DNA of 12,477 nucleotides from the UHGV virus genome UHGV-0072520. The stretch is one strand, 5' to 3'. The notes below the pieces were generated by a model. That model did no database searches. It saw only the letters and a list, made by a program, of their open reading frames with translations, and had not been told where the DNA came from. The position numbers and the translations under genes were made by a program. This DNA is from a virus. How positions within the stretch are numbered: the stretch's first letter is position 1; every line of letters begins with the position of its first letter. This document shows positions 1 through 12,477 of the stretch, piece by piece.

Positions 1-49
1 AGACTTGGATGATAGACTTCATGCCTTTGATTATTAGCTGATAGAAGAA

Positions 50-412
50 ATGTTAAAGCTATTTGCAAAGTACACCTCGATTGGTGTGCTGAACACACTT
101 ATACACTGGGTGGTTTTTGGTGTATGTATTTATGCCGCGCATACAAATCAGGCTCTGGCAAACTTCGCAGGTTTCATAGTAGCTGTGAGCTTTAGCTTCT
201 TCGCGAATGCAAGATTCACATTCAAAGCATCGACTACAACGATGCGCTACATGTTATACGTGGGATTCATGGGAACCTTGAGTGTTGTCGTCGGGTGGGC
301 TGCTGATAGATGTGCACTTCCCCCAATGGTCACCCTTATCACTTTCTCCGCCATCAGCCTGGTGTGCGGTTTCGTATATTCAAAGTTCATTGTCTTTAGG
401 GATGCGAAATGA
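50..412 (+). CDS. gtrA: GtrA, bactoprenol-linked glucose translocase (flippase), small polytopic membrane protein
   Basis: 120-aa hydrophobic ORF; N- and C-terminal sequence ([24 protein letters not shown] ... [13 protein letters not shown]) recognised as GtrA of serotype-converting Shigella/E. coli phages. Its stop overlaps the next start (ATGA at 409-412), indicating translational coupling. Confidence 0.88.
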
Positions 413-1335
413 AGATATCTCTTGTAGTTCCTGTCTTCAATGAAGAAGAAGCGATACCAATTTTTTATAAAACGGTACGTGAATTCGAAGAGTTGAAGCC
501 ATATGAGGTGGAAATTGTTTTCATAAATGACGGCAGCAAAGACTCTACAGAGTCAATAATTAACGCTCTGGCTGTTTCTGATCCGCTAGTTGTTCCGCTG
601 TCATTTACCAGAAACTTTGGTAAAGAACCTGCGCTGTTCGCTGGTCTTGATCACGCAACTGGTGAGGCGATTATCCCGATTGACGTTGACTTACAGGATC
701 CAATAGAAGTTATTCCTCACCTGATTGAGAAATGGCAACAAGGTGCGGACATGGTTCTGGCTAAACGCTCTGACCGCTCTACTGATGGTCGATTGAAGCG
801 CAAAACAGCTGAGTGGTTCTATAAGCTACATAATAAAATAAGCAATCCGCAAATTGAGGAGAACGTCGGAGACTTCCGTCTGATGTCTCGTGAAGTAGTT
901 GAAAATATCAAGCTTTTACCCGAGCGTAATCTGTTCATGAAAGGTGTGCTTAGCTGGGTTGGCGGCCGTACTGATGTTGTCGAATATGCACGCGCTGAGC
1001 GTGTTGCTGGTAGCACTAAATTCAACGGATGGAAGTTGTGGAATTTGGCACTTGAAGGAATAACCAGCTTCTCTACATTCCCATTACGCATCTGGACTTA
1101 CATCGGCCTTCTCGTTGCTGGAGTTTCGTTCCTTTACGGAGCTTGGATGATTATTGACACACTTGCATTTGGTAATGCTGTCAGAGGCTATCCTTCCCTT
1201 CTCGTTTCCATATTATTCCTTGGTGGAATTCAGCTAATCGGCATTGGTGTTTTAGGGGAATATATTGGAAGAATTTATGTAGAAGCAAAACATCGCCCAA
1301 GATATTTAATTAAAAAGGAAAAACATGAAAAATAA
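409..1335 (+). CDS. gtrB: GtrB, bactoprenol glucosyltransferase (GT2 family)
   Basis: 308-aa ORF beginning [20 protein letters not shown] with FINDGSKD and DVDLQDP motifs typical of GT2 undecaprenyl-phosphate glucosyltransferases, plus C-terminal transmembrane segments; directly follows gtrA. Confidence 0.9.
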
Positions 1336-2629
1336 TAACACACATATAATGATAATCATATATGCTTTAGTTATATGCATGCTTACATCAAATGTTTTTA
1401 TGATTAATACTAGTGATTTTTACAGATCGGTATTTCCTTTCATAGGTGAAATAAATACATTTGATGGAAATCTAACACTAAATTATGAATTAAAAAAAGA
1501 TTTTTTGAGTGTTTTCTCCTATGATTACATTAGCTCTTATAGTTACATCTTATATATTTATGCTTATATTATTTCTTTCTTTACAAATTATTTAGATTTG
1601 AGATTGCTATCAAGTATTCTTAAGATTATTTTTATAATAACATTATACTCATTATTTAGAAATATCACCAAGGAAAATGGCGCTAAATTTTTGGCGATAT
1701 TTTTCATAATCGCTCTCCCTATGCTATCAACCTCAAACCTAGCATTCTTCTCATCTTTTTATCAAGAGCAAATAGTAATCATAGCATTACCAATAGTCTC
1801 TTTATTTATAAGCGGCAATAATAAAAAAGATATACTCATTACTTTCATAGCTGCCACCCTCATAGCTTGCTCAAAGAGCCAGTTCTTTTACCTTCCGTTA
1901 ATAATAGCAATAGCTTATGGCATATTTAATCGAGATATGTTTAAGTTTAAAATTTTATTAACAGTTTTATCAATGTCGCTTTCTTTAATGTGCATTTGGG
2001 GTTCCTCTGGTGCGGCAGCATTTAATAAATACCATGCAAATTATTTTGGTATATATGAATATGCAAAAATCAATAATATTGAGATCGAACAAAACGTAGA
2101 CCAAAAATGCATTGGCGTAGATGCGTGGGGAAATAAATTTAATCTAGAACATGGAGCTATACAAACAACTTTAGGTGGCGATTGTTTTGGTAGAAATACT
2201 TCTGCTGGTTTCGTCGATGTAATTAGATGGGTCGCTAAAAACCCCAGCATTATTTATAATCTTCCAGTTGATGCCGGGATTAAAACACAATATACTGAAA
2301 ATTATTTCCATGTATTTAATGGAATAAAATTAATACAGGGGAATACAGGGGCATTGTCATACTTAACTGAAGTCAAGGATTATTTATTTAAAGATCTTAG
2401 GTTTGTTATTTTATTCATTACAATGTTGTTATCAATCATCTTCATTAGAAAGAAACTCTCAATTTTACTCTTTACCGTATGCTCGTTTGGGACATCACAG
2501 TTATACGTCTCTTTTTTTGGCGAGGGTTACAGAGATTTAGACAAACATCTTTTCGGGATGAATTTCGCATTCGACTTAACTATATTTATCGTGATGTGTC
2601 TTTTAGTTAGATTAAAATTCAAAAAATAA
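1325..2629 (+). CDS. Type-specific O-antigen glucosyltransferase (GtrC-type), polytopic membrane protein; serotype specificity undetermined
   Basis: 434-aa highly hydrophobic ORF immediately after gtrAB, the canonical position of the type-specific gtr gene. Strikingly AT-rich compared with flanking DNA. Start overlaps the gtrB stop by 11 nt; an alternative in-frame ATG lies at 1349. Confidence 0.72.
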
Positions 2630-2660
2630 AATATTGCTGCGCCATGATTAACATGGCGCA
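2621..2660 (-). terminator. Intrinsic terminator between convergent gtrC and tailspike genes
   Basis: Perfect 9-bp inverted repeat tgcgccatg / catggcgca (2638-2646 and 2652-2660) with 5-nt loop attaa. The + strand A-run at 2621-2636 gives a U-tract for - strand transcripts just past the tailspike stop. May act weakly on + strand transcripts too. Confidence 0.5.
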
Positions 2661-2666
2661 AATTAC

Positions 2667-4628
2667 TCACCAGTCTGCTAAAACTATCGCCCCACGCATA
2701 AATGCACGGTAAAAAGGAGATTCCCCTGCAGGGAAGCTGAAATGGAGAACTGGTGCTTCCCCAACAGCGTAATAATCTTCCGGTTTGAATCCAAACATAA
2801 ACGTTTGGCTTGAAGAAAGAGTCACACTTGCAATATCTTGATAGCGAATACCGTCTTTGCTTTTACCCATAAGAAAAAGTCCGTTTATAGGATTCCCGCC
2901 ATTAAGATTGGATATCTCAAGCCAAGCCCCTACGCCCTTACTGTAGCTACTGCAAAGACATAGAGATGCATCAGAAGTTTTAAAAGCAACTCCACTGACA
3001 TCGACTCCTTGCTGGGTGGTTTCATGGTCCCCATCACCAGAGCCACTTAATATCCTAGTTGGCCATGCATTCTTCGTAATTGTCTGGTCACTTGAGCTTG
3101 GATCCGCAGGCATAACATCCTTAAGCAATTCCTGTAGTGGCCAATGTTTACCACTGCCGGCTCCACCAAATAGATAGGTCTTTGTTTTTAGCTGTCTTGG
3201 ATAAGACTTGGATGCTAGTTTAGTAACTAACTCTTGAAGTATTCGATTAGTGCGTATCCTGTCAGTAATACCTGGGTCAGCTTCACCATCCCATACAAAT
3301 GCACCAAAATTCCCATTGCCCGCAGCGCCAAATATTTCAGCGCCTCCAACTACCTGATCAATATCACCACTTATATTGCTTCCACTAAATAGAAACGCAC
3401 CAACTACAGGGATAACATTAGGAATTTCAGTCATTTTGGAAATTACACCAAAATCTAATCTCATTTTCACAAGATCGGCGTTAATTCTGGTTTGTAAATC
3501 TCCTGTTGCAGCAGTTGAATATGAGTTAACTAAAGCCAGATCATAATTTTTTGAATACCATTGATTGAACGGTCCGCCAGGAGGAAGTTGGCACACCATA
3601 AGCAATGTTTTGTTTGTAACACTACGAAGAGTTTCAATCTTTGCATCCTGATCTGCAACACTGATCCCTCTAGCGCCTGGCTCGTCATATACTGCATATG
3701 CTACAACCGCAGGATGAGTGTCTATGGATTTAACAAAACTTGGCAGATCAGATATAGCAAGCGGGTCTTGTTCGGTTCCGATAGAAACTTTTAGACCTGC
3801 TGTTAAAGCATTATCTAATAACTTAAACTTGTCGCCTTCATCATCTACAGAACCACTAAACCCCAAATAATGGTGGATACTATTAAATCCTAATTGCTTT
3901 ATAAATAACAACTCAGCCAAGTCATAAGCAGAGCTAACGTAACAAATTTTCACTTTTGCATCGAAAGATACATCTACTTCTGAAGTCGCTAATATTGATC
4001 CAAGATTGTAGCGAGTCGTGTTAATCTTAAAATTACCGATTAATTTCTGCCCCTTAGATTTCAGCTTTTTTGTGATTTTATACTCTTTGTCTTTGATTCC
4101 TACAACATCCTTCCCAGTATCAAATGCAGCCTGAATGGCGTCTGACCAATCATCATCAACAACAAGATTTGCATAATCTTCGATGTAAGCATATACATCA
4201 CTACGCTTATTAAGGTTGTCTATATCAGTCTGCTTTGCGGCCCCATTTACTAAATCCACACCACCAGGTGCAGCAAGCTCCTGTCTTAACTGATCAGGAT
4301 CGTACTTCAGCACATTAGGAAAATAGAATTGCTGTGCACCATACGCATCATAACCAGCCATAGAATGGCCTTGCACGGTAACGAATTTGGCAATCTGTCC
4401 GTTATATACAGGATAACCAGCAGCGTTAATGATGATTGGTTGAGAAACAGGAACGTGAGAGCCGTCTTCGTTCTCTATATAAACCTGAATCTGGTTTTCA
4501 GGATTTACCGGGTCCGTGTCAATTTTACCGATATAAATTTTGCCATTGGCTACGGCTTTAAAAGAACGCGCCATAGTGAAGAGTTGCGATGGCATTGATA
4601 CGATCACATTGGCTGTAATGTCTGTCAT
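2667..4628 (-). CDS. Tailspike protein: P22-type N-terminal head-binding domain, divergent C-terminal receptor-binding/depolymerase domain
   Basis: 653-aa ORF. The first ~115 aa ([13 protein letters not shown] ... [38 protein letters not shown] ... [13 protein letters not shown] ... NVLKYDPDQ) closely resemble the conserved head-binding domain of P22/Sf6/HK620 tailspikes as I recall them. The remainder is not recognisably the P22 endorhamnosidase. RBS GGAG lies 8 nt upstream of the ATG on the - strand. Confidence 0.85.
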
Positions 4629-4686
4629 TTAATTTGCTCCAGATACAAGGAATAGCCGCAGCATGGCTACGGTGAATTTTGGGCAT

Positions 4687-4709
4687 AAAAAAACCCAGCC
4701 GAAGCTGGG
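4687..4709 (-). terminator. Intrinsic terminator (- strand) upstream of the tailspike gene
   Basis: Stem cccagc / gctggg (4694-4699 and 4704-4709) with loop cgaa. Seven A's at 4687-4693 on the + strand give a U7 tract directly after the hairpin on the - strand. Confidence 0.5.
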
Positions 4710-4761
4710 TCGTTGCGTTGGTTATCTGTCAGTAGTTATGTACTGGCTGAAGGATTTGTAC

Positions 4762-4792
4762 AAAAAAACCACCTGACGGTGGGTTAATTTTT
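4762..4792. terminator. Putative bidirectional intrinsic terminator
   Basis: Stem ccacc / ggtgg (4769-4773 and 4778-4782) with loop tgac, flanked by an A7 run upstream (4762-4768) and ttaattttt downstream (4784-4792), so either strand gets a U-rich tail. Confidence 0.45.
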
Positions 4793-4810
4793 GCATTTAC
4801 CTGGGCCATA

Positions 4811-4839
4811 TTGACTACTTATAAAATGAGATCAATATT
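4811..4839 (+). promoter_or_regulatory. Candidate sigma70 promoter for the small + strand gene
   Basis: TTGACT (4811-4816), 17-nt spacer, AATATT (4834-4839); the -35 matches consensus at 5 of 6 positions and the -10 at 4 of 6. Lies about 35 nt upstream of the ATG at 4876. By-eye match only. Confidence 0.3.
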
Positions 4840-4875
4840 TAATCGCCCAATAATGGGTGTATGTTGAGGTATATC

Positions 4876-5055
4876 ATGGCGAAAAAACCAGGTGAAAACA
4901 CAGGAAAAAACGGCGGAATATACCAAGAAGTTGGCCCACGCGGCGGTAAGAAAGACAATTTTGCCACCGTCAAGGACAACGAAAGGCTTCCACCAACAAC
5001 AAAGCCAGGTCATGGCTGGGTATTGGATAAGCGAACTCCAGACAGCAAAAAGTAA
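4876..5055 (+). CDS. Small YjzC-like protein (function unknown)
   Basis: 59-aa ORF MAKKPGENTGKNGGIYQEVGPRGG ... LPPTTKPGHGWVLDKRTP. The G-x-Y-x-E-V-G ... W ... KRTP pattern resembles the YjzC-like small-protein family as I recall it. GAGG RBS 5 nt upstream of the ATG at 4876 (the ORF track's upstream ATG at 4861 lacks an RBS). A terminator follows. Confidence 0.5.
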   Translation: MAKKPGENTGKNGGIYQEVGPRGGKKDNFATVKDNERLPPTTKPGHGWVLDKRTPDSKK

Positions 5056-5061
5056 TAATCA

Positions 5062-5084
5062 AGCCGGGTCACTCCGGCTTTTTG
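5062..5084 (+). terminator. Intrinsic terminator after the YjzC-like gene
   Basis: Stem agccgg / ccggct (5062-5067 and 5074-5079) with loop gtcact, followed by a T5 run. It overlaps the 3' end of the convergent - strand gene, so it may serve both. Confidence 0.55.
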
Positions 5085-5434
5085 ATATGTCGCTCGCAGA
5101 ACTCAACAAGCCTGCTCATTAAGTAGCAGTAAGTCTCGTTGGCTCTTCCTGGTTCAACATCAACACCTACCCTTGAGCAGATATCGAATGCCATGTGAGC
5201 GCACTCATGGGCAATAGTAGATAGTTTGCCATTGAACACGCCTATCACATGCAAAACACCATTCTCGCTACTCATTGTATGAGACGCTCCGTTGGCGTCC
5301 GAGTCATGCACGTCAACGCCAAGTTTTTGATGCAGGCGTTGCCATTCTGGAAAGTCTCTACAAAACACAATTGTACCGCTCTCAAAGAGCGGAACGAGCA
5401 TCTTTGGTACGTTTCCAATGTTAACTTTTTTCAT
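5069..5434 (-). CDS. Hypothetical protein with HExxH zinc-metallopeptidase-like motif
   Basis: 121-aa ORF containing IAHECAHMAFD (H-E-x-x-H) followed by several Cys/His residues (DICS, YCY, FCERH) that could complete a metal site. AGGA RBS 4 nt upstream of the ATG on the - strand. No family assignment possible without a search. Confidence 0.55.
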   Translation of the reverse strand: MKKVNIGNVPKMLVPLFESGTIVFCRDFPEWQRLHQKLGVDVHDSDANGASHTMSSENGVLHVIGVFNGKLSTIAHECAHMAFDICSRVGVDVEPGRANETYCYLMSRLVEFCERHIKKPE

Positions 5435-5468
5435 GGTATCCTGCGCAAAACTAAGGAGAGTTAATTAT

Positions 5469-5954
5469 ATGAAAAAACCACTGTTAATTATCCCGCTTCT
5501 GCTGGCTGGGTGCGCAAAAGTAAGCGACTATCAGGCAAGTTGCGAGCAACGCTATCCAAAGCTTAGCGATATGGCTAATTGCCTTGATGCCAGCTTGAAG
5601 AACGACTCTCGCATGGCATCAGCACCAACACCTAAGCTGTATGTCCTTGCTGCGAAGATGCTCGGGCAAGGTGTCGATGAAGGCAAGATAAGTGACACAC
5701 AGGCAAGACTTGAACTTCAGAATCTTTATGTTCAATTACAAAGCCAAGAACAAGCACAACAAATAGCACAAAGCCAAGCATTCCAGCAGGCTTTATTGAA
5801 TTATCAGGCTGTAAACACAATGCAAGCGATCGAGCAAAAAGCGCGCCAGCCTGTTATAACTCAACCTTACCCAACACGCGTTGACACATATACAAACTGC
5901 AATTCAGGATTTGGAAACACGGTAACATGCAACAGTAGCAGTAATATCAGGTAG
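5469..5954 (+). CDS. Prophage-encoded lipoprotein, predicted outer-membrane localisation
   Basis: N-terminus MKKPLLIIPLLLAGC has a classic signal peptide plus LAGC lipobox, and Ala at +2 argues against inner-membrane retention. GGAG RBS about 10 nt upstream of the ATG at 5469 (the ORF-track start at 5418 adds an unlikely extension with no RBS). Gln-rich predicted helical middle; 161 aa. Confidence 0.7.
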   Translation: MKKPLLIIPLLLAGCAKVSDYQASCEQRYPKLSDMANCLDASLKNDSRMASAPTPKLYVLAAKMLGQGVDEGKISDTQARLELQNLYVQLQSQEQAQQIAQSQAFQQALLNYQAVNTMQAIEQKARQPVITQPYPTRVDTYTNCNSGFGNTVTCNSSSNIR

Positions 5955-5968
5955 TTACATCTTATCTT

Positions 5969-7816
5969 TTATTGCTGTTCTGCTGTAATTTGGCTTGAAA
6001 GTATAGGGCGTATCGCATTTGCAGCATTATTTAGCGCTCTTTCATAGGCTGGTGTTCCTGCTTTGGTGTTTGCCAAACGTAAGAGAGCATTCCTTGCTGC
6101 TTTTGACTCATACAAGCGCATCATTGCACCGAAACCAGCCTCAAGCCCCATTGATACGCCAAGAGTCGCAGTTGCGCCAATCGTCCTTATCCTGTTGGCT
6201 TGCGATTGCCCCGTCTGAGTTACTACATTTGCGGTGTCTGACCTTGCTGTTTGCTGTAGAACTTCATGAAGAGAATCAAGCTCTTTCATGTGCTTTCCAG
6301 AAAAAATAGTGTTGTAAATTTCACCGCCTGACTGAGATTTCAGCTTATTAACTTCAGTGATGAACTTGGCTGGAGAGTCCCCGGCCTTTTCCGCTATTTT
6401 GCTGACGTAAGCTGCACGCATAGCATCTTTCCCCTTATCATCCAGTGCGCTCCAGATTCGTTTCACGTCAGATGGTTTTCTGCTTAATACAACGGTATTT
6501 ATAAGTTCAGGACTGGCTTCACTGCTTGCCTTGTTGAGCTTGTTGGCAATGTTTTTATTAAGCACCTTATTATAAACGTTTGCATAATCGGAATTTGCTT
6601 TAAGGTATTTTGCTGCGTCTGATGCACCGAGGTTTTTAGCAACTGCGTTACGAAGGTCTTTTGACATTGCATTCTCTACCATATTGGTAGCTGCTTTTGC
6701 CTGGTTGGGGAAGACCATAGCATCTCCCTGAACATTAGATCTAAATGCTGTTCTGTGCTGACGCAAGAGATCAAACGTAACATCCAAATCAGTTGCAGGG
6801 TTTGCTAATTCTTCACGTAGGTTACGCAAGGATGTAAGCAGGCTTTGATTGGCAGACGTCCCAAGCCGTTCCTGTCTTGCGATCGCTGTATTCAGAGCAT
6901 TCATGGTATTTGTTGTATCAACTGCGGCATTACCCATTTTATTGGTGACGTCATTGATAACAGCGCCAGCGGCATCCTTCCGTCCCCTTAACGTGGTGGT
7001 CAGAGATTTCACCACATCATCAGGGTTGTACTCACCAAAACGGTCAAAATAATTACTTACCAGTTTACTACGCGTTGCATATTGCTCCGCTCGCTTTGAT
7101 CCTGTCCCGAGCAAAGCCCCCTCGGCATCCTGAGTAAGGCCGCGAGTGAAAGCATTTTTCGGTGGGATGACATCAGATGTCATTGGCGTCACACCCATTG
7201 ATTCTGAGGTGGCAATTTTTTTCGCTACTTCTGGCGCGATATCGCCTTTTATAGCCGTTATTCCACGCCCTATTCCCTTTGCTGCTGCGGAAAGAACACC
7301 CTGAGCGGCAAGGTTAACTCCGGCATTTTTAGCTGCATTTTGTGCGAAATCGCCTTTCTGATTTGCGGCCTCTGCCAGTGAGCCAATAGCCATGCTTCCT
7401 GCCGTTCCAACTCCTGGAACTAAATACCCGCCAATTGTTTCTCCAGCTTGCGCATAAGGGTCTGTCGGTCGATCGACAGGGCGATAAACATCATCCAAAA
7501 CCTTGGGGCCACCAAGCCCCTGGCTGATTGCATTAATCAGACTTGCGCCACCCTGCAATACGTCAAATGGTATGTTTACCAGACCACGACCAGCCTGTTC
7601 TGCAATTTGCCCTGCACTTTGACCACCAGTGAGCCAATCGCCAGCTTGTTGCATCAATGATGGTTCTTCCCGTGTTGGTGCATTATTGGCCTGATTAACT
7701 GTTTGTTGCTGAACAGCCTGACCAGCAAAATACTCATCAATGGCGGTGCCAATATCTTCGGTGCTCGTACCATCAGGAAAGGTAAATGTCTTACCGTTTG
7801 CAGTTACTTTCATCAT
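5969..7816 (-). CDS. Ejection (DNA-transfer/injection) protein, P22 gp16-like
   Basis: 615-aa Ala/Gly/Gln-rich ORF without obvious enzymatic motifs, upstream of and co-oriented with the tailspike, matching the position and approximate size of P22 gene 16. Start overlaps the upstream stop (ATGA at 7813-7816). Assignment is by synteny and composition, not verified homology. Confidence 0.6.
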
Positions 7817-8805
7817 TCCACCGTAAATTGAATGCCTGATTTTGAGGTATATGATCCGGATTGACTCTGCTGCTGTTGGGTATTTGTCGGTTGTTGGTTA
7901 TTGCTCTGTTGTTGACTATTTGCAGCACTTGAAACCACCAAAGCATCATAAACGCGACCAGACTGACCACGTAATGAGTTATATTGGCCCTGCATTTTTC
8001 GCATTTTTGTTTCAGTAGCAGCCTTGGAATCACCAGGCTGAGGCAGGTACATTTTGGAATACTCCTGCATCTCTGGCAGAGTAATTGCTGCACCTGTTTC
8101 TGGGCGCAAAATTGCATACAAGGCGTCTCTCGCATTTACCATATATTGCTGCTCCGCTGGTGATAGGCTTAAATTTGCAATAGTCCCATCACCAAGAGAG
8201 CGATTTATTAATGCAACTCGCTTAGGGTCAATGCTTTTACTAAGCTGATTCATTGAGTCCATTGAATCTTTTAATCGCAAAGCAAATCCTGCCGCCTTCT
8301 TGGAACCCTCATTAGCCTTATCTATGATGCTTTGCGCTTGTGGCAAACTAATTGGTTTAATGCCATCACCAGATATAGGTTGGTTTAGTTTTCCGGCTTC
8401 CTCGCTGCCATCGGTGTAATACTTAGTTACCGAGCCATCAGGATTGGTTTCAACCTTAAGTAATTTCTTAGCATTGGGATTAATTCCCGCCGCTGCCGCA
8501 AATGCCGCTGCACCATCTGGATCCGCCTTTAACATTTGCGCGTACTGATTGTAATTCTGCATTGCGACTGTTGGTGCATATGCTGACGTTAACGCATTTG
8601 CTCGGCTAATATCCTGCCCTCTCGCCTGAAGTGCCTCGCCAGCCTGATTGCTGCGGATTGTCTCTGCCAGTCTGCCTCGGTCAATCTCACGACCAGCCAT
8701 CTTGTCCTGAACAGCAAACGCCTTTTCTGGTCCAAGCGCACCGAGAGACATAGTAGTCAGCATGTGTGATAGCTGCTCTGGATTCTGGATACCTGTCTGA
8801 ATCAT
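7813..8805 (-). CDS. Ejection protein, P22 gp20-like, apparently missing its 5' end
   Basis: 330-aa ORF from the first ATG, but the frame stays open upstream to 8919 with no start codon, which suggests the N-terminal coding part was deleted. Translationally coupled to the gp16-like gene. Assignment is by synteny. Confidence 0.5.
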
Positions 8806-8835
8806 CCAGTCAGCATTAGCACCAACGCGATTTAA

Positions 8836-9192
8836 CCTGTCCTTGTTGTCAGTAATGAATTTACTGTAGGCTTCCGGTCCCTGAGAAAGAGCGACGTTAC
8901 CGTAATAGTCCCCTGTCGGTTAGGGAAGCTGCGTGTTGAGCTGGAAGCAACAGAGAACAACCTCATTGATAGTGAATGCCATGTTGCTGAACTGGAAGAA
9001 GCACTACGCGACAAGCAGGCGTTACTTGAAGCCTCAGAAAAGCGCATAGCAGAACAAAGCTCGATTGTTACAGCCGCTGAAAAACTGGTTCGCTGTAAAG
9101 GCCGCTATCACAGTGAGCAAAACTATCGTGCGCTGGCTGCATTGTTTGGCGTAACAGTGCCGGATTTACCACCACTGCAAGCAGATGATTAA
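8836..9192 (+). pseudogene. 3' fragment of an early-region gene (coiled-coil C-terminus), no start codon
   Basis: Open frame 8836-9189 with no ATG/GTG/TTG start. It encodes ...KLRVELEATENNLIDSECHVAELEEALRDKQALLEASEKRIAEQ...LFGVTVPDLPPLQADD and ends 10 nt before the next gene with operon-like spacing (AAGGA RBS at 9191-9195). Confidence 0.35.
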
Positions 9193-9202
9193 GGACTAAC
9201 CT

Positions 9203-9775
9203 ATGACCACTATTACCAAAGAGCGACTACTGACAATCAAGCAGTGGCGCGAAACATACGGACCTGGTAGCAACGTTGTACTGCCAGCAGAAGAAGCGGA
9301 AGAACTGGCACGAATTGCTCTGGCATCGCTGGAAGCAGAACCTGTAAGCCAAACTTACAACTTGCCACAAACGCACTTTGAACAGGTTGCTGACCTTTAC
9401 GAAATGCAATTTGATGACGGACGCACTTGTGCCTTTCATACTGATGCACAAAAGGCTGCGCAATGGCTTCGGGCATGCGACGGAAACAGGGTTCAGGAAT
9501 ACGTGAAACTGGAGCGACTGCAGAACGCGCTATCGGGCAACTCTCCGGTAATTCCGGATAGTTGGATAAGCTGTAGTGAGCGAATGCCGGAAAAGAATCA
9601 GAACGTGCTTATTTCGGTGAATTTCGATAGCTCTCTGGTTGAACCGCTAATATGCTCCGCACGCTATACCGGAAGCACCTTTCGGCGCGGAGATGCAACG
9701 ATTAAGCCGGGTAATGGTATTGAGCAAGCAACTCACTGGATTCCGCTACCGGAACCGCCGCAGGAGGCGAAATGA
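9203..9775 (+). CDS. DUF551-like phage early protein
   Basis: 190-aa ORF whose C-terminus (WISCSERMPEKNQNVLI ... ATHWIPLPEPP) matches the DUF551 signature common in lambdoid/P22-like early regions, as I recall it. AAGGA RBS 7 nt upstream. Confidence 0.68.
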   Translation: MTTITKERLLTIKQWRETYGPGSNVVLPAEEAEELARIALASLEAEPVSQTYNLPQTHFEQVADLYEMQFDDGRTCAFHTDAQKAAQWLRACDGNRVQEYVKLERLQNALSGNSPVIPDSWISCSERMPEKNQNVLISVNFDSSLVEPLICSARYTGSTFRRGDATIKPGNGIEQATHWIPLPEPPQEAK

Positions 9776-10032
9776 TGGATGTAAAAGAGAAGGTTTTGCA
9801 GGTGATGCGTTCCCGGGCTGCCCTGCAAGATAAAGCTCTCGGCGGGGAATATCCATTCAGAATGGCAACCTGGAATTTGCGGTTGGCAATGGAGAAGGAA
9901 TTTCCTGATGAAGAATGGCGTTCGGCAGATTTGCGCAAAATTCTTATGGAGATTGCTAAAGACGGAACAGTATCTAAAGATAACCATGCCAGCCGGATTG
10001 GTCAGGCGGTATGGAGACTGGAGGTGCGGTAA
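9772..10032 (+). CDS. Hypothetical small phage protein
   Basis: 86-aa ORF; start overlaps the upstream stop (ATGA at 9772-9775), indicating translational coupling within the early operon. Confidence 0.55.
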   Translation: MMDVKEKVLQVMRSRAALQDKALGGEYPFRMATWNLRLAMEKEFPDEEWRSADLRKILMEIAKDGTVSKDNHASRIGQAVWRLEVR

Positions 10033-10313
10033 TGGCTAACCTGCAACTTGCCGTCAAAGGTGAATACTTCGATGCCATGATTCGCGGAGATAAAACGGAA
10101 GAGTATCGCCTGTGTAATGACTACTGGAATAAGCGAATTATGTTCCGGGAATATGACCGCCTGATTATCACAAAGGGATATCCGAAGCGCGACGACTCCA
10201 GTCGCAGAATTGATGTTCCGTATGGAGGATATGAAGTGAAAACAATCACACACCCCCACTTCGGTGATAAGCCGGTAAAGGTATACGCGATAAAGGTGAA
10301 TATCAATTGCTAA
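10032..10313 (+). CDS. ASCH/PUA-like domain protein
   Basis: N-terminus MANLQLAVKGEYFDAMIRGDKTEEYRL resembles the ASCH-domain signature (compare E. coli YqfB ...FQDDILAGRKTITIRD). Start chosen at the ATG overlapping the upstream stop (TAATG) with GGAGGTG 7 nt upstream. The ORF-track start at 10011 lies inside the previous gene. Confidence 0.58.
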   Translation: MANLQLAVKGEYFDAMIRGDKTEEYRLCNDYWNKRIMFREYDRLIITKGYPKRDDSSRRIDVPYGGYEVKTITHPHFGDKPVKVYAIKVNINC

Positions 10314-10424
10314 ATTAGTGGCATAGCATAAAGATGCTTGCATTAATGAAGTGTGTATAATAACGCCTCATCAATTGTAAACTACTGAAATAGCAAAAAA
10401 TGCATATTAAAGAGGATTCGAAAA

Positions 10425-10616
10425 TTGAAAATGTTCATGCAAATAGACAGACGCATAGATCTTAATGGCAATTCATACTTAGTTAGATGCGAAGAGAGGC
10501 CTAACGGTGAGTGGCGTGTATATGATATTGACCGTAAGATCAATATCAGCACCATGAACAAAGACACTGCCTTTGATGAATGGAAAGCTGAAGCTAAAAA
10601 ACAACATAATTCGTAG
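10425..10616 (+). CDS. Hypothetical small protein
   Basis: 63-aa ORF. AGAGGA at 10411-10416 is well spaced for the TTG at 10425; ATGs at 10431 and 10437 are alternatives. Followed by a terminator. Confidence 0.42.
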   Translation: MKMFMQIDRRIDLNGNSYLVRCEERPNGEWRVYDIDRKINISTMNKDTAFDEWKAEAKKQHNS

Positions 10617-10658
10617 AATTACAAAAACCCTAACCAATTGATGGATTTCTTTTATCTG

Positions 10659-10683
10659 AACTCGCTACGGCGAGTTTTGTTTT
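10659..10683 (+). terminator. Intrinsic terminator
   Basis: 7-bp stem aactcgc / gcgagtt with loop tacg, followed by ttgtttt. Confidence 0.55.
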
Positions 10684-10695
10684 ATGGAGATGATT

Positions 10696-10995
10696 ATGGC
10701 CTGTTCAACATTCAACCCTCTAACGTTACAGAAATACCAGCCAGCCCCTGAAGATTTATGCTCACTGTGTGGCGGAAATCATGGTAAAGCCGCCATGATT
10801 GAATGTAAGGACAAAATCCACATTTGCCTTAATTGCGTTGATGTCCTCGTTGATATCAAAAATGAGAGAGAAGATAAAAAGCGTAGCGAGGCTGTTCGAG
10901 CCTTAGATTCATGGATGCGAGATGGGTATAGTGCCGCGCAAATTTATGACTTAGCAATATCAAAAGGCGAAATACCAGGAGTGCGCATCGAATAA
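10696..10995 (+). CDS. Cys-rich small protein, possible zinc-ribbon
   Basis: ORF with paired CxxC motifs (CSLCGG ... CLNC) separated by about 18 residues. Start chosen at the ATG at 10696 with GGAG 6 nt upstream; the ORF track begins at 10684. Confidence 0.5.
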   Translation: MACSTFNPLTLQKYQPAPEDLCSLCGGNHGKAAMIECKDKIHICLNCVDVLVDIKNEREDKKRSEAVRALDSWMRDGYSAAQIYDLAISKGEIPGVRIE

Positions 10996-11035
10996 GACGT
11001 AACCAATATTTGTATTGAAGAACTGAAAGAACACC

Positions 11036-11061
11036 AAGCCGCCTGATGGCGGTTTATTTTT
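11036..11061 (+). terminator. Intrinsic terminator
   Basis: Stem ccgcc / ggcgg (11039-11043 and 11048-11052) with loop tgat, extendable by A-T pairs, followed by tttattttt. Confidence 0.55.
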
Positions 11062-11076
11062 GCCTGGAGAATTAAG

Positions 11077-11268
11077 ATGACCGATACCAGCCTGATTCCT
11101 GAGAAAGAAGTGATGAACAAGCTCGGTGTTTCATCACGTCAGACAATCTGGAACTATACCAAACGGCACGGATTTCCGAAGCCAGTCAGAACCCACCCCA
11201 AATCATACCTTCGTGAAGCTGTTGAGGGGTGGATTCTTAACGGTGGCGTTAATCAGAAATGCTCCTGA
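11077..11268 (+). CDS. AlpA-family phage transcriptional regulator / putative excisionase (HTH)
   Basis: 63-aa ORF MTDTSLIPEKEVMNKLGVSSRQTIWNYTKRHGFPKPV..., typical of AlpA/Xis-like small HTH proteins next to P4-type integrases. GGAG RBS at 11065-11068. Confidence 0.75.
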   Translation: MTDTSLIPEKEVMNKLGVSSRQTIWNYTKRHGFPKPVRTHPKSYLREAVEGWILNGGVNQKCS

Positions 11269-12427
11269 TGTGCCAGAACAATTTATCAGCGTGAAGCTCA
11301 TACGCTTTGCGCTGAGCCTCTATCCAGTCGTGTTTATTGTATACGGACATTATCCCGCCAAGTTCATGACCGAGCATTCGCTCAGTAACATGAGGCTCGA
11401 CATTCATCTCGGACAGACGTGTAACAAGCGTTCTTCTGAAATCATGTGTTCGCCAGTAACCTATATCCATCCCTCCCCTTATTCTATTTACGAATCGGTT
11501 GGCTGCAGCGATGCTGATCGGTTTGTTTATGTCTTCTCCAGGGAAAAGAACATCATTGTACGTTGTCATGGCCTTTTCGAGGAAAGGCTTAATTTGTTCG
11601 AAGATTGGACGGCGGATAACATTACCCATCTTGCTATGCTCTTTCGGTACGGTCCATACGTTTTCCAGCAGGTCAAATTCTGTCTTTTTTGCCAGCCTAA
11701 GCTCTGAGAGCCTCGCCCCCCACATCATAAGCATCTGATGAAGTAGCTTATTTGACGTAGACGCACGGCTTCTTTCAATAGCAAGCCAAATCTTAGCCAG
11801 TTCGTGATACGACAGTACCCGATCCCCTACCTCAGCGCGGGAGCCGAAGTCCCTTGGTTGGATGCTCATAATTGCGCAACTATCTATCAACTGACGCCGC
11901 ATGCACCAACTTATTGCTGACCTTAGTTGACTTAGCACCTGCCTTGCTCGGCGTGGATTATCTCTTTCTTCTTCGGTAAGCAGGTCAACCCATTGCTTAA
12001 CCGTGATAGAAGATGCCGGACGATTAGGAAAGGCGTCATGCATGCGCTTCATAACCGTTGATCGGTAAAGTGCCTGGGTCTTTTCTCTGAGAGTTGTAGA
12101 GACGTAGTTGTCGAACCAGTAGTCGAGACACTGGGCGACCGTCATGGAGTTCTCCACCTTCTCTTCAAAATAAGTGCGTGGATCCGTTCCTGAGAAATAG
12201 AGCTTTCGCAAGTCAGCAGTGATCTGTCTGGCATCCTTCAAAGACAGGGATGGGTATCGACCAAGCCCAAGTCGATTAGGCTTGCCATGCCAGCGATAGC
12301 GGTACTGGAACTGGATGACCCCCTTCGGTGAAATTCGTACGCTGAGGCCATCGGCATCAGCCACTTCTTGTGGGCCCGAATATGGTTTACCATAAATAGT
12401 ACGCAGTTTTGTGTCGCTTATAGCCAT
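11249..12427 (-). CDS. int: Tyrosine site-specific integrase, P4-type (DUF4102-like N-terminal arm-binding domain)
   Basis: 392 aa. N-terminus (SDTKLR ... DGLSVRISPKG ... YRYRWHGK ... LGLGRYPSLSLKDAR) fits the P4-family integrase pattern. C-terminal catalytic residues are visible: HDFRRT (H-x-x-R) and the tyrosine in MSVYNKHDW. Confidence 0.92.
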   Translation of the reverse strand: MAISDTKLRTIYGKPYSGPQEVADADGLSVRISPKGVIQFQYRYRWHGKPNRLGLGRYPSLSLKDARQITADLRKLYFSGTDPRTYFEEKVENSMTVAQCLDYWFDNYVSTTLREKTQALYRSTVMKRMHDAFPNRPASSITVKQWVDLLTEEERDNPRRARQVLSQLRSAISWCMRRQLIDSCAIMSIQPRDFGSRAEVGDRVLSYHELAKIWLAIERSRASTSNKLLHQMLMMWGARLSELRLAKKTEFDLLENVWTVPKEHSKMGNVIRRPIFEQIKPFLEKAMTTYNDVLFPGEDINKPISIAAANRFVNRIRGGMDIGYWRTHDFRRTLVTRLSEMNVEPHVTERMLGHELGGIMSVYNKHDWIEAQRKAYELHADKLFWHIRSISD

Positions 12428-12435
12428 AAATAATA

Positions 12436-12477
12436 TTTGGTACGCTCAGAAATAATGGTTTGGTACACATCTGGTAC
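12436..12477. repeat. Three direct copies of TGGTAC just outside the integrase 5' end (possible arm-type sites)
   Basis: TTTGGTAC at 12436-12443 and 12459-12466, and TGGTAC at 12472-12477, all in direct orientation at the window edge. Confidence 0.25.

Follow-up and report, generated by a model that had tools for sequence, protein, structure and literature searches.

A probable defective P22-like prophage in the 5′ end of sbcB in Escherichia coli

The window, i.e., the whole stretch of 12,477 nt analyzed here, is very probably the body of an approximately 13.1-kb defective P22-like (Lederbergvirus-type) prophage located at the 5′ end of sbcB, in the dacD-sbcB interval of E. coli, from which internal deletions have removed the middle and left the two ends. 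The original prediction had also described a defective prophage remnant rather than a slice of a complete prophage, and three observations bear this out: a host flank beyond the integrase, the gene order of a phage opened at attP, and an internal joint with truncated genes. We regard the window as an ordinary decayed prophage leftover, which matters little beyond good annotation. Its interest is that of a clean, well-documented case of stepwise prophage decay (two microhomology joints and a coat gene scar) and of an addition to a series of independently decayed sbcB remnants, a series that could be used to ask whether selection or mere map position explains the survival of end-proximal cargo such as gtrABC. 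For serotyping and phage therapy, it flags a predicted intact O-antigen glucosylation operon persisting without an inducible phage.

Table 1. Features of the window (positions 1 to 12,477)
Feature	Position	Strand	Basis
gtrA, bactoprenol-linked glucose translocase, 120 aa	50..412	+	PF04138 E 5e-14; 3 hydrophobic segments
gtrB, GT2 bactoprenol glucosyltransferase, 308 aa, 2 C-terminal membrane segments	409..1335	+	PF00535 E 3e-31
gtrC, polytopic serotype-specific glucosyltransferase, YfdI family, 434 aa	1325..2629	+	PF27133 YfdI_N on record
G+C-rich terminator-like hairpin between the convergent gtrC and tailspike genes	2637..2661	.	sequence
Tailspike, 653 aa, ORF intact	2667..4628	-	PF09008 E 1e-65
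Small ORF, 64 aa, PHROG 3202, possible moron	4861..5055	+	PHROG match
121-aa protein, PHROG 1365 (function unknown), HECAH (HExxH) motif	5069..5434	-	PHROG match, motif
Lipoprotein, 161 aa, PHROG 6067, MKKPLLIIPLLLAGC lipobox (LLAGC)	5469..5954	+	PHROG match, lipobox
gp16-type DNA ejection protein, 615 aa, intact	5969..7816	-	PHROG 770 E 5e-280; PF26808 on record
gp20-type ejection protein, 5′-truncated	7813..8899	-	PHROG 917 positions 131-509; blastp vs intact gp20
Coat gene scar, 25 nt, late-operon orientation	8898..8922	-	nucleotide identity to coat CDS
ead/ea22-like early gene, 3′ fragment, ~90 codons	8920..9192	+	sequence comparison
DUF551 early-region protein, 190 aa	9203..9775	+	PF04448 E 2.5e-20
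4 small early-left ORFs, function unknown (9772-10032, 10011-10313, 10425-10616, 10684-10995)	9772..10995	+	
AlpA-like helix-turn-helix protein, 63 aa, at the excisionase/RDF position of related phages	11077..11268	+	weak PF05930 match
Tyrosine integrase, 392 aa, intact	11249..12427	-	PF13356 + PF00589

The genes that had been listed from the letters of the window (gtrABC, tailspike, lipoprotein, ejection proteins, early genes, and integrase) are real and were correctly placed (Table 1). The retention of the ejection proteins has to be qualified, as gp16 is intact but gp20 lacks the first 130 of its 471 residues, which had escaped notice; the recognition of positions 8920 to 9192 as a 3′ fragment of ea22 further corrects that inventory. 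The claim that the virion-making genes are gone holds, as profile searches of all ORFs of at least 50 aa (Pfam, PHROGs, and NCBIfam) found no gene for terminase, portal, scaffold, coat, head completion, needle, gp7, lysis, replication, or repressor. The P22-type membership is indicated by PF09008, PF16928, PHROGs 770 and 917, and a P22 gene order, with the coat gene present only as a scar of 25 nt. The first three genes have the makeup of a gtrABC operon: a GtrA flippase, a GtrB of the GT2 type, and a polytopic GtrC, encoded by three overlapping ORFs. The gtrC product has at least eight hydrophobic segments and weak WsfD/DUF2142 matches, and its gene has a low G+C content (28 to 34%). Residues 1 to 113 of the tailspike form a head-binding domain of the P22 type, and PDB matches are confined to residues 1 to 118; for the receptor-binding part, Pfam and PDB sequence searches gave no match and a single-sequence AlphaFold model was unusable (mean pLDDT, 32.7). 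The lipoprotein gene occupies the position held by sieA/immI in P22, while the 64-aa ORF has promoter-like sites on its 5′ side and a hairpin with a T-run directly 3′. Three of the four small early-left ORFs match PHROGs 2814, 625, and 3680, and homologs of the helix-turn-helix protein carry an AlpA family annotation in Stx phages and in APC_JM3.2. The integrase, whose gene has its 5′ end toward the att site, is the sbcB-specific type common to Stx2c phages, HK140, E212, and APC_JM3.2 (98 to 99% DNA identity). Within the window, a PADLOC search for defense systems returned nothing credible, Rfam gave no match, and a promoter scan found 23 sites versus 27.3 expected in shuffled sequence, i.e., no excess.

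The window is 100% identical to part of a 212-kb contig (ENA ERZ1745575 NODE_8). On its right flank, the att core TTTCACGATTACG lies 165 to 177 nt past the window and is followed by the host gene sbcB, with a hybrid sbcB start at +132 after the window. The host genes directly beyond the integrase are sbcB, tsuB, tsuA, plaP, and yeeY, and 5.3 kb of E. coli genes beyond the att core are 99.8% identical to those of strain 160-11H1. The attP site was located by a three-way comparison with phage E212, which gave the core TTTCACGATTAC(G/A). On the other side, only 100 nt of the source contig precede window position 1; a repeat, an IS element, or a second prophage might lie beyond that point. In nine relatives, the native displaced 5′ end of sbcB lies 424 nt left of the window-equivalent position and is followed by dacD, which in strains 160-11H1 and 2-1 is approximately 1.2 kb left of gtrA; judging from these relatives, the left att site and the left junction of this genome would also lie 424 nt out. 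Thus, the element is bounded by att sequences at a published phage integration site (PMC8309913), with the right one in its own contig and the left one only in the nine relatives. The placement of both att sites just outside the window, as originally predicted, therefore stands for the integrase side as seen and for the gtr side from relatives only. Since attL is off the contig, a repeat search of the source contig was not expected to detect att repeats and indeed gave none. Neither a flanking tRNA nor a Salmonella host, both of which had been anticipated, was found: the att site is in the 5′ end of sbcB, a search of the window gave no tRNA, and the contig flank and the relatives are E. coli.

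Comparison with intact P22-like phages, which had been proposed as a check, showed a matching gene order. Lederbergvirus coliphages E212, APC_JM3.2, HK620, and Sf101 have the order 20-16-morons-tailspike-(gtr/humD)-attP-int-xis-ea, and the window has the order of E212/APC_JM3.2 opened at attP, including the convergent xis and int. These four phages code for the same head-binding domain and ejection proteins, and their integrase and convergent AlpA-like xis are 98 to 99% identical to the window in DNA. Relative to them, the window has lost approximately 30 kb and has incomplete gp20 and ea22 genes; its gtrC and the receptor-binding portion of its tailspike belong to another type. The Stx2c prophages in sbcB (e.g., phages 2851 and 1717) share the same site and an integrase/xis/DUF551 end with 98 to 99% identity (PMC8309913), but they are complete lambdoid phages of 57 to 62 kb with unrelated late regions and without gtr or a P22 tailspike.

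The physical traces of deletion (the truncated gp20, the ea22 3′ fragment, and the coat scar) come together at one joint. Homology to gp20 begins at residue 131, and up to the joint at position 8899, gene 20 is identical to an intact copy at 100 of 100 nt. The scar matches the coat CDS of loci L001 and L012 at all 25 positions and that of L021 at 24 of 25, which corresponds to codons ~249 to 257 of the 417 of a P22-type coat gene. Microhomologies of 2 to 4 nt link it to gene 20 on one side and to ea22 on the other, making two microhomology joints 23 nt apart. A piece of coat gene between gene 20′ and ea22′ implies at least two illegitimate deletions, which removed approximately 30 kb, a size taken by analogy with APC_JM3.2 rather than measured against the true parent. 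The joint was recovered in three independent assemblies (ENA, JGI 3300014523, and Logan ERR526085). Exact-match scans did not find it in a viral contig collection or in a one-genome-per-species collection; matching of identical proteins led to the source contig instead.

This joint and the flanks also bear on two ways in which the window could mislead. It could be a slice of a larger unit, with the missing modules or a second, tandem prophage left of the contig end: the sequence 100 nt left of the window should be single copy, yet the contig ends in it, which suggests a repeat, and E. coli is known to harbor tandem or nested prophages (PMC8112680). We consider this very unlikely: in the integrated P22-like map, all essential modules sit from int to gtr, that is, within the window, yet they are absent, and the coat scar indicates that the head genes were deleted in place. 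In all nine relatives with a dacD side, the att site follows after a further 424 nt, with dacD next, and a neighboring element would leave the sbcB unit incomplete anyway. Intact head, lysis, or replication modules next to the window, which would have spoken for a slice, do not appear on the integrase side, where host DNA follows directly; the joint carries truncated genes and a scar. The joint itself might be an assembly chimera of two prophage regions from a mixed sample, since the source contig was assembled from short reads with SPAdes, repeats are shared among P22-like prophages, and a related JGI contig breaks inside gene 16. Against this stand the identical joint and 25-nt scar in three assemblies from different archives and a 2.5-kb Logan contig that is 100% identical across the joint, so that a chimera is extremely improbable.

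The defective prophage probably arose as follows. A complete phage of approximately 40 kb would have integrated via the tyrosine integrase at the core, bringing a substitute 5′ end for sbcB. Two or more illegitimate, microhomology-mediated deletions, in an order that we can only infer, or one complex event, would then have cost the phage some three quarters of its genome, namely, the remainder of the early-left operon, the immunity, replication, nin/Q, lysis, terminase, portal, scaffold, coat, head completion, and needle genes, gp7, and gp20 codons 1 to 130. The piece of coat gene would have been stranded where gene 20′ meets ea22′, and what survived would be both map ends of the prophage, int-xis-ea and 20′-16-morons-tailspike-gtrABC. 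With P_late, its antiterminator, and P_L lost, the tailspike, gp16, gp20′, and ea ORFs are probably carried along without being expressed. Genes that have transcription signals of their own, i.e., gtrABC, int, and possibly the lipoprotein and small morons, may remain functional. In the predicted pathway, GtrB would put glucose on undecaprenyl phosphate, GtrA would flip it, and GtrC would transfer it, resulting in O-antigen glucosylation that would stop adsorption of phages with the cognate tailspike.

Such remnants recur at this site. We found at least six others with different deletion end points, among them those of E. coli 160-11H1, 2-1, E1433, ECL27977, and GCA_027274725, which lie between dacD and sbcB and share the att site, the integrase type, and the layout of kept ends and a deleted middle. 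The gtrABC-tailspike module of 160-11H1 and GCA_027274725 is 99.5% identical to that of the window. The end points all differ (scaffold′/early plus gp10′/tailspike; tailspike/Lar; Eag/gp26′; xis/gp20′; DUF551/gp16′), and unlike the window, some remnants lack gtr or have an IS-disrupted int; the remnants of these strains are independent decay events. When 5,426 complete E. coli genomes were sampled at even intervals, most sbcB sites were empty and the first two to three sampled ranks were joined small remnants, which by rough extrapolation gives a few per cent of genomes with a remnant of at most 13 kb at sbcB. The window-type remnant itself was found in none of the 5,426 genomes. Its two carriers with a host flank on record have identical flanks over 5.3 kb, which makes them one young lineage; the remnant is young.

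Whether the cargo was kept by selection is a separate question. The original prediction had called the element domesticated, its cargo (gtrABC and perhaps the lipoprotein) being preserved amid decay by purifying selection for lysogenic conversion. In favor of this, gtrABC is intact in all five gtr-bearing sbcB remnants (window included), whose deletion end points differ; gtr belongs to neither the late nor the early operons and can have its own transcription; in Salmonella, functional gtr operons commonly occur in phage remnants (PMC3688519); and models predict that host-beneficial genes are retained (PMC7744054). However, most gtr-bearing loci came from a search for identical GtrC proteins, so that ascertainment accounts for part of the gtr retention. 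Compared with prophages that still carry tail, ejection, and head-completion genes (L007, L008, and others, read for 10 kb only, up to the coat gene), gtrABC has no nucleotide differences and the tailspike has 5 to 6; with no substitutions in gtrABC, there is no elapsed time in which to read selection, and dN/dS is not computable. The genes for the tailspike and gp16 have no use in the absence of virions, yet they are no less intact than gtr, and the ends-only layout is also seen in gtr-less (E1433-type) and non-P22 remnants. Conservation across lineages is likewise absent, as the remnant is missing from the complete genomes, its flanked copies are one lineage, and the other remnants are independent deletions. 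The enrichment of incomplete prophages in integrase and tail fiber genes is a general pattern (PMC7744054). Nothing shows that the remnant is kept by selection, and we consider domestication unsupported and rather unlikely.

A mobilizable, satellite-like cassette (int, xis, att, tailspike, and gtr) that uses helper P22-like phages is highly improbable. The integrase and excisionase ORFs and the right att core are intact, and the 4.6-kb gtr-tailspike module is near-identical in prophages at two different att sites. Yet genes for replication, pac/terminase, capsid redirection, or regulation are absent, a defense family match was not obtained, and the deletion end points vary among remnants and cut through genes, a signature of decay and not of the compact, conserved architecture with replication and hijacking genes of PICI or P4-like satellites. 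Also decidedly unlikely is that the remnant is active, with excision via int, xis, and presumably both att sites, serving P22-like phages as a reservoir of a matched receptor-binding/masking pair and the host as an antiadsorption defense via gtrABC and perhaps the lipoprotein. The idea of a reservoir draws on the same module at two att sites and on patchy exchange with other prophages.

The decayed prophage can also be set beside known gtr loci. In Salmonella, horizontally acquired gtrABC operons occur in full or decayed P22-like prophages (the SPI-16 remnant locus and the P22 and BTP1 prophages; PMC3688519, PMC4413052), in another host and at other att sites than in the window. Their Dam/OxyR phase variation signature consists of four GATC motifs, placed within overlapping OxyR sites, in ~128 nt upstream of gtrA (PMC3688519, PMC2909390). 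Positions 1 to 200 of the window have no GATC; in relatives with an identical 100-nt upstream stretch, GATC occurs 58 nt and ~330 nt upstream of the gtrA start, i.e., once in 190 nt and not the four in ~128 nt of Salmonella. The classic analog of the window is CPS-53 (KpLE1) of E. coli K-12, a remnant of approximately 10 kb at argW with an integrase, a gtrABC-type operon (yfdG/yfdH/yfdI), remains of tail fiber genes, some early genes, and torI as its RDF, which like the window is without virion, lysis, and replication modules. They differ in att site (argW tRNA versus the sbcB 5′ end), in tail genes (tail fiber/tfa versus P22 tailspike and ejection proteins), and in layout, as int adjoins gtr in CPS-53 and lies at the opposite end in the window, and their integrases are unrelated (22% identity). 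GtrA and GtrB are 94% and 90% identical to YfdG and YfdH of K-12, respectively, and GtrC is 45% identical to YfdI.

What the window holds is a deletion derivative of a P22-like prophage, not a slice of a complete one. We mapped its genes with a six-frame ORF listing together with Pfam, PHROGs and NCBIfam scans, none of which revealed terminase, portal, scaffold, coat, head-completion, needle, gp7, lysis, replication or repressor genes in the window. Given these absences and the genes that the map does contain, the inventory of the original prediction (gtrABC, tailspike, lipoprotein, ejection proteins, early genes, and integrase) was correct. An Rfam search of the window returned no match.

Gene map of the window.
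Feature	Coordinates	Strand
gtrA	50-412	+
gtrB	409-1335	+
gtrC	1325-2629	+
Hairpin between convergent gtrC and tailspike genes	2637-2661	
Tailspike, P22 head-binding domain	2667-4628	-
64-aa ORF, PHROG 3202, weak YjzC-like match	4861-5055	+
121-aa protein, HECAH (HExxH) motif, PHROG 1365 (function unknown)	5069-5434	-
161-aa lipoprotein, lipobox LLAGC	5469-5954	+
gp16 ejection protein	5969-7816	-
gp20 ejection protein, incomplete	7813-8899	-
ead/ea22-like gene, 3' fragment	8920-9192	+
DUF551	9203-9775	+
Four small early ORFs	9772-10995	+
AlpA-like excisionase	11077-11268	+
Tyrosine integrase, 392 aa, convergent with xis	11249-12427	-

The intact Lederbergvirus coliphages E212 and APC_JM3.2 are arranged as 7-20-16-morons-tailspike-(humD or gtr)-attP-int, with convergent xis and the ea genes, and their circle, when cut open at attP, has precisely the gene order of the window, provided that the whole interval from ea22 to gene 20 is taken out. 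Positions 8800-8899 match gene 20 from an intact relative at 100/100 nt, the protein homology of gp20 starting at residue 131 of 471, and from 8920 on the window holds the last ~90 codons of ea22. The stretch at 8898-8922 (TACCGTAATAGTCCCCTGTCGGTTA) matches a P22-type coat gene (codons ~249-257) at 25/25 nt and lies in the late-operon orientation; this scar directly proves that the locus once contained head genes. There are 2 to 4 nt of microhomology at the two joints (TA at one, GGT(T)A at the other). As the coat scar sits between the truncated gene 20 and ea22 with such joints, the head-to-gp20 block and the early-to-coat block were removed by two or more illegitimate deletions, or by a single complex event; the loss, estimated from APC_JM3.2 by analogy, would be ~30 kb of a ~40-kb genome. 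An assembly chimera was ruled out, as the same joint, scar included, recurs in JGI metagenome contig 3300014523 and in Logan contig ERR526085, the latter 100% identical to the window over 2.5 kb.

By exact protein look-up, the window was traced to the 212-kb ENA contig ERZ1745575 NODE_8, to which it is 100% identical over 12,477/12,477 nt. To its right, this contig carries a hybrid sbcB, then tsuB, tsuA, plaP, and yeeY, a flank that matches E. coli strain 160-11H1 at 99.8% identity. The host being E. coli, the Salmonella host that had been expected was not borne out, and nor was a flanking tRNA, since att lies in sbcB and a tRNA search of the window found none. Comparison of the int-proximal and gtr-proximal junctions of relatives with the attP region of E212 mapped the crossover to the core TTTCACGATTAC(G/A), within the first codons of sbcB, whose 5' end is replaced by a phage-supplied one (encoded N-terminus MTDTDKQPTFLF versus native MMNDGKQQSTFLF). 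A lysogen of an element integrated here makes a hybrid exonuclease I, with the native 5' end stranded near dacD. In the window's own contig (locus L023, reverse strand), the start of the hybrid sbcB and the core lie 132 nt and 165-177 nt beyond the window, respectively, so att was rightly placed just outside the window on the int side. In nine dacD-side relatives, the displaced native sbcB 5' end (ATGATGAATGACGG...TTTCACGATTAC) finishes 424 nt left of the equivalent of window position 1; if the left side resembles these relatives, from which the left junction is taken, the att-to-att length would be ~13.1 kb. The ENA contig itself ends only 100 nt past window position 1, breaking off 53 nt before a humD (umuD-like) gene fragment in a stretch that relatives have as a single copy, which hints at an unresolved repeat, an IS element, a neighbouring element, or strain heterogeneity at this end. 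Stx phages also integrate in sbcB, as published (PMC8309913); at its integrase end, the window matches Stx phages, HK140, E212, and APC_JM3.2 with 98-99% identity.

The window had been read as a minimal prophage domesticated by selection for lysogenic-conversion functions. It is indeed minimal and defective, with its conversion cargo intact, but the evidence does not support the part of the reading that invokes selection. Compared with the copies in two less-decayed prophages, at sbcB (L007) and in the ybhB-bioA region (L008), gtrABC differs at 0 nt and the tailspike at 5-6 nt, so too little time has passed since the deletion, or since the module was acquired, for any trace of selection to show. 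Those prophages, whose completeness is established only as far as the coat gene, still carry gp16, gp20, gp7, gp14, needle, gp10, gp4, and coat. Moreover, the virion-only tailspike and gp16 are intact to the same degree as gtr, gtr-less remnants (E1433 type) have the same layout, and the window-type remnant occurs in none of 5,426 complete E. coli genomes, only one of which carries a copy of the gtrC-tailspike module. On these grounds, retention of both ends fits map position plus loss of a harmful middle at least as well as selection. A benefit of gtrABC to the host is nevertheless plausible (PMC3688519, PMC4413052).

The 4.6-kb gtrABC-tailspike block (window 1-4640; 8677-13316 in both L007 and L008) moves as a unit: prophages at the sbcB and ybhB/bioA sites have it at 99.5-99.9% identity, and the surrounding ejection and early genes differ. 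The ENA and JGI copies have host flanks identical over 5.3 kb, and the JGI copy differs from the window only in clusters at 7000-7500 and 9500-10000 (15 and 32 columns) and in two 3-nt indels. These clusters look like recombination, not clock-like divergence, and suggest patchwise gene conversion involving other resident prophages.

The window is a further example of a very well known kind of prophage remnant. Its textbook analogue is CPS-53 of K-12 (10.2 kb; intS-yfdGHI-tail-fibre leftovers-early genes-torI), whose YfdG, YfdH, and YfdI are 94%, 90%, and 45% identical to GtrA, GtrB, and GtrC of the window. In incomplete prophages generally, replication, packaging, and lysis genes are preferentially lost, with integrase and tail-fibre genes enriched (PMC7744054). 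The dacD-sbcB interval itself holds a series of independently decayed remnants with a common integrase: gtrABC-tailspike-gp10'-gp4-coat-scaffold'-early-int in 160-11H1 and UCXN01; gtrABC-tailspike-Lar-xis-int (7.7 kb) in GCA_027274725 and GCA_027275385; a different gtrC with an Eag/gp26' joint in strain 2-1; a remnant without gtr, with an xis/gp20' joint and IS100 in int, in E1433 and relatives; a different gtrC, a DUF551/gp16' joint and an int cut by IS3 in ECL27977; and a non-P22 remnant keeping int-xis-early genes and tail-fibre pieces in 2017.11.01CC. Independent origin follows from the window being closer to the less-decayed prophages (99.9%) than to other remnants (99.5%). In a survey with a 25-kb query across the locus, sampled at 60 evenly spaced points along the ranked list of 5,426 complete genomes, the majority of sites were empty with K-12 spacing, large prophages occupied 4/56 chromosomes, and joined small remnants made up the first two or three of the sampled ranks; extrapolating roughly from this sample, remnants of ≤13 kb would occur in a few per cent of genomes. 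At the argW/yfdC site, GCA_976941995.1 (2888-18693 of locus L022) carries a composite remnant with two integrases, a gp10 fragment, erf-ea22-DUF551 early genes, and a gp16-lipoprotein-tailspike-gtrABC block, its gp16 protein being the same as that of the window.

Regarding expression, the late promoter and antiterminator and P_L would have lain in the deleted part, so the tailspike, gp16, truncated gp20, and ea ORFs are probably silent, while separate transcription units would be formed by gtrABC, by int, and perhaps by the lipoprotein and 64-aa ORF. P22 and Salmonella gtr operons have a Dam/OxyR switch with four GATC sites within ~128 nt upstream of gtrA (PMC3688519). This signature is not present upstream of gtrA here, as read from relatives with the identical upstream 100 nt, which have just one GATC, 58 nt ahead of the start of gtrA; the gtr operon may therefore not be phase-variable by this switch. 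In comparison locus L006, the region upstream of gtrA (8540-8726), the same as the 100 nt left of the window, has only this one GATC within ~190 nt.

The receptor-binding part of the tailspike (window 2670-4286, residues about 115-653) has no Pfam match and no solved structure by sequence, every PDB match ending at or before residue 141, mostly at ~118, and its single-sequence AlphaFold model was unusable (pLDDT 32.7). The 121-aa protein occupies the position of the immI genes in P22 and matched nothing in Pfam or PADLOC; its HECAH motif is suggestive of a small metallopeptidase. Within 4811-5080, the 64-aa ORF is framed by sites resembling promoters, in a promoter scan without power, and by a hairpin that is G+C-rich and has a T-run; lying between the tailspike and ejection genes, this ORF has the look of a self-contained moron.

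Follow-up and report, generated by a model that had tools for sequence, protein, structure and literature searches.

An AT-rich type-specific gtr gene of the GtrIV/YfdI family, with a history separate from that of gtrAB, in a deleted P22-like prophage of Escherichia coli

The window, i.e. the whole stretch of 12,477 nucleotides analysed here, comprises a P22-like E. coli prophage that has undergone deletion. Its left part carries three genes on the plus strand. The first, gtrA (positions 50 to 412, G+C 0.455), encodes a GtrA/flippase-like protein of 120 aa (Pfam GtrA_DPMS_TM, E = 5e-14), which shares 91-99% amino acid identity with the GtrA proteins of Sf phages and of other E. coli prophages. 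The second, gtrB (409 to 1335, G+C 0.424), encodes a bactoprenol glucosyltransferase of 308 aa (GT2; Pfam Glycos_transf_2, E = 3e-31). The third gene (1325 to 2629, 434 aa) lies immediately 3' of gtrA and gtrB on the same strand, the placement of a Gtr(type)/GtrC gene, and overlaps gtrB by 11 nt (1325-1335). Both this overlap and an in-frame ATG at codon 9 of the third gene (1349 to 1351) had been pointed out in a preliminary description of this DNA, and both are present. Between the third gene and a convergent tailspike gene is a G+C-rich, terminator-like hairpin of 10 pairs (2637 to 2661), predicted to be a bidirectional terminator and likely one; its stem is kept in the Enterobacter hormaechei locus L003, where the loop differs. 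The tailspike gene (2667 to 4628, minus strand, 653 aa, G+C 0.412) encodes an N-terminal P22-type head-binding domain (about 4290 to 4628; Pfam Head_binding at residues 1-113) and a receptor-binding domain (2667 to about 4290). To its right follow P22 injection-protein remnants, a DUF551 gene and, in the right part of the window, a tyrosine integrase gene (11249-12427). Together with the tailspike, these place the third gene on a prophage.

A prophage remnant between dacD and sbcB of E. coli 160-11H1, in which the third gene is annotated as a hypothetical protein, is 99.5% identical to positions 1-4594 of the window. The third gene is carried by only one of 5426 complete E. coli genomes, and the cassette was found in P22-like prophages at two chromosomal sites.

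The rest of the prophage is heavily deleted (4629-11250): head, lysis, replication and immunity genes are absent, and gtrABC and the tailspike are intact. Of the P22 injection translocase domain, only the C-terminal third finds a match in ORF 7813-8805, at the N-terminus of the latter; after this ORF come a non-coding stretch, genes of the ea-region type (DUF551 at 9203-9775) and the integrase. At the place of the P22 mnt/arc/ant region, immediately upstream of the tailspike start, terminator-like hairpins, four or five in number, are clustered (4656-4782), followed by small overlapping ORFs without family matches (4819-5122). At the other end, just left of window position 1 (L001, 11985-12000), the sequence ATCGATCGAT holds two GATC sites about 55-65 nt upstream of the gtrA start. 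It recalls the Dam/OxyR phase-variation switch described for the gtr operons of P22 and Salmonella (PMC2909390), and the window is cut just inside this region.

Aligned over its full length with GtrIV of Shigella phage SfIV, the product of the third gene shows 43% identity (E = 2e-110); its identity to an E. coli yfdI-type protein is 45% (L011, E = 1e-108). From these matches the gene is assigned to the type-specific Gtr glucosyltransferases. The precomputed database Pfam annotation of an identical protein (P0001) includes PF27133 YfdI_N, while the Pfam copy that was searched, which does not hold the PF27133 model, gave only a sub-threshold match to DUF2142. The best NCBIfam match was WsfD (NF051875; 64.1 bits, E = 1e-17, residues 12-243), and membership of that subfamily was rejected, as the curated cut-off is 80 bits. 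The protein is a polytopic inner-membrane protein with a GT-C-type fold; an AlphaFold2 model of it, built on a 30-sequence alignment, has pLDDT 92.6. It keeps all 25 columns found invariant over the family in a 30-sequence alignment of which it is a member, among them D31, R34, Y146, E148, K184, E400, R403 and D404. Against the Enterobacter ortholog, dN/dS is 0.16. Position and family identity agree with the earlier assignment of the gene as the type-specific member of a gtrABC cassette, and this allele is a rare new member of the GtrIV/YfdI family. With only 43-45% identity, specificity cannot be carried over from the characterised enzymes. Since GtrIV adds alpha-1,6-glucose to a GlcNAc of the S. 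flexneri O-unit (PMC3259042) and YfdI adds the O16 side-chain glucose (PMC10578602), one may guess that the acceptor is a GlcNAc.

The preliminary description had estimated by eye that ORF 1325-2629 has roughly a quarter to a third G+C, well below gtrA and gtrB. The ORF exists and the computed value is 0.296 (GC1 0.31, GC2 0.30, GC3 0.28), compared with 0.455 and 0.424 for these two genes and with 0.449 for the window outside the third gene (binomial z = -11.1). Flanks near half G+C had also been described; this is true only further to the right (about 50%), the local flanks being at 41-46%. Among all 1305-nt windows, the one with the lowest G+C starts at 1331, and maximum likelihood placed the change points at about 1258 and about 2635. 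The right edge is sharp and lies 6 nt past the stop codon. On the left, where the shift had been located right at the overlap with gtrB, the fall in G+C starts about 70 nt before the ATG, within the last 25 or so codons of gtrB (60-nt windows: 0.43 at 1190-1249, 0.30 at 1250-1309 and 0.18 at 1310-1369). Most of the compared cassettes have an AT-rich gtrB 3' end. Two further G+C dips were seen in the window, at 3800-4100, inside the tailspike receptor-binding domain, and at 10200-10700, among small ORFs upstream of an excisionase-like gene (minima 0.33 and 0.35-0.37, respectively).

The sliding-window and codon-usage analysis that had been proposed as a check identified the third gene as a low-G+C outlier whose codon use is AT-biased beyond what its protein would impose. 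Written in the codons that the remaining window genes prefer, the protein is expected to have a G+C of 0.355, against 0.296 observed and 0.454 for those genes; about 63% of the deficit remains, so about two-thirds of it lies in amino acid composition. The residues FYMINK make up 44.5% of the protein, compared with 27% elsewhere. Both figures would fit an AT-richness that arises as a by-product, from the need of a polytopic membrane glycosyltransferase for Ile, Phe, Leu, Asn, Lys and Tyr. However, family members from high-GC genomes are encoded at 0.64-0.71 G+C, with 12-15% FYMINK and 33-39% GARP, so that amino acid composition follows the DNA bias and not the fold. An AT-richness forced by the fold is contradicted by these homologs; moreover, GC3 is low too, and GtrA, also a membrane protein, stands at 0.455. 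We consider the by-product explanation very improbable.

The preliminary description had read the AT-rich island as fitting a modular exchange of the specificity gene from a low-GC donor. With a recent import, the AT-richness would be the un-ameliorated composition of the donor bacterium. The third gene does deviate from its neighbours in composition and codon use (0.296 against 0.449, GC3 0.28, and the 0.296 against the expected 0.355), and its occurrence in a single complete E. coli genome would also suit a newcomer. Two protein searches (single-sequence and profile), a genome-contig scan with 29 loci and look-ups of four additional contigs nevertheless brought up no low-GC organism with a homolog; many hits were nameless, the named hosts were all Proteobacteria, and no locus flank was below 0.41 G+C. 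The AT-rich clade is also deep, reaching down to about 32-45% amino acid identity and AT-rich in every host, so that the bias far outlasts what amelioration would allow. Unrelated third-gene families are equally biased. The low-GC donor is therefore unproven and disfavoured, and we regard recent import from such a bacterium as improbable.

The compared cassettes point to a property of the gene class instead. In 14 of 14 cassettes, among them those of SfI, SfII, SfIV, SfV, HF4s and several E. coli, Enterobacter, Pantoea and Citrobacter prophages, the third gene has a G+C of 0.28-0.38, compared with 0.40-0.47 for the gtrB of the same cassette. Several of these third genes have no detectable homology to that of the window. 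As AT-richness is common to all type-specific gtr genes tested, it tells nothing particular about the window. Within the family, members borne by prophages or cassettes have 0.28-0.41 G+C in hosts of 0.43-0.68, including Comamonas and Acidovorax (flanks 0.63-0.68), an Aeromonas plasmid (0.58) and Halomonas (0.57); a member in a Mu-like prophage has 0.31 against 0.53. Distant chromosomal relatives (24-30% identity), on the other hand, are host-like at 0.48-0.71 G+C, most of them at 0.58-0.71; three have 0.48, 0.49 and 0.53 with flanks of 0.51, 0.62 and 0.55, respectively. One relative (L037) is distant yet AT-rich (0.32 against a flank of 0.49), and a gtrB-like gene lies about 0.5 kb downstream of it.

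Some of these loci differ in arrangement. In three Comamonas and Acidovorax loci (L015, L017 and L019; 58-61% G+C, outer flanks 63-68%) the entire gtrABC is AT-rich (gtrA 0.36-0.44, gtrB 0.39-0.47, third gene 0.31-0.41), and there the entire cassette looks foreign, not the third gene alone. The Mu-like prophage member (L049, 8001-9359; 36% identity, 0.31 against a flank of 0.53) has no adjacent gtrA or gtrB and directly follows a tail-fibre assembly gene, in a prophage adjoining purB. In Halomonas sp. (L022, 4520-7347), gtrA and gtrB are divergent from the third gene and do not form one operon with it.

Because the clade is AT-rich in every host in spite of its divergence, the bias is an old one that has been kept up, and low G+C is a lasting trait common to prophage- and cassette-borne type-specific gtr genes. 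It may be that prophage-borne gtr(type) genes are actively kept AT-rich, a reading that we find possible but would not bet on. Possible causes are the binding of xenogeneic silencers (H-NS, for example), a toxic membrane protein that has to be translated slowly, or AT-biased mutation combined with weak codon selection in phage accessory genes. The span of the bias over deep divergence and over hosts of 0.43-0.68 G+C, the convergence of non-homologous third-gene families on AT-richness and its absence from chromosomal relatives argue for such maintenance, but a long-lived AT-rich mobile gene pool explains the pattern equally well. An explicit statement on low G+C in gtr(type) genes was not found in the open-access literature that could be searched; the Verma laboratory reportedly noted it around 1999-2001. 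AT-richness itself, a general property of a known type, is not news.

The history of the third gene was then read from its junctions. In E. coli MFDS1001074 (L039), a prophage at the same dacD site encodes a GtrA 99% identical to that of the window. The two loci are near-identical over 1-608, about 80% identical over 609-1029 and identical over 1030-1289, a pattern that marks gtrB itself as a recombination patchwork. Mismatches appear from 1290, homology is lost at about 1306-1316, and a non-homologous third gene of 421 aa follows. Matches to 900-1800 were found in 24 complete E. coli genomes; except in 160-11H1, their alignments end at 1278-1329, and those of the 13 closest E. coli gtrB alleles all end at 1316. 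From these ends the joint is placed in the last gtrB codons, at the Shine-Dalgarno sequence AAGGA (1315-1319), just upstream of the gtrB/third gene overlap. The deep cassette junction (1306 to 1324, plus strand), where homology to cassettes with other third genes stops, comprises this Shine-Dalgarno sequence of the third gene and the codons for the variable C-terminal tail of GtrB. That tail co-varies with the third gene: it is LIKKEKHEK in the window and LMKKENHEK beside the 80%-identical ortholog, and has other sequences and other lengths in other cassettes.

The preliminary description had taken the overlap and the ATG at 1349 as the splice point, which does not hold, as homology ends before the overlap, at about 1306-1316, and the one recent exchange that could be dated breaks at 1161/1162, within gtrB. 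The ATG at 1349 is incidental and was rejected both as a start codon and as a splice marker: the Enterobacter ortholog of 80% identity has ATA at this codon, although its ATG 1325 and its MKNN start are conserved.

The recent exchange is seen in L006, a P22-like prophage at bio-ybhB, a chromosomal site different from that of the window. Mismatches to the window are dense up to 1161, number only five over 1162-4353 (99.8% identity, 5 SNPs) and are dense again from 4354. Outside this block, identity drops to 82% in gtrB (409-1160) and to 95.6% in the head-binding region of the tailspike; dS amounts to 1.66 for codons 1-250 of gtrB, compared with 0.004 for the third gene. Besides the third gene and the terminator, the shared block contains the 3' end of gtrB and the receptor-binding domain of the tailspike. 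In this recent exchange, gtrB and the head-binding domain served as homology arms, and the third gene, the hairpin and the receptor-binding domain moved together.

The E. hormaechei locus L003 is 95% identical to the window in GtrB, 78% in GtrA, 80% in GtrC and 73% in the tailspike receptor-binding domain, and dS of its segments ranges from 0.33 to more than 3. In seven enterobacterial cassettes, all with a third gene of the GtrIV/YfdI type, to which the congruence test was confined, GtrC distances were correlated neither with GtrB distances (Spearman 0.31, p = 0.16) nor with GtrA distances (Spearman 0.13, not significant). The discordance that had been suggested as a check was thus found in these seven cassettes, whereas across classes the entire cassette is broadly congruent. 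L006, L039, the distances and the dS values all indicate that the ancestry of the third gene is discordant with that of its neighbours. The earlier proposal that the third gene has a history separate from gtrAB is borne out by these comparisons, that with E. hormaechei included, and its modular exchange by the non-homologous third gene behind an identical gtrB stretch in L039 and by the L006 block, 99.8% identical beside a gtrB at 82%. The specificity gene had been proposed as the unit of exchange; it is indeed exchanged, but the recent unit is larger, a block of 3.2 kb to which the receptor-binding domain of the tailspike also belongs.

The tailspike receptor-binding domain has its best match among sequenced phages at 43% (phage TH27), too low for a serogroup to be inferred from the tailspike. 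In the E. hormaechei phage that carries the 80% gtrC ortholog, the 73%-identical receptor-binding domain and the third gene form a pair that stands behind a 205-aa anchor of the phiV10/epsilon15 type, not behind a P22 head-binding domain. These observations raise the idea that the third gene and the receptor-binding domain are one portable 'recognise-and-mask' unit for a given O-antigen, with selectively maintained AT-richness; we put it forward tentatively and think it somewhat less probable than the contrary. The two genes are convergent and share the predicted terminator. Under this idea, recombination in conserved arms would carry the pair from one podophage genus to another (P22-like in E. 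coli, phiV10/epsilon15-like in Enterobacter), and the AT-richness of the glucosyltransferase would not be inherited from a donor. No description was found in the searchable literature of phages of different genera inheriting the third gene and the receptor-binding domain as a single block. O-antigen modification genes are known to sit behind the receptor-binding protein in Lederberg- and Uetakeviruses (PMC10408124).

An obligatory linkage of the two was rejected on the evidence of a second cassette, that of L039. The receptor-binding domain of L039 occurs at 99.3% identity in two genomes without the L039 third gene, with the break at the stop codon of the tailspike gene. In at least one of these two genomes, E. 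coli CUPF06, a different gene of 314 aa lies alongside the L039-type receptor-binding domain. In CUPF06 (L048, 3043-3987), this unrelated hypothetical gene lies beside the tailspike in place of a gtr cassette, and it may be an alternative O-antigen-modifying gene.

Taken together, the best explanation is very probably that the third gene belongs to a prophage gtrABC cassette, is AT-rich as a trait of its class and has been exchanged by homologous recombination. In the Gtr pathway, GtrB loads glucose onto undecaprenyl phosphate and GtrA flips the loaded glucose to the periplasm. The 434-aa GT-C-fold protein (1325-2629) would then, by analogy with its relatives, transfer glucose from Und-P-glucose to one position of the O-antigen repeat. 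The gene would move among phage backbones through homologous recombination in conserved flanks, gtrAB serving as the left arm and either the tailspike head-binding domain or the intergenic terminator as the right arm. The incoming module would carry its own ribosome-binding site and hence the last few codons of gtrB, and in the lineage of the window the tailspike receptor-binding domain would come along. If so, this rare allele probably causes a change in an E. coli O-antigen that would escape serotyping based on gene clusters. The base-level breakpoints indicate how specificity genes may be swapped, the module bringing its own ribosome-binding site and rewriting the C-terminus of GtrB, and the possible co-travel with the receptor-binding domain bears on the prediction of phage host range and superinfection immunity.

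Conserved gtrAB genes combined with highly divergent serotype-specific third genes are textbook knowledge for Shigella and Salmonella phages (PMC2629481, PMC3259042). In Salmonella, Davies et al. (2013) found the GtrA, GtrB and GtrC trees to be incongruent and recombination to ignore gene boundaries (PMC3688519). The Salmonella gtr operons are like the window in their conserved gtrAB, hypervariable gtrC and mosaicism, and modular exchange of gtr third genes is already published for Salmonella (PMC3688519). The study was made in Salmonella and does not include the E. coli allele of the window, and term searches in it gave no mention of G+C content or tailspike (PMC3688519). The co-travelling tailspike domain is the sole mildly new angle of the present locus.

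As compared with single enzymes, the third-gene protein shares with WsfD the character of a GT-C-type transferase using a lipid-linked hexose, but falls under the curated threshold (64 against 80 bits). GtrIV of SfIV is likewise encoded by the third gene of a gtrABC cassette, is of similar length (437 against 434 aa; 43% identity), is AT-rich (0.326) and has large periplasmic loops (PMC3259042). It differs in 57% of its residues and resides in a Mu-like myovirus without an adjacent tailspike, whereas the gene of the window is in a P22-like podovirus. YfdI of the E. coli K-12 prophage CPS-53 resembles it in the PF27133 YfdI_N domain (45% identity to the yfdI-type L011 protein), in its yfdG-yfdH-yfdI arrangement and in the low G+C of the yfdI-type gene (L011, 0.276). 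It is nevertheless a distinct allele, with a junction overlap of 4 nt compared with 11 in the window, and the CPS-53-type locus has no tailspike partner.

Follow-up and report, generated by a model that had tools for sequence, protein, structure and literature searches.

Genetic organization of the locus

The stretch of DNA analysed here (the window), 12,477 nucleotides of the virus genome UHGV-0072520, contains a tailspike gene whose position is P22-like: it lies 3′ of the genes for the gp20- and gp16-like ejection proteins, at the prophage end, beside O-antigen modification genes (Table 1). The open reading frame is intact, from the ATG at 4628 to the stop codon at 2667–2669, and its product is identical to protein cluster P0001 (59 member sequences), which bears the label 'phage head-binding domain-containing protein' (E. 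coli). The start codon is preceded by a GGAG sequence at a distance of 8 nt and, farther upstream, by two hairpins that resemble terminators.

The prophage is a remnant of about 12 kb that retains, besides the tailspike and gtr genes, an integrase gene, a small number of early genes, gp16 and a truncated gp20; no head, lysis or immunity genes are present in the window. The truncation of gp20 marks an internal deletion of the prophage. Sister remnants displaying other deletions are found in 160-11H1 and UPEC132, and the same integrase adjoins sbcB in E. coli 160-11H1. Given that the prophage is such a remnant, there is no virion here in which the tailspike could function; its gene is probably carried along, still intact, beside the selectable gtr genes.

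The three genes convergent with the tailspike gene have the layout of a Gtr glucosylation cassette, namely a GtrA flippase, a GtrB enzyme of family GT2 and a polytopic protein encoded in the GtrC position, which confirms the gtrABC–tailspike pairing put forward in an earlier, sequence-only reading of this DNA. The presumed role of GtrA is to flip the glucose-lipid carrier from one side of the membrane to the other. According to a hydropathy scan, the third protein contains roughly eight or more membrane segments (overlapping windows merged) and a large loop (residues 229–352). It matches PHROG 22908 with an E-value of 2e-105, and scores 64 bits against the NCBIfam WsfD hexose transferase model, under the cutoff of 80. 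Its gene is present in only one of 5426 complete E. coli genomes, that of the O4 strain that also carries the tailspike, and is unrelated to the gtrC gene of the O4 strain UPEC132. We propose that it encodes a putative serotype-specific O-antigen hexosyltransferase.

Table 1. Features of the window, in order of position
Feature	Position	Strand	Basis
gtrA, 120 aa	50..412	+	Pfam PF04138, E 5e-14; yfdG/GtrA in matching genome
gtrB, 308 aa, bactoprenol glucosyltransferase	409..1335	+	Pfam PF00535 (GT2), E 3e-31; yfdH in matching genome
gtrC-position gene, 434 aa, polytopic membrane protein	1325..2629	+	Hydropathy; NCBIfam; PHROG 22908
Tailspike gene, 653 aa + stop codon	2667..4628	-	ORF list, translation
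C-terminal β-sandwich, residues 476–653	2670..3203	-	AF2, Foldseek
Predicted (β/α)8 TIM barrel, clan GH-A-like catalytic domain, residues 227–475	3204..3950	-	
D315-E316-P317, C-terminal end of barrel strand 4	3678..3686	-	Translation; family conservation; GUS profile alignment
Linker, neck helix (~133–145) and small α/β domain with 16-residue motif, residues 114–226	3951..4289	-	AF2 secondary structure
P22/Sf6-type head-binding (particle-attachment) domain, residues 1–113	4290..4628	-	Pfam PF09008
P22 gp16-like DNA transfer (ejection) protein, upstream neighbour in late operon	5969..7816	-	PHROG 770 'DNA transfer protein', E 5e-280
gp20-like ejection protein, N-terminally truncated	7813..8805	-	PHROG 917, positions 162–509 only; Pfam Inj_translocase, 151–217 of 218 only
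Prophage integrase, other end of the ~12.4 kb remnant	11249..12427	-	Pfam PF13356, PF00589

Domain boundaries of the tailspike

The first 113 residues of the tailspike cover the whole of the Pfam Head_binding profile (PF09008, positions 1–113 of 113, E 1.1e-65), so that the assignment of the N-terminal ~115 residues to the P22/Sf6/HK620 particle-binding domain in the sequence-only reading is correct. In a search of the PDB sequences, residues 1–118 align closely with Sf6 gp14 (PDB code: 7sg7, E 4e-64) and the head-binding region also matches P22 tailspike chains, including 1lkt, 2xc1 and 8tvr, all these alignments ending at residues 109–118. Past this point, the single-sequence search returned no PDB match; likewise, there was no Pfam match for the ~540 residues beyond the head-binding domain (with a cut-off of up to E 10), no NCBIfam match for the C-terminal domain and no PHROG match for residues 216–653. 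A profile-versus-PDB search mostly yielded matches to the N-terminal adaptor (CBA120 and others), the barrel being hit only by a marginal match to β-glucuronidase (GUS; E 0.046). Note that the PHROG annotation 'colanic acid degradation' (phrog_8280) was discarded as a functional clue, as it covers residues 1–200 only.

The region that connects the head-binding domain to the C-terminal domain (residues 114–226), in which D160 and Q194 are invariant among 76 homologues, aligns with the region directly preceding the catalytic domain of β-helix tailspikes (CBA120 TSP3, 9vvr). At the nucleotide level, the gene matches a CUPF06-type tailspike gene with 92.8% identity up to nucleotide 581, that is, up to about residue 194; the exchange boundary is therefore placed inside residues 114–226.

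Predicted fold of the receptor-binding part

An AlphaFold2 (AF2) model of the C-terminal domain, computed as a monomer from an alignment of 76 sequences, displays a TIM barrel followed by a β-sandwich, with a pLDDT of 92.7 and a pTM of 0.90. Structure prediction combined with a Foldseek comparison, the check recommended in the sequence-only reading, thus confidently gives a clan GH-A-like barrel with a β-sandwich. The same reading had noted the lack of the P22 endorhamnosidase sequence and of recognisable β-helix repeat signatures, and both points hold: the similarity to PDB sequences stops around residue 118, and the predicted fold is not the right-handed parallel β-helix of the P22, Sf6 and HK620 spikes. 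The reading as a β-helix endorhamnosidase was rejected, since homology is lacking and the predicted fold differs. The β-sandwich, the strands of which lie at positions 363–532 in domain numbering, contains three conserved residues (G546, G646 and W653) and closes with the conserved Trp. Its Foldseek matches include a CBM16 structure (2zex) and mannanase-plus-CBM architectures, and the model suggests that it is probably a carbohydrate-binding or trimerisation module.

The C-terminal domain is a member of a small family, restricted to phages, that counts about 134 clusters (phmmer) and includes tailspikes of Acinetobacter phages. The Aci07 protein is 30% identical across 93% of the domain (tblastn), and Foldseek gives a TM score of 0.85 to the model of the Aci07 depolymerase (BFVD). 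The family profile matches APK26 gp48 (E 5e-44) and Bestia gp53 (E 9e-72), the D-E-P motif being kept in both. The tailspikes of APK26, AB3P2, Aci07 and Bestia are described as predicted TIM barrels, and APK26 gp48 is reported to cleave the K26 capsule hydrolytically (PMC11126041, citing Kasimova 2021; PMC11823257). The description of the receptor-binding domain as unrecognised in the sequence-only reading thus stands for the sequence libraries and does not stand for the fold class, which had been predicted earlier in Acinetobacter phage tailspikes (PMC11823257, PMC11058221). That reading also held that an end-to-end alignment with a characterised tailspike would undermine it: APK26 gp48 approaches this situation, as its alignment spans the barrel and the greater part of the sandwich (profile positions 10–399 of 441), but its specificity is not transferable because the identity is only ~25%. 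The fold class is therefore known but rare, and the family is without a solved structure.

Proposed active-site residues and mechanism

The D315-E316-P317 motif places a glutamate at the end of strand 4 of the (β/α)8 barrel, as is the case for the acid/base Glu of the clan GH-A N-E-P motif. It is part of an 11-residue motif (3663–3695) in which the sequence-only reading had seen a hint of a different glycosidase fold, a view that the presence of an invariant D-E-P at this position supports. Across the family, D315 is conserved in 206, E316 in 207 and P317 in 203 of 207 sequences; Y370 and W446 are conserved as well (~207 homologues). The family profile pairs D-E-P with the N-E-P of E. coli β-glucuronidase (E413, the acid/base) and Y370 with GUS Y468, an alignment that we re-derived locally against E. 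coli uidA. The geometry of these residues is deduced from the order of the secondary-structure elements and from this one profile alignment, which is weak alone (E 0.046 versus the whole PDB). On the basis of the model, we propose that E316 could act as the general acid/base. By contrast with clan GH-A enzymes, the family lacks the strand-7 nucleophile Glu: the corresponding residues of the tailspike (405–411) read VIPVVGA, position 410 is G, S, Q or A in 208 sequences, no conserved acid is found near the end of strand 7 and a Glu or Asp occupies the nucleophile position in 0 of 208 homologues.

Because the strand-7 nucleophile is absent and an invariant Asp directly precedes the putative catalytic Glu, our leading guess as to the mechanism, a tentative one, is that the enzyme would use substrate-assisted catalysis at a β-HexNAc linkage, as in GH20 and GH123. 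The β-N-acetylhexosaminidases of these two families rely on an adjacent Asp-Glu catalytic pair at a TIM-barrel strand end and on substrate assistance, with no enzymic nucleophile; the tailspike family may resemble them in the pair and in the lack of a nucleophile, but they share no sequence similarity with it and are absent among its top structural neighbours. The repeat units of the E. coli O4 O-antigen are reportedly joined via β-D-GlcNAc, in work attributed to Jann et al. in 1993. The content of the O4 gene cluster (rml and fnl genes, with a family-4 glycosyltransferase occupying the wbuB position) fits a GlcNAc-initiated unit (PMC7685785; PMC3789825).

Two other readings of the barrel have to be weighed against substrate-assisted catalysis. 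It might be a conventional retaining or inverting glycosidase, with a second carboxylate at a non-canonical position; the O-antigen bond that it cleaves would then be a non-HexNAc one, such as a rhamnosidic or glucosidic linkage. Every close structural neighbour of the barrel is indeed a two-carboxylate GH-A enzyme, and endorhamnosidases are established among other P22-like spikes (P22, Sf6). Candidates for the second carboxylate are D447, which follows strand 8 and is acidic in ~90% of 207 homologues, and D236, which follows strand 1 and is an Asp in 168 of 190; however, neither is invariant, unlike D315, E316 and Y370, and no acidic residue is ever seen at the strand-7 position by which clan GH-A is defined. 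We hold such a conventional mechanism to be doubtful, albeit worth considering. Alternatively, the C-terminal domain might bind the polysaccharide without cleaving it, either as a lectin-like receptor-binding module or as an inactive derivative. The absence of the nucleophile would fit such a role, as would Cys346 and Asn368: at these two sites, the tailspike and the proteins nearest to it depart from the Asp or Glu of most homologues (an acidic residue in about 85% and 73% of homologues, respectively), a change that could, judging from the sequence, result in an altered or reduced activity. Yet D-E-P, Y370 and W446 are kept at catalytic-type positions down to 25% identity, which argues for a conserved active site, and APK26 gp48, a family member with the same motifs, is reported to depolymerise the K26 capsule (PMC11126041), so that a non-catalytic domain appears very improbable. 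Separately, a lyase activity, the label of a structural neighbour from phage PE3-1, was rejected, given that APK26 gp48 is reported to be hydrolytic and that the O4 O-antigen is not known to contain uronic acid.

Association with E. coli serogroup O4

TIM-type domains borne by P22-like tailspikes were found as four sequence variants in 20 of 5426 complete E. coli genomes by megablast, which is sensitive to close variants only and could miss TIM-type spikes of other serogroups. All 20 genomes are among the 36 (of 5426) that have the O4 O-antigen polymerase gene (wzy), the hypergeometric probability of which is 4e-47. The sole complete genome with both the tailspike (99.1% identity) and the gtrC-like gene (100%) carries O4-family wzx and wzy; the three further variants occur in 15, 4 and 1 genomes, all O4-wzy, and the four variants are mutually 32–64% identical. 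Each TIM-type spike is followed by one or more genes on the opposite strand: a gtr cluster, an Acyl_transf_3/SGNH O-acetyltransferase gene or, in two instances, a gene that is uncharacterised, the genes downstream of the CUPF06-type and CAU16175-type spikes having no Pfam match.

In 14 of the 20 genomes, the gene occupies the sbcB–dacD site, ~30–34 kb from the O-antigen cluster (wzy); much of the O4 association could therefore reflect linkage or clonal descent. The receptor might then be a capsule, ECA or some other surface polymer, and the Acinetobacter phage relatives do target capsules (PMC11126041). Several observations argue against this possibility, which we deem improbable. The prophages unlinked to the O-antigen cluster (at argW–yfdC and bioA–ybhB), which lie 0.36–1.4 Mb from wzy, carry three different variants and come from hosts isolated from pigs, frogs and sediment; yet all are in O4-wzy genomes, and for these five genomes the hypergeometric probability is still 1e-11. 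Furthermore, the recognisable neighbours of the spikes are O-antigen modification genes (gtr cluster or Acyl_transf_3/SGNH O-acetyltransferase). Thus, the O-antigen that the tailspike would target is most likely that of serogroup O4.

A working model

Altogether, these data lead us to a model that we consider rather probable, in which the gene encodes the relic O4-specific endoglycosidase tailspike of a P22-like temperate phage whose prophage has decayed. The N-terminal 113 residues would dock the spike on the virion tail; the protein is predicted to continue with a neck and a small domain, then with a TIM-barrel endoglycosidase of the clan GH-A-like type, and to finish with the β-sandwich. 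The barrel would bind and cleave the host O-antigen, with E316 as the putative general acid/base, and this cleavage would let the phage work its way down the LPS layer, like other P22-like tailspikes. In the lysogen, the O-antigen would be glucosylated by the products of gtrA, gtrB and the gtrC-like gene, all convergent with the tailspike gene, and this would, by analogy with P22, Sf6 and SfV, change the receptor. The proposal, made from the sequence, that the tailspike and gtr genes together record the receptor specificity and the exclusion mechanism of the ancestral phage is consistent with the O4-wzy genome data, both the specificity and the exclusion being putative.

The family is represented by no model in Pfam, PHROGs or NCBIfam and by no solved structure. 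It may constitute a new glycoside-hydrolase family with unusual chemistry. A bolder version of this idea, which we regard as speculative, is that of an unclassified family with a GH-A barrel in which the nucleophile was lost and N-E-P became D-E-P, acting as a substrate-assisted endo-β-N-acetylhexosaminidase and serving in E. coli as a dedicated O4-cleaving spike whose four variants co-diversified with O4-modifying cassettes. If true, the co-diversification of these variants with two unrelated gtrC genes and an O-acetyltransferase gene would make a phage–host arms race visible inside one serogroup. Heterogeneity among O4 subtypes could also be explained by the gtr or acetylase cassettes that are paired with the spikes. 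In practical terms, the interest of the tailspike stems from its exclusive association with O4-wzy genomes: serogroup O4 is of major importance among extraintestinal pathogenic strains, its O-antigen is included in ExPEC conjugate vaccines, and a depolymerase specific for it would be of use as a typing and glyco-analytical reagent.

Comparison with known systems

Clan GH-A enzymes (GH164, GH5, GH42, GH2 and GH35) are only ~10% identical to the tailspike, which matches no Pfam GH model, and their N-E-P motif is replaced by D-E-P in the tailspike family, in which the strand-7 nucleophile is missing (208 homologues). Closer to the tailspike are the TIM-barrel ('transglycosidase-domain') depolymerases of Acinetobacter phages, APK26 gp48, AB3P2 gp17, Aci07 gp45 and Bestia gp53, which are homologous to it over most of the barrel and the β-sandwich with 25–33% identity and share the D-E-P motif, the strand-6 Tyr and an acid-free strand 7. 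They differ in their N-terminal adaptors, which are Friunavirus or myovirus anchors instead of a P22 head-binding domain, and in substrate, the A. baumannii K26 capsule for APK26 gp48 versus, presumably, an E. coli O-antigen for the tailspike. Conversely, the P22, Sf6 and HK620 tailspikes have the same head-binding domain and the same genomic position, after the ejection genes and convergent with O-antigen modification genes, and constitute O-antigen-cleaving adsorption organelles, a role presumed to be that of the present tailspike too; their receptor-binding domain, however, is a right-handed parallel β-helix, whereas that of the tailspike is a predicted TIM barrel with a β-sandwich. To our knowledge, all structurally characterised P22-like tailspikes are β-helices. 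Provided that the model is correct, the tailspike described here shows that the P22 head-binding domain, used as an adaptor, accepts a completely different catalytic architecture, that of a TIM-barrel enzyme.

Head-binding domain and receptor module of the tailspike

The tailspike gene is intact, with GGAG 8 nt 5' of its ATG and two hairpin-plus-T-run terminators further upstream. In a PDB sequence search, Sf6 gp14 aligns closely over residues 1–118, as do P22 tailspike chains, and all Sf6 and P22 chain alignments end at residues 109–118. The remaining ~540 residues gave no match in Pfam, even at E 10, in NCBIfam or among PDB sequences, and residues 216–653 gave none in PHROGs. The sequence-only reading, which had proposed a P22-type N-terminus followed by an unrecognised C-terminal part, therefore described the protein correctly. 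It had also suggested a different glycosidase fold, and an AlphaFold2 model of residues 120–653, built from a 76-sequence alignment (mean pLDDT 92.7, pTM 0.90), agrees with this suggestion: the model displays, in order, a neck helix, a small α/β domain, eight β–α units (residues ~227–475) that form a GH-A-like TIM barrel, and a β-sandwich (residues ~476–653), and the 11-residue motif flagged by that reading sits at the end of barrel strand 4. Altogether, these data support a P22-type tailspike with a predicted GH-A-like TIM-barrel endoglycosidase module.

Features of the prophage remnant (window coordinates)
Feature	Position	Strand	Evidence or remark
gtrA			PF04138
gtrB			PF00535
gtrC-position gene	1325–2629	+	434 aa, polytopic membrane protein; WsfD-like similarity under the NCBIfam cutoff
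Tailspike ORF	2667–4628	−	653 codons; ORF list and translation
Head-binding domain	residues 1–113	−	Pfam PF09008 Head_binding, whole model, E 1.1e-65
Small domain before the barrel	3951–4289	−	residues ~150–215
Small accessory gene	5069–5434	−
Small accessory gene	5418–5954	+
Early-gene/gp20 junction	about 8805–9203
Early-region ORF	10684–10995	+	103 aa; PHROG 3680 (function unknown)
Integrase	11249–12427

A search of 5.8 billion proteins returned 104 homologues, in which the ~530-residue module is fused to the P22 head-binding domain, to PF18668 TSP1/gp66-type N-termini, to a T7-fibre N-terminus or to other adaptors; such a variety of virion adaptors is the hallmark of an exchangeable receptor-binding module. 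The family looks small and phage-specific: phmmer, run exhaustively over 1.84 billion cluster representatives, detected only 134 clusters, and nearly all of these have 500–900 residues and carry the module C-terminally. The closest receptor-domain relatives (clusters P0002–P0006, 64–86% identity) come from prophages in Enterobacter cloacae-complex strains, where they are named 'phage tail fiber proteins' and have 745 aa; since their N-terminal adaptor differs from that of the window's tailspike, they indicate that phages of different genera have recently exchanged the module. The small domain bears a D-x-x-x-A-I-Q-A-A-F-x-T-G-K motif and aligns with the cap region N-terminal to the β-helix in other tailspikes (CBA120 TSP3, 9vvr), and a Pectate_lyase_3 Pfam match is recorded for two homologues; this domain may be a vestige of a β-helix spike that received a grafted barrel.

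Active site of the predicted barrel

Conservation was counted over 207–208 homologues, with identities to the tailspike down to 25%. D315, E316 and P317 are conserved in 206, 207 and 203 of 207 sequences, respectively, Y370 (strand 6) in 208/208 and W446 (strand 8) in 197/207. The family profile alignment pairs 'YsvyDEPatrg' with 'WSIANEPDTRP' of E. coli β-glucuronidase (GUS, uidA) and the Tyr of 'vDSY' (Y370) with GUS Y468, the GUS match having an E value of 0.046 in a profile search of the whole PDB. Because D-E-P is aligned with the N-E-P that contains the GUS acid/base, E413, E316 is likely the general acid/base, as judged from alignment and fold. In GH-A enzymes, a nucleophile at the end of strand 7 (GUS E504) is one of the defining features; the module family, in contrast, lacks it, since 208/208 sequences have Gly, Ser, Gln or Ala at the corresponding position and no conserved acid near the end of strand 7. 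Cys346 and Asn368 are found in the tailspike and its nearest relatives, with Asp or Glu in most homologues; both positions probably line the binding site, and these residues may affect activity.

Association with the O4 serogroup

Among 5426 complete E. coli genomes, strain 160-11H1 is the only one to contain the tailspike (99.1% identity) and likewise the only one to contain the window's gtrC (100% identity). Its O-antigen cluster comprises annotated O4-family wzx and wzy, rmlBDAC and the L-FucNAc synthesis genes fnlA/wbjC/wecB. Full-length O4 wzy is present in 36 of the 5426 genomes, and the seven next-best nucleotide matches to the tailspike gene, which encode P22-like tailspikes with the module in common (~49–50% overall identity), all lie within these 36. 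When the receptor-domain DNA of the individual variants was searched against the same genomes, the window's type was retrieved in one genome, the CUPF06-type in 15, the CAU16175-type in 4 and the P0009-type in one (as a second prophage in CUPF06), all O4-wzy. The genomes with TIM-type spikes are O4-wzy in 20/20 cases, with a hypergeometric P of 4e-47 that is inflated by linkage and clonal descent, since in 14 of the 20 the spike gene lies at sbcB–dacD, only 30–34 kb from wzy. Unlinked spikes, whose host strains come from pigs, frogs and sediment, occupy bioA–ybhB (CUPF06) and argW–yfdC (CAU16175 and the P0009-type locus; for ET151, ET450, ES9 and the second CUPF06 prophage, this site was assigned from the ~360 kb distance to wzy), and the five unlinked-site genomes alone give a P of 1e-11. 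We regard it as reasonably probable that the P22-like E. coli forms of the module target the O4 O-antigen. Jann et al. reportedly described in 1993 that O4 units are linked via β-D-GlcNAc, which would fit a hexosaminidase. Of the unit, published work confirms two parts, Glc-α1,3-FucNAc (PMC3789825) and FucNAc-α1,3-GlcNAc (PMC7685785).

Prophage decay and spike–modifier pairing

The window is a single decayed P22-like prophage, of which ~12.4 kb remain. Retained are the integrase and a few early genes, the counterparts of gp20 and gp16, a pair of small accessory genes, the spike gene and the gtr genes; those for head, lysis, replication and immunity are all deleted. After the integrase, DUF551 and other early genes are followed directly by the gp20 homologue, which is devoid of its first ~160 residues. 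The 160-11H1 sister remnant, at sbcB–dacD, matches 50% of the window at 99.5% identity and differs from it in its internal deletion. In the window's remnant the spike has no virion to serve and is probably carried along, intact, next to the gtr genes. Two small genes stand in place of P22 sieA, mnt, arc and ant, and their products fall into PHROGs of unknown function: a protein of 121 aa containing an HECAH motif (PHROG 1365) and a predicted Gln-rich lipoprotein of 178 aa (PHROG 6067). Their role may lie in lysogenic conversion or in exclusion. The 103-aa early-region product is weakly similar to the ClpX N-terminal zinc-binding domain (E 0.002–0.004).

The three gtr genes are all convergent with the tailspike gene. 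At the sbcB–dacD locus of O4 uropathogenic UPEC132, gtrA, gtrB and an unrelated gtrC are retained beside a truncated CUPF06-type spike; this gtrC (L008:8648-9910) has no detectable similarity to the window's gtrC-position gene, and unrelated gtrC genes at one locus suggest two different side-chain modifications of O4. O4-wzy E. coli contain at least four TIM-type P22-like spike variants at three attachment sites, with receptor domains 32–64% identical (compared loci: L004, CUPF06; L005, CAU16175; L009, PQIM01000057). The gene after the spike differs by variant, being a gtr cluster, an Acyl_transf_3/SGNH O-acetyltransferase gene, as in the P0009-type prophage, or a gene for a 314-aa or a 374-aa unknown protein, neither with a Pfam match. 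Within one serogroup, different spike variants travel with different predicted O-antigen-modifying genes, an arrangement consistent with the earlier proposal that spike and gtr record receptor and exclusion.

Relation to known phage depolymerases

In tblastn searches of phage genomes, the module is 43% identical to its counterpart in Escherichia phage TH27, 41% in Dickeya phage Monomax and 25–33% in Acinetobacter phages Aci07, Bestia, IME284, APK26 and AB3P2. The family has neither an experimental structure nor a library model, and our literature search found no report of the module on a P22-type head-binding domain. Two surveys describe these very Acinetobacter proteins as rare TIM-barrel 'transglycosidase-domain' tailspikes (PMC11058221; PMC11823257), and APK26 gp48, according to a review, cleaves the K26 capsule hydrolytically (PMC11126041); the fold class is therefore already known in phage depolymerases, with one relative biochemically characterised. 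The Aci07 protein superimposes on the predicted module with a TM score of 0.85 (BFVD Foldseek), and the family profile extends over the barrel and at least most of the sandwich in APK26 gp48 (E 5e-44) and Bestia gp53 (E 9e-72), both of which, like the window's tailspike, keep D-E-P without the strand-7 acid. Judged by these similarities, the module is a member of a phage family that is rare, lacks a library model and has APK26 gp48 as its type example.

Follow-up and report, generated by a model that had tools for sequence, protein, structure and literature searches.

In the late operons of lambda and P22, polymerase that has been modified at qut by Q or gp23 passes intrinsic terminators, and the terminator that precedes P22 gene 9, the tailspike gene, is a classical case of control by termination and antitermination. 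This terminator, which lies between ant and gene 9, was reportedly described by Berget, Poteete and Sauer in 1983, J Mol Biol 164:561. In P22 it closes the Pant transcript of an intact arc-ant operon, and the same general map neighborhood encodes sar, which also ends in a hairpin terminator.

Villafane et al. (2008; PMC2629481) described an "ant moron" between genes 16 and 9, noted that ant is degraded in phage HK620, and reported that the moron affects how often polymerase from the late promoter reaches the tailspike gene. The HK620 record (GenBank AF335538; Clark et al. 2001, J Mol Biol 311:657, as cited in PMC2629481) labels a "terminator associated with remnant of P22 ant gene; tANT" and a "terminator associated with remnant of P22 mnt gene; tMNT". 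It also annotates a bidirectional terminator, tORF59A, and, after gene 9, tR', where late transcription ends. A terminator between ant and gene 9 is annotated in P22-pbi (AF527608) and in epsilon34, and in epsilon34 Rho-independent terminators are annotated at both places, one of them over the mnt stop codon on the minus strand. The terminator annotations in HK620, P22-pbi and epsilon34 rest on position and similarity. Both the tANT/tMNT pair and its derivation from ant and mnt remnants are therefore already known, having been annotated in HK620 in 2001. A different kind of transcript has been described in the related prophage BTP1, where STnc6030, an antisense RNA that starts within the 5' region of the tailspike gene, mediates superinfection exclusion (Owen et al. 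2020; PMC7067206).

Here, we analyzed UHGV-0072520, a stretch of 12,477 nt that we refer to as the window, with a focus on the interval at 4629-4860, directly upstream of a tailspike gene. An earlier, sequence-only reading had described this interval as a terminator-dense leader. It is indeed dense in terminators, but it does not appear to be a purpose-built leader. We consider it very likely that the interval is the scar of an old deletion of immI, the P22-type second immunity region (mnt, arc, sar and ant), that brought the pre-existing tANT and tMNT together, and that the pair would stop unmodified polymerase and leave gene 9 most likely silent.

The deletion junction upstream of gene 9

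The tailspike gene (gene 9; 653 aa) occupies 2667-4628 on the minus strand and matches Pfam Head_binding (E = 1.1e-65). Upstream of it on the same strand lie gp16 (5969-7816) and hkcC (5069-5434; 121 aa; HK620 hkcC; phrog_1365, E = 1.7e-39), the latter being the nearest upstream gene on the tailspike strand. Between hkcC and the interval is orf59a, or hkcD (4876-5055, plus strand; 59 aa; phrog_3202, E = 7e-31), and the bidirectional tORF59A falls at 5061-5080, between the convergent orf59a and hkcC, with T-scores of 2.9 on the plus strand vs. 1.1 on the minus strand. The resulting order of gp16, hkcC, orf59a, scar and gene 9 is the same as in HK620 and P22, and it puts the interval at the position of the ant moron. 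The right boundary that had been drawn at 4860 coincides with the start of the longest ORF, whereas the orf59a start annotated in P22 corresponds to window position 4876.

Alignment to P22-pbi resolved the interval into two parts that meet at 4745|4746. Window positions 4500-4694 align with the start of gene 9 and its leader, and 4660-4745 with the P22 ant-gene 9 terminator and the 3' end of ant. On the left of the junction, the gene 9 leader and tANT are thus followed by the terminal 17 nt of ant, including its TGA stop codon (4729-4745, minus strand), as identified by the P22 alignment and by the 3' end of epsilon34 ant. To the right are the last 31 nt of mnt (4746-4776, plus strand), which encode ...LKDLYKKTT and the stop codon, followed by a spacer and orf59a; from the mnt 3' end on, identity to P22 is 98%. 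Between these two segments P22 has 1427 bp that the window lacks, containing nearly all of ant, most of mnt, arc, sar with its promoter Psar, and the Pant/Pmnt operator region.

Few other sequences cross this junction. Hundreds of matches in phages and E. coli prophages end exactly at 4745|4746 (query position 117|118), and it is spanned only by HK620 (two records) and by 16 of the 5426 complete E. coli genomes. We also scanned viral contigs with a 16-mer from the 3' end of mnt, which gave many chance matches in unrelated phages, and only 60 hairpin-bearing loci were kept. The same junction, with the sequence GTACTGGCTGAAGG, was found in 6 of these 60 IMG/VR contigs, and HK620 has it at the identical nucleotide.

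HK620 is 96% identical to the window over 4400-5200 and 97% identical over 4629-4860, and it shares the order gene 9, tANT, ant', mnt', tMNT, hkcD, tORF59A and hkcC. It differs in having one base fewer in each stem/tract region, in the receptor-binding domain of its tailspike, and in the gene at the sieA/hkcB position. The tailspike of the window is a mosaic, with 79% identity to the HK620 tailspike over residues 1-146 only, of which ~1-115 form the head-binding domain, and a remainder that shows no relation to the receptor-binding domain of HK620; in the assembly collection, the exact protein occurred in a single contig. The P22 sieA position is occupied by a gene at 5418-5954 (plus strand; likely start 5469) encoding 178 aa, which matches phrog_6067, a family of unknown function. 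We considered this ORF as a candidate SieA and rejected it, finding no similarity; a lipobox-like LLAGC near its N-terminus suggests a prophage-encoded lipoprotein. The ENA pipeline also called a 37-aa ORF across the scar (4663-4776, plus strand), which is most likely an annotation artifact. It crosses both terminators and borrows the mnt stop codon; its frame is broken in HK620 by two 1-nt indels, and its ATG is missing in some relatives.

The P22 ant-gene 9 terminator is 95% identical to its counterpart in the window over 86 nt that include the hairpin, the U-tract and the flanks, and the gene 9 leader and Shine-Dalgarno sequence beyond it are also shared. In P22, by contrast, ant is intact, and the stretch from tANT to gene 9 is 110 nt longer, the additional sequence being bracketed by a 17-nt direct repeat (AAAATTCACCGTAGCCA). 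This extra segment (~1897-2007 of the P22-pbi segment compared) holds another hairpin (GACCTAC...GTAGGTC), and the short form of the ant-gene 9 spacer is found in the window, HK620 and epsilon34.

The extent of the deletion bears directly on the suggestion, made in the sequence-only reading, that the region might encode a short regulatory RNA analogous to P22 sar and ending at one of the hairpins. Hairpins with U-tails do resemble the 3' ends of small RNAs, and sar is encoded in this very neighborhood of P22. However, sar, Psar and the target of sar, the ant ribosome-binding site, all lie inside the deleted 1427 bp; Psar is located within ant, of which 17 nt are left, and neither it nor the ant ribosome-binding site is present in the window. 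Searching the complete window against every Rfam family with an E-value criterion gave 0 matches, no sigma-70-like promoter was found on the minus strand within 4629-4860, and only ~50 nt lie between the hairpins. Given that the gene remnants and known terminators account fully for the sequence, we regard a sar-like RNA as exceedingly improbable.

A related cassette occurs in Stx phages similar to 933W, which carry the same tMNT and tANT joined at a different junction, with ~35 nt of mnt and ~33 nt of ant retained. In 933W, this cassette (1501-1615 of the 933W segment compared) lies in the nin region, with L0095 and roi on either side, rather than ahead of a tailspike gene, and the same type of arrangement was present in 7 of the 60 hairpin-bearing IMG/VR contigs. 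The 933W-type cassette looks like a second, independent immI deletion scar; its different junction is only a mildly new point. The exact 19-nt tANT hairpin (ACCCAGCTTCGGCTGGGTT) followed by a T-tract was also found in IMG/VR loci apparently unrelated to ant or gene 9, in contexts that include the flanks GGATGTGGTTCG... and GGCTCACAAGG..., and these copies may be convergent or borrowed terminators.

Anatomy of the hairpins in the tailspike leader

A pattern scan combined with folding confirmed the two minus-strand hairpins with U-tracts that the sequence-only reading had picked out. Both have the anatomy of an intrinsic terminator, a GC-rich stem-loop followed by a U-tract, in the direction of tailspike transcription, and they are separated by a spacer of 50 nt. 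Across the whole window, the scan returned 22 terminator-like sites compared with 10.7 +/- 3.2 in shuffled sequence. On one strand of the 232-nt interval there were three, where ~0.1 would be expected, the third being a hairpin without a U-tract.

The hairpin nearer to gene 9, tANT, extends over 4685-4711, within a few bases of the 4687-4709 previously given. As read from the sequence, its stem-loop (4692-4711; GACCCAGC-UUCG-GCUGGGUU) has 8 bp, 5 of them GC pairs, and a cUUCGg loop, and it is followed by a U7 tail at 4685-4691. The stem alone has a free energy of -12.2 to -13.5 kcal/mol on the minus strand, and folding in local context gave -14.5 kcal/mol (z = -2.7 vs. shuffles).

The second hairpin, tMNT, is smaller. 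Its core lies at 4762-4782 on the minus strand, where HK620 has tMNT and epsilon34 a minus-strand Rho-independent terminator, and consists of the stem-loop CCACC-GUCA-GGUGG (4769-4782) and a U7 tail (4762-4768) that is the complement of two mnt Lys codons. With 5 bp, 4 of them GC pairs, and a stem-only energy of -7.6 kcal/mol on the minus strand, the core is a marginal GC-rich stem-loop. The span of 4762-4792 proposed for this hairpin corresponds to an A/U-extended form (-12.9 kcal/mol, z = -2.9 vs. shuffles) rather than to the core. The expectation that these hairpins would fold stably enough for termination is therefore upheld by the stem energies of tANT and, marginally, by that of tMNT, whose termination efficiency may be low given that a 5-bp stem is near the weak end for intrinsic terminators.

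The sequence-only reading had also considered tMNT symmetric enough to act on both strands. The stem does fold both ways (-7.6 kcal/mol on the minus strand and -6.7 kcal/mol on the plus strand), but the tails are not equivalent: the plus-strand tail (GTTAATTTTT) has a T-score of 1.7, compared with 5.0 for tMNT on the minus strand, where the scores of the two hairpins range from 4.5 to 5.0. On the plus strand, tMNT would be a weak terminator at best. P22 has a tMNT variant whose minus strand keeps a G.U pair (-7.2 kcal/mol) where the plus strand has a C.A mismatch (-2.8 kcal/mol), and in other contexts the plus-strand tail is not T-rich (epsilon34 type, GTCCTATTTATT; 933W type, GTTACTGTTACT). 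These small variants would fit a minus-strand function, a pattern that is only suggestive given the small numbers and a search pattern that included the U-tract. Since the A-run belonged to that pattern, the set of 60 loci cannot serve as an argument for conservation of the U-tract.

The third hairpin of the leader, hp3 (4656-4672, minus strand; CCGUAGC-CAU-GCUGCGG), has no U-tract. Its folding energy is -9.3 to -10.4 kcal/mol, and it includes a U.G pair that is valid on the minus strand only. It is located 16 nt upstream of the gene 9 Shine-Dalgarno sequence, GGAG (4637-4640, minus strand), which itself stands 8 nt before the gene 9 ATG and is invariant in 23 distinct leaders. Over these 23 leaders, 96% of the cells in the hp3 stem were paired, while the loop varied (CAU, UAC, CAC, CCC or AAC). 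This combination of a constant stem and a variable loop gives a mild hint that hp3 has a structural function in the leader of the tailspike mRNA. A covariation test on the 23 IMG/VR gene 9 leaders, which are 97% identical to one another and therefore carry little information for such a test, found no compensatory change in any pair of tANT or hp3, a result equal to that of shuffles. Covariation support is absent because the stems are nearly invariant.

Missing antitermination and expression of the tailspike gene

Comparison with E. coli loci indicated that the window is approximately a whole defective prophage, running from gtrA to int at the dacD-sbcB site; in the source contig, int adjoins sbcB. 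It begins with gtrA, gtrB and a gtrC-like gene (plus strand), the tailspike gene (minus), the scar, orf59a (plus) and hkcC (minus). Next come the predicted lipoprotein gene (plus), gp16 (minus), a truncated gp20 (minus), DUF551 and other early-left genes, an excisionase-like HTH gene and the integrase gene. About 161 N-terminal residues are missing from gp20, and the truncated gene 20 is joined directly to the early-left genes, xis and int. The prophage has lost Q, the late promoter and all that would lie between the early-left genes and mid-gene 20. The main prophage deletion junction is located at 7813-9047 on the minus strand; there, just upstream of gp20, the first 44 residues of an ORF at 8832-9047 match phrog_13760. 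As judged from its position, the promoter of this phrog_13760-matching gene may now drive the gp20'-gp16 remnant. The dacD-sbcB loci of E. coli 160-11H1 and E1433 hold sister remnants with the same ends and different internal deletions. One sister remnant retains fragments of coat, gp4 and gp10, and another has an intact mnt-arc-ant and an IS100 in int; the part that persists among them is the right end, gtrABC and the tailspike gene.

The suspicion that the late promoter and antiterminator had been deleted is supported. Q, pR', qut, the lysis genes and the head genes are absent from the window. Searches by tblastn and blastn found no match in the window to HK620 Q (lambda-type), pR', qut or tQ, and Pfam and PHROG scans found no antiterminator among the substantial ORFs, including those at 8800-11250; Q types other than the lambda type are excluded by this ORF inventory only. 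The locus resembles the late operons of lambda (Q/qut) and P22 (gp23) in that intrinsic terminators precede a late gene within the operon, and the matching annotations in HK620, P22-pbi and epsilon34 agree with the earlier expectation that a P22-like late operon contains such terminators. The window differs from these systems in that it has no antiterminator gene, no late promoter and no qut in cis. With both the cis and the trans components missing, antitermination of the lambda/P22 type cannot operate there. HK620, in contrast to this Q-less remnant, is a viable phage with a lambda-like Q, pR' and qut. Since HK620 is viable with the scar together with Q, pR' and qut, the scar arrangement works in a live phage.

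These comparisons suggest how the terminator pair would act. In intact relatives, polymerase initiating at the late promoter would, once modified by Q or gp23, pass both hairpins and transcribe gene 9, whereas unmodified polymerase would halt at them. Such unmodified polymerase could come from ant moron genes expressed in the prophage, such as hkcC, or from spurious starts, and it would meet tMNT as a first, weaker stop and tANT as a strong backstop. Read-through for the two terminators to block could originate in hkcC, given that no other gene on the tailspike strand lies closer upstream. In the remnant, Q and the late promoter have been lost, so nothing would override the terminators and gene 9, although intact, is most likely silent. 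We infer, then, that the tailspike gene is probably intact but unexpressed, and the earlier proposal that it is transcriptionally isolated is plausible given the absence of the late promoter, qut and the antiterminator. In BTP1, Owen et al. (PMC7067206) identified several secondary promoters within the tailspike gene, so low-level transcription of gene 9 that bypasses the leader is possible by analogy. Directly after the gene 9 stop codon is a further minus-strand hairpin (2637-2661; 10-bp stem with 6 GC pairs, -16.3 kcal/mol), at the position of tR' in HK620.

Whether the terminators have anything to stop depends on transcription from upstream. Our promoter scan found no sigma-70-like promoter on the minus strand from 4629 to ~7150. 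On the plus strand, a promoter-like site at 4811-4839 (TTGACT, 17 nt, AATATT) matches the consensus at 9 of 12 positions, and its sequence is conserved in P22. It is a candidate by consensus match only, placed where it could drive orf59a after the loss of Pmnt.

The lack of a minus-strand promoter-like site over this distance is one of the observations that would fit a simpler account, in which the hairpins are inert relics, no upstream transcription enters the interval, and the end points of the deletion merely fell inside ant and mnt. The heavily deleted state of the prophage and the lack of compensatory evolution in the stems point the same way. However, hkcC is intact, and the terminator that follows it has a poor tail on the minus strand. 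In addition, the HK620-type and 933W-type junctions both kept both hairpins, which hints at selection without proving it. The inert-relic account is compatible with the immI-scar explanation as to what the elements are; the only point of difference is whether any transcription arrives to be stopped. We consider it unlikely, though with an appreciable chance of being right.

Possible selection on the terminator pair and its use in annotation

The immI-scar explanation treats the pair as the by-product of a deletion. A different possibility is that tMNT and tANT form a selected, portable double-terminator insulator and not a passive scar, or else that the plus-strand face of tMNT ends an STnc6030-like RNA that runs over the tailspike ribosome-binding site. 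On the insulator reading, the pair may have arisen from at least two independent immI deletions (HK620-type and 933W-type), and the type A junction may also have moved into several different flanking contexts. We hold this set of possibilities to be doubtful, with only a small chance of being correct.

The antisense possibility can also be stated on its own terms: a plus-strand RNA would start in the 5' part of the tailspike gene, cross the gene 9 ribosome-binding site, end at tMNT or tORF59A, and serve as an antisense regulator or exclusion RNA. STnc6030 of BTP1 provides a precedent (PMC7067206), since it too is a non-coding RNA, transcribed in a P22-like prophage where the injection-protein genes meet the tailspike gene. 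The plus strand of tMNT has some terminator character (-6.7 kcal/mol, with the tail GTTAATTTTT), and tORF59A has a good plus-strand tail. However, no plus-strand promoter-like site was found in 4300-4700 at the scan threshold, the plus-strand tail of tMNT is not conserved across contexts (GTCCTATTTATT, GTTACTGTTACT), and the plus-strand stem is broken in the P22 variant. STnc6030 itself differs in lying on the opposite strand, in starting inside the tailspike gene, and in coming from a prophage that has no ant moron, and PMC7067206 states that P22 has no nucleotide similarity in the corresponding region. We found neither promoter nor homology evidence for an STnc6030-like RNA in the window, and we consider one very unlikely.

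We therefore return to the immI deletion scar as the explanation of 4629-4860. As such, the finding is an ordinary one, a further copy of a known terminator pair in a decayed E. coli prophage, and it carries little weight beyond correct annotation. For annotation, the intact tailspike gene of this defective prophage should not be assumed to be expressed, and the 37-aa ORF that an automatic pipeline placed across the scar is best removed. Double terminators of the tANT-tMNT kind mark immI deletions in P22-like and Stx prophages.

What the first reader, a model, noticed from the sequence alone, without database searches (positions are those of the whole stretch)
5069..5434. Small HExxH-motif protein at the position where P22 carries its immI antirepressor module
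A 121-aa ORF carries a textbook H-E-x-x-H motif (AHECAH) with downstream Cys/His, sits between the ejection-protein genes and the tailspike, and has the same orientation as the late genes. In P22 this slot holds sieA and the mnt/arc/ant module. A minimal zinc peptidase here could be a protease-type antirepressor or another host/phage-targeting effector; at 121 aa it is shorter than typical ImmA/IrrE peptidases, so it may be a distinct family.
Basis: partly seen in the sequence, partly recalled or inferred. Interest (0 to 1): 0.65.

Follow-up and report, generated by a model that had tools for sequence, protein, structure and literature searches.

The report
P22/HK620 hkcC: small putative zinc protease
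The ORF is real and is the known but uncharacterised phage gene hkcC, which phage P22 itself also carries; it belongs to a large family of about 120-residue phage proteins with the invariant zinc-protease signature HExxH plus a downstream glutamate, so it is probably a minimal metalloprotease made late in infection, and nothing links it to repressor cleavage.

Summary
The 121-aa ORF (5434→5069, minus strand, co-directional with the ejection and tailspike genes) is a genuine gene. Among 37 DNA alleles from P22-like phages, 30 of 32 variable sites are third-codon positions, and 29 changes are synonymous against 3 non-synonymous.

It is hkcC of phage HK620 (99% aa identity). P22 carries the same ORF intact at 98% nt identity, between sieA and orf59a/mnt. 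It therefore flanks the immI module rather than replacing it.

No Pfam, NCBIfam or PADLOC model matches. It falls in PHROG 1365 ("unknown function"). An exhaustive profile search found 517 clusters, nearly all stand-alone proteins of 108–140 aa.

Across 127 diverse members only H76, E77, H80 and E100 are invariant. The His-to-Glu spacing equals thermolysin's.

AlphaFold2 (pLDDT 89) gives the minimal zincin layout: β-sheet, backing helix, HExxH helix, Glu helix. Matches to solved structures and curated families are all sub-significant, though nearly all are zincins.

In other phages the gene usually sits directly upstream of the small terminase, next to lysis genes, and not beside a repressor.

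Best reading: a late-expressed, cytoplasmic, gluzincin-type accessory peptidase with unknown substrate. The antirepressor idea is unsupported.

The parts
5069..5434 (-). hkcC coding sequence (121 aa, 13.6 kDa, pI 6.4, no signal peptide or TM segment)
   Evidence: ORF list. 99.2% aa identity to HK620 hkcC AAK28904.1. PHROG 1365, E=1.7e-39. Purifying selection. Hydropathy and pI.
5195..5209 (-). Codons for H76-E77-C78-A79-H80, the HExxH motif on predicted helix 71-88
   Evidence: H76, E77 and H80 are invariant in 127 homologues. Helix assignment from the AF2 model. Coordinate.
5123..5140 (-). Codons for N99-E100-T-Y-C-Y104. E100 is the invariant candidate third zinc ligand, at the start of predicted helix 100-116.
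   Evidence: E100 100%, Y104 94%, C103 80%, N99 72% conserved. 18-19 residues lie between H80 and E100 in 118/127 members. phmmer aligns this segment with thermolysin's GAINEAISD.
5439..5442 (-). AGGA ribosome-binding site, 4 nt upstream of the ATG
   Evidence: Read directly from the sequence.
5061..5080 (.). Hairpin shared by the convergent 3' ends of hkcC and orf59a. It equals HK620 'tORF59A' and P22 't mnt'. A T-tract follows only on the + strand, so it should stop orf59a transcripts but not late-direction transcripts.
   Evidence: Terminator scan. Annotations in HK620 and P22-pbi.
4861..5055 (+). orf59a/HkcD (YjzC-like, 64 aa), the convergent neighbour and a possible functional partner
   Evidence: PHROG 3202; Pfam YjzC below threshold. 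The same convergent pairing occurs in 4 of 23 non-redundant family contexts, in three further kinds of phage region besides the P22-type slot.

Best explanation
hkcC encodes a stand-alone, soluble, cytoplasmic zinc metallohydrolase of the gluzincin type, most likely an endopeptidase. H76 and H80 on the active-site helix and E100 on the following helix would hold one Zn2+. E77 would act as the general base. The strand pair 49-66 ending in the conserved G-V-F-[DN]-G would bind the substrate backbone.

It is a dispensable accessory ('moron') gene embedded co-directionally in phage late operons. It would be made late in lytic growth by read-through late transcription, to cleave a protein target in the infected cell. 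The substrate is unknown; a host protein is the most likely class.

Shown: it is a gene under purifying selection; it is P22/HK620 hkcC; the four catalytic-type residues are invariant; the predicted fold is zincin-like; the late-operon context recurs.

Inferred: zinc binding, peptidase activity, late expression, and the nature of the target.

In this particular window the gene sits in a deleted prophage remnant that lacks the late promoter region. Here it is probably silent cargo.
For: 1. It is a real gene: 29 synonymous against 3 non-synonymous changes, 30 of 32 variable sites at codon position 3, no stops in 83 loci.

2. The family is large: 517 clusters at E<=1e-3 and 143 at <=1e-10, nearly all 108-140 aa.

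3. The only 100% invariant columns in 127 members are H76, E77, H80 and E100. Y104, one turn after E100, is 94% conserved. The H-to-E spacing of 18-19 residues in 118/127 members equals thermolysin's H146..E166.

4. The AF2 model has pLDDT 89.3 and pTM 0.83. Its order is beta, beta, helix, beta, beta, helix (HExxH), helix (E100). This matches the published description of the zincin MPTase core (PMC5512222).

5. All 9 PDB sequence hits of the family profile are zincins (myroilysin, BMP1/tolloid, peptidyl-Lys metalloendopeptidase), at E 0.04-0.6. The single sequence hits thermolysin and neutral protease with HExxH and NE aligned.

7. 33 of 127 members give sub-threshold hits to Pfam SprT-like. 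Several other weak hits are also zincins: DUF5700, M50B, DA1, M48, reprolysin, DUF4344.

8. hhalign against an ArdC MPTase-PolyVal profile gives 73% probability, against 0.1% for reversed controls. One distant member is named 'PolyVal Metallopeptidase superfamily domain' in NCBI nr.

9. Context: the gene is co-directional with late genes in the window. Within 3 genes either side in 23 non-redundant family contexts there are 12 large-terminase and 11 small-terminase hits, plus lysozyme, holin, Rz and portal. The gene often ends 2-4 nt before terS.

10. No sigma-70-like promoter was found on the minus strand between 4600 and 6000. The hairpin at its 3' end has no T-tract in the late direction.

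11. No TM segment or signal peptide.

Against: DSSP puts E100 at the very first residue of its helix, whereas thermolysin's E166 lies about six residues into its helix (from my memory of the structure). The geometry may therefore differ.

In the hhalign match to ArdC the catalytic Glu of ArdC is not aligned with E100.

There are no expression, zinc-binding, activity or phenotype data for hkcC. Five papers that treat P22-like phages or this region were checked, and none gives a function.

Some HExxH folds hydrolyse non-peptide substrates.
Confidence: 0.6

Rival explanations
1. ImmA/IrrE-type protease antirepressor. HkcC would cleave a phage repressor (c2, Mnt or Arc) or another immunity protein to flip the lysis-lysogeny switch.
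For: It lies next to the immI module in P22-like phages. The hkcC-orf59a pair travels with an arc/ant-like unit in a Xenorhabdus siphovirus-type prophage, and with a small regulator (phrog_3887) in a Pasteurellaceae prophage. ImmA/IrrE proteins are also HExxH...E proteases. BFVD lists 'IrrE protein' entries, but only at E 0.04-0.09.
Against: No Peptidase_M78 hit for the query. It is not among the 25 most frequent weak Pfam matches of the 127 members, and only one member tested separately scored E 0.099. The family's dominant neighbours are terminase and lysis genes, and no repressor family is among the 25 most frequent neighbour families in 23 contexts. hkcC persists where mnt/arc/ant are deleted, as in this window and HK620. 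It is also present in phages that look lytic. It is oriented with late genes, which is the wrong timing for a switch.
Confidence: 0.05
2. SprT/Wss1/SPRTN-like DNA-associated protease. It would remove proteins covalently or tightly bound to phage DNA, for example ahead of the packaging motor.
For: 33 of 127 members give weak Pfam SprT-like hits. The top Foldseek PDB hit is SPRTN. Two BFVD neighbours are named SprT-like. The gene often sits immediately upstream of the terminase genes. Four longer members have Lys-rich C-terminal tails.
Against: All hits are below threshold. hhalign against an enterobacterial SprT profile gives only 13%. The residue at the SprT third-His position is His in only 2 of 127 members. 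There is no zinc ribbon. HkcC has pI 6.4 and the family median is 6.0, so it is not a basic DNA binder.
Confidence: 0.1
3. A solo version of the 'polyvalent-protein' MPTase. It would be a protease packaged in the virion or acting at entry. It would either process co-injected proteins or cleave a host defence protein in the next host.
For: The core fold description matches (PMC5512222). A distant member is labelled PolyVal metallopeptidase. hhalign against ArdC MPTase-PolyVal gives 73%. The gene lies directly after the ejection-protein genes in P22-like phages. In other phages it lies next to head or adaptor genes.
Against: No member reaches the Pfam PF18818 threshold. The P1 DdrB MPTase scores only 2 bits. 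The catalytic Glu is not aligned in the ArdC comparison. From established knowledge, the well-studied P22 virion proteome has no such component.
Confidence: 0.12
4. A zincin-fold protein that is not a peptidase. It could be a metal-dependent hydrolase of a small molecule or nucleotide, or a non-catalytic zinc-binding adaptor.
For: No peptidase family membership could be shown. From general knowledge, some HExxH proteins of this size class have non-peptide substrates.
Against: The general-base Glu77 is invariant, which argues for catalysis. Nearly all weak sequence and structure neighbours are peptidases.
Confidence: 0.1
5. Not a gene. The stretch would be only the regulatory spacer holding the sieA promoter and mnt terminator, as annotated in the P22 RefSeq record.
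For: P22 records NC_002371.2 and AF527608 annotate only a promoter and a terminator here.
Against: Strong third-position bias and 29:3 synonymous to non-synonymous changes. There are 517 homologous clusters with invariant motif residues down to 23% identity with the query. The predicted fold is confident.
Confidence: 0.01

Closest known systems
hkcC of coliphage HK620 (AAK28904.1) and the same ORF in Salmonella phage P22
   Same: It is the same gene. It shares 99.2% aa identity (one substitution, H43Q). It has the same position between gene 16 and the tailspike, and the same convergent orf59a neighbour and shared hairpin.
   Different: In this window the upstream exclusion-gene slot holds a lipoprotein instead of sieA (P22) or hkcB (HK620). 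As in HK620, mnt/arc/ant are deleted. [quoted passage not shown]
Gluzincins of the thermolysin type (HExxH + Glu; MEROPS clan MA(E))
   Same: HExxH on a helix, an invariant Glu 20 residues after the second His, and Asn before that Glu (NE, as in thermolysin NEAISD). A conserved residue lies four positions after the Glu (Y104 against D170). phmmer aligns both motifs.
   Different: It has only 121 aa and no C-terminal domain. E-values are 0.09-0.7 and not significant. The Glu sits at the first residue of its predicted helix.
Zincin-like MPTase of phage/plasmid polyvalent proteins (Pfam PF18818 MPTase-PolyVal; ArdC C-terminal domain; Iyer et al. 2017, PMC5512222)
   Same: The described core is the same: a three-stranded sheet, an N-terminal helix, an HExxH helix and a Glu helix. 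Both occur in mobile elements and in phage late-gene contexts. One distant family member is labelled this way in NCBI nr. hhalign gives 73%, E 3e-5.
   Different: It is stand-alone rather than part of a multidomain protein. It is below the Pfam threshold. The catalytic Glu is not aligned in the hhalign match. The P1 DdrB clade is unrelated at sequence level.
SprT-like / SPRTN / Wss1 (Pfam PF10263)
   Same: This is the most frequent weak Pfam match (33 of 127 members). SPRTN is the top Foldseek PDB hit.
   Different: There is no third His at +6 after HExxH (2 of 127), no zinc ribbon, and near-neutral pI. hhalign gives 13%. All scores are below the gathering cut-off.
Minigluzincins (proabylysin/projannalysin, MEROPS M95); comparison recalled from memory of López-Pelegrín et al. 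2013, not read here
   Same: Soluble proteins of about 105-120 residues consisting of little more than a sheet, a backing helix, an HExxH helix and a Glu helix.
ImmA/IrrE (Pfam Peptidase_M78, COG2856)
   Same: A small cytoplasmic HExxH...E protease of mobile elements.
   Different: No profile match. No adjacent Xre-type repressor. The context is late-operon.
PF18894 PhageMetallopep (uncharacterised)
   Same: An uncharacterised phage HExxH protein found just upstream of terminase genes.
   Different: hhalign gives 2%. In L090 and L161 it occurs in tandem with the hkcC-like gene, so the two are different proteins.

Membership tests
HK620/P22 hkcC (PHROG 1365) | Full-length sequence match to the family profile and to the named gene | tested here: met
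   phrog_1365 E=1.7e-39 over residues 1-121. 99.2% aa identity to HK620 hkcC and to the P22 ORF.
HK620/P22 hkcC (PHROG 1365) | Synteny: between gene 16 plus an exclusion gene and orf59a/immI/tailspike, on the late strand | tested here: met
Gluzincin (thermolysin-like zincin) | HExxH motif on an alpha-helix | tested here: met
   H76-E77-x-x-H80 invariant in 127 members. Predicted helix 71-88.
Gluzincin (thermolysin-like zincin) | Third zinc ligand is a Glu on the next helix, at least about 18 residues downstream | tested here: met
   E100 invariant. 18-19 intervening residues in 118/127 members. Helix 100-116. This holds at the level of sequence and secondary structure only.
Gluzincin (thermolysin-like zincin) | His, His and Glu side chains converge on one metal site in 3D | not testable with these tools
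   Structure prediction returns no coordinates.
Gluzincin (thermolysin-like zincin) | Significant sequence or structure similarity to a characterised member | tested here: inconclusive
Gluzincin (thermolysin-like zincin) | Zinc binding and peptidase activity | not testable with these tools
   Requires biochemistry.
MPTase-PolyVal (PF18818, ArdC-type) | Score above the Pfam gathering cut-off | tested here: not met
   PF18818 does not appear for the query, among the families listed for the 127 members, or for 8 members scanned at E<=10. R388 ArdC scores 164.8 bits as a positive control.
MPTase-PolyVal (PF18818, ArdC-type) | Profile-profile homology covering the active site | tested here: inconclusive
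   hhalign 73%, E 3e-5, 44 columns; reversed control 0.1%. ArdC's Glu helix falls in an insertion and is not aligned to E100.
SprT-like (PF10263) | Score above the Pfam gathering cut-off (25.6 bits) | tested here: not met
   Best E 1e-4. 33 of 127 members hit only at E<=1. The two member hits whose scores were listed reached 15.4 and 15.7 bits.
SprT-like (PF10263) | Third ligand His in HExxHxxxxxH (from knowledge of SprT/Wss1/SPRTN) | tested here: not met
   Position 86 is Leu in 74, Cys in 40 and His in 2 of 127 members.
ImmA/IrrE (Peptidase_M78) | Profile match to PF06114 | tested here: not met
   No hit for the query at E<=1. It is not among the 25 most frequent weak Pfam matches of the 127 members. 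One member tested separately scored E 0.099.
ImmA/IrrE (Peptidase_M78) | Adjacent cognate HTH repressor (ImmR/Xre type) | tested here: not met
   The recurrent neighbour families within 3 genes either side in 23 contexts are terminase, lysozyme, holin, Rz and portal.
Minigluzincins (M95) | Detectable sequence or fold similarity to proabylysin/projannalysin | tested here: not met
PhageMetallopep (PF18894) | Profile match | tested here: not met
   No Pfam hit. hhalign 2% against a bona fide member.

The most novel reading that the evidence does not exclude
HkcC and the convergent, prophage-expressed Orf59a (YjzC-like) form a mobile two-gene cassette with opposite expression programmes. Orf59a would be made in the lysogen from the mnt-type promoter. 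HkcC would be a solo zinc protease made only from late read-through. HkcC would cleave either Orf59a or a host or competitor-phage protein. Examples are a defence factor triggered by terminase, portal or capsid proteins, or incoming ejection proteins. HkcC may also be carried into the next host with the ejection proteins. This would be a new class of phage-encoded proteolytic counter-defence or exclusion effector, present in the model phage P22.
Probability: 0.12. Interest if true: 0.7.

Novelty: new variant of a known kind. Interest (0 to 1): 0.4.

Why it matters
P22 and HK620 are model phages, yet this conserved gene has no CDS annotation in the P22 reference record (NC_002371.2), and it has no known function. 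The analysis gives hkcC a concrete, testable biochemical identity as a minimal HExxH...E zinc hydrolase. It also shows that hkcC represents a family of more than 500 sequence clusters, missing from Pfam and NCBIfam, that recurs at the lysis/packaging junction of many phages.

If active, it would be one of the smallest zincin peptidases known. It could be a tractable entry point to a late-acting phage protease function such as counter-defence, host takeover or packaging hygiene. The experiments are simple, since P22 genetics and E77A point mutants are readily available.

The finding is still an uncharacterised member of a very well-known enzyme superfamily. Small phage zincins have been noted before (Iyer et al. 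2017; Pfam PF18894). A specialist would be interested rather than astonished.

Tried and rejected
1. The P22 pid ORFan. I suspected hkcC might be the 'unannotated late-region moron' pid. It is not: pid lies between orf25 and orf80 and opposes the late promoter (PMC8835761).

2. BTP1 and P22 transcriptome paper (PMC7067206). It holds no data on this region; BTP1 lacks it.

3. Literature searches for hkcC, phage SprT/metalloprotease anti-defence, and phage HExxH counter-defence. No functional study was found.

4. PADLOC. No defence-system match for hkcC, orf59a or the lipoprotein.

5. The afdb50 fold library was unavailable. BFVD was used instead.

6. The search for related loci with the deep alignment A2 failed because no conserved stretch was long enough. 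With A1 it returned only 99-100% identical P22-like loci. A3 gave the diverse set.

7. hhalign of the family profile against single sequences of E. coli SprT (4%), PhageMetallopep (2%) and ArdC (13%) was uninformative. hmmsearch against P1 DdrB gave 2 bits.

8. The SprT profile built from the homologue search was too shallow (Neff about 2) to be a fair test.

9. Cys/His as metal ligands: rejected on conservation.

10. Antirepressor neighbourhood enrichment: not seen among the top neighbour families.

11. Model coordinates are not stored in the sandbox, so no distance measurement was possible.
Full report
**What is there**

The window carries a 121-codon ATG-to-stop ORF at 5069..5434 on the minus strand. 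An AGGA ribosome-binding site lies 4 nt upstream (sequence). The ORF is on the same strand as the P22-type tailspike (2667..4628; Pfam Head_binding 1.1e-65). It is also on the same strand as a gp16-type DNA-transfer protein (5969..7816; phrog_770) and a 5'-truncated gp20-type ejection protein (7813..8805). Residues 75-80 read AHECAH. HExxH occurs nowhere else in the 7,256 residues of six-frame stop-free segments of at least 60 aa.

**Is it a gene?**

Yes. I collected the homologous stretch from 83 P22-like loci (three annotated phage records and 80 IMG/VR contigs). There are 37 distinct DNA alleles and 32 variable sites. Thirty sites are third-codon positions. Twenty-nine changes are synonymous and three are non-synonymous, and no allele has an internal stop. 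The protein also has homologues sharing as little as 23% identity that keep the same length and motifs.

**Which gene?**

Megablast against phage records shows window 4629-5462 is 97.8% identical to coliphage HK620. There the ORF is annotated hkcC, 'unknown'.

Window 4746-5462 is also 98% identical to Salmonella phage P22 itself. In P22-pbi and the RefSeq record no CDS is annotated at this position, only the 'sieA promoter' and 'mnt terminator'. The ORF is nevertheless intact in P22, with a single H43Q difference. It is annotated as a hypothetical protein in many P22-like genomes. [quoted passage not shown] The UAB_Phi20 gene table lists hkcC, 121 aa, 'Unknown' (PMC4837284).

So the ORF does not occupy the place of immI. 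It is the conserved flank of immI. In the collected P22-like loci it coexists with mnt, arc and/or ant in most cases. In this window, as in HK620, mnt/arc/ant are deleted and only the last 31 nt of mnt and two terminator remnants remain.

**Family and conserved residues**

No Pfam, NCBIfam or PADLOC model matches. The only family hit is PHROG 1365, 'unknown function' (1.7e-39).

A filter-free profile search of 1.84 billion representative proteins found 517 clusters at E<=1e-3 and 143 at <=1e-10. Of the 127 members aligned, nearly all are stand-alone proteins of 108-140 aa.

In that alignment of 127 diverse members (23-73% identical to the query), the only invariant columns are H76, E77, H80 and E100. 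G49 is 99% conserved, Y104 94%, F67 and G90 90%, C103 80% and N99 72%. The other cysteines (C25, C78, C86) are 28-31% conserved. Only 30 of 127 members have any His within 12 residues after H80.

The number of residues between H80 and E100 is 18-19 in 118 of 127 members. This is the thermolysin spacing (H146...E166). phmmer against PDB sequences aligns the query's HECAH and GRANETYCY with thermolysin's HELTH and GAINEAISD, although at E 0.09-0.7.

**Structure**

AlphaFold2 with a 20-sequence alignment gives a confident model (mean pLDDT 89.3, pTM 0.83). Its elements are strands 11-13 and 21-25, helix 28-37, strands 49-56 and 59-66, helix 71-88 carrying HExxH, and helix 100-116 starting at E100.

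This is the minimal zincin layout described by Iyer et al. (PMC5512222). [quoted passage not shown] The first C-terminal helix carries HExxH and the second carries the Glu.

Searches against solved structures gave nothing significant, although zincins recur among the hits.
- The top Foldseek PDB hit is the SPRTN protease at E 0.2.
- The family profile hits only zincins in PDB sequences (myroilysin, BMP1/tolloid, peptidyl-Lys metalloendopeptidase) at E 0.04-0.6.

Against predicted viral structures (BFVD) there are 26 matches at E<=1e-3 and TM up to 0.82. They come from Pseudomonas, Ralstonia, Erwinia, Achromobacter, Eggerthella, Serratia, Escherichia and Salmonella phages. Nearly all are 'uncharacterized'; three are named 'SprT-like' or 'Metalloprotease'.

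I could not measure His/His/Glu distances, because model coordinates are not exposed.

**Nearest curated families**

Scanning all 127 members against Pfam at E<=1, 33 touch SprT-like (best 1e-4, all below threshold). A handful touch other zincin families: DUF5700, M50B, DA1-like, M48, reprolysin and DUF4344.

The SprT/Wss1-type third His (HExxHxxxxxH) is absent. That position is Leu in 74, Cys in 40 and His in 2 of 127 members. hhalign against an admittedly shallow SprT profile gives 13%.

One distant member (DAQ46550.1) is named 'PolyVal Metallopeptidase superfamily domain' in NCBI nr. I built a profile of the ArdC MPTase-PolyVal domain from R388 ArdC, which scores 164.8 bits to PF18818. hhalign against the family profile gives 73% probability and E 3e-5, against 0.1% for reversed controls. 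However, ArdC's Glu helix falls in an insertion and is not aligned to E100.

P1 DdrB's MPTase (2 bits), PhageMetallopep PF18894 (2%) and Peptidase_M78 (no hit for the query) are not close.

Conclusion: this is a distinct, uncurated family inside the zincin superfamily. It has a gluzincin-type signature and is perhaps nearest to the mobile-element MPTases.

**Genomic context of the family**

I clustered hkcC-like genes from 94 diverse loci into 23 non-redundant subfamilies. The recurrent neighbours within three genes either side are:
- large terminase (12 hits) and small terminase (11 hits);
- lysozyme (5), holin (4) and Rz (2);
- portal proteins.

The typical arrangement is endolysin, Rz spanin, one or two small ORFs, the hkcC-like gene, then terS and terL. 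All are co-directional, and often only 2-4 nt separate the hkcC-like gene from terS.

P22 relatives such as L, ST64T, ST104 and ε34 carry a 38-40% identical paralogue (Orf129, gene 70) upstream of terS. ST160, SE1, Phi75 and UAB_Phi20 each show two matching places, which probably means they carry both copies; I did not inspect the second place.

Other positions include:
- after ribonucleotide reductase and before terL in a lytic-looking contig;
- between major capsid and adaptor genes;
- between major tail and tape-measure genes.

No repressor family is among the 25 most frequent neighbour families. The common denominator is placement inside late operons at module junctions, which is typical of accessory 'moron' genes.

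In the window no sigma-70-like promoter is predicted on the minus strand between 4600 and 6000. The hairpin at the 3' end (5061-5080) has a T-tract only in the opposite direction. This fits expression by late read-through. Established P22 knowledge is that the late transcript runs through this region to gene 9.

**A possible partner**

The convergent 64-aa orf59a (YjzC-like, phrog_3202; 4861..5055) shares the hairpin with hkcC. The same convergent pair recurs in several places:
- in GCA_002000435.1 (hkcC 43%, orf59a 55% identity);
- in a Xenorhabdus hominickii siphovirus-type prophage between tail genes (63% and 75%);
- in a Pasteurellaceae lambdoid prophage right after O/P-like replication genes (46% and 64%);
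- in Enterobacter hormaechei next to an integrase.

That is 4 of 23 subfamilies, in three further kinds of phage region besides the P22-type slot, and orf59a is always the more conserved of the two. This suggests a mobile two-gene cassette and possibly a functional link. Most family members lack orf59a, so it is not required for the family's core function.

**Mechanism proposed**

HkcC is a soluble protein (no TM segment, pI 6.4) and a zinc-dependent gluzincin-type hydrolase, most likely an endopeptidase. It would be made late in infection, and its substrate is unknown. I put this at about 0.6.

The more specific readings each get 0.05-0.12: a repressor-cleaving antirepressor, a SprT-like DNA-associated protease, and a virion-delivered or processing MPTase of the polyvalent-protein kind. 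The antirepressor reading is the least supported, because of the family's contexts and the lack of any M78 signal.

In this window the gene lies in a roughly 12.4-kb deleted prophage remnant running gtrABC, tailspike, orf59a, hkcC, lipoprotein, gp16, truncated gp20, early-left genes, int. The remnant lacks the lysis, head and packaging genes. The best partial matches are E. coli genomes. Here the gene is most likely unexpressed cargo.

**Novelty and interest**

The ORF itself is known and named. Its assignment to a zincin family with an HExxH...E signature, the size of that family, and its terminase-proximal context are not in the annotations or in the five relevant papers I checked.

It is a new variant (an uncurated family) of a very well-known kind of enzyme. 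I rate interest as moderate (0.4). It is a clean, cheap hypothesis to test in a model phage, but it is not a surprise in kind, and there is no functional evidence yet.

Noticed in passing
window 5469-5954 (+): A 161-aa lipoprotein gene (lipobox LLAGC; phrog_6067, unknown function). It occupies the slot and orientation of P22 sieA and HK620 hkcB, 35 bp from the hkcC start and divergent from it. The same gene fills this slot in 19 of the roughly 85 P22-like loci examined. It is likely a prophage-expressed exclusion or conversion gene driven by the promoter annotated as P-sieA inside the hkcC 5' end.
   Followed up: partly
window 7813-9202: The gene-20 (ejection protein) homologue lacks about its first 160 residues. 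It matches only phrog_917 positions 162-509 and Pfam Inj_translocase positions 151-217. It abuts early-left genes on the other strand (DUF551 and others). The whole window therefore looks like a roughly 12.4-kb deleted P22-like prophage remnant running from gtrABC to int.
   Followed up: partly
window 4861-5055 (+); L004, L088, L093, L099: orf59a/HkcD (YjzC-like) is convergent with hkcC and shares its terminator hairpin. The pair recurs in three further kinds of phage region. orf59a is always more conserved than hkcC: 75 against 63, 64 against 46, and 55 against 43% identity.
   Followed up: partly
window 4692-4711 and 4769-4782: Two terminator-like hairpins correspond to HK620's annotated 'remnant of ant' and 'remnant of mnt' terminators. 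Only the last 31 nt of mnt (4746-4776) survive, so immI has been deleted here as in HK620.
   Followed up: partly
L090 5355-5993; L161 4355-4993: In these prophages the hkcC-like gene is followed immediately by a second putative metallopeptidase gene (Pfam PF18894 PhageMetallopep, 1.4e-42), and then by terminase. That makes two different HExxH proteins in tandem.
   Followed up: no
phage records ST160, SE1, Phi75, UAB_Phi20; L, ST64T, ST104, ε34: A 38-40% identical paralogue (Orf129, gene 70, orf47) lies upstream of the small terminase gene in several P22-like phages. ST160, SE1, Phi75 and UAB_Phi20 each show two matching places, probably hkcC plus this paralogue; the second place was not inspected.
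   Followed up: partly
P22 RefSeq NC_002371.2 13861-14223 (equivalent to window 5072-5434): The reference P22 record has no CDS for hkcC. It annotates only a sieA promoter and an mnt terminator, although the ORF is intact and under purifying selection.
   Followed up: yes
window 11077-11268 (+) and 11249-12427 (-): A 63-aa ORF that looks like an AlpA/Xis-type protein by eye (no profile match confirmed this) overlaps the 3' end of the tyrosine integrase gene by 20 nt in convergent orientation. In P22, int and xis are co-directional.
   Followed up: no
window 2667-4628 (-): The tailspike has the P22-type head-binding domain (residues 1-113). Its receptor-binding part is different: the best PHROG is 'tail spike protein with colanic acid degradation activity', matching only residues 1-200. 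A gtrABC O-antigen glucosylation operon lies next to it at 50-2629.
   Followed up: no

Follow-up and report, generated by a model that had tools for sequence, protein, structure and literature searches.

A lipoprotein gene in the sieA slot of a P22-like prophage remnant as a candidate superinfection-exclusion factor

In a 12,477-nucleotide stretch of viral DNA (UHGV virus genome UHGV-0072520, here called the window), a gene for a putative lipoprotein of 161 residues stands where phage P22 carries its superinfection-exclusion gene sieA. As judged from the sequence, its place in the sieA slot, behind the promoter and the ribosome-binding site of sieA, makes it a good candidate for an exclusion factor acting at the level of the cell envelope. 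The explanation that we prefer, at a probability of about 0.4, is a prophage-expressed periplasmic lipoprotein, anchored in the outer membrane, that would block the DNA delivery of incoming phages: an analogue of SieA, Llp and Cor, and a homologue of none of them. It would be an accessory, or 'moron', lipoprotein occupying the superinfection-exclusion slot of P22-like phages.

The locus had been singled out in an earlier note, made from the DNA letters, which described the gene as part of a prophage. The prophage is here a deleted remnant, and none of the complete E. coli genomes contains the window entirely, the best match covering 50%. The neighbours named in that note, namely the ejection gene 16, the tailspike gene, a divergent HExxH open reading frame (ORF) and gtrABC, were all found as described (Table 1). 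A literature search for this lipoprotein found no paper.

Table 1. Features of the window that bear on the lipoprotein gene, in order of position.
Feature	Position	Strand	Basis or remark
gtrA, gtrB and gtrC-like genes (O-antigen modification)	50..2629	+	Pfam GtrA_DPMS_TM, Glycos_transf_2; RefSeq names of matching E. coli DNA
Tailspike gene with P22-type head-binding domain	2667..4628	-	Pfam PF09008, E 1.1e-65
P22-like block	4746..5458		98.2% identical to P22 DNA between mnt and sieA; blastn, explicit alignment
P22 orf59a homologue, 59 aa, 98% identical	4876..5055	+	tblastn; PHROG 3202
Hairpin plus T-run, counterpart of the P22 mnt terminator	5061..5083	+	Terminator scan; P22 annotation mapped
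121-aa HExxH ORF, PHROG 1365 (unknown function)	5069..5434	-	Divergent, 34-nt gap to lipoprotein gene
PsieA counterpart	5404..5434	+	Sequence identical; P22 annotation mapped by base-by-base alignment
Shine-Dalgarno AAGGAG	5453..5458	+	Common to P22 sieA and the Gally copy
Lipoprotein gene, PHROG 6067 member	5469..5954	+	161 aa plus stop; ORF list, sequence
Signal peptide with lipobox LAGC	5469..5513	+	Cys15 is the predicted lipidated first mature residue, followed by Ala at +2
Gene-16-type ejection (DNA transfer) protein, P22 type	5969..7816	-	PHROG 770; 74.6% identical to P22 gp16

The gene and its predicted product

The reading frame that the earlier note had proposed belongs to a real gene. 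Its translation matches PHROG 6067 over the full length (residues 1-161 against profile positions 1-161 of 161, E 1.6e-108), RefSeq annotates the same 161-residue ORF as a 'hypothetical protein' of the WP_016231948 type, and its homologues form 88 clusters. With a dN/dS of about 0.05 over 55 distinct alleles, the gene is under strong purifying selection. The ATG follows the Shine-Dalgarno AAGGAG at a distance of 10 nt. A longer reading of 178 residues, starting at position 5418, was considered and rejected: in phage Gally the upstream extension is wholly different and conservation starts only at MKK, so that the longer start is unsupported. The degraded state of the prophage might suggest a chance ORF or a decaying pseudogene without function, but the frame is intact, full-length homologues occur across genera and a near-identical copy is transcribed. 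Together with the low dN/dS, the conservation data have already effectively refuted this reading.

Every sequence criterion applied points strongly to a lipoprotein. The N-terminus, MKKPLLIIPLLLAGC followed by AKVSD, satisfies a PROSITE PS51257-type lipobox rule, scored by a script: a K or R is found within the first seven residues, followed by six non-charged residues, LLAG and a cysteine at position 15. The same N-terminus, MKKPLLIIPLLLAGC, also agrees with a general description of lipoproteins, that is, a lipobox [LVI][ASTVI][GAS]C, a positive n-region and a cysteine at residues 15-35. The LAGC lipobox with alanine at +2 had been pointed out before and is borne out by the pattern rule and by conservation: across 29 homologues, which come from about ten enterobacterial genera, Cys15 and Ala16 never vary, and neither do Cys25 and Cys38. 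Among these 29, a C-terminal CxxxG(N)xxxxC pair is present in both C-terminal variants. Across the superfamily the lipobox occurs in 124 of 132 members, and none of the 132 has the Asp at +2 that would serve as a Lol-avoidance signal. Exactly four further cysteines are found in 97 of them, as expected for folding in the oxidising periplasm. An outer-membrane location of the lipoprotein is suggested by the +2 rule.

The descriptions of the protein as Gln-rich and as carrying paired cysteines near both ends proved accurate. Gln accounts for 20 of the 161 residues (12.4%), 15 of which fall within residues 84-128, and the cysteines at positions 15, 25, 38, 144 and 154 yield the pairs 25/38 and 144/154. 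In the AF2 model, which has a mean pLDDT of 78 and of about 90 over residues 20-110, helices span residues 18-28, 32-44, 53-70 and 76-125, and a hairpin spans 139-159.

These features allow the first step of a mechanism to be sketched, for which the sequence argues strongly. The precursor would be exported, lipidated at Cys15 and cut by signal peptidase II, and since the residue at +2 is Ala and not Asp, Lol should carry it to the outer membrane and leave it in the inner leaflet. After cleavage, the protein of 146 residues would be periplasmic. About three residues past the lipid anchor it would form a compact helical bundle with a predicted Cys25-Cys38 staple, continuing into a long Gln-rich helix, then a Pro-rich linker and, at the C-terminus, a β-hairpin with a predicted Cys144-Cys154 staple.

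At E <= 0.01, PHROG 6067 is the only PHROG match. It is annotated as 'unknown function', so that membership gives the lipoprotein a name and no explanation. Pfam has no match to the lipoprotein at E <= 0.1, PADLOC and NCBIfam scans gave nothing above their cut-offs, and the same holds for all three libraries when scanned with ten distant relatives. Weak matches to TraV, RcsF and 'mostly_LP' were discarded, as they cover the signal peptide only. A sequence-profile search of the PDB returned chance matches (E 0.26 or worse), and none of the structural neighbours of the predicted fold was informative. Homology to Cor, Llp, Bor or TraT was not found among Pfam and annotated PHROG families, nor did the searches made detect a similarity to known exclusion proteins by sequence or by fold.

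The sieA slot and its exchangeable content

The assignment of the gene to the locus that P22 uses for sieA, also made in the earlier note, can now be put precisely: it lies behind P22's own PsieA and Shine-Dalgarno, with 98% identity up to 10 nt before its ATG. The P22-like block spans orf59a (whose true start is the ATG at 4876, not 4861), the mnt terminator, the PsieA promoter and the Shine-Dalgarno. Where it ends, the left boundary of a cassette swap is seen, and from this stop so close to the ATG it follows that the lipoprotein ORF replaces the sieA ORF as a cassette.

In P22, one chromosomal copy of sieA confers exclusion with no more than the 85 bp upstream, which include a promoter that the literature terms 'putative' (PMC10883804). 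A consensus promoter scan upstream of the lipoprotein gene flagged nothing and a relaxed scan gave weak candidates only, an outcome that is superseded by the sequence identity to the annotated PsieA of P22. The counterpart of the mnt terminator should insulate the gene from upstream transcription. Two features of a moron are present, a promoter of its own (by identity to P22 PsieA) and an upstream terminator (that of mnt). As a second step of the mechanism, transcription from P22's sieA promoter and translation from the sieA Shine-Dalgarno are strongly indicated; with these signals the lysogen would produce the lipoprotein whether or not the late operon is active.

The position is likewise that of the SieA family: between gene 16 and gene 9, behind PsieA and convergent with gene 16, from which a gap of 14 nt separates the lipoprotein gene. 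In phages and prophages of the six genera surveyed (Escherichia, Salmonella, Proteus, Morganella, Yersinia and Tatumella) the lipoprotein gene always lies between gene 16 and the tailspike gene, convergent with the former. The content of the slot varies. Neither tblastn nor its motif FxRYPxEAxxFNK, which was searched with up to two substitutions and turned up only in the P22 control, revealed SieA in about 100 lipoprotein loci. Among phage genome records, 41 carry SieA and five the lipoprotein, with no overlap; in all loci examined, the two genes are mutually exclusive. Only 22 of 66 sequenced P22-like phages have sieA, about two thirds being without it (PMC10883804). Copies of the lipoprotein that are 96-99% identical adjoin gp16 types with only 32-35% identity to each other. 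In Tatumella the same slot also holds a Rap1a-type T6SS immunity gene, and in Gally it holds an additional, unrelated lipoprotein.

The divergent HExxH ORF, whose first codons are overlapped by the PsieA counterpart, is intact in P22 (120 of 121 residues identical), where it is unannotated and adjoins sieA, and it is absent beside most lipoprotein homologues. It belongs to the P22-derived block and not to the lipoprotein cassette. The idea of a functional pair of this ORF and the lipoprotein was rejected, because most homologue loci are without the ORF and P22 pairs it with sieA. A layered exclusion arsenal of lipoprotein and gtrABC, which had also been suggested, is plausible as a speculation, as gtrABC is present in the window.

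Distribution and expression

Of 5426 complete E. coli genomes, 186 carry the lipoprotein gene, among them pathotypes such as O26:H11 and ST131; it is also found in Escherichia, Salmonella and Proteus phages. Its family comprises about 234 clusters at 50% identity. The distant relatives are mostly lipoproteins, and several reside on other mobile elements: integrase/primase islands, phage-like contigs and a site beside a 4839-residue MuF-type polyvalent protein. Two are found in chromosomal-looking contexts. A word-indexed search with a profile of the distant relatives retrieved seven proteins only, and a scan of species-representative genomes four loci only. When viral contigs were scanned by pattern for such relatives, none appeared.

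Expression can be followed in GALLYPH_13, a copy with 97% identity in prophage Gally of E. coli LF82 (PMC9928086). In LB its transcript value is 70 against a prophage median of 15.6, and its log2(fpkm+5) is about 6 in LB, about 8 in DMEM and 10.3 in macrophages, with a reported log2 fold change of 2.55 (q 4.7e-27); the adjoining ejection genes stand at about 3-4, which is background (PMC9928086). At 4.5-fold over the prophage median the gene fell below the 5-fold moron cut-off of the authors of that study, which is why they did not name it a moron (PMC9928086). The induction in macrophages extends over the entire right end of Gally, mnt and tailspike included, so that it is not specific to GALLYPH_13 (PMC9928086). 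The upstream region of the Gally copy is unlike that of the window, and its expression values are thus those of another arrangement.

Comparison with known systems

Three types of SieA, A, B and C, have been defined by Leavitt et al. 2024 (PMC10883804). The lipoprotein gene has the same slot and orientation as P22 sieA: each directly follows gene 16 and converges with it. In this window the promoter region and the Shine-Dalgarno that precede the two genes are also the same, and the products are similar in size (161 residues versus 162/164). Both are taken to be prophage-expressed and envelope-located, which for the lipoprotein is a prediction. However, SieA is a protein of three to four transmembrane helices that lacks a signal peptide. 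The mature part of the lipoprotein has no hydrophobic or transmembrane segment, its Kyte-Doolittle maximum over 19-residue windows being 0.47 as compared with more than 1.9 in the SieA segments. As BLASTP yields an E of 1.6 between the two and the SieA motif is absent from the lipoprotein loci, the lipoprotein is not a member of the SieA family.

A model for its possible action is offered by Llp of T5 and Cor of phi80, N15 and T1, small phage lipoproteins whose signal peptides are short and whose cysteines matter for function. They act at the periplasmic side of the outer membrane and stop the entry of the same and of related phages. Their target is the siphovirus receptor FhuA, which P22-like phages are not known to use, and they are roughly half the size of the lipoprotein. 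The earlier remark that the latter is larger than Cor, Llp and Bor agrees with the sizes generally known for these. Sequence or profile similarity to Llp and Cor is lacking, and the predicted helical bundle plus hairpin, a fold without structural neighbour, sets the lipoprotein apart from them. Lambda Bor, plasmid Iss and TraT are outer-membrane lipoproteins as well, encoded by accessory genes that are expressed in the carrier cell. Bor and TraT confer serum resistance or surface exclusion and have Pfam families of their own; the lipoprotein does not match these families and differs in size and predicted fold.

The closest conceptual precedent is a lipoprotein aimed at ejection proteins. Ltp of the Streptococcus thermophilus phage TP-J34 is a helical prophage lipoprotein that blocks DNA injection by binding the ejected tape measure protein of the incoming virion (PMC10883804, PMC3952083). 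It differs in its Gram-positive host, its anchor in the cytoplasmic membrane and its repeat-domain architecture, and no similarity to it was detected in the PDB searches.

What the lipoprotein may do

In the exclusion reading, a third step would take place at the periplasmic face of the outer membrane, where the lipoprotein would interfere with the DNA delivery of incoming phages. Two routes seem the most likely. On one, the gp7/gp20/gp16 conduit by which P22-like phages span the envelope would be obstructed in its passage or its assembly. On the other, an outer-membrane protein used in ejection would be locked, as FhuA is by T5 Llp. The lipoprotein would then do the work of SieA, which sits in the inner membrane, without being its homologue. 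Several observations speak against this reading. A place in a variable slot is circumstantial, and a conserved host target would fit equally well with the very low dN/dS, which has no arms-race signature. Two copies of the gene are present in three of its 186 E. coli genomes, two relatives are the chromosomal-looking ones mentioned above, and unrelated genes are found in the same slot.

A broader version of the proposal, possible if doubtful, sees in the lipoprotein a new and widespread family of exclusion lipoproteins that would block the ejection conduit of podoviruses, a second solution unrelated to SieA, carried as a promoter-less cassette exchangeable with sieA and owing its specificity to the C-terminal hairpin. 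Its roughly 234 clusters have P22-like prophages, satellite-like islands and other phages as carriers. The block would come from the outer-membrane or periplasmic side, whereas SieA works at the inner membrane, and the swappable disulfide hairpin would be the specificity element.

The rise of the Gally transcripts from LB through DMEM to macrophages would also suit a different role: a lysogenic-conversion factor, Bor-like in concept, that serves host fitness without a direct effect on phages, by changing the properties of the envelope or the tolerance of stress, so that lysogens might, for instance, survive better in macrophages, serum or bile. A conserved host target is consistent with the strong purifying selection, the gene has been kept intact in a heavily deleted prophage remnant, and its carriers among complete E. 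coli genomes include pathotypes. We consider this unlikely nevertheless, since the macrophage induction covers the whole right end of Gally, Pfam reveals no similarity to Bor or to any virulence family, and the precise swap with sieA and the occurrence on phage-satellite-like islands point more to a conflict between genetic elements. The Tatumella locus, where the gene directly follows the Rap1a-family T6SS immunity gene in the mnt operon, hints at yet another role, that of a periplasmic immunity or inhibitor protein against an envelope-acting toxin or hydrolase, be it a T6SS peptidoglycan effector, a colicin, a lysozyme-like enzyme or the ejection-protein murein hydrolase of some phages. Some of the adjoining gp16 homologues carry an SLT lytic transglycosylase domain. 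The predicted product, small, helical, disulfide-bonded and periplasmic, fits immunity proteins in a general way, as this description is true of many of them. Kinship with Rap1a itself was rejected at a profile-profile probability of 0.3% (hhalign), and Pfam PF18602 is not matched. With the sole NCBIfam match to a T6SS-immunity lipoprotein being weak, well below cut-off and confined to the signal-peptide region, and a cognate toxin gene adjacent in none of the loci examined, such a role seems quite improbable. Blocking a gp16 murein hydrolase would itself be exclusion, so that this idea overlaps with the preferred explanation.

The vicinity of virion genes brings to mind a task in the lytic cycle, such as spanin-like lysis or stopping progeny from ejecting on debris. 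There are precedents among outer-membrane lipoproteins, to which the o-spanins belong, and T5 Llp also guards progeny from debris. The gene, however, lies on the strand opposite to the late operon with the prophage-type PsieA promoter in front, and its Gally copy is transcribed in lysogens while late genes are silent. Many P22-like phages, P22 included, do without it, and we regard a lytic-cycle role as very improbable. The spanin idea in particular was rejected on expression, on strand and on the missing C-terminal transmembrane domain; Gally, moreover, has its own annotated Rz lysis gene elsewhere (PMC9928086).

Implications

The content of the slot in P22-like phages without sieA has hitherto been undescribed, and in some of them it is the lipoprotein gene. 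Should a benefit to the host be its true role, the lipoprotein would add a new factor of lysogenic conversion to those of pathogenic E. coli, AIEC LF82 being an example. Should the exclusion reading hold, for which a single-copy galK assay system has already been published in the case of SieA (Leavitt et al. 2024, PMC10883804), it would provide a tractable probe, on the outer-membrane side, of the gp7/gp20/gp16 conduit that crosses the envelope. Exclusion would also give a function to the whole family with its roughly 234 clusters, ten scanned members of which have no Pfam match. Finally, it would explain why many clinical E. coli lysogens resist P22-like phages and possibly others, a resistance that bears on phage therapy and typing.

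Exchange of the sieA ORF for a lipoprotein ORF

In P22 (BK000583), the superinfection exclusion gene sieA is separated by 23 bp from gene 16, its convergent neighbour, and has its own annotated promoter, PsieA; the mnt terminator, orf59a and mnt come next. Across positions 4746-5458 the window is 98.2% identical to this stretch, PsieA and the Shine-Dalgarno sequence included, which bears out the placement of the lipoprotein gene in the earlier note, at the locus used by P22 for sieA. The neighbours named there (ejection gene, tailspike, divergent HExxH ORF and gtrABC) also lie where they were described. P22 homology stops at 5458, with 10 nt left to the lipoprotein ATG and, in P22, 7 nt to the annotated start of sieA; past this point the two coding regions bear no relation to each other (BLASTP E 1.6). 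This combination of P22-identical expression signals and an unrelated coding sequence indicates that the lipoprotein ORF has replaced the sieA ORF, a precise substitution behind PsieA. One chromosomal copy of sieA, together with the 85 bp upstream that include the putative promoter, is sufficient for full exclusion (Leavitt et al., PMC10883804). The window shares nearly all of these 85 bp, and we infer that its lipoprotein gene is expressed from PsieA.

Features of the window around the lipoprotein gene
Feature	Position	Strand	Remarks
gtrA, gtrB, gtrC-like gene	50-2629		
P22-type tailspike	2667-4628	-	
mnt, last 30 nt	starts at 4746		in the 98.2% P22 block
orf59a	4876-5055	+	homologue of P22 orf59a, 98% identical, 59 aa
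mnt terminator	5061-5083		in the 98.2% P22 block
HExxH ORF	5069-5434	-	121 aa, PHROG 1365 (unknown function), divergent from lipoprotein gene
PsieA counterpart	5404-5434		identical to annotated P22 PsieA
Shine-Dalgarno AAGGAG	5453-5458	+	
Lipoprotein gene	5469-5954	+	ORF, 161 codons
Gene-16-type ejection protein	5969-7816	-	convergent with lipoprotein gene
Gene 20, 5'-truncated	within 7813-9000	-	
DUF551 protein	9203-9775		right of P22-like element (9000-12477)
Several small ORFs	within 9000-12477		
AlpA-like ORF	11077-11268		assigned from sequence alone, no family match
Tyrosine integrase	11249-12427	-	

The small ORF 4861-5055 (+) matches PHROG 3202 and, weakly and below threshold, a YjzC-like Pfam family; as an orf59a homologue it starts at ATG 4876 rather than 4861. 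The HExxH ORF, whose first codons are overlapped by PsieA on the opposite strand, is intact in P22 (120/121 aa identical) yet unannotated in BK000583; in E. coli prophages RefSeq names it a hypothetical protein. It belongs to the block shared with P22.

Judged by its gene content, the P22-like element is a remnant, as gene 20 lacks its first ~93 codons (P22 gp20 residues 94-239 map to 9000-8575, minus strand) and gene 7 and everything beyond are absent from the window. The immI genes are affected as well: within 4660-4776, the stretch that usually separates ant from the tailspike gene runs straight into the end of mnt (junction 4745/4746), and the prophage has thereby lost mnt, arc and ant (and sar). 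Still intact are gtrABC, the tailspike gene, gene 16, orf59a, the HExxH ORF and the lipoprotein gene. No complete E. coli genome contains the entire window, the best match covering 50%.

A conserved lipoprotein precursor

The N-terminus of the product, MKKPLLIIPLLLAGC followed by AKVSD, has a positive start, a hydrophobic core and the lipobox LAGC with Cys15 and Ala at +2; in a scripted check it passed a lipobox rule of the PROSITE PS51257 type. No hydrophobic segment is present in the 146-residue mature part. The protein is 12.4% Gln, with a concentration in residues 84-128, and besides Cys15 there are cysteines at 25, 38, 144 and 154. The lipoprotein signal, the Gln-rich 161-residue product and the paired cysteines near both ends (Cys25/38 and Cys144/154), all read earlier from the sequence, are thus confirmed. 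A 178-aa reading from 5418 was rejected because the upstream sequence differs in phage Gally, a prophage of E. coli LF82, and conservation begins at MKK. These features identify a predicted lipoprotein precursor devoid of an inner-membrane retention signal, with conserved cysteines consistent with periplasmic disulfides; by the +2 rule it would reside in the outer membrane.

PHROG 6067 ('unknown function') matches the protein over its full length (E 1.6e-108), whereas Pfam, NCBIfam and PADLOC gave no match. Among 5.8 billion proteins searched there were 88 homologous clusters from many enterobacterial genera, including Escherichia, Citrobacter, Serratia, Cronobacter, Pectobacterium, Yersinia, Morganella, Providencia and Tatumella, as well as Klebsiella aerogenes. 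Five sequenced phages carry the gene, all Lederbergvirus (Gally, vB_EcoP-720R6, VSe13, MS2 LVA and Proteus phage Brookers, whose record names it 'putative lipoprotein'), and so do 186 of 5426 complete E. coli genomes, always on the chromosome and as a 'hypothetical protein' in all records listed. Cys15, Ala16, Cys25 and Cys38 are invariant in 29 aligned homologues (50-96% identity), all of which have the C-terminal CxxxG(N)xxxxC pair. With dN/dS of ~0.05 across 55 distinct 161-codon alleles (median dS 0.19), the gene is under strong purifying selection and, on this evidence, is real and conserved.

In the same alignment the last ~33 residues come in two alternative versions that both keep the Cys pair. 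This Pro-rich linker and disulfide hairpin (window 5850-5951, residues ~128-161; …VITQPYPTRVDTYTNCNSGFGNTVTCNSSSNIR or …TYIPPVQLQNNNVTTNCTTYGNQTRCQSY) has, in different genera, been joined by recombination to N-terminal parts that are almost the same, the junction following ...ARQP, and is therefore a possible specificity module.

A mobile cassette in a shared slot

In every locus examined, from E. coli, Salmonella and Proteus phages to Yersinia, Morganella and Tatumella prophages, the gene lies between the tailspike gene and the gene-16 homologue and converges with the latter. What lies upstream differs between loci: the P22-type orf59a/HExxH/PsieA block in 20 of ~100 loci and in 18 complete E. 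coli genomes, a divergent second lipoprotein in Gally, mnt directly in Brookers, and mnt and then a Rap1a-type immunity gene in Tatumella. Elsewhere it is the divergent tailspike gene, with an element resembling a promoter that Brookers has conserved too. Lipoprotein copies 96-99% identical adjoin gp16 proteins just 32-35% identical to that of the window, so the gene moves as an independent cassette. SieA turned up in none of the ~100 loci (tblastn and motif search), and among phage records 41 carry type A SieA and five the lipoprotein, with no overlap; the two genes are mutually exclusive in all loci examined.

The Gally neighbour, GALLYPH_14 (5411-5830 of that locus, minus strand), is an unrelated 139-aa lipoprotein with an LSGC lipobox and a weak PEGA-domain match. 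The Tatumella terrea gene (6604-6942, plus strand) belongs to the Rap1a family of T6SS immunity proteins and shares the orientation of the lipoprotein gene, which indicates that the mnt-to-gene-16 slot also gathers other periplasmic protective cargo. The gene-16 homologue of this locus (7468-10125, minus strand; 885 aa) fuses an SLT lytic transglycosylase domain to the P22_gp16 domain.

Expression in lysogens

The Gally copy, GALLYPH_13 (LF82_138), is 97% identical, and its expression can be followed in re-analysed RNA-seq data (Misson et al., Tables S1 and S4, PMC9928086). In stationary-phase LB its normalised expression reaches 70, whereas the prophage median is 15.6, and among Gally genes the C2 repressor alone stands higher. 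This 4.5-fold ratio falls just under the 5-fold moron cut-off of the authors, which explains why Gally was reported without morons. Its log2(fpkm+5) is ~8 in DMEM and, in macrophages, 10.3 at 1 h and 8.6 at 6 h (log2 fold change at 6 h versus LB 2.55, q 4.7e-27), with the adjacent ejection-protein genes at ~3-4 throughout. These data show that, in lysogens, transcription of the near-identical copy does not depend on the late operon; its upstream region differs from that of the window. GALLYPH_14, also without a moron call, is transcribed even higher in DMEM and macrophages.

A wider superfamily and its predicted fold

When 1.84 billion cluster representatives were searched exhaustively with a profile, 234 proteins scored E <= 0.001, most of them lipoproteins 125-140 aa long. 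The N-terminal domain is common to them, and a C-terminal TxCxxxGxxxxC hairpin often follows after a shorter linker. A lipobox is present in 124 of the 132 members aligned; a few apparently have an ordinary non-lipoprotein signal peptide instead, and none has Asp at +2. The mature part has exactly four cysteines in 97 members. Such a pattern reads as the signature of a domain working in the oxidising periplasm.

An AlphaFold2 model built on this alignment (mean pLDDT 78, ~90 over residues 20-110) predicts that helices 18-28, 32-44 and 53-70 form a small bundle with the first part of helix 76-125; a long Gln-rich helix, the Pro-rich linker and a beta-hairpin (139-159) follow. As the bundle starts ~3 residues past the lipidated Cys, it should sit directly under the membrane.

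Ten distant members gave nothing above threshold in Pfam or NCBIfam. Five of the seven with readable genomic context sit on mobile elements, namely two integrase-plus-primase islands, a phage-like contig with a small terminase subunit, an integrase-plus-DnaB element and a locus (L101) where the gene is directly convergent with that of a MuF-type polyvalent protein; the other two look chromosomal. Recurrent carriage by mobile elements is thus indicated. In L101 the relative (212-589, plus strand) faces a 4839-aa protein (590-9589, minus strand) with ParB, Eco57I, helicase and MuF_C domains, of a kind packaged in virions, a placement that loosely mirrors the gene-16 adjacency in P22-like phages.

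Possible functions

Is this protein a counterpart of known exclusion factors? P22 SieA sits in the inner membrane, has three predicted transmembrane helices and carries the motif FxRYPxEAxxFNK on its cytoplasmic side (PMC10883804); the lipoprotein has neither such helices nor the motif, and topology, motif and sequence all speak against membership in the SieA family. Profiles likewise rejected Cor, Llp, Bor, TraT and Rap1a. T5 Llp, Cor and Gram-positive Ltp are the nearest models in concept, none of them homologous.

We tentatively infer envelope-level superinfection exclusion as the likeliest function, with a probability of roughly 40%. Working on the periplasmic side of the outer membrane, the lipoprotein might prevent the assembly or passage of the gp7/gp20/gp16 conduit when a P22-like phage infects; alternatively, it might lock an outer-membrane protein on which ejection depends. 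Against exclusion count the missing likeness to any known exclusion protein, the other kinds of cargo in the slot, the very low dN/dS and the presence of two copies in three of the 186 E. coli carriers. The absence of an arms-race signature, together with the dependence of Gally-copy expression on medium and macrophages, would suit an envelope factor serving host fitness, a possible reading that we hold less likely than exclusion. A periplasmic immunity or hydrolase-inhibitor protein, which overlaps in part with exclusion, is suggested by the Rap1a neighbour and by gp16 homologues bearing SLT, and seems rather unlikely. A role in the lytic cycle is improbable, and an ORF without function hardly conceivable.

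Literature searches found no paper mentioning the lipoprotein, whose sequence is already catalogued as a PHROG 6067 member and RefSeq hypothetical protein. New here are the identification of its family as substituting for sieA as an ORF cassette, and a much larger, uncharacterised superfamily often found on mobile elements. In kind the protein is unsurprising, joining the prophage accessory lipoproteins that are candidate exclusion factors; what it offers is a well-defined and inexpensive way to learn what takes the place of sieA in P22-like phages that lack the gene.

Follow-up and report, generated by a model that had tools for sequence, protein, structure and literature searches.

A compound deletion joint with a 25-nt capsid gene relic in what is very probably a defective P22-like prophage of Escherichia coli

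The window, by which we mean the whole 12,477-nt stretch of DNA that was analysed, carries a 12.4-kb prophage remnant of Lederbergvirus (P22-like) type whose neighbour is sbcB. Within it two genes that have both lost their starts face each other across a short piece of a third gene, and the remaining genes are arranged around this point as follows:

50-412, plus strand: gtrA (Pfam GtrA_DPMS_TM)
409-1335, plus strand: gtrB (Pfam Glycos_transf_2)
1325-2629, plus strand: gtrC-like gene, 434 aa
2667-4628, minus strand: tailspike with the P22 head-binding domain (Pfam Head_binding, E = 1.1e-65, residues 1-113)
about 4800-5954, mixed strands: small accessory region
5969-7816, minus strand: intact gp16-type DNA ejection/transfer protein, 615 aa (PHROG 770 'DNA transfer protein', E = 4.6e-280)
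7813-8899, minus strand: 5'-truncated gene for a gp20-type ejection protein (Pfam Inj_translocase)
8898-8899: joint J1, dinucleotide TA
8898-8922, minus strand: capsid (coat) gene relic, 25 nt
8921-8922: joint J2, dinucleotide TA
8921-9192, plus strand: 3' fragment of an ead/Ea22-like gene, without a start codon
9203-9775, plus strand: intact DUF551 gene (Pfam DUF551, E = 2.5e-20)
9772-10995, plus strand: three small PHROG-family genes (PHROG 2814, 625 and 3680)
11077-11268, plus strand: AlpA/excisionase-like gene (Pfam Phage_AlpA)
11249-12427, minus strand: tyrosine integrase (Pfam Arm-DNA-bind_3 and Phage_integrase)

Two features mark the element as P22-like: genes for gp16 and gp20 that are adjacent in P22 order, as seen with Pfam, PHROG and synteny with phage CUS-3 and the PK8217 prophage, and a tailspike with the P22 head-binding N-terminal domain. 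A Pfam Phage_P22_gp16 match is listed for gp16 in the gene table of the identical contig L111, and the DNA of this gene is 97% identical to the gp16 genes of other remnants. Apart from the 25-nt coat relic, no P22-type coat, portal or terminase gene turned up in the window in the ORF map or the domain searches; the element is a remnant, not a phage. Its left arm (1-4594) is 99.5% identical to the 160-11H1 element, which sits between dacD and sbcB, and its int end (10995-12477) is 99.7% identical to the same element. The integrase end adjoins sbcB both in ENA ERZ1745575 NODE_8 (L111), a 212-kb contig that is 100% identical to the window over the full window length, and in JGI 3300014523 (L009). 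Because sbcB adjoins the int end and both ends match the dacD-sbcB element of 160-11H1, we assign the remnant to the dacD/sbcB site; the dacD flank was observed only in relatives (160-11H1, with its 99.5% identical left arm, and other occupants of the site), not on the window's contig.

Several properties of the outer genes deserve separate mention. The third gtr gene (1325-2629) gave a sub-threshold DUF2142 match in the Pfam scan and has a YfdI_N match in the L111 gene table, and the C-terminal two-thirds of the tailspike gave no Pfam match. The gene and this part of the tailspike share 99.5% identity with their counterparts in 160-11H1, where the gtr-tailspike module adjoins dacD, and are divergent from those of the other remnants, a pattern of sharing that may suggest a specific pairing of O-antigen modification with receptor. 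The small region at 4746-5954 contains a 64-aa ORF (PHROG 3202), another that encodes 121 aa and includes a HECAH motif (PHROG 1365; 5069-5434, minus strand), and the gene of a predicted lipoprotein of 178 aa (PHROG 6067; 5418-5954, plus strand); no match to ant, arc or mnt was found in this interval between tailspike and gp16, where relatives annotate them. Among the three small early-left genes, the PHROG 625 member has homologues annotated as ASCH domain-containing protein. In lambda and P22, int comes after xis on one strand, an arrangement from which this element differs: its integrase gene, on the minus strand, is convergent with the early-left genes and overlaps the 3' end of the AlpA/excisionase-like gene by 20 nt. 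Beside the integrase start the motif TTTGGTAC(A/G)C occurs twice (12436-12445 and 12459-12468; 0.04 copies expected), and in 160-11H1, where it was noted at L003 2632-2655 and 14671-14718, it is also found ~350-370 nt beyond the end of gtrA. These repeats are probably integrase-binding or att sequences, in which case the true left end of the prophage would lie outside the window.

The two genes at the joint were read in the earlier note as start-less frames on opposite strands, and both readings are correct. The plus frame is open from 8836, after a TAA at 8833-8835, to the TAA at 9190-9192 and contains no gene start: canonical start codons do not appear before TTG at 9142 and GTG at 9157, which leaves room for 16 codons at most. 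The spacing before the DUF551 gene is operon-like, again as described, this gene starting at 9203, 10 nt after the stop, with an AAGGA motif ahead of it; it is the first complete gene of the early-left arm that was kept. The gp20-like frame on the minus strand continues upstream of its first ATG (8803-8805) without a stop as far as 8919; the TAA that then closes it, at 8920-8922, is part of the capsid relic. No ATG, GTG or TTG lies in this frame between the first ATG and the closing TAA, and no Shine-Dalgarno-like sequence is found upstream of the ATG at 8805.

Because protein and profile alignments show them too, the two truncations are independent of the reading of frames. The gp20 fragment keeps codons 131-491 of 491 and has lost the 130 N-terminal codons, the start codon and the ribosome-binding site: BLASTP aligns window residues 8-368 with residues 131-491 of PK8217 gp20 (357/361 identical, 99%), and the Pfam Inj_translocase match covers only profile positions 120-217 of 218. 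The plus-strand fragment consists of about the last 88-90 codons and the stop of an ead/Ea22-like early-left gene and shows full identity to residues 112-199 of its UMNF18 homologue (199 aa), for which PGAP gives the name ead/Ea22-like. Its score against Pfam Ead_Ea22 (PF13935) is 17.1 bits, the cut-off being 27, and covers only profile positions 99-137 of 139; the piece stems from a family member but does not itself qualify as one. The earlier note had named two observations that would speak against a scar, namely a continuous gene across this point in intact relatives and a flanking ORF that is complete with a non-canonical start. No intact relative shows such a gene, and neither fragment has a start codon.

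To map the breakpoints, bases 8500-9300 were compared by megablast with 5,426 complete E. coli genomes. The matches split into gp20 genes, annotated 'DNA transfer protein' (8500-8899), and ead/Ea22-like plus DUF551 genes (8917-9300), with no genome spanning both. Alignment of each flank to intact relatives, run as had been proposed, placed the end of the gp20 arm at 8899 and the beginning of the Ea22 arm at about 8921. Homology to intact gp20 alleles of P22-like prophages and CUS-3 ends at base 8899 (...GAGCGACGTTA^; here and below a caret marks the break). Homology to Ea22 starts at 8921-8923, with 99.5% DNA identity across 8917-9300; the FG31-1 allele reads ...GCGCTAACGGTA^GGGAAGCTGCGTG, and the window matches it from the TA at 8921-8922 on. 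Between the two arms, 17-21 bases at the joint belonged to neither gp20 nor Ea22. Divergent alleles of the two neighbours were both rejected as their source: the native gp20 alleles in the compared loci all continue GC(C/T)CTCATGG past 8899 instead, and Ea22 alleles read ...CTAACGGT(A/T)G(G/T)GA(A/G)GCTG, without the filler, a blastn match to OkiPb01675 that reaches back to 8904 (84%) being a gapped, spurious extension.

The filler at 8898-8922 (25 nt, TACCGTAATAGTCCCCTGTCGGTTA) is an exact match to the middle of the P22-type major capsid gene, 8900-8920 being the portion that is capsid only. It occurs without mismatch in the capsid gene of 160-11H1 (L003 9964-9988, CDS 9481-10734) and in the coat gene of CUS-3 (16880-16904, CDS 16397-17650), and with 24 of the 25 bases in the capsid gene of the intact PK8217 prophage; in IMG/VR, exact matches have capsid-gene flanks on both sides in all of the 100 listed. 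The chance expectation for a 25-mer is ~2e-9 across the 1.2 Mb of compared loci. The order gp20-capsid-Ea22 and the orientation are those of relatives (L003, L008 and CUS-3), and the relic, whose native reading is NRQGTITV, is out of frame here. Fusion of the late arm to the early arm, as claimed in the earlier note, is thus seen in the alignments, but not as a single clean fusion, the joint being compound with two breakpoints. Similarly, the meeting of two start-less ORFs over ~85 bp does signal a deletion scar but does not give its extent: the real joint, at 8898-8922, lies at the right edge of the interval reported before and reaches 2 nt past its end, and the two open frames overlap over 85 nt by coincidence, 8836-8899 being the antisense of genuine gp20 sequence.

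Each end of the relic shares a single dinucleotide with its neighbour. At J1 (8898-8899) native gp20 reads ...GACGTTA^GCCC and native capsid ...CAGATA^CCGT, and the bases on either side of the TA mismatch; at J2 (8921-8922) native capsid reads ...TCGGTTA^TCAA and native Ea22 ...AACGGTA^GGGAAGCTG (FG31-1 allele), with mismatching flanks and a looser similarity of CGGTTA to CGGTA. These overlaps were read from the alleles of relatives, not from the true parental alleles. Of the two things that the junction was to be searched for, microhomology is present, though it amounts to 2 nt (TA) per joint, and an IS scar is not: no IS element, terminal inverted repeat or target-site duplication lies at the joint, and 8600-9250 is gp20, capsid and Ea22 homology throughout. 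No direct repeat of tens of bases connects the native sites, which have TA alone in common at each joint, and the flanking repeats found at the joint (9-19 nt) are at chance level.

In the intact E. coli PK8217 prophage and in phage CUS-3 the gp20 and Ea22 breakpoints lie ~27 kb apart. With CUS-3 as a ruler, the last base of gp20 homology is 12046, the relic occupies 16880-16904 and homology of Ea22 type sets in at 39055. The first gap, ~4.83 kb, comprises the 5' 390 nt of gp20, gp7, gp14, gp26, gp10, gp4 and the 3' part of coat; the second, ~22.15 kb, comprises the rest of coat, scaffold, portal, both terminase subunits, the lysis genes, Q, the nin region, the replication genes, cII/cro/cI (immC), N and the early-left genes as far as mid-Ea22. 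In total ~27 of ~40 kb are missing, and the gene content of CUS-3 and the PK8217 prophage bears out the earlier statement that head, lysis, replication and immunity genes had been removed. The arms are co-linear with an intact relative, the essential modules between them are gone and both genes at the joint are start-less, as expected of an internal deletion. We hold it very probable that the whole stretch is a defective P22-like prophage at dacD/sbcB of E. coli and that 8898-8922 is the joint left by the loss of ~27 kb from its centre.

P22-like remnants with different central deletions are present in at least five other E. coli lineages:

E1433 clone (L004), at dacD/sbcB: gp20' joined ~170 nt upstream of xis; IS100 in int
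2-1 (L005), at dacD/sbcB: gp26' joined upstream of eag
160-11H1 (L003), at dacD/sbcB: tailspike'-gp10', and scaffold'-138-nt portal relic-early genes
FG31-1 (L006), at argW: gp20'-helicase'-N'
20AR0300 (L113), beside dsdX: in-frame gp20'-gp10' fusion, and gp4'-dsdX'

Since strains carry remnants with different central deletions at dacD/sbcB, decay at this site is recurrent. The tailspike-proximal end is kept in E1433, 2-1, 160-11H1 and FG31-1, all those where it was examined, and most of these keep gtrABC. Among 420 E. coli records with this gp20 type, 10 have gp20 truncated within the tested 301-nt interval. Short relics between joints are common, examples being a portal piece of 138 nt (L003 11141-11278) and pieces of helicase, N and ral (L006 11453-12238). 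In 20AR0300 (L113 1625-3211), where the 3' part of gp20 is fused to gp10, PGAP annotates an intact 528-aa 'packaged DNA stabilization protein'.

An origin of the joint other than deletion within one prophage has to be weighed, as does a function for what the joint left behind. We give next to no probability to an assembly chimera or mis-join. The joint is absent from the 5,426 complete E. coli genomes, and exact-pattern scans of GTDB representatives and JGI metagenome contigs for it were empty, which would suit a mis-join. Forms with J1 only or J2 only were likewise not found in complete E. coli genomes, GTDB representatives, JGI metagenome contigs or IMG/VR; because the metagenome scan missed a JGI contig that does bear the joint (Ga0169890_100379 of JGI 3300014523, L009), its negatives are weak evidence of absence. 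Searches with the truncated gp20 product (330 aa; two contigs) and with the tailspike (one contig) located the identical relic with both joints in three other public assemblies, from separate projects: Logan ERR526085 (100% identity across 2.5 kb), ENA ERZ1745575 (window wholly 100% identical, within the 212-kb contig) and JGI 3300014523 (20 mismatches and 1 gap over ~6.5 kb; 99.5-99.8% identity). Given its presence in three other assemblies, one of them ~0.4% diverged, the joint is inherited and not an assembly error; it predates some sequence divergence and is therefore a fixed feature of a lineage. Recombination between a P22-like element and a lambdoid prophage, whether resident or infecting, could also have brought gp20 and Ea22 together. 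The Ea22-DUF551 segment is indeed 96-99.5% identical to lambdoid prophages, Stx phages and even P1-like records, and in its early-left arm (9203-10995) the remnant departs from its closest relative, the 160-11H1 element, to which it is otherwise 99.5% identical. Yet early-left modules are generally mosaic among such phages, which we count against this reading, and both ends of the element would lie at one chromosomal site, with int beside sbcB and with int/xis 99.7% identical to other occupants of dacD/sbcB. The three pieces moreover keep the order and orientation that they have in an intact P22-like genome, and the joint has no extended homology that could drive homologous exchange, so that we consider an origin from two prophages very unlikely. 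Other phages may have exchanged DNA with the element, either before the deletion or since. It is, finally, extremely improbable that a shortened but functional gene has been kept by selection in either fragment, such as gp20 read from the ATG at 8805. The 330-aa ORF is intact and is called by gene finders, and gp16 and gp20' are kept in several independent remnants, but no Shine-Dalgarno-like sequence precedes that ATG, the late promoter and the Q-type antiterminator are deleted, and selection for the 330-aa form is argued against by other remnants in which gp20 is cut elsewhere or wholly gone.

The remnants also show a regularity in where their deletions end, which we record as unexplained and not as a finding, the pattern having been noticed post hoc among about 7 joints. 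The gp20 cut, ...GACGTTA^, falls at the same base in the window lineage and in FG31-1, despite the different site (argW) and partner gene of the latter, and lies within a small hairpin, TTAGCC-ctcat-GGCTAA. The 9-mer TGTCGGTTA/TAACCGACA, which has only 2 occurrences in the CUS-3 genome, is found at three retained ends, each in a different gene: that of the capsid relic here, that of the FG31-1 helicase and that of an early-left ORF of E1433. The positions concerned are window 8893-8899 (gp20 cut) and 8914-8922 (9-mer), L006 11446-11463 and L004 8762-8780. Compared with the first reference alleles, four joints (J1 and J2 of the window, FG31-1 and E1433) have an exact TA overlap, and the retained end in 20AR0300 reads ...GGATA^. 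Such ends could have been made by a sequence-directed enzyme that cuts at TA within TGTCGGTTA or ACGTTA motifs rather than by random joining, candidates being a nuclease, a topoisomerase, a serine-recombinase-like activity on quasi-sites or a TA-targeting transposase. The four TA overlaps, the shared gp20 cut base and the 9-mer at three ends favour enzymatic cutting, as does a rough post hoc estimate of <1e-6 for two further coincidences. Set against it are the post hoc nature of the pattern and the ~7 joints behind it, joint JA of 160-11H1, which is without such an overlap, and the FG31-1 joint, where a different helicase allele leaves just a 6-nt microhomology of the usual sort, ACGTTA. The ends could be matched to no known recognition site, and the joint is free of any recombinase or IS element. 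TGTCGGTTA may bear some resemblance to resolvase half-sites or to the P22 pac site. A literature search on the 9-mer and on P22-like prophages at sbcB found nothing relevant, and a search of IMG/VR for remnants cut at the gp20 site or at the capsid or helicase 9-mer sites gave no new joints, its matches being unrelated chance matches or a helicase SNP allele, the one that gives FG31-1 its 6-nt microhomology. We regard sequence-directed cutting as unlikely. The broader proposition, that central deletions in P22-like prophages are non-random and repeated at TA within TGTCGGTTA/TAACCGACA and at gp20 ...GACGTTA^, strikes us as distinctly unlikely; were it true, a host or phage enzyme would cut or switch template there and drive the disarmament of prophages, the compound joint being one product. 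Should a large survey uphold the recurrence of end-points, this would point to prophages being inactivated along a directed route.

Under the internal deletion that we prefer, the product suggests that the losses would have come about by homology-independent (illegitimate) joining at the 2-nt TA overlaps. We call the joining homology-independent because the native partners share 2 nt only, an overlap barely above chance. Illegitimate recombination at short homologies is described for E. coli (PMC11372144). The joint could have been produced in a single complex event that involved two breaks or template switches, and two successive deletions would give the same product sequence. We lean slightly towards the single event, because two independent deletions could have left a piece of up to several kb and the relic measures 21-25 nt; a co-linear piece of that size would be more typical of serial template switching. 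The two microhomology joints and the short templated segment from the deleted interval are those of a template-switch product, a likeness that describes the product only.

As for its effect, we infer that the scar is functionally inert, because the fragments are start-less, the ATG at 8805 has no Shine-Dalgarno-like sequence and the regions of pL and the late promoter have been lost. The element would no longer be able to replicate, lyse or make particles, and it appears to keep intact gtrABC, which modify O-antigen, together with the tailspike, gp16, a few early-left genes and int/xis. The scar therein documents how a prophage of lysogenic conversion (gtrABC) turned into a fixed, non-inducible chromosomal island, and it accounts for two orphan ORFs that annotation pipelines would call genes. 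By virtue of the 25-nt capsid relic the joint is unique and can be used as a precise lineage marker, and it provides a clean example of a compound deletion joint in the decay of bacterial prophages. The scar is ordinary in kind and new only as an instance, its distinctive feature being the capsid relic.

The closest intact counterparts are phage CUS-3 (CP000711.1) and the PK8217 prophage, in which tailspike, immI region, gp16, gp20 ... coat ... early-left genes are ordered and oriented as in this element and the common pieces show 92-98% DNA identity. CUS-3 differs from this element in its integrase type, its int lying at the tailspike end and integrating at argW. Cryptic lambdoid and P22-like prophages of E. 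coli that arose by internal deletion are well known, an example being CPS-53/KpLE1 at argW of K-12. Like CPS-53/KpLE1, E1433, 2-1, 160-11H1, FG31-1 and 20AR0300, the element described here has kept its ends and lost the lytic, replication and immunity centre, and it likewise shows abutting truncated genes and shares integration sites with the remnants; the relic between its joints is much shorter than theirs, for example than the 138-nt portal piece of 160-11H1. The replication template-switch (MMBIR) model is said to have been framed by Hastings and colleagues in 2009 for human copy-number change. The joint resembles complex deletions of the MMBIR type in having two joints with 2-nt overlaps around a short co-linear segment from the deleted interval, and it differs in that the mechanism here is deduced from the product, to which two simple deletions would give an equal sequence.

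Follow-up and report, generated by a model that had tools for sequence, protein, structure and literature searches.

We have analysed five small genes (A to E; positions 9203-10995, + strand) lying beside the integrase of virus genome UHGV-0072520, using the whole 12,477-nucleotide stretch of DNA, hereafter the window. The block is probably the distal, non-essential accessory part of the leftward early (PL-type) operon of a P22-like or lambdoid temperate phage, and its mosaic, single-domain proteins most likely tune phage-host physiology. Lambda- and P22-like E. coli prophages commonly carry such ordinary, widespread accessory genes where their early operon nears the integrase, and the families are already catalogued. 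As a common block in a dead remnant, the cassette itself is of little import. Its value is as a pointer: three of five hypothetical proteins gain a fold or domain assignment (winged helix, ASCH motif and ClpX-type zinc-binding domain), and gene E, the counterpart of 933W L0063, yields a testable hypothesis on manipulation of ClpXP by Shiga-toxin phages.

The window derives from a P22-like prophage remnant at the E. coli sbcB locus and is ordered gtrABC, tailspike, gp16, truncated gp20, scar, Ea22 fragment, A to E, alpA and int. A deletion scar upstream of the block had been proposed in the original prediction, and a compound junction was located at 8899-8917, between the truncated gene 20 (- strand) and the Ea22 fragment (+ strand). 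Gene 20 homology to HK620 stops at 8899, so that ~130 N-terminal residues are missing, and Ea22 homology begins at 8917. Within the junction lies a 25-nt relic of a P22-type coat gene (8898-8922), which matches the major capsid CDS of a related sbcB-locus sequence (L002) at 25/25 nt. The Ead/Ea22-like gene survives as a C-terminal fragment (8917-9193, + strand) with an 89% nt match within the Ea22-like CDSs of L001 and 933W L0069, and its frame-0 translation stops at 9193. The deletion removed the N-terminal part of Ea22 and everything upstream, PL included. The phage is a dead remnant, having lost PL, N, replication, lysis and most head and other morphogenesis genes. Downstream of the block, an AlpA-type excisionase/regulator (11077-11268, + strand; Pfam Phage_AlpA E=0.003; phrog_66) has 100% identical copies in Stx phages and APC_JM3.2. 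This gene closes the leftward operon and is convergent with a P4-type (Arm-DNA-bind_3 in Pfam), sbcB-site-specific tyrosine integrase (11249-12427, - strand), which is 99% identical to the sbcB-adjacent integrases in L002 and to those of Stx and Sf101-type phages. The opposite orientation of the integrase raised the possibility that it belongs to a separate element; this was rejected, as the same alpA and inward-facing int module ends bona fide Stx phages, APC_JM3.2 and Sf101.

All five short + strand open reading frames predicted between the scar and alpA/int are present and intact. Each is preceded by a Shine-Dalgarno-like sequence and has an end-to-end match to a PHROG family (E=7e-63 to 1e-48), all five families being existing ones with no assigned function. 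Comparison with relatives gave pN/pS values of 0.36-0.43 for B, 0.11-0.26 for C, 0.05-0.09 for E and 0.26 for D (against HK639). Because these lie below 1, B to E are real genes in phages, and on this sequence evidence A to E are genuine coding genes rather than chance reading frames. The tight coupling ascribed to the cassette holds for A-B-C, where ATGA (9772-9775) joins A to B and TAATG (10030-10034) joins B to C, but not for D and E, which are preceded by spacers of 111 bp and 79 bp, respectively. The two terminators attributed to the cassette were recovered as intrinsic-terminator-like hairpins with T-runs on the + strand. T1 (10658-10687) consists of an 8-bp stem plus TTTTGTTTT, with an energy of -11.9 kcal/mol (z=-2.9 against shuffles). 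T2 (11036-11065) has an energy of -13.2 kcal/mol (z=-2.5 against shuffles) and is kept in four related sequences (L002, L003, L005 and L011). Conserved mosaic joints occur at 9536-9595, 10643-10694 and 10995-11059; T1 lies within the second, a 52-bp joint that is 96-100% identical among phages whose flanking genes differ, and T2 is placed in the third. The promoter scan found no promoter-like site upstream of A, and candidate promoters for D and E are weak or incomplete. Rfam searches of the whole window at E<=1 returned no RNA family, and the D region is not a known sRNA. NCBIfam models matched only E (ClpX N-terminus) and int.

Parts of the block were found in 3802 of 5426 complete E. coli genomes and in 537 phage records, including 933W (L0063-L0065). 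The block corresponds to the variable, distal stretch of the lambdoid exo-xis/ea region, located after ea22 and before the excisionase; in the window it is flanked on the + strand by the Ea22 fragment upstream and by alpA downstream. In functional phages it stands downstream of exo/bet or erf/abc plus ea22 and upstream of xis/int (933W L0065-L0064-L0063, an O157 prophage, APC_JM3.2, L010 and L011), and relatives carry N_peptide or repressor genes upstream on the same strand. The C-D-E block adjoins three different integrase types in L010, L011 and the window. Distant members of the E family (28-43% identity) are also always found towards the end of the leftward operon, behind N or the repressor and within a few genes of int; in two cases DUF551 is their neighbour. 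Lambdoid and P22-like phages are recognised to carry mosaic accessory genes in the exo-xis/ea region (PMC8614690; for accessory regions in general, bioRxiv 2023.04.06.535777). The integrase-proximal, early-left location claimed for these genes was thus correct, the block being the int-proximal end of the leftward early operon.

Two known regions bear comparison. In 933W, and in Stx1/Stx2 phage and O157 prophage copies, L0065-L0064-L0063 are counterparts of window genes, arranged in the same order and immediately upstream of xis/int. Amino acid identity is 99% between E and L0063, 93% between C and the ASCH part of L0064, and 91% between the DUF551 part of A and L0065. However, 933W is without B and D, has another N-terminal part in its DUF551 protein and carries a Rac/Qin-type integrase, whereas the window has an sbcB-type P4-like integrase with AlpA. 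[quoted passage not shown] Its genes are early, non-essential and small and jointly modulate lysis-lysogeny (PMC8614690, PMC10789677), and a fragment of Ea22 is kept in the window. The whole region alters the lysis-lysogeny balance and host gene expression, although only its conserved proximal genes have been studied singly (PMC10789677, PMC4195576, PMC8614690). It is these studied genes (orf60a to ea22) that are deleted in the window, and A to E are the unstudied, variable distal set. The analysis shows that the genes are real, to which families and folds they are assigned, where they lie, that the block is mosaic and that the deletion took place; the timing of expression, from lambda and P22 biology, and each biochemical role below we infer. 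In an intact phage the block would be transcribed very early from PL, and N/gp24-type antitermination would read through both internal terminators into alpA/xis. The five products appear to be independently exchangeable single-domain proteins, which would most likely tune the lysis-lysogeny balance and host physiology rather than build virions.

In the remnant, A-B-C are probably silent passengers because PL and N are deleted, and local signals could drive expression of D and E alone. We give a little less than an even chance to the present copies of A to E being functionless relics, inert and awaiting decay whatever their role in live phages. The driving promoter and antiterminator went with the deletion, the neighbouring Ea22 and gene 20 are truncated, and the replication, lysis and most morphogenesis genes are missing. 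Yet the five reading frames, their ribosome binding sites and both terminators are intact, and local signals might still drive transcription of D and E. This explanation covers the present copy only and is compatible with an accessory block whose families are functional in phages, as the pN/pS values below 1 suggest.

The persistence of these genes while essential phage genes were lost had been taken as a hint of selection for host benefit. That hint is weak: the int-adjacent position was spared by an internal deletion, PL and N are gone, and the window genes are 93-99% identical to phage copies. Since the copies are this close to those in functional phages, they have had little time to decay. 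Retention as host-beneficial cargo, that is, as lysogenic-conversion or moron genes kept for the bacterium, is quite improbable. Such cargo might confer stress tolerance through stabilised sigmaS or YfdS-like DUF551 effects; loss of the DUF551 protein YfdS renders E. coli sensitive to H2O2, as cited in PMC4776307 and PMC10834534, and sigmaS is stabilised by the free ClpX zinc-binding domain (ZBD) in vitro (PMC7226468). The low GC content of D (38%) and E (43%), together with their own terminators, is also in keeping with cargo. A second, independently decayed remnant at the sbcB locus likewise keeps its int-proximal ea genes, but these are another set (DUF551, DUF4752 and a 55-aa ORF), so that the position is conserved and not the genes. 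PL and N are deleted, no promoter-like site lies 5' of A, and D and E have only weak or incomplete candidates. Retention is explained by position next to int, outside the internal deletion, and by recency.

Gene A (9203-9775, + strand; 190 aa; GC ~50%) is a mosaic of an N-terminal module (residues 1-75) and a C-terminal DUF551 domain (residues 120-187). The DUF551-like designation was borne out by Pfam (PF04448; 73.5 bits against a cut-off of 22, E=2.5e-20), with profile positions 1-68 of 68 covered. A matches phrog_60 at E=6.7e-63, its N-terminal part also matches phrog_3323 and phrog_660, and the exact protein has been recorded in E. coli O25:H4. The DUF551 mosaic would probably serve as a protein- or DNA-interaction adaptor.

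Gene B (9772-10032, + strand; 86 aa; phrog_2814, E=6e-52) overlaps the stop codon of A and is named 'Eaa protein' by NCBI, with 127 homologues across Enterobacteriaceae. Its AlphaFold2 model (pLDDT 93, pTM 0.83) has the topology H1-b1-H2-H3-b2-b3, and the best Foldseek matches are all winged-helix proteins: RosR, the Fur DNA-binding domain, STIV F93, BlaI, PapI and Z-alpha (probability 0.97-1.0, TM 0.55-0.71, E=0.02-0.2). From this model B is confidently predicted to be a stand-alone winged-helix domain, and it probably binds nucleic acid. The fold H1-b1-H2-H3-b2-wing-b3 is shared with STIV F93, PapI, the BlaI/MecI N-domain and Z-alpha at the same TM range, although sequence identity is just 6-17% and B has no dimerisation or sensor domain. 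DUF4752 occupies the position of B in other prophages; a relationship between the two was rejected, with an hhalign probability of 0.1%.

Gene C (10032-10313, + strand; 93 aa; phrog_625, E=1e-49) begins at the ATG at 10032, which overlaps the stop codon of B. The ORF lister placed the start at 10011, a less likely choice given that homologues measure 93-94 aa. C has >627 homologues, with at least 73% identity across genera, and is named 'ASCH domain-containing protein' by NCBI. The match to Pfam ASCH (PF04266) is below threshold (14.4 bits against 21.2, E=0.062), and only 10 of 22 close homologues match at all, the best at E=0.002. C contains the octapeptide G19-D-K21-T-E-E24-Y-R26, in which G19, K21, E24 and R26 are invariant in the 22 homologues, and the octapeptide of the ASCH superfamily is G-x-K-x-x-[ETS]-x-R (PMC9599836). 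The ASCH-like call thus stands as plausible on the invariant octapeptide, despite the sub-threshold Pfam score. Members of the superfamily, such as the E. coli N4-acetylcytidine amidohydrolase YqfB and the Zymomonas ssRNA ribonuclease ZmASCH, have the N-terminal octapeptide and a length of ~100 aa in common with C, from which they differ in that C falls under the Pfam threshold and has no PDB sequence match. The C profile matched no ASCH structure in sequence searches of PDB; more broadly, such searches with A, B, C and D singly and with B and C profiles gave no credible match, those to TPR, LPA-receptor and xylosidase structures being low-complexity or chance. C is plausibly a minimal ASCH/PUA-like protein, which would probably bind or process RNA or modified bases. 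The description of an ASCH-like fold as unusual here proved mistaken, as 933W, other Stx phages, APC_JM3.2 and many prophages have their ASCH genes in exactly the same place.

Gene D (10425-10616, + strand; 63 aa; phrog_16329, E=1.3e-48) starts with TTG, which aligns with the ATG of the HK639 homologue; an alternative ATG lies at 10431. At the nucleotide level, full-length D is rare, occurring in 27 of 5426 E. coli genomes and one phage. The homologue HK639_31 has 67% aa identity, also has a terminator downstream and lies near int. 933W and O157 prophages have no D between C and E, and PGAP leaves the gene unannotated in L010 and L011. D has its own ribosome binding site, with T1 directly 3'. 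The AT-rich spacer upstream (10314-10424, + strand; 111 bp, 31% GC) contains a perfect TATAAT at 10356-10361, with no acceptable -35 or extended -10 element, that was not called by the promoter scan and represents a possible promoter for D. Its own terminator, deviating base composition and presence/absence polymorphism are features by which morons are defined, and by its sequence D is an orphan gene with a moron-like layout.

Gene E (10696-10995, + strand; 99 aa) corresponds to 933W L0063. Its ATG at 10696 follows a GGAG 6 nt upstream, and RefSeq homologues are 99 aa, which makes a start at 10684 less likely. The protein had been flagged as Cys-rich, a designation that can now be refined to a ClpX-type C4 zinc-binding domain (C22, C25, C44 and C47). 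These cysteines, spaced C-x2-C-x18-C-x2-C, are invariant in 11 family members and align without gaps to ClpX C14/C17/C36/C39. As a single sequence, E is below threshold for Pfam zf-C4_ClpX (PF06689; 15.7 bits against 27), and phmmer against PDB gave E=0.05. The E-family profile, in turn, matched seven ClpX sequences (best E=1.2e-6) and nothing else below E=0.6, and 10 of the 11 members match PF06689 (best E=1.5e-7). Close homologues carry the automatic UniRef name 'ClpX-type ZB domain-containing protein'. The structural model is moderately confident (pLDDT 77), and Foldseek returned no significant match to it. E is laid out as the ZBD, a long helix and a portable C-terminal helical module. NCBIfam ClpX models match it over positions 5-56 of ~415 only, and we read E as a ZBD-only protein in which the AAA+ module is absent, and not as a ClpX. 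Identity to the ClpX ZBD is ~33-35% over 37-40 ungapped residues, with the same cysteine spacing and a helix after the second Cys pair in both. E departs from ClpX in being extended by 20 residues at the N-terminus, in its much longer helix (residues 45-75) and in a C-terminal module also present on unrelated proteins. Lambda Ea8.5 resembles E as a small zinc protein beside xis; homology between the two was rejected, since the E profile misses the PDB structures of Ea8.5 homologues.

The ZBD of ClpX is needed for degradation of lambda-O, and its F16/I46 hydrophobic patch docks lambda-O, SspB, RssB and trigger factor (PMC7804408). In E the counterparts of F16 and I46 in the alignment are L24 and I54, and position 24 is F in 4 of the 11 family members, the patch being kept as L/F and I. 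The free ZBD inhibits RssB-mediated sigmaS degradation in vitro (PMC7226468). E may be described, by its sequence likeness, as a free copy of the ClpX N-terminal ZBD, which most plausibly would compete or pair with the docking domain of ClpX and shift which substrates and adaptors reach ClpXP (a lambda-O-type initiator, RssB-sigmaS or SspB cargo). We tentatively propose, as a possibility of rather low probability, that E is a phage mimic of this docking domain, made early from PL, that binds ZBD degrons and adaptors or the ClpX ZBD itself and spares an O-type initiator or RssB-delivered sigmaS. Homology to the ZBD is no proof of interaction with ClpXP substrates, because the domain is a portable module that is also used outside ClpX (e.g., P0154). 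Literature searches for a phage ClpX-ZBD protein, L0063 and zf-C4_ClpX returned nothing relevant and no experimental work. Phage early proteins that act on host AAA+ proteases include lambda CIII, against FtsH, and T4 PinA and T7 Gp4.5, against Lon. By analogy, E may likewise be a small early-operon protein that modulates a host protease for the phage programme, and CIII is encoded in the same leftward operon. These proteins are not homologous to E and are competitive substrates or direct inhibitors rather than docking-domain copies. If the proposal were true, E would be the ClpXP counterpart of the CIII-FtsH circuit. ClpXP determines how stable the phage replication initiator and sigmaS are, and the E family is spread through many Shiga-toxin phages and E. 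coli prophages. In that event E would contribute a further tier of control over lysis-lysogeny and induction, by which Shiga-toxin production is governed.

The cassette had also been put forward as a candidate anti-defence or host-takeover module. A takeover-type role is plausible for E, whereas no tie of A to E to known anti-defence or defence families emerged from PADLOC or the literature. That at least one of the five blocks host restriction, abortive infection or other immunity early in infection is, in our estimate, unlikely. The block lies in a hypervariable accessory locus of an early operon, and loci of this type are enriched for counter-defence genes in enterobacteriophages (bioRxiv 2023.04.06.535777); ASCH/PUA-like and winged-helix folds elsewhere read modified nucleic acids. 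A ClpXP modulator could conceivably act like the phage Lon inhibitors and prevent proteases from switching on toxin-antitoxin abortive-infection systems, and the proposed E mimic, by blunting abortive infection triggered in this way, might be an anti-defence factor after all. Set against this are the PADLOC profiles, run on all seven proteins, in which A scored 12.6 bits (E=0.009, not meaningful) and B to E nothing, giving no similarity to known anti-defence proteins in the profiles searched. In the literature searched, no paper ties DUF551, Eaa, this ASCH family or L0063 to anti-defence. The known counter-defence genes of such operons (gam/abc and ral) sit nearer PL and not in the distal block. 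The high conservation of C across genera and the low pN/pS of E are also unlike the fast diversification typical of anti-defence genes.

Five small plus-strand genes, here called A to E, lie between the deletion scar and the alpA/int pair, as the original prediction described: A (9203-9775; 190 aa), B (9772-10032; 86 aa), C (10032-10313; 93 aa), D (10425-10616; 63 aa) and E (10696-10995; 99 aa). The tight coupling proposed for them was found for A/B (ATGA overlap) and B/C (TAATG overlap), and does not extend to D and E, which are uncoupled and preceded by AT-rich spacers of 111 bp and 79 bp, respectively. The proposed terminators were recovered as terminator-like hairpins with T-runs, T1 (10658-10687; z = -2.9 against shuffles) 3' of D and T2 (11036-11065; z = -2.5) 3' of E. 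A Shine-Dalgarno-like sequence precedes each gene. C most likely starts at 10032, E at 10696 and D at a TTG (10425) that lines up with the ATG of its homologue in HK639. All five proteins match PHROG families end to end (E = 7e-63 to 1e-48), every one of them of "unknown function", and pN/pS values against relatives are 0.36-0.43 for B, 0.11-0.26 for C, 0.26 for D and 0.05-0.09 for E. The five-gene observation is thus confirmed, far beyond chance.

Protein A contains a full-length DUF551 at residues 120-187 (Pfam, 73.5 bits), preceded by a separately exchangeable N-terminal module (phrog_3323, phrog_660). The DUF551 literature offers phenotypes only, those of YfdS from E. coli CPS-53 (PMC4776307, PMC10834534). 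Protein B, named "eaa protein" at NCBI, has 127 homologues in Enterobacteriaceae. An AlphaFold2 model built on 24 homologues (pLDDT 93) has a canonical winged-helix topology, and all top Foldseek matches are winged-helix proteins (RosR, Fur, STIV F93, BlaI, PapI and Z-alpha; probability ~1, TM 0.55-0.71). A kinship of B with DUF4752, whose gene takes the place of B in other prophages, was considered and rejected, as comparison shows B to be unrelated.

The family of protein C has more than 627 members, with at least 73% identity across genera. Its match to Pfam ASCH is sub-threshold and a sequence search of the PDB gave no match. C carries the ASCH octapeptide, G-x-K-x-x-[ETS]-x-R (PMC9599836), as G19-D-K21-T-E-E24-Y-R26, invariant among aligned homologues. 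Characterized ASCH proteins include an N4-acetylcytidine amidohydrolase and an ssRNA ribonuclease (PMC9599836). No domain was detectable in D, which has a moron-like layout with a putative promoter; its HK639 homologue (67% aa identity) is followed by a terminator and lies two genes from int. D is under purifying selection relative to that homologue (pN/pS 0.26), though its copies in complete RefSeq genomes (7112-7300 in both L010 and L011) lack a PGAP annotation.

Family scans of every large ORF in the window identified gtrA, gtrB and a gtrC-like gene (50-2629, plus strand), a P22-type tailspike (2667-4628, minus strand) and gp16 (5969-7816, minus strand). Family scans also placed small immI-region ORFs between the tailspike and gp16, a gp20 that matches its profile only from position 162 onwards (7813-8805, minus strand), an AlpA-type excisionase (11077-11268, plus strand) and a P4-type integrase on the strand opposite to alpA (11249-12427, minus strand). 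The ends of the window (1-4594 and 10995-12477) are 99.5% identical to the ends of a decayed P22-like prophage of E. coli 160-11H1, which is located between dacD-sbmC and sbcB. These ends and the gene order identify the window as what is left, ~12 kb, of a P22-like (Lederbergvirus-type) prophage in the sbcB site. The alpA-int module of the window also terminates bona fide Stx phages, APC_JM3.2 and Sf101. An exact match to protein A is found in a database record from E. coli O25:H4.

The 160-11H1 locus (L002; NZ_AP031375.1, 3001-14713) is a second decayed prophage at the same site with an interior unlike that of the window, in that it comprises a different ea gene set along with partial scaffold, coat, gp4 and gp10 genes. 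In the window, the P22 head-binding domain of the tailspike is retained (residues 1-113), and the matches to many different PHROG tailspike families cover only the N-terminal 110-220 residues of the protein, as is usual where receptor domains are exchanged as modules. At the prophage end opposite to A-E lies an intact operon for O-antigen glucosylation, gtrA-gtrB-gtrC-like (50-2629). Such operons are classic cargo of lysogenic conversion, and host-selected retention is more credible for this one than for A-E.

Homology to HK620 gene 20 ends at 8899, with ~130 N-terminal codons gone, and homology to the Ead/Ea22 genes of O157 prophages and 933W begins at 8917. Between the truncated gene 20 and the Ea22 fragment sits a 25-nt exact match (8898-8922) to the interior of the P22-type major capsid gene of the sister remnant (L002). 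The scar is therefore compound, a record of two or more deletions and not of a single one. The losses run from gene 20 leftwards via head, lysis, replication, immunity and recombination genes to mid-ea22, and include the leftward early promoter (PL) and the antiterminator gene.

Parts of 9100-11100 occur in 3802 of 5426 complete E. coli genomes and in 537 phage records; the whole A-E block is in none of the matching records of either kind. Phage 933W has the order L0065 (DUF551), L0064 (ASCH), L0063 (equivalent to E, 99% aa), xis, int, and an O157 prophage at wrbA has a DUF551 fragment, B, ASCH, E, xis, int. In CUPF06 and 2015C-4498, ASCH-D-E adjoins two further integrase types. The full D cassette is rare, being present in 27 of the E. 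coli genomes and one Stx2a phage. Three short segments, 9536-9595, 10643-10694 (with T1) and 10995-11059 (with T2), are 93-100% identical across phages with differing neighbor genes and look like joints for accessory-module exchange. The two terminator-bearing spacers are conserved in L002, L003, L005 and L011 despite differing flanks. [quoted passage not shown]

The general premise of the original prediction, that early-operon accessory regions are enriched for host-interaction and counter-defense genes, agrees with published work (bioRxiv 2023.04.06.535777). Its specific proposal of an anti-defense module was not borne out: nothing found in a profile scan or the literature ties the five families to anti-defense, and arms-race genes are not typically so strongly conserved. 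ASCH, regarded as unusual at an integrase-proximal position, is usual there. The argument that survival of decay reflects selection for host benefit is weak because the block adjoins the integrase and was thus spared by internal deletion, is nearly identical to live-phage copies and has lost its driving promoter, and because the sister remnant keeps other ea genes at the same position. A-E is real but ordinary: accessory blocks of this type are already known, the families in it are catalogued and the prophage that carries it is dead. What the analysis adds are fold and domain assignments and a testable hypothesis of ClpXP modulation for E/L0063, which is common among Shiga-toxin phages.

As a single sequence, E gave weak matches to one domain only (Pfam zf-C4_ClpX, E = 0.014; NCBIfam ClpX, E = 0.002; PDB ClpX zinc-binding domain (ZBD), E = 0.05), with 37 residues aligned ungapped to the ClpX ZBD and all four cysteines paired. 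An exhaustive search of 1.84 billion representatives returned only 22 relatives. In an alignment of eleven full-length members (28-94% identity), C22, C25, C44 and C47 are invariant in all eleven, and ten of them match PF06689 (best E = 1.5e-7). The family profile retrieved seven ClpX sequences from the PDB (best E = 1.2e-6) and no other below E = 0.6. In the model of E (pLDDT 77 overall, ~90 over the finger), the zinc knuckles lead into a helix of 30 residues, after which comes a second, short one. UniRef names close homologues "ClpX-type ZB domain-containing protein", and the domain call is therefore already in databases; a literature search on the E/L0063 ZBD protein found no paper. All of the more distant family members are encoded distally in the leftward early operon of lambdoid prophages, a few genes from int, and two of them adjoin DUF551.

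Degradation of lambda-O needs the ClpX ZBD, and lambda-O, SspB, RssB and trigger factor dock on its hydrophobic patch (F16/I46) (PMC7804408); free ZBD inhibits RssB-dependent sigmaS degradation (PMC7226468). In E, the residues aligned with ClpX F16 and I46 are L24 and I54, and 4 of the 11 members have F at position 24. Together with the published properties of the ZBD, this patch alignment makes it plausible that E could serve as a decoy or docking competitor. We consider it unlikely that E is a ClpX mimic, a reading that would be moderately to highly interesting if true.

Residues 59-99 of E (window 10870-10995; '...YSAAQIYDLAISKGEIPGVRIE') recur at the C-termini of unrelated ~180-aa prophage proteins (P0146, P0147), and this recurrence suggests that the C-terminal 40 residues may be a portable interaction module. 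A metagenomic protein of 464 aa, P0154, has two ClpX-type ZBDs and, after the second, a domain resembling nucleoside 2-deoxyribosyltransferase; proteins other than proteases thus also use the ZBD as a portable module.

Follow-up and report, generated by a model that had tools for sequence, protein, structure and literature searches.

Profile comparisons and structure models show that a 99-amino-acid phage protein, encoded within the viral genome UHGV-0072520, has at residues ~20-58 a predicted C4 treble-clef finger that stands alone and is homologous to the N-terminal zinc-binding domain (ZBD) of the host unfoldase ClpX. A known domain thus occurs on its own in a phage protein, a new context for it, and a further module has been added. 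Since the cysteine module appears to be a copy of the docking domain of ClpX, the protein probably acts by binding other proteins rather than DNA. The window, that is, the whole stretch of DNA analysed, is 12,477 nucleotides long, and the features on which the argument draws are the following.

10643..10694, plus strand: left boundary sequence with a hairpin, a T run and GGAG; a 48-52-nt block that is 98-100% identical in HK140, CUS-3 and mEp234.
10658..10685, plus strand: upstream terminator-like hairpin, stem 10658-10677, tail TTTTGTTTT; -14.2 kcal/mol, z -4.2.
10696..10995, plus strand: coding sequence of the 99-aa predicted ClpX-type ZB-domain protein (Sf6 gene 19, 933W L0063, VT2-Sakai orf3, PHROG 3680).
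10741..10869, plus strand: P-D-P lead-in and ClpX-N-domain-like C4 treble-clef zinc finger, residues 16-58, from profiles and model.
10759-61, 10768-70, 10825-27 and 10834-36, plus strand: codons of C22, C25, C44 and C47.
10873..10992, plus strand: C-terminal module, residues 60-99, where the long helix continues and is followed by a second one (80-90) and the tail ...GEIPGVRIE.
10996..11046, plus strand: non-coding relic directly after the stop, from the 3' end of a lambda orf55-like gene: its last 16 codons, DVTNICIEELKEHQAA and a stop.
11036..11065, plus strand: downstream terminator-like hairpin, stem 11036-11055, with a T run; -13.2 kcal/mol, z -2.2.
11077..11268, plus strand: AlpA/excisionase-like helix-turn-helix (HTH) gene; Phage_AlpA E 0.0032 (below cut-off), phrog_66 excisionase E 1.9e-8.
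11249..12427, minus strand: tyrosine integrase gene, convergent with alpA, whose 3' end it overlaps by 20 nt.

The list of open reading frames of the window gives the plus-strand frame as 10684..10995. Translation from the ATG at 10696 yields 99 amino acids plus a stop (MACSTFNPLTLQKYQPAPEDLCSLCGGNHGKAAMIECKDKIHICLNCVDVLVDIKNEREDKKRSEAVRALDSWMRDGYSAAQIYDLAISKGEIPGVRIE), in which CSLC (residues 22-25, nucleotides 10759-10770) and CLNC (residues 44-47, nucleotides 10825-10836) are separated by exactly 18 residues, in agreement with the original prediction of a protein of ~100 residues bearing both motifs at that distance. Position 10696 is the likely start because the Shine-Dalgarno sequence GGAG at 10686-10689 lies 6 nt 5' of it, because the in-frame ATGs at 10684 and 10690 fall within the 52-nt flank (10643-10694) common to other phages, and because a metagenomic contig that does not contain this block retains only the ATG corresponding to 10696. 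In HK140, CUS-3 and mEp234, the same block precedes a different open reading frame, and the upstream ATGs are outside the annotated frame.

On its own, the paired-CxxC motif could have arisen by chance. When all six frames of the window were scanned for CxxC-x8-30-CxxC, five other overlapping matches appeared in three other places, all in non-coding frames, and shuffled sequence gave 0.14 such matches per window. The motif studied here is considered real because it belongs to a conserved gene in which four cysteines are the sole invariant columns among 121 homologues, and because 11 synonymous and only 2 non-synonymous codon changes separate the window gene from a 96%-identical copy.

The window protein matches PHROG 3680 (function unknown) from end to end (E 9.8e-69). 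At the DNA level, its gene is 96-98% identical to Sf6 gene 19, VT2-Sakai orf3, Min27 ORF03 and a gene of phage Kapi1, and the GenBank note to Sf6 gene 19 reads 'similar to phage 933W gene L0063 protein'. The Stx2 phages 933W, VT2-Sakai and Min27 all carry it. A 437-nt region around the gene is matched by 252 phage records, 49 of which have the gene while the remainder have the flanks only. The gene is present at >=95% identity in 316 of 5426 complete E. coli genomes (~6%), where the annotation is always 'hypothetical protein'. An exhaustive HMMER search together with a profile search found at least 224 clusters of ~100-aa homologues in Escherichia, Salmonella, Enterobacter, Klebsiella, Pantoea, Yokenella, Proteus, Morganella and Providencia. 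The open reading frame is thereby shown to be a real gene, conserved as an accessory in lambdoid and P22-like temperate phages of Enterobacterales. Frameshifted or truncated copies of the family also exist (P0015, P0018 and P0019). A seeming fusion to CIII (P0002) was discarded as an artefact of gene calling through a TAG stop.

The original prediction had named a lack of conservation of the four cysteines as one result that would speak against it, and this result was not obtained. When 16 full-length members (26-98% identity) are aligned, C22, C25, C44 and C47 are the sole invariant columns, and the same is found when 121 homologues (20-98% identity) are aligned. By these alignments, the four residues are a conserved signature of a putative C4 metal site.

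The relationship to ClpX emerges most clearly at the level of the family. As a single sequence, the window protein matches Pfam zf-C4_ClpX (PF06689) with E 0.014 and 15.7 bits, which is under the 27-bit gathering cut-off, and the PDB entries 2DS7 and 1OVX with E 0.05-0.17. Its only NCBIfam matches are ClpX models, over their first ~50 positions and at 16-17 bits against cut-offs of 359-371. A profile built from the 16 sequences finds 1OVX in the PDB at E 1.7e-7, along with five or six further ClpX chains, and 14 of the 16 members match PF06689 individually (best E 1.5e-7). Alignment with hhalign to residues 1-81 of E. coli ClpX gave a probability of 96.8%, E 2.4e-10 and 35% identity over 40 columns; C22, C25, C44 and C47 align on the four zinc ligands of ClpX with identical CxxC-x18-CxxC spacing. 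The UniRef and NCBI names of some distant members ('ClpX-type ZB domain-containing protein', 'ClpX C4-type zinc finger protein') point in the same direction, and the subfamily of E. coli and the Stx phages has no ClpX-type name in these databases.

AlphaFold2 (AF2) models made with 16 and with 121 sequences have mean pLDDT values of 80.9 and 83.9, respectively, and exceed 90 across the finger, with 90-96 over residues 16-58 in the latter. Both predict a beta-hairpin (strands 34-37 and 41-44), a helix at 45-75 and a second helix at 80-90, with the second CxxC (44-47) at the point where the second strand of the hairpin meets the 30-residue helix. In ClpX, the NTD (N-terminal domain) is a treble clef (PMC5890618). 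Foldseek superimposed the model on 2DS5_A at 2.2 A over 38 columns, with a target-normalised TM score of 0.68 and an E-value that is not significant, the domain being very small. The cysteine arrangement, the family-level profile match and the predicted treble-clef arrangement that characterize the ClpX-type ZB family (PF06689) are thus all found in the phage protein. The AAA+ module that follows the ZBD is absent from its 99 residues, and the protein is therefore not a ClpX. The original prediction likened the paired motifs to a zinc ribbon, a fold in which each of two zinc knuckles sits on a beta-hairpin, the sheet has three strands and the second CxxC is not borne by a helix. This assignment gives way to a treble clef, since in the models the second CxxC starts a helix after the beta-hairpin, and zinc-ribbon families were absent from the Pfam matches of the window protein and of the 16 members.

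The comparison can be carried to individual residues, for which the mapping of ZBD ligands was taken from the published work on ClpX (PMC7804408). In ClpX, the ZBD is a dimerization and docking module that is needed for degradation of lambda O, and a hydrophobic patch, of which F16 and I46 are part, is where lambda O, SspB, RssB and trigger factor bind (PMC7804408). In the phage family, F16 aligns with L24, which is leucine in 111 and phenylalanine in 10 of the 121 members, and I46 aligns with I54, which is isoleucine, methionine, leucine or valine in all 121. The hydrophobic residues of the hairpin and helix on which ClpX dimerization depends are also kept (I35, I43 and L50). Conservation at L24 and I54 could also reflect merely the fold core or a dimer interface.

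Taken together, the ClpX ZBD (PF06689; PDB 1OVX, 2DS5-2DS8) and the phage protein have in common the CxxC-x18-CxxC arrangement with four aligned ligands, ~35% identity over 40 columns, a glycine after the first CxxC, an isoleucine before the third cysteine, a (V/I)-D-L-x-x-x-I-x-x-E helix motif, the hairpin-plus-helix treble clef (predicted for the phage protein) and hydrophobic residues at the F16 and I46 positions. Unlike the ClpX domain, the phage protein is free-standing, phage-encoded and devoid of an AAA+ module; its helix is ~3x longer, an F-x4-P-D-P lead-in precedes the finger, and the C-terminus carries a helical module whose tail is conserved. PHROGs 6797, 12435 and 5259 likewise match ClpX-like fingers, which suggests that phage-borne ZBD-like proteins may form a wider, unexplored group. 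The ZAD (zinc-finger-associated domain) of Drosophila transcription factors (PDB 1PZW, 6FP5) is also among the closest known systems.

The additions to the finger are themselves conserved. The F-x4-P-D-P motif N-terminal to it is near-invariant and peculiar to the family, and the window allele departs from the consensus at position 17, where it has alanine (D17A) and 110 of 121 relatives have aspartate. The C-terminal 39 residues are 62% identical to the C-terminus of another phage protein, P0029 (E 2e-17). This protein, P0030 and P0032 are otherwise unrelated phage proteins of 180-187 residues, belonging to phrog_7798, that bear the same C-terminal module. The C-terminal part is therefore regarded as a mobile module. 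Its tail exists in two subfamily forms, ...IP(G/H)(V/I)(R/H/K)(I/V/L)(D/E) and ...AGYRK(V/I)E, and is modelled by AF2 as coil with lower confidence (pLDDT ~76).

Both flanks of the gene are 93-100% identical to those of phages with other cargo at this position: a 168-nt lambda-orf55-like ORF in HK140 and CUS-3, and a 345-nt ORF in mEp234. The shared left block stops 1-5 nt short of the start codon in these three phages. On the right, the relic takes up about the first 52 nt of the flank and matches the 3' end of HK140 gp31 and of the CUS-3 ORF in both frame and sequence. This right flank is the segment that the Sf6 authors annotated as 'bsq2; boundary sequence', and the downstream hairpin lies within the right boundary sequence (10995-11066), where the HK140 annotation has a rho-independent terminator. 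Judging from these boundaries, exchange involves the coding sequence and almost nothing else. Flank comparison thus shows the gene in what corresponds to the lambda orf55 slot of the early-left (exo-xis) operon, just upstream of the excision and integration genes. The relic accords with a published remark that in 933W a portion of orf55 is present near xis (PMC8614690).

The gene does lie between two terminators, as originally described, with a hairpin and a T run on each side (stems 10658-10677 and 11036-11055). The further claim that it is an independent transcription unit does not hold. No promoter-like site was found between the end of the upstream terminator (10685) and the ATG at 10696; the nearest such site, at 10581-10610 (9/12 matches), is upstream of the terminator at 10658-10685, and the region has fewer promoter-like sites than its shuffles (3 vs 5.5). 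The T run of the upstream terminator directly joins the Shine-Dalgarno sequence. The absence of a promoter and the mosaic flanks, which are the shared boundaries of the orf55 slot in a pL-driven exo-xis operon, together argue against independent transcription. The gene was also considered as a moron, a reading that was rejected because only the downstream terminator, and not an own promoter, is present. In the exo-xis region, genes are transcribed early from pL (PMC8614690).

The neighbourhood varies from phage to phage. In the window, the gene is indeed beside alpA, since the next gene downstream, at 11077-11268, is the AlpA/excisionase-like HTH gene, whose HK140 counterpart is annotated as AlpA family. 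Three integration modules accompany the gene: an HK620-type int in Sf6, a 933W-type xis/int in VT2-Sakai, and AlpA with an inverted int in the window and in HK140-like phages. In one contig, the gene follows a cIII-like gene at a distance of 14 nt and precedes an intact orf55. In prophages of Proteus and Enterobacter, homologues are on the same strand, between RecT/YqaJ/SSB and xis/int, and in one distant viral contig (found from P0031) a homologue sits among small genes upstream of terminase. Searches of the window protein and its neighbours with the anti-phage defence models of PADLOC, and of the window with the RNA families of Rfam, gave no matches.

The window itself looks like a deleted P22-like prophage, judging from its gene content. 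An ejection-protein gene at 7813-8805 on the minus strand is without its first ~160 codons; its product matches positions 162-509 of 509 in phrog_917 and positions 151-217 of 218 in Pfam Inj_translocase. Across 400 nt, this gene abuts oppositely oriented early-left genes, and an analogous remnant occurs between dacD and sbcB in E. coli 160-11H1. Neither pL nor N is within the window. The apparent deletion, the absence of pL from the window and the D17A change suggest that the window copy may be silent, unexpressed or impaired in a family that is otherwise functional.

We propose that the protein is a mimic of the ClpX N-domain, which would compete for, or pair with, the partners of that domain and so re-tune proteolysis by ClpXP; we give this reading a probability of about 0.4. 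Transcription would start at pL, with N-antiterminated read-through of the flanking terminators, so that the protein would be made early after infection or induction. It would then bind one zinc and dimerize through its hairpin and helix surface in the manner of the ClpX ZBD. As a decoy, it could capture ligands of the ClpX N-domain, whether adaptors (SspB, RssB and the like) or substrates that depend on the N-domain, for example an O-type replication initiator. Alternatively, it could pair with the ClpX N-domain itself. Either option would result in a selective drop in N-domain-dependent degradation by ClpXP and would spare substrates recognized directly by the pore. There is a precedent for inhibition in trans, as the isolated ClpX ZBD inhibits the breakdown of sigma-S by ClpXP that RssB mediates (PMC7226468). 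The role of a small regulator or inhibitor suggested by the original prediction is plausible.

Small phage modulators of host AAA+ proteases are well known and include lambda CIII acting on FtsH, lambda RexB on ClpXP, and T4 PinA and T7 Gp4.5 on Lon. These are small early proteins that alter protein stability via a host protease, and the likeness of the phage protein to them is hypothesized. To our knowledge, no domain of the target protease is copied in CIII, RexB, PinA or Gp4.5; a mimic of its substrate-docking module would thus follow a different strategy.

An alternative that deserves serious, if tentative, consideration is that the ZBD-like fold is a scaffold only, and that the protein is a small dimeric treble-clef zinc protein that inhibits or redirects a partner with no relation to ClpX, for instance a sigma factor, RNA polymerase or a further early protein of the phage. 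This is the case for CsfB (Gin) of Bacillus subtilis, an anti-sigma-G/sigma-E protein of ~48 residues, which is a free-standing treble-clef dimer structurally closest to the ClpX NTD, and which binds sigma-G and sigma-E, partners unrelated to those of ClpX, by purely protein-protein inhibition (PMC5890618). CsfB is the best functional precedent for a ZBD-like protein that stands alone. Several proteins encoded nearby in the exo-xis region act on RNA polymerase, namely Orf73/TraR and possibly Orf55 (PMC8614690, PMC9239242), and the P-D-P lead-in and C-terminal module are conserved in the family and missing in ClpX, which fits a partner of a different kind. However, the similarity is specific and significant to ClpX ZBDs; CsfB and other fingers went unmatched, and the positions of the ClpX ligand patch are hydrophobic family-wide. 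Unlike the phage protein, CsfB is about half as long, has no C-terminal module and is not phage-borne. It was absent from the PDB matches of both the single sequence and the 16-sequence profile, and thus has no detectable sequence relationship to the family.

It is unlikely that the protein is a phage ClpXP adaptor or anti-adaptor, in which the tail (...IPGVRIE or ...GYRKVE) would dock on the N-domain of host ClpX like the XB region of SspB, while the ZBD-like domain holds cargo or blocks a site. This explanation draws on the conservation of the extreme C-terminal tail within the two subfamilies and on the occurrence of the tail and the preceding 30 residues in unrelated 180-187-aa phage proteins. 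The ZBD-binding consensus of RssB and SspB peptides, LKxh, is similar to the XB region of SspB (PMC7226468) and resembles the hydrophobic-basic-hydrophobic pattern of the phage tail, but the motif is only 3-4 residues long, so that the likeness may be due to chance, and AF2 models the tail as coil at lower confidence.

Less probable still is the nucleic-acid-binding function that had been assigned with the zinc ribbon, for example in a regulator of int/xis expression or of a transcript. C4 fingers are indeed common among nucleic-acid-binding proteins, the gene adjoins alpA and int, and its C-terminal ...SAAQIYDLAISKGEIPGVRI loosely resembles, by eye, the recognition-helix region of excisionase-type HTH proteins; however, the window protein matched no Pfam HTH family. 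The predicted fold is a treble clef and not a ribbon, and the sole significant sequence relatives are ClpX ZBDs, which bind peptides and dimerize. The family is also acidic: the pI is below 7 in 115 of 121 members, with a median of 5.3 and a value of 5.67 for the window protein, and this disfavours nucleic-acid binding. Adjacency to int is variable, given the three integrase modules, the position after cIII and that near the terminase genes in a distant relative. Finally, a chance ORF or a decaying relic devoid of function would accord with the chance occurrence of paired CxxC in non-coding frames of the window, the frameshifted and truncated copies and the D17A allele, but this is effectively refuted for the family by the clusters (at least 224) spread across enterobacterial genera from Escherichia to Providencia with invariant cysteines, the excess of synonymous over non-synonymous changes and the confident AF2 model.

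Lambda Orf55 and Ea8.5, encoded between ea22 and xis, share the slot and the same boundary and terminator flanks with the phage gene. Ea8.5, a homeodomain/zinc-finger hybrid, also has a zinc finger (Kwan et al. 2013, cited in PMC8614690), and Orf55 has been modelled as three strands plus a helix (PMC8614690). Their sequences and folds are nevertheless unrelated to those of the phage protein, and neither was among the matches of the PDB sequence and fold searches. In the literature searched, which included few subscription journals, we found neither a description of an L0063-family protein or of any phage-encoded stand-alone ClpX-ZBD homologue, nor viral mimicry of an AAA+ protease domain. Three reports that appeared relevant concern other matters: the phage protein of a TraDIS study of motility is a different protein; phi24B Gp05, the 'possible transcription factor' of an exo-xis modelling paper, is likewise different, with a wHTH, a PVQ repeat and a coiled coil; and the deletions seen in experimental evolution of Sf6 affected the nin region and not gene 19.

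The proteins whose stability is under ClpXP control include the lambda O initiator, sigma-S, LexA fragments, FlhDC and many stress regulators. If the proposed ClpX N-domain mimicry is true, a phage copy of the docking domain of ClpX would be a simple lever on all N-domain-dependent degradation. If the partner is a different one, the family would join CsfB as a second case in which a free-standing treble-clef dimer like the ClpX NTD serves as a small protein regulator. It would also give a predicted fold to a further member of the exo-xis region, which is poorly understood. The gene is borne by clinically important Stx2 phages as well as by about 6% of complete E. coli genomes. It is possible, though we put this forward only tentatively, that lambdoid phages, among them the Stx2 phages of E. 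coli O157:H7, use an early, pL-made mimic of the ClpX N-domain, its tail perhaps XB-like, which would titrate SspB, RssB or O-type initiators and other N-domain-dependent substrates, or cap the N-domains, and thereby reprogramme the targets of ClpXP in the lysis-lysogeny decision.

Immediately 3' of the stop codon of the gene under study, which encodes a free-standing homologue of the ClpX-type zinc-binding domain (ZBD), lie 51 nt of relic sequence, which keep in frame the final 16 codons of a gene similar to lambda orf55 (DVTNICIEELKEHQAA*). An intact 55-aa gene occupies the same slot, between ea22 and xis, in phages HK140 and CUS-3. The features of the window discussed here are as follows.

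5069-5434, minus strand: 121-aa ORF, with the tailspike and ejection genes on either side
5466-5954, plus strand: 162-aa ORF
7813-8805, minus strand: ejection-protein gene
10696-10995, plus strand: gene under study
10744-10746, plus strand: codon for residue 17 of its product
10873-10992, plus strand: its C-terminal ~40 aa
10996-11046, plus strand: orf55-like relic
11249-11268: overlap of the alpA-like (plus) and integrase (minus) genes

A different arrangement is found in a metagenomic contig, L019 (Logan contig SRR22162901_516), in which, at 452-892, the gene lies 14 nt downstream of an ORF resembling cIII and has the intact start of orf55 behind it; the boundary terminator, a hairpin in the flank shared among phages, is absent. 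A 146-aa database protein, the apparent 'CIII fusion' P0002, was rejected as a real protein, being a gene-calling artefact whose translation crosses a TAG. At the right of the window, the alpA-like and integrase genes are convergent and their 3' ends overlap by 20 nt, as they do in HK140 and mEp234; a transcript crossing alpA would be antisense to int.

The ejection-protein gene lacks its first ~160 codons. Its product aligns to positions 162-509 of 509 in phrog_917 and covers positions 151-217 of 218 in the Pfam family Inj_translocase, and across a 400-nt gap from the gene lie the early-left genes, which run in the opposite direction and include DUF551 at 9203. The region 7813-9202 thus looks like the site of a large internal deletion, and the window is therefore probably a defective P22-like prophage. 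Escherichia coli 160-11H1 contains a comparable remnant with identical ends between dacD and sbcB. Residue 17, the middle of a near-invariant P-D-P motif immediately N-terminal of the first CxxC, is Ala in this copy and Asp in 110 of the 121 family members, including those of Sf6, VT2-Sakai and L019. One possible cause of this substitution is that constraint on a defective prophage is relaxed.

Two other ORFs match PHROG families of unknown function. The 121-aa ORF (PHROG 1365) had no match in a Pfam search and carries a HECAH (HExxH) motif; it may encode a small metalloprotease-like protein. The 162-aa ORF (PHROG 6067) has a lipoprotein-type signal (…LLLAGC) and falls where P22-like phages have superinfection-exclusion or immunity genes.

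The C-terminal ~40 aa of the ZBD homologue recur, with 62% identity, at the ends of unrelated 180-187-aa phage proteins (P0029, P0030 and P0032; phrog_7798), and this segment is a mobile module. The extreme tail, ...IPG(V/I)(R/K)(I/L)(E/A/D), is conserved and is loosely similar to the ClpX-ZBD-binding XB tail of SspB.

Non-coding frames of the window contain CxxC pairs too, at 158-238 (minus), 6878-6925 (plus) and 7992-8078 (minus); therefore, such a pair in a raw translation is by itself no evidence. PHROGs 6797, 12435 and 5259, one of which is labelled 'protease', match ClpX-like zinc fingers in comparisons with the database protein P0031 (E 1e-4 to 6e-6). Proteins that consist of a ZBD-like domain outside ClpX may therefore have a wider distribution among phages.

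What the first reader, a model, noticed from the sequence alone, without database searches (positions are those of the whole stretch)
11249..11268. AlpA-family gene and integrase are convergent and overlap by 20 bp at their 3' ends
AlpA-type regulators/excisionases are normally co-directional with their P4-type integrase. Here the two reading frames converge and share 20 nt, so transcripts would be mutually antisense at the 3' ends. That could couple integrase and excisionase expression through transcriptional interference or antisense RNA.
Basis: seen in the sequence. Interest (0 to 1): 0.4.

Follow-up and report, generated by a model that had tools for sequence, protein, structure and literature searches.

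The report
Tail-to-tail phage integrase and excisionase genes
The 20-base overlap between the integrase gene and a small AlpA-like gene is real, but it is the usual conserved layout of a known phage integrase/excisionase pair (the Shiga-toxin phage Φ24B type), and no available evidence shows that the overlap itself regulates anything.

Summary
Observation confirmed. A 63-aa ORF (11077..11268, +) and a 392-aa tyrosine integrase (11249..12427, -) converge and share 20 nt.

The small ORF is a real gene:
- It has a GGAG ribosome-binding site.
- It is 47% identical to the experimentally validated excisionase (Xis) of Stx phage Φ24B.
- Its family profile matches an AlpA-family structure (PDB 8c3t) and P4 Vis.

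The integrase is 56% identical to Φ24B Int. Φ24B's own record shows the same tail-to-tail geometry with a 17-nt overlap, and HK140 and Sf101 carry this exact module.

Among 80 species-representative genomes with an Int homologue, 53 had a convergent Xis homologue at the int 3' end. Fifty of those overlap, mostly by 14, 17, 20 or 23 nt.

The published Φ24B model explains the orientation. Int has its own att-side promoter, independent of the phage repressor CI. Xis is the last gene of the repressor-controlled early-left (pL) operon.

Antisense coupling through the overlap is possible but unsupported:
- Φ24B RNA-seq shows xis up 51-fold on induction and int unchanged.
- Some lineages lack the overlap.
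- I found no conserved terminator and no synonymous-site constraint beyond the overlap.

The window itself is a deleted prophage lacking pL and N. Low interest; a new member of a known kind.

The parts
11077..11268 (+). xis: 63-aa AlpA/Vis-family winged-helix excisionase (recombination directionality factor), last gene of the early-left gene string
   Evidence: ORF. 47% identical to validated Φ24B Xis. PHROG 66 E=1.9e-8. Profile hit to PDB 8c3t AlpA-family protein E=3e-5. hhalign to P4 Vis 93.9%. Homologues in about 46 species all carry Shine-Dalgarno sequences.
11249..12427 (-). int: 392-aa P4-like tyrosine integrase (sbcB-integrating HK140/mEp234/Sf101/2851 type)
   Evidence: Pfam Arm-DNA-bind_3 8e-18 and Phage_integrase 6e-17. 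56% identical to Φ24B Int. 25% identical to P4 Int, E=3e-13. About 99% DNA identity to HK140, Sf101 and 2851. The lysogen locus lies next to sbcB.
11249..11268 (.). 20-nt 3' overlap coding both tails (Xis ...VNQKCS*, Int ...IRSISD*); the int stop TAA lies antisense within the Xis Val-Asn codons
   Evidence: Sequence. Overlaps of 14, 17, 20 or 23 nt are conserved across Enterobacterales. Raised synonymous conservation is confined to these codons.
11036..11062 (+). Intrinsic terminator hairpin (AAGCCGCC-TGAT-GGCGGTTT plus T run) just upstream of xis; possibly weakly bidirectional
   Evidence: Terminator scan. Annotated as a rho-independent terminator in HK140. Lineage-specific: only 4 of 46 related loci have one.
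11066..11069 (+). GGAG ribosome-binding site of xis, 7 nt before the ATG
   Evidence: Sequence. Equivalent SD motifs occur in homologues.
12436..12477 (.). Three TTTGGTAC(G/A)C-like direct repeats directly upstream of the int start codon (the third is cut by the window end); candidate Int arm-type sites overlapping the int promoter/leader
   Evidence: Sequence. The same repeats occur on both sides of the 13-bp attP core in HK140. The core sequence is from PMC4159516. Function is inferred by analogy with KplE1 intS (PMC2951348).

Best explanation
This is the recombination module of a lambdoid/P22-like prophage, of the type characterised in Stx phage Φ24B.

The integrase is a P4-like tyrosine recombinase. 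It is transcribed from its own promoter next to the attachment site, reading into the phage. That makes it independent of the phage repressor and probably autoregulated through arm-type sites in its leader.

The 63-aa AlpA/Vis-family protein is the excisionase. It is the last gene of the leftward early (pL) operon, so it is made only after induction. In this lineage it also sits behind an intrinsic terminator that would need N antitermination.

Because the two units run towards each other and phage genomes are tightly packed, the genes meet tail to tail and share 14-23 nt. These nucleotides encode the short, loosely conserved C-terminal tails of both proteins. Direction of recombination is set simply by whether Xis is present.

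The overlap is most likely an inherited compaction feature held in place by dual coding. It makes the mRNA 3' ends complementary, but nothing shows that this is used for regulation.

Shown: gene identities, geometry, conservation across species, and the Φ24B experiments on a 47-56% identical homologue. Inferred: the promoter position, autoregulation and N-dependence in this lineage, and the neutrality of the overlap.
For: - Geometry and domains.
- The same module is annotated in HK140 and Sf101.
- Φ24B record: int 236..1405 (+), xis 1389..1571 (-), a 17-nt overlap.
- Int 56% and Xis 47% identical to Φ24B.
- Fogg et al. 2011 (PMC3064807): int is inverted relative to lambda; pInt was mapped by 5'-RACE; int is expressed in lysogens and not repressed by CI; Xis function was shown by excision assays with int and xis under separate heterologous promoters.
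- Survey of 80 genomes: 53 have a convergent Xis homologue and 50 of those overlap.
- One further locus has a convergent Xis displaced about 0.84 kb downstream by an inserted ORF.
- Synonymous constraint is raised only inside the overlap.
- Terminator upstream of xis.
- Arm-type-like repeats at the int leader. Precedent for autoregulated att-proximal int promoters: PMC2951348.
Against: - No experiment exists on the HK140/mEp234/Sf101-type pair itself. Promoter, terminator use and autoregulation are inferred.
- Neutrality of the overlap is argued from absence of evidence.
- Conservation in 50 of 53 loci could equally reflect selection for the overlap.
- Unchanged int mRNA in induced Φ24B could hide a per-copy decrease, because phage DNA copy number rises after induction.
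- In this particular window pL, N and the repressor are deleted, so the normal control of xis cannot operate here.
Confidence: 0.75

Rival explanations
1. The overlap is a regulatory device. Convergent transcription and complementary 3' ends would couple the two genes. One version: the int mRNA 3' region, antisense to xis, silences leaky xis in the lysogen. Another version: strong pL/N read-through across xis into antisense int shuts int down after induction, through polymerase collision or RNase III cleavage of the duplex.
For: - No terminator can lie between the genes, so full-length transcripts must be complementary.
- No conserved terminator stops int transcription beyond xis.
- The overlap is conserved in 50 of 53 loci over wide divergence.
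- Lambda has precedents for 3' antisense and RNase III control (OOP RNA on cII; sib on int). This is established knowledge, not tested here.
- Unchanged int mRNA despite phage DNA amplification after induction could be read as per-copy repression.
Against: - Φ24B RNA-seq: xis up 51-fold (p=0.002), int 1.73-fold (p=0.27).
- Three lineages have a gap instead of an overlap, and one has a 0.8-kb insertion between the genes.
- No synonymous-site constraint or conserved hairpin beyond the dual-coded codons.
- No Rfam match in the window.
- Φ24B Int and Xis work when expressed from separate promoters.
- The papers on Φ24B do not mention overlap or antisense effects.
Confidence: 0.15
2. The AlpA-like protein acts mainly as a transcriptional activator of int, as AlpA does for intA in CP4-57, rather than as an architectural excisionase.
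For: AlpA/Vis family membership. P4 Vis is annotated as both excisionase and regulator. Repeats lie near the int leader where a regulator could bind.
Against: In Φ24B, int is expressed without Xis and is unchanged when xis rises 51-fold. Xis was required for excision even when Int was supplied from an arabinose promoter. The window protein is only 29% identical to AlpA over 55 residues (E=0.028).
Confidence: 0.06
3. The small ORF is a mis-call and there is no real overlap.
For: The Pfam AlpA hit is below the curated threshold. NCBIfam gives no hit. Some phage records leave the ORF unannotated.
Against: The ORF is conserved with a Shine-Dalgarno sequence in about 46 species. It is homologous to an experimentally validated Xis. 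The stop codon, and so the overlap, does not depend on which start codon is chosen.
Confidence: 0.02

Closest known systems
Φ24B (vB_EcoP_24B) Int/Xis module of Stx2 phages (Fogg et al. 2011, PMC3064807; GenBank HM208303)
   Same: P4-like Int with Arm-DNA-binding and catalytic domains. A 60-63-aa AlpA-like Xis. Tail-to-tail orientation with a 3' overlap (17 nt there, 20 nt here). xis at the end of the early-left gene string. Int 56% and Xis 47% identical.
   Different: Different integration specificity: the sbcB site with a 13-bp core here, whereas Φ24B is promiscuous per the paper. An intrinsic terminator sits in front of xis in this lineage. No experiments exist on this pair. Here the module sits in a deleted P22-like prophage.
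HK140, Sf101 and Stx phage Stx2a_WGPS8 (mEp234, HK544, 1717 and 2851 carry the same DNA)
   Same: The same int-xis DNA at about 99% identity. An identical 63-aa protein is found in Sf101, HK544, mEp234, Stx2a_WGPS8 and 1717. The identical 20-nt overlap was confirmed by coordinates in HK140 and Sf101.
   Different: Those are intact phages with pL/N/immunity regions. The window is a remnant lacking them. In the RefSeq records HK140, mEp234, HK544, Sf101 and Stx2a_WGPS8 the small gene is labelled only 'AlpA family regulatory protein'. The 1717 and 2851 records label it 'hypothetical protein' or leave it unannotated under the match.
KplE1 (CPS-53)/HK620 IntS-TorI module (Panis et al. 2010, PMC2951348)
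   Same: Integrase transcribed from a dedicated promoter overlapping the att region, with no shared promoter with the RDF. The RDF is a small winged-helix protein. Excision is controlled by RDF supply.
   Different: In KplE1 the RDF gene lies at the opposite prophage end, across attP from int, so the genes are neither adjacent nor overlapping. Autoregulation is demonstrated there and only inferred here.
Phage lambda int-xis with sib retroregulation, and OOP antisense RNA on cII
   Same: Xis is made from the N-antiterminated pL transcript. RNA-level 3' control of recombination or lysogeny genes is a precedent for the antisense idea (established knowledge).
   Different: Lambda xis and int are co-directional, overlapping and co-transcribed. 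Lambda Xis belongs to a different Pfam family. No sib-like or OOP-like element was found here.
CP4-57 AlpA/IntA and satellite phage P4 Vis/Int
   Same: The same protein families: an AlpA/Vis HTH and a P4-type integrase with an arm-binding domain.
   Different: In those elements the genes are co-directional and not adjacent. AlpA is a transcriptional activator of intA. Sequence identity to them is low: 25% for Int and 29% over 55 residues for AlpA.

Membership tests
AlpA/Vis-family excisionase (Pfam PF05930; PHROG 66) | Sequence match to the family model | tested here: met
   The single sequence is below the Pfam cut-off (17.8 against 21 bits). PHROG 66 gives E=1.9e-8. A 30-sequence profile hits PDB 8c3t 'AlpA family phage regulatory protein' over positions 4-56 (E=3e-5) and P4 Vis (hhalign 93.9%, E=1.6e-7).
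AlpA/Vis-family excisionase (Pfam PF05930; PHROG 66) | Small (about 60-90 aa) protein encoded next to its cognate tyrosine integrase | tested here: met
   63 aa, directly abutting int. The same holds in 53 of 80 related loci.
AlpA/Vis-family excisionase (Pfam PF05930; PHROG 66) | Required for, and directs, excisive recombination | not testable with these tools
   Shown only for the 47%-identical Φ24B Xis (PMC3064807).
Φ24B-type Int/Xis recombination module | Int homologous over its full length to Φ24B Int, with an arm-binding domain | tested here: met
   56% identity over 391 aa, E=1e-170. Arm-DNA-bind_3 plus Phage_integrase.
Φ24B-type Int/Xis recombination module | int inverted relative to lambda; xis convergent at the int 3' end and oriented with the early-left genes | tested here: met
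   Upstream + strand genes (DUF551, ASCH and others) run towards xis.
Φ24B-type Int/Xis recombination module | int transcribed from its own CI-independent promoter; xis under pL/CI control | not testable with these tools
   The window ends 50 nt upstream of the int ATG and lacks pL, N and cI. This is inferred from Φ24B 5'-RACE and qPCR.
P4-like tyrosine integrase | N-terminal DUF4102/Arm-DNA-bind_3 domain plus a C-terminal tyrosine-recombinase catalytic domain | tested here: met
   Pfam E=8e-18 and 6e-17. 25% identity to P4 Int, E=3e-13. Conserved H-x-x-R and the C-terminal HDW/Y region are seen in alignment A1.
cis-antisense / convergent-transcription regulatory pair (for example lambda OOP-cII) | One transcript's level measurably depends on transcription of the opposing one | tested here: inconclusive
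   Only indirect data exist. Published Φ24B RNA-seq shows int 1.73-fold (not significant) while xis rises 51-fold, without copy-number normalisation. No data exist for this lineage.
cis-antisense / convergent-transcription regulatory pair (for example lambda OOP-cII) | A conserved RNA element (terminator, hairpin or processing site) beyond what coding requires | tested here: not met
   No conserved terminator (4-5 of 46 loci). Synonymous sites are at baseline outside the overlap. No Rfam hit. The 5-bp hairpin in the overlap is not conserved.

The most novel reading that the evidence does not exclude
The 14-23-nt tail-to-tail overlap, conserved from Escherichia to Xenorhabdus, Gilliamella and some Vibrio, is selected as a switch-sharpening device. 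In the lysogen, constitutive int transcripts running antisense through xis would quench leaky Xis and stabilise lysogeny. After induction, N-modified pL transcription running antisense through int and its promoter would shut off Int per genome copy, favouring excision over re-integration. This would be a functional analogue of lambda sib retroregulation, built from gene geometry alone.
Probability: 0.12. Interest if true: 0.5.

Novelty: new member of a known kind. Interest (0 to 1): 0.2.

Why it matters
The practical value is correct annotation. The small 'AlpA family regulator' or 'hypothetical protein' next to this very common E. coli/Shigella prophage integrase (the sbcB site; HK140, mEp234, Sf101 and Stx phages 1717 and 2851) is the homologue of the validated Φ24B excisionase, and the tail-to-tail overlap is its normal layout.

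If the overlap did turn out to regulate Int or Xis, it would show how Stx and serotype-converting prophages tune stability against excision without lambda's sib mechanism. Present evidence does not point that way.

Tried and rejected
- The Pfam and NCBIfam single-sequence scans of the small ORF were sub-threshold or empty. I resolved this with PHROGs, a family profile against PDB, and hhalign.
I did not pursue it, as sequence evidence sufficed.
- I looked for a conserved terminator upstream of xis, on either strand, that could define the transcript ends. It is present in the E. coli lineage only (4 of 46 on the xis strand, 5 of 46 on the int strand).
- I looked for extended synonymous-site constraint in int's last 70 codons and in all of xis, as a sign of an embedded RNA element. 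None was found outside the overlap.
- The Rfam scan of the whole window at E<=1 gave nothing.
- Folding both strands around the overlap gave modest z-scores (-2.8 and -2.2). The 5-bp hairpin in the overlap is not conserved in relatives.
- Literature searches for convergent or antisense int/xis regulation returned no paper on such regulation, judged by title and abstract. The Φ24B excisionase paper (PMC3064807) does not contain 'overlap', 'convergent' or 'antisense'. In the Φ24B recombination paper (PMC7581858) 'antisense' is absent and the only 'overlap' refers to the lambda attB core.
- From memory I thought CP4-57 alpA was convergent with intA. The K-12 annotation shows them co-directional, so I dropped that argument.
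- The 13-bp attP core is not inside the window.

Full report
**1. The observation**

The mechanical ORF list shows a + strand ORF at 11077..11268 (63 aa, ATG) and a - strand ORF at 11249..12427 (392 aa). Reading the sequence confirms that each stop codon lies inside the other frame:
- + strand: ...GGT GGC GTT AAT CAG AAA TGC TCC TGA (Xis ...GGVNQKCS*).
- - strand: ...TTC TGG CAC ATC AGG AGC ATT TCT GAT TAA (Int ...FWHIRSISD*).

The shared stretch is exactly 11249..11268, 20 nt. A GGAG lies 7 nt before the ATG of the small ORF. An intrinsic terminator hairpin (11036-11062) lies just upstream.

**2. What the two genes are**

The large ORF has Arm-DNA-bind_3 (E=8e-18) and Phage_integrase (E=6e-17) domains. 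It is 25% identical to P4 Int (E=3e-13), so it is a P4-like tyrosine integrase.

The small ORF alone is below the Pfam AlpA cut-off (17.8 against 21 bits) and has no NCBIfam hit. Other evidence places it firmly:
- It matches PHROG 66 'excisionase and transcriptional regulator' (E=1.9e-8).
- A 30-sequence family alignment (A2) hits PDB 8c3t 'AlpA family phage regulatory protein' over nearly its whole length (E=3e-5).
- The same alignment matches P4 Vis by hhalign (93.9%).

Most telling, the small ORF is 47% identical to the annotated excisionase of Stx phage Φ24B, and the integrase is 56% identical to Φ24B Int over its full length. Fogg et al. 2011 (PMC3064807) found that Xis as the only candidate ORF at the 3' side of int. 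They linked it to PF05930 by HHpred and showed by plasmid excision assays that it is needed together with Int for excision.

**3. The arrangement is already on record**

The int-xis DNA of the window is about 99% identical to phages HK140, mEp234, APC_JM3.2, Sf101 and Stx phages 1717 and 2851.
- In HK140 the annotation reads AlpA family regulatory protein 3253..3444 (+) and site-specific integrase 3425..4603 (-), the same 20-nt overlap. A rho-independent terminator is annotated just upstream.
- Sf101 is the same.
- The lysogen locus lies next to sbcB. This agrees with the Sf101 paper, which gives a 13-bp attP core and integration in sbcB (PMC4159516).
- In Φ24B itself, int is 236..1405 (+) and xis 1389..1571 (-), tail to tail with a 17-nt overlap. 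Stx2 phage 86 has the same layout.

It is not true for this family.

**4. How conserved the overlap is**

tblastn of the 63-aa protein against phage records found 167 records. In most listed rows the match lies over an annotated integrase, in phages of Cronobacter, Klebsiella, Salmonella, Proteus and Hafnia. Coordinates give 20 nt (ENT39118, Klebsiella ST16-OXA48phi5.3, SEN34) and 23 nt (Proteus Brookers). Two phages with a different, larger integrase keep xis convergent but not overlapping.

I then collected 80 loci, one per bacterial species, that encode Int homologues of 41-99% identity. In each I searched for a convergent Xis homologue near the int stop. Fifty-three loci have one. The spacing was:

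| Overlap or gap | Loci |
|---|---|
| 20 nt overlap | 22 |
| 17 nt overlap | 13 |
| 23 nt overlap | 8 |
| 14 nt overlap | 3 |
| 11 nt overlap | 1 |
| 4 nt overlap | 2 |
| 54 nt overlap | 1 |
| gap of 2, 20 or 25 nt | 3 |

One further locus has the Xis gene displaced 0.8 kb by an inserted ORF. The remaining loci, mostly Vibrionaceae islands, have other cargo next to int.

The tails are recognisably conserved: Xis ...W(I/L)xxGG(V/I)N(Q/R)xxS* and Int ...FWH(I/V)(K/R)(K/Q)(L/I)(S/G)(G/D)*. The int stop is created antisense within the Xis Val/Ile-Asn codons (for example GTTAAC or GTTGAC). All Xis homologues carry a Shine-Dalgarno sequence.

So the overlap is real, old and typical of the family. 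It is also dispensable in some lineages.

**5. How it most likely works**

For Φ24B it was shown that int is inverted relative to lambda and has its own promoter, mapped by 5'-RACE. It is expressed in lysogens and is not repressed by CI. Xis is oriented like lambda xis and is placed under pL/CI control. More generally, integrases whose promoter overlaps attL are the majority class among tRNA-associated integrases and are negatively autoregulated (PMC2951348).

Here, three TTTGGTAC(G/A)C repeats lie directly upstream of the int ATG (window 12436-12477). Two more lie beyond the attP core in HK140. These look like arm-type sites, which would fit autoregulation; that is an inference.

The terminator before xis suggests that in this lineage Xis needs N-antiterminated pL transcription. 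That terminator is not a family feature (4 of 46 loci).

The simplest reading is that direction of recombination is set by Xis supply alone. The tail-to-tail meeting of two independently controlled units, in a compact genome, produced an overlap of the two short C-terminal tails, and dual coding now keeps it in place.

**6. The antisense-coupling idea**

It is true that full-length transcripts must be complementary, and that nothing conserved stops either polymerase. The tests I could make do not support a selected RNA-level function:
- Synonymous-site conservation in 34 non-redundant homologues is at baseline throughout xis and the last 70 int codons, except in the dual-coded codons.
- No hairpin or terminator is conserved.
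- Rfam finds nothing.
- Overlap-free lineages exist.
- In the published Φ24B transcriptome, xis rose 51-fold (p=0.002) on norfloxacin induction, whereas int changed 1.73-fold (p=0.27) and is listed among the unaltered genes.
- Int and Xis also work when expressed from separate promoters.

There are caveats. Complementarity needs no sequence conservation. The RNA-seq was not normalised for the rise in phage copy number, so a per-copy decrease of int cannot be excluded. I leave about 0.12-0.15 probability for a functional coupling.

**7. Context of this window**

The window is not an intact phage.
- It carries gtrA, gtrB and a third membrane-protein ORF in the position of the type-specific gtr gene (+, 50-2629), a P22-type tailspike (-, 2667-4628), gene 16 and a 5'-truncated gene 20 (-, to about 8899).
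- Gene 20 is joined at about 8900-8916 to the 3' part of an Ea22-like ORF.
- The distal early-left genes follow: DUF551, a homologue of a DUF4752 protein, ASCH, two small ORFs, xis, and then int.
- The immunity region, pL, N, and the replication, lysis and head genes are absent.
- This junction was not found in 5,426 complete E. coli genomes.

In this remnant xis therefore has lost its normal promoter, so any interplay at the overlap is probably moot here.

**8. Verdict**

The feature is the normal, conserved layout of a known recombination module: the Φ24B type, identical to the HK140/mEp234/Sf101/2851 module. It is a new (uncharacterised) member of a known kind, of low interest. A modest, testable possibility remains that the overlap contributes to control of excision.

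Noticed in passing
window 7813-9203 (junction about 8900-8916): The window is a deleted P22-like prophage. Gene 20 (DNA transfer protein) lacks about 390 nt of its 5' end and is fused to the 3' part of an ead/Ea22-like ORF on the other strand. The immunity region, pL/N, and the replication, lysis and head genes are missing. The junction is absent from 5,426 complete E. coli genomes.
   Followed up: partly
window 50-4628: An O-antigen modification cassette lies next to a P22-type tailspike with a head-binding domain (2667-4628, -). It comprises gtrA (50-412), a gtrB family-2 glycosyltransferase (409-1335) and a 434-aa membrane protein (1325-2629) that is presumably the type-specific Gtr.
   Followed up: no
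window 12436-12477; L001 (HK140) 4612-4656 and 4884-4907: TTTGGTAC(G/A)C direct repeats occur three times immediately upstream of the int start and twice on the far side of the 13-bp attP core. They are candidate Int arm-type sites overlapping the int promoter/leader, which suggests negative autoregulation as in KplE1 intS.
   Followed up: partly
L001 (HK140) about 4785-4831; L002 4967-5011: The phage attP region carries a surrogate 5' end for the host sbcB gene. In the lysogen, sbcB starts MTDTDKQPTFLFHDY..., with the first ~15 codons supplied by phage DNA up to the core. Early-left read-through past xis and antisense int would enter sbcB in the sense direction.
   Followed up: partly
window 11036-11062: The intrinsic terminator directly before xis is specific to the E. 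coli HK140/mEp234 lineage (4 of 46 related loci have one). On the minus strand the same hairpin is followed by a moderately T-rich tail, so it could act weakly in both directions.
   Followed up: partly
L008 (vB_EcoS-716R3) 2501-5000; L009 (Klebsiella phage 1 LV-2017): Xis homologues (44-46% identical) also occur with a different, larger integrase (441 aa, next to tRNA-Arg in L008). They are still convergent, but in L008 an extra gene separates them. This suggests that Xis and Int modules have been exchanged independently.
   Followed up: no
window 10684-10995: A 103-aa cysteine-rich ORF just upstream of the terminator and xis matches PHROG 3680 (unknown function, E=1e-68) and has no Pfam hit.
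   Followed up: no

What the first reader, a model, noticed from the sequence alone, without database searches (positions are those of the whole stretch)
12436..12477. Triple TGGTAC direct repeat just beyond the integrase start
Three direct TGGTAC copies (two as TTTGGTAC) within 42 bp sit immediately outside the int 5' end, where P4-type prophages carry attachment-site arms. They could be arm-type integrase or Xis binding sites or part of the int promoter. The window ends here, so the pattern may continue.
Basis: seen in the sequence. Interest (0 to 1): 0.35.

Follow-up and report, generated by a model that had tools for sequence, protein, structure and literature searches.

The report
Integrase arm-binding repeats beside int start
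The three TGGTAC repeats are very probably the docking sites that a phage integrase uses to assemble its cut-and-paste complex (and probably to throttle its own gene), a textbook kind of element whose sequence for this widespread sbcB-targeting integrase family I did not find described in the literature I could search.

Summary
In detail: TGGTAC sits at 12438-43, 12461-66 and 12472-77, the first two as TTTGGTAC. Within the window alone this is not beyond chance, since 27% of shuffles give some hexamer triple.

Outside evidence makes it real:
- **Both arms.** In intact attP of phages carrying the same integrase (Sf101, HK140), the motif TGGTACRC occurs five times: three beside the int start and two about 54 bp beyond the 13-bp core. 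It occurs nowhere else.
- **Conserved layout.** In 32 loci whose integrases are 52-100% identical, exactly one GTAC trio exists per locus. It always lies 11-21 nt (mostly 13-16) from the int start, with gaps of 22-24 and 11 bp, while the spacers vary freely.
- **Matching protein domain.** The integrase has a P4-type arm-binding N-domain that matches solved arm-binding domains.
- **Matching precedent.** P4's annotated arm repeats have the same 3+2 layout.

Best reading: these are arm-type integrase sites of the int-proximal att arm. They lie over the int leader and probable promoter, so autorepression as in KplE1/P4 is likely but inferred.

The likely Xis sites are a different repeat family beyond the window.

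This is a new member of a known kind, of modest interest.

The parts
12436..12445 (+). Arm-type site 1 (TTTGGTACGC), 9-18 nt upstream of the int ATG
   Evidence: Sequence read. GTAC lies at offset 11-21 (mostly 13-16) from the int start codon in all 23 aligned relatives.
12459..12468 (+). Arm-type site 2 (TTTGGTACAC), 23 bp from site 1
   Evidence: Sequence read. The gap of 22-24 bp to site 1 is conserved in every related locus while the spacer sequence is not (0-0.5 bits per column).
12470..12477 (+). Arm-type site 3 (TCTGGTAC, completed as ...ACA beyond the window end), 11 bp from site 2. It abuts a conserved CAATAT block, a candidate -10 on the int strand.
   Evidence: Searches give the sequence. 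The 11-bp gap is invariant in all 32 matching loci.
12428..12477 (-). Start of the int 5' leader and promoter-proximal part of the int-proximal att arm. The arm continues about 170 bp beyond the window to the core TTTCACGATTACG.
   Evidence: Relatives L001, L002 and L003; core sequence as published for Sf101 and phage 2851.
11249..12427 (-). Tyrosine integrase, 392 aa, with an N-terminal P4-type arm-binding domain (residues 4-85) and a catalytic domain (204-366)
   Evidence: Pfam PF13356 at 8e-18 and PF00589 at 6e-17. Residues 1-77 match the solved arm-binding domains 3JTZ/3RMP at E=1.8e-12.
11077..11268 (+). AlpA/Vis-like excisionase (RDF), 63 aa, convergent with int and overlapping it by 20 nt
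   Evidence: PHROG 66 'excisionase and transcriptional regulator' at 1.9e-8. Annotated as AlpA family in Sf101 and HK140. tblastn found it in 23 of 26 related loci searched, next to the int 3' end in nearly all.

Best explanation
The three TGGTAC copies are the three arm-type binding sites of the int-proximal arm of this prophage's attachment site. The family consensus is about TTnKGTACRCA.

Proposed mechanism: the N-terminal arm-binding domain of the integrase encoded next door docks on these sites and on two more copies on the other arm. The catalytic and core-binding domains hold the 13-bp core TTTCACGATTACG inside the 5' end of sbcB. DNA bending between arm and core, for which an IHF-like site sits mid-arm, closes the intasome for integration and, with the AlpA-like excisionase, for excision.

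A second role is likely. int is transcribed away from the core, so its promoter and leader must lie in this arm. Integrase bound to the trio, especially site 3 next to the candidate -10, would then repress its own gene, as shown for KplE1 IntS and reported for P4 Int.

Shown here: the sites' existence, their 3+2 distribution on both arms of intact attP, their positional conservation, and the domain content of the integrase. Inferred: binding itself, the promoter position and autoregulation.
For: 1. **Both arms.** In intact attP of free phages with a 99%-identical Int, the repeat finder gives one 5-copy family with spacings 23, 11, 238 and 12 bp. Three copies sit next to the int ATG and two lie 54 bp past the core. 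In the prophage L001 the two groups sit at the two junctions, and TGGTACRC occurs nowhere else in 29.5 kb.
2. **Phylogenetic footprint.** The pattern GTAC-N18-20-GTAC-N7-GTAC matches exactly once in each of the 32 loci with a related int, always directly upstream of its start. These are L001-L003 and 29 loci from 17 other genera and three further phages, with Int 52-100% identical. It does not match in the 9 other loci held (two carry a more distant int, 40-48%) or anywhere else in the matching loci. Site columns are near-invariant while spacer columns carry 0-0.5 bits.
3. **Motif follows the integrase, not the target.** The same trio is present whether the element sits in sbcB, in the 5' half of argW, or in a Klebsiella DJ-1/PfpI-type gene. 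The Int N-domain stays 59-76% identical while the core-binding domain falls to 37-45% in the argW group. The most diverged N-domain (44%, Photobacterium) goes with a changed motif, TTGGACGCA x3 at gaps of 21 and 12.
4. **The protein has the matching domain.** Pfam Arm-DNA-bind_3 scores 8e-18 and the solved arm-binding domains of HPI/CP4-like integrases match at E=1.8e-12.
5. **Same layout as P4.** P4's GenBank record annotates 'attP arm sequence repeat' three times at the int start and twice 53 bp past the core, 12 bp apart.
6. **Regulatory precedent.** In KplE1 the intS promoter overlaps the attL arm sites, and IntS and TorI repress it (PMC2951348).
Against: There is no binding or recombination data for this integrase family, and I found none in the searchable literature. 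The window itself holds only one arm, and its triple is not significant on its own. The distal pair could be checked only in two integrase lineages (sbcB type and argW type) because the other prophage ends were out of reach.

The promoter part is weak. A consensus sigma-70 scan found no promoter in the Sf101 attP region. The TGnTATTGT extended -10 next to site 3 is my reading of a conserved block, with a poor -35. In HK140 a same-strand gene lies across attP, so read-through could also feed int in the phage state.
Confidence: 0.82

Rival explanations
1. The repeats are binding sites for the AlpA/Vis-like excisionase (RDF) rather than for the integrase.
For: An RDF gene lies next to int. In KplE1 and P4 the RDF also binds within the int-proximal arm and represses int.
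Against: The motif lies on both arms of attP, whereas RDF sites in the known systems cluster on one arm (established knowledge of lambda; KplE1).

E. coli and Tatumella share the TTGGTACA trio although their RDFs are only 47% identical. A separate 10-bp-phased repeat family just beyond the trio changes with the RDF instead: GGACA/GAACA becomes GGATA/GGAAA.
Confidence: 0.06
2. The repeats are elements of the int promoter or leader, read by RNA polymerase, a host regulator or the ribosome, and have no role in recombination.
For: They lie between the only plausible promoter position and the int ATG. No Shine-Dalgarno sequence is present, and a conserved A/T-rich stretch and CAATAT block flank them.
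Against: Two further copies lie on the far side of the core, where no int promoter can be. The leader RNA shows no unusual fold, with z=0.06. The promoter scan found nothing. The layout copies P4's annotated arm repeats.
Confidence: 0.06
3. The repeats are a chance recurrence of a hexamer.
For: 27% of shuffled windows contain some hexamer triple within 42 bp, and the window has another one, CTTATA at 1536-1568.
Against: There is exactly one trio per related locus, at the same place and with the same spacing, across 18 genera (E. coli/Shigella plus 17 others) and no match elsewhere in the fetched loci. All five TGGTACRC copies in 29.5 kb lie at the att arms, with 0 of 100 shuffles reaching five.
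Confidence: 0.01
4. The repeats are sites for a host architectural or regulatory protein that acts on sbcB expression.
For: In lysogens the arm lies upstream of the phage-supplied sbcB start.
Against: The trio is retained unchanged in relatives that sit next to argW or a Klebsiella gene instead of sbcB. It is absent from the empty K-12 sbcB site.
Confidence: 0.03

Closest known systems
Satellite phage P4 attP arm repeats with the P4 integrase
   Same: Both integrases have the Arm-DNA-bind_3 N-domain (P4 int is annotated as 'integrase arm-type DNA-binding domain-containing protein'). In both, int is transcribed away from the core. Both have three repeats within about 40-50 bp of the int start, then a core, then two repeats 12 bp apart starting 53-54 bp past the core. 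Both have an AlpA/Vis-type RDF.
   Different: The integrases are only 25% identical. The motif is ATGCCCCCAAT in P4 and TTKGTACRCA here. In P4 one proximal repeat is inverted and overlaps the ATG, whereas here all three are direct. The proximal sites lie 112 bp from the core in P4 and 163 bp here. P4 targets the 3' end of a leucine tRNA gene (from my own knowledge, not checked here); this family targets the 5' ends of genes. The element here is P22-like, not a satellite.
KplE1 (CPS-53) IntS/TorI module, with the attL-PintS overlap (Panis et al. 2010, PMC2951348)
   Same: int points away from the core, so its promoter lies in the att arm. Arm-type repeats sit directly next to the int ATG (GGGTAAAA repeats), with further copies on the other arm. 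The RDF gene is transcribed separately. Negative autoregulation by Int and the RDF was shown experimentally.
   Different: IntS is only 22% identical and the motif differs. KplE1 uses the 3' end of argW. Regulation here is inferred, not measured.
Lambda attP arm-type sites P1, P2 and P'1-P'3
   Same: A heterobivalent integrase, five arm sites split 2+3 across the core, and accessory bending and excision factors between arm and core (established knowledge; summarised in PMC2951348).
   Different: Lambda Int has a different N-domain family. Lambda int is transcribed towards attP from PL/PI, so its arm sites do not overlap its promoter.
attP core of phages 2851 and Sf101 (integration in sbcB)
   Same: This is the same integrase (98-99% identical) and the same 13-bp core, CGTAATCGTGAAA. 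Integration in the 5' end of sbcB was shown by junction PCR (PMC4159516).
   Different: That work defines only the core. The arm repeats, their 3+2 layout and their conservation are not mentioned there (0 occurrences of 'arm-type').

Membership tests
Arm-type binding sites of a heterobivalent tyrosine integrase (lambda/P4/KplE1 type attP) | The adjacent integrase carries an N-terminal arm-binding domain. | tested here: met
   PF13356 matches residues 4-85 at E=8e-18. Residues 1-77 match PDB 3JTZ/3RMP at 1.8e-12.
Arm-type binding sites of a heterobivalent tyrosine integrase (lambda/P4/KplE1 type attP) | A repeated motif, different from the core, is present on both arms flanking the crossover core in attP. 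| tested here: met
   Met in relatives, not in the window, which holds one arm only. Sf101 and HK140 (Int 99% identical) have 3+2 copies around the core. phi346 (56% identical) also has 3+2. The prophage L001 has 3 and 2 at its two junctions.
Arm-type binding sites of a heterobivalent tyrosine integrase (lambda/P4/KplE1 type attP) | Sites are conserved in position among diverged relatives and follow the integrase rather than the target locus. | tested here: met
   There is one trio per locus in all 32 loci with a related int, and none elsewhere. Spacers vary freely. The trio is the same at sbcB, argW and Klebsiella targets. The motif is altered where the N-domain is most diverged.
Arm-type binding sites of a heterobivalent tyrosine integrase (lambda/P4/KplE1 type attP) | The Int N-domain binds the sites directly, and the sites are required for recombination. 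| not testable with these tools
   This needs EMSA or footprinting and attP mutant integration/excision assays. No published data were found.
Autoregulated integrase promoter overlapping the att arm (KplE1 intS / P4 int type) | int is oriented away from the core, so its promoter must lie between the core and the ATG. | tested here: met
   int is on the minus strand with its start at 12427, facing the arm. The RDF is convergent at the int 3' end. The core lies about 215 bp upstream of the ATG in relatives.
Autoregulated integrase promoter overlapping the att arm (KplE1 intS / P4 int type) | An identifiable promoter overlaps the arm sites. | tested here: inconclusive
   The consensus scan found 0 sigma-70 sites. 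The only pointer is a conserved CAATAT block abutting site 3, which reads TGnTATTGT on the int strand (my reading).
Autoregulated integrase promoter overlapping the att arm (KplE1 intS / P4 int type) | Int (and the RDF) supplied in trans repress int transcription. | not testable with these tools
   This needs reporter fusions or RT-qPCR, as done in PMC2951348.
   The window encodes GtrA, GtrB, a P22-type tailspike and P22-type DNA-transfer proteins. Only the integrase type and the RDF type are P4-like.
   There is no tRNA in the window. In near-identical prophages the next gene is sbcB, with the core in its codons for FHDY (PMC4159516).
Excisionase (RDF) binding sites | Phased repeats confined to one arm that co-vary with the RDF. 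| tested here: not met
   The TGGTAC motif is on both arms and is unchanged between lineages with different RDFs. A different repeat family shows the RDF-like behaviour.

The most novel reading that the evidence does not exclude
The int-proximal arm could be a two-way control region. The phage replaces the promoter and first 15 codons of host sbcB (ExoI) with its own, and these lie between the TGGTAC trio and the core, in a stretch packed with putative RDF and IHF sites. Integrase and excisionase occupancy of the arm could therefore set host ExoI expression as well as int expression, putting a host recombination nuclease under prophage control.

A milder and better-supported version concerns retargeting. 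This integrase family keeps one fixed 'arm code' (a GTAC trio at 23/11-bp spacing plus a distal pair) while its core-binding domain retargets to the 5' ends of different genes: sbcB, the 5' half of argW, and a Klebsiella DJ-1/PfpI-type gene.
Probability: 0.1. Interest if true: 0.5.

Novelty: new member of a known kind. Interest (0 to 1): 0.3.

Why it matters
This integrase module is common. Part of the int-RDF-arm query matched in 2350 of 5426 complete E. coli genomes, and at least 80% of it in 490. It is carried by Stx2c/Stx1a/Stx2a-converting phages, by the Shigella serotype-converting phage Sf101, and by HK140 and mEp234.

Published work that I could search defines only its 13-bp core. Knowing the full attP has three practical uses:
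- It allows a minimal functional attP to be built for this integrase. The full site spans about 295 bp, with a 3+2 arm-site layout, an IHF-like site and candidate RDF sites.
- It helps predict which prophage remnants can still excise.
- It offers a natural example of one arm-site code combined with several core specificities, which is useful for integrase retargeting.

Mechanistically it is an expected variation on P4 and KplE1, not a new principle.

Tried and rejected
- **tRNA/tmRNA search.** ARAGORN found none in the window, and relatives show sbcB instead.
- **In-window statistics.** TGGTAC is not enriched overall (5 copies against 3.5 expected), and the triple is not significant after look-elsewhere correction. 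The case rests on comparative data.
- **Consensus promoter scan of the Sf101 attP.** It returned no sigma-70 hit, so the promoter assignment stays an inference.
- **RNA structure in the int leader.** The z-score was 0.06, so this was rejected.
- **KplE1 homology.** I tested whether the family is simply IntS. IntS is only 22% identical with a different motif, so KplE1 is an analogue, not the same family.
- **Third independent distal arm.** I fetched the far end of Klebsiella phage ST11-OXA48phi15.1, but the record ends in tail genes with no second att.
- **Whole-window search.** No complete E. coli genome holds more than 50% of the window in one place, so the window's own flank could not be recovered.
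- **Literature searches.** Searches for the motif strings and for arm-type sites of phage 2851/Sf101 found nothing relevant.
- **Longer repeat unit.** The apparent AAATAAT(N)TTTGGTAC unit in the window is not conserved in relatives. Only a loose A-run precedes site 2, so it is not part of the site.

Full report
**1. The observation**

The sequence at the window's end reads CAT(int start, minus strand)-AAATAATA-TTTGGTACGC-TCAGAAATAATGG-TTTGGTACAC-A-TCTGGTAC. The int ORF is 11249-12427 on the minus strand, so the repeats occupy the 50 nt directly upstream of its ATG.

Taken alone the triple is not statistically convincing:
- The hexamer occurs 5 times in the window on both strands, against 3.5 expected.
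- 27% of dinucleotide-preserving shuffles contain some non-trivial hexamer three times within 42 bp.
- The real window holds a second such triple, CTTATA at 1536-1568.

**2. What the element is**

The window has no tRNA. Its genes are gtrA, gtrB and a gtrC-like gene, a P22-type tailspike, a P22 gp16-like DNA-transfer protein, a 5'-truncated gp20-like protein, ea-region genes, a 63-aa AlpA/Vis-like excisionase and the integrase. This is a defective P22-like prophage, not a P4-like satellite.

The integrase has a P4-type Arm-DNA-bind_3 domain (residues 4-85, E=8e-18) and a catalytic domain. Its first 77 residues align from residue 1 with the solved arm-type binding domains of HPI/CP4-like integrases (3JTZ/3RMP, E=1.8e-12; 3JU0, 1.3e-8). 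That alignment also confirms the start codon.

**3. What lies beyond the window**

The last 1.5 kb of the window is 99.7% identical to a prophage in E. coli 160-11H1. There the third copy completes to TGGTACAC and no further copy follows on that arm. About 130 bp further on comes a phage-borne start for sbcB (MTDTDKQPTFLFHDY...), then the sequence TTTCACGATTAC, and then the host sbcB gene.

The other prophage junction, next to dacD, carries the displaced host sbcB start (MMNDGKQQSTFLFHDY, identical to the empty K-12 site). It is followed by the same TTTCACGATTAC and, about 55 bp further, by two more copies: AATTTGGTACACAATTTGGTACGC. In this 29.5-kb locus TGGTACRC occurs five times, all in these two arms, against 1.08 expected and 0 of 100 shuffles reaching five.

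**4. Intact attP**

The same int module (98-99% identical protein) is present in free phages Sf101, HK140 and mEp234 and in Stx phages 2851 and 1717. In Sf101 and HK140 the two arms are joined:

| Feature (Sf101, L002 coordinates) | Position |
|---|---|
| int ATG | 4779-4781 |
| Three proximal sites | 4792-4833 |
| Gap to core | 163 bp |
| Core TTTCACGATTACG | 4997-5009 |
| Gap to distal pair | 54 bp |
| Two distal sites, 12 bp apart | 5064-5083 |

The repeat finder recovers one five-copy family with spacings 23, 11, 238 and 12 bp. In 7.3 kb of Sf101 the expectation is 0.26 copies. The distal arm differs at many positions between Sf101 and HK140, yet both copies of the motif are kept. The Sf101 paper defines only the 13-bp core (identical to that of phage 2851) and shows integration in the 5' end of sbcB; it does not mention arm-type sites (PMC4159516).

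**5. Conservation across genera**

A scan of one genome per species returned 27 loci (26 with the full-length gene) whose integrases are 40-74% identical, from 19 other genera including Buttiauxella, Erwinia, Chimaeribacter, Pantoea, Serratia, Rosenbergiella, Tatumella, Yersinia, Rahnella, Orbus, Gilliamella, Xenorhabdus, Proteus and Photobacterium. Phage records added three more, at 54-61%.

Every locus with an Int at least 52% identical has three direct repeats with GTAC at about 14, 37 and 48 nt from the start codon, with gaps of 22-24 and 11 bp. The pattern GTAC-N18-20-GTAC-N7-GTAC matches exactly once in each of these 32 loci, always at that place. It does not match in the 9 other loci held (two carry a more distant int, 40-48%) or anywhere else in the matching loci.

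In the anchored alignment the spacer columns carry 0-0.5 bits while the site columns are near-invariant. The pooled consensus is TTn(T/G)GTAC(A/G)CA. Because I selected trios by their GTAC, the 2.0 bits on GTAC are partly by construction. The uniqueness result is the unbiased statement.

**6. The motif follows the integrase N-domain**

The trio is the same whether the element adjoins sbcB, the 5' half of tRNA-Arg(CCU) (phi346, 733R5, Xenorhabdus, Proteus, Erwinia dacicola) or a Klebsiella DJ-1/PfpI-type gene. Across these the N-domain stays 59-76% identical, whereas the core-binding domain drops to 37-45% in the argW group. That is what one expects if arm specificity is kept while core specificity changes.

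The one lineage with a strongly diverged N-domain (Photobacterium, 44%) has a changed motif, TTGGACGCA x3 at gaps of 21 and 12. In phi346 (56% identical, intact attP) the distal arm again carries two sites 12 bp apart, about 58 bp past the core.

**7. Comparison with known systems**

*P4.* The GenBank record annotates 'attP arm sequence repeat' at 3915-3926 (overlapping the int ATG, inverted), 3942-3953 and 3954-3965; the core at 4078-4097; and two adjacent repeats at 4151-4174, starting 53 bp past the core. That is the same 3+2 layout and the same distal geometry, but the motif is different (ATGCCCCCAAT) and the integrase only 25% identical.

*KplE1.* IntS is 22% identical. It has GGGTAAAA repeats directly at its ATG and TTTACCC repeats on the other arm. 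Panis et al. showed that the intS promoter overlaps these attL sites and is repressed by IntS and TorI, and they predicted the same for integrase genes with this orientation (PMC2951348).

**8. Mechanism**

*Shown:* the sites, their two-arm distribution, their conservation and the presence of an arm-binding domain.

*Inferred, with high confidence:* the Int N-domain binds them to bridge arms and core in the intasome.

*Inferred, with moderate confidence:* autorepression. int faces away from the core and the RDF is convergent with it, so the int promoter must lie in this arm. A conserved block, CAATAT-CACATGGAC, abuts site 3. On the int strand it reads TGnTATTGT, an extended -10-like element, which would place site 3 at about +1 and sites 2 and 1 in the leader. 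However, the consensus scan found no promoter and the -35 is poor. The leader RNA has no unusual fold, with z=0.06.

**9. Rivals**

- **RDF sites.** This is disfavoured. The motif lies on both arms and is shared by E. coli and Tatumella, whose RDFs are 47% identical. A different, roughly 10-bp-phased repeat family just past the trio changes with the RDF: GGACA/GAACA in most lineages, GGATA/GGAAA in Tatumella and R. nectarea.
- **Pure promoter or leader element.** This does not explain the distal pair.
- **Host-factor site for sbcB.** This does not explain retention at argW and the Klebsiella targets, nor absence from the empty site.
- **Chance.** Excluded.

**10. Verdict**

The P4-prophage and tRNA framing is wrong in detail. 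The finding is a new, apparently undescribed member of a well-known kind of element. No relevant literature turned up for the motif or for arm sites of this integrase, but subscription journals are largely outside the library searched.

Noticed in passing
L001 15480-15660 and 3295-3342; L002 4834-5009 (just beyond window end 12477): The phage carries its own sbcB translation start (MTDTDKQPTFLFHDY) and upstream leader between the trio and the core. Lysogens therefore keep an intact hybrid ExoI, while the host promoter and first 16 codons are stranded at the other junction.
   Followed up: partly
L002 4840-4990 and the equivalent stretch of L005-L038 (beyond the window end): A second repeat family starts 16 bp after site 3 and is often spaced exactly 10 bp apart. 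It reads GGACA/GAACA in most lineages and GGATA/GGAAA in Tatumella and Rosenbergiella nectarea. It changes with the AlpA-like RDF's helix-turn-helix region, not with the trio, so these are candidate excisionase sites.
   Followed up: partly
L002 about 4922-4934 and the equivalent offset in 17 of 22 loci: An IHF-like site (WATCARNNNNTTR with at most 1 mismatch) lies at a conserved offset mid-arm, between the trio and the core. The offset is about 140-144 nt from the int ATG on one strand, or about 116-129 nt on the other. No chance expectation was computed.
   Followed up: partly
L002 5027-5049 (+), just past the core: A terminator-like hairpin with a T-run lies here. In the prophage it ends up behind the displaced host sbcB promoter and could insulate the prophage from it.
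   Followed up: no
L020, L021, L022, L036, L038; L037: Relatives at 52-56% identity carry the 5' half of tRNA-Arg(CCU) and insert in the 5' part of argW, unlike the usual 3'-end tRNA targeting. A Klebsiella phage integrase (61%) sits at the 5' end of a DJ-1/PfpI-type gene with a core resembling the sbcB core (GATTACGAAAC).
   Followed up: partly
window 5969-8805 (-) and 8805-9203: The prophage is defective. A P22 gp20-like ejection protein is truncated at its 5' end (it matches profile positions 162-509) and abuts the ea region. Head, lysis, replication and immunity genes are absent from the window.
   Followed up: partly
window 1536-1568: CTTATA occurs three times within 33 bp, inside the gtrC-like ORF. 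It is the only other hexamer triple in the window and is probably chance.
   Followed up: no
window 12428-12437 (-): There is no Shine-Dalgarno sequence between site 1 and the int ATG. A conserved A/T-rich ATAATA stretch takes its place in most relatives, which suggests weak or unusual translation initiation of int.
   Followed up: no
window 11249-11268: int and the AlpA-like RDF gene are convergent and overlap by 20 nt at their 3' ends. The same close, convergent placement was seen in nearly all related loci where the RDF was found. Transcriptional interference or antisense control between them is possible.
   Followed up: no
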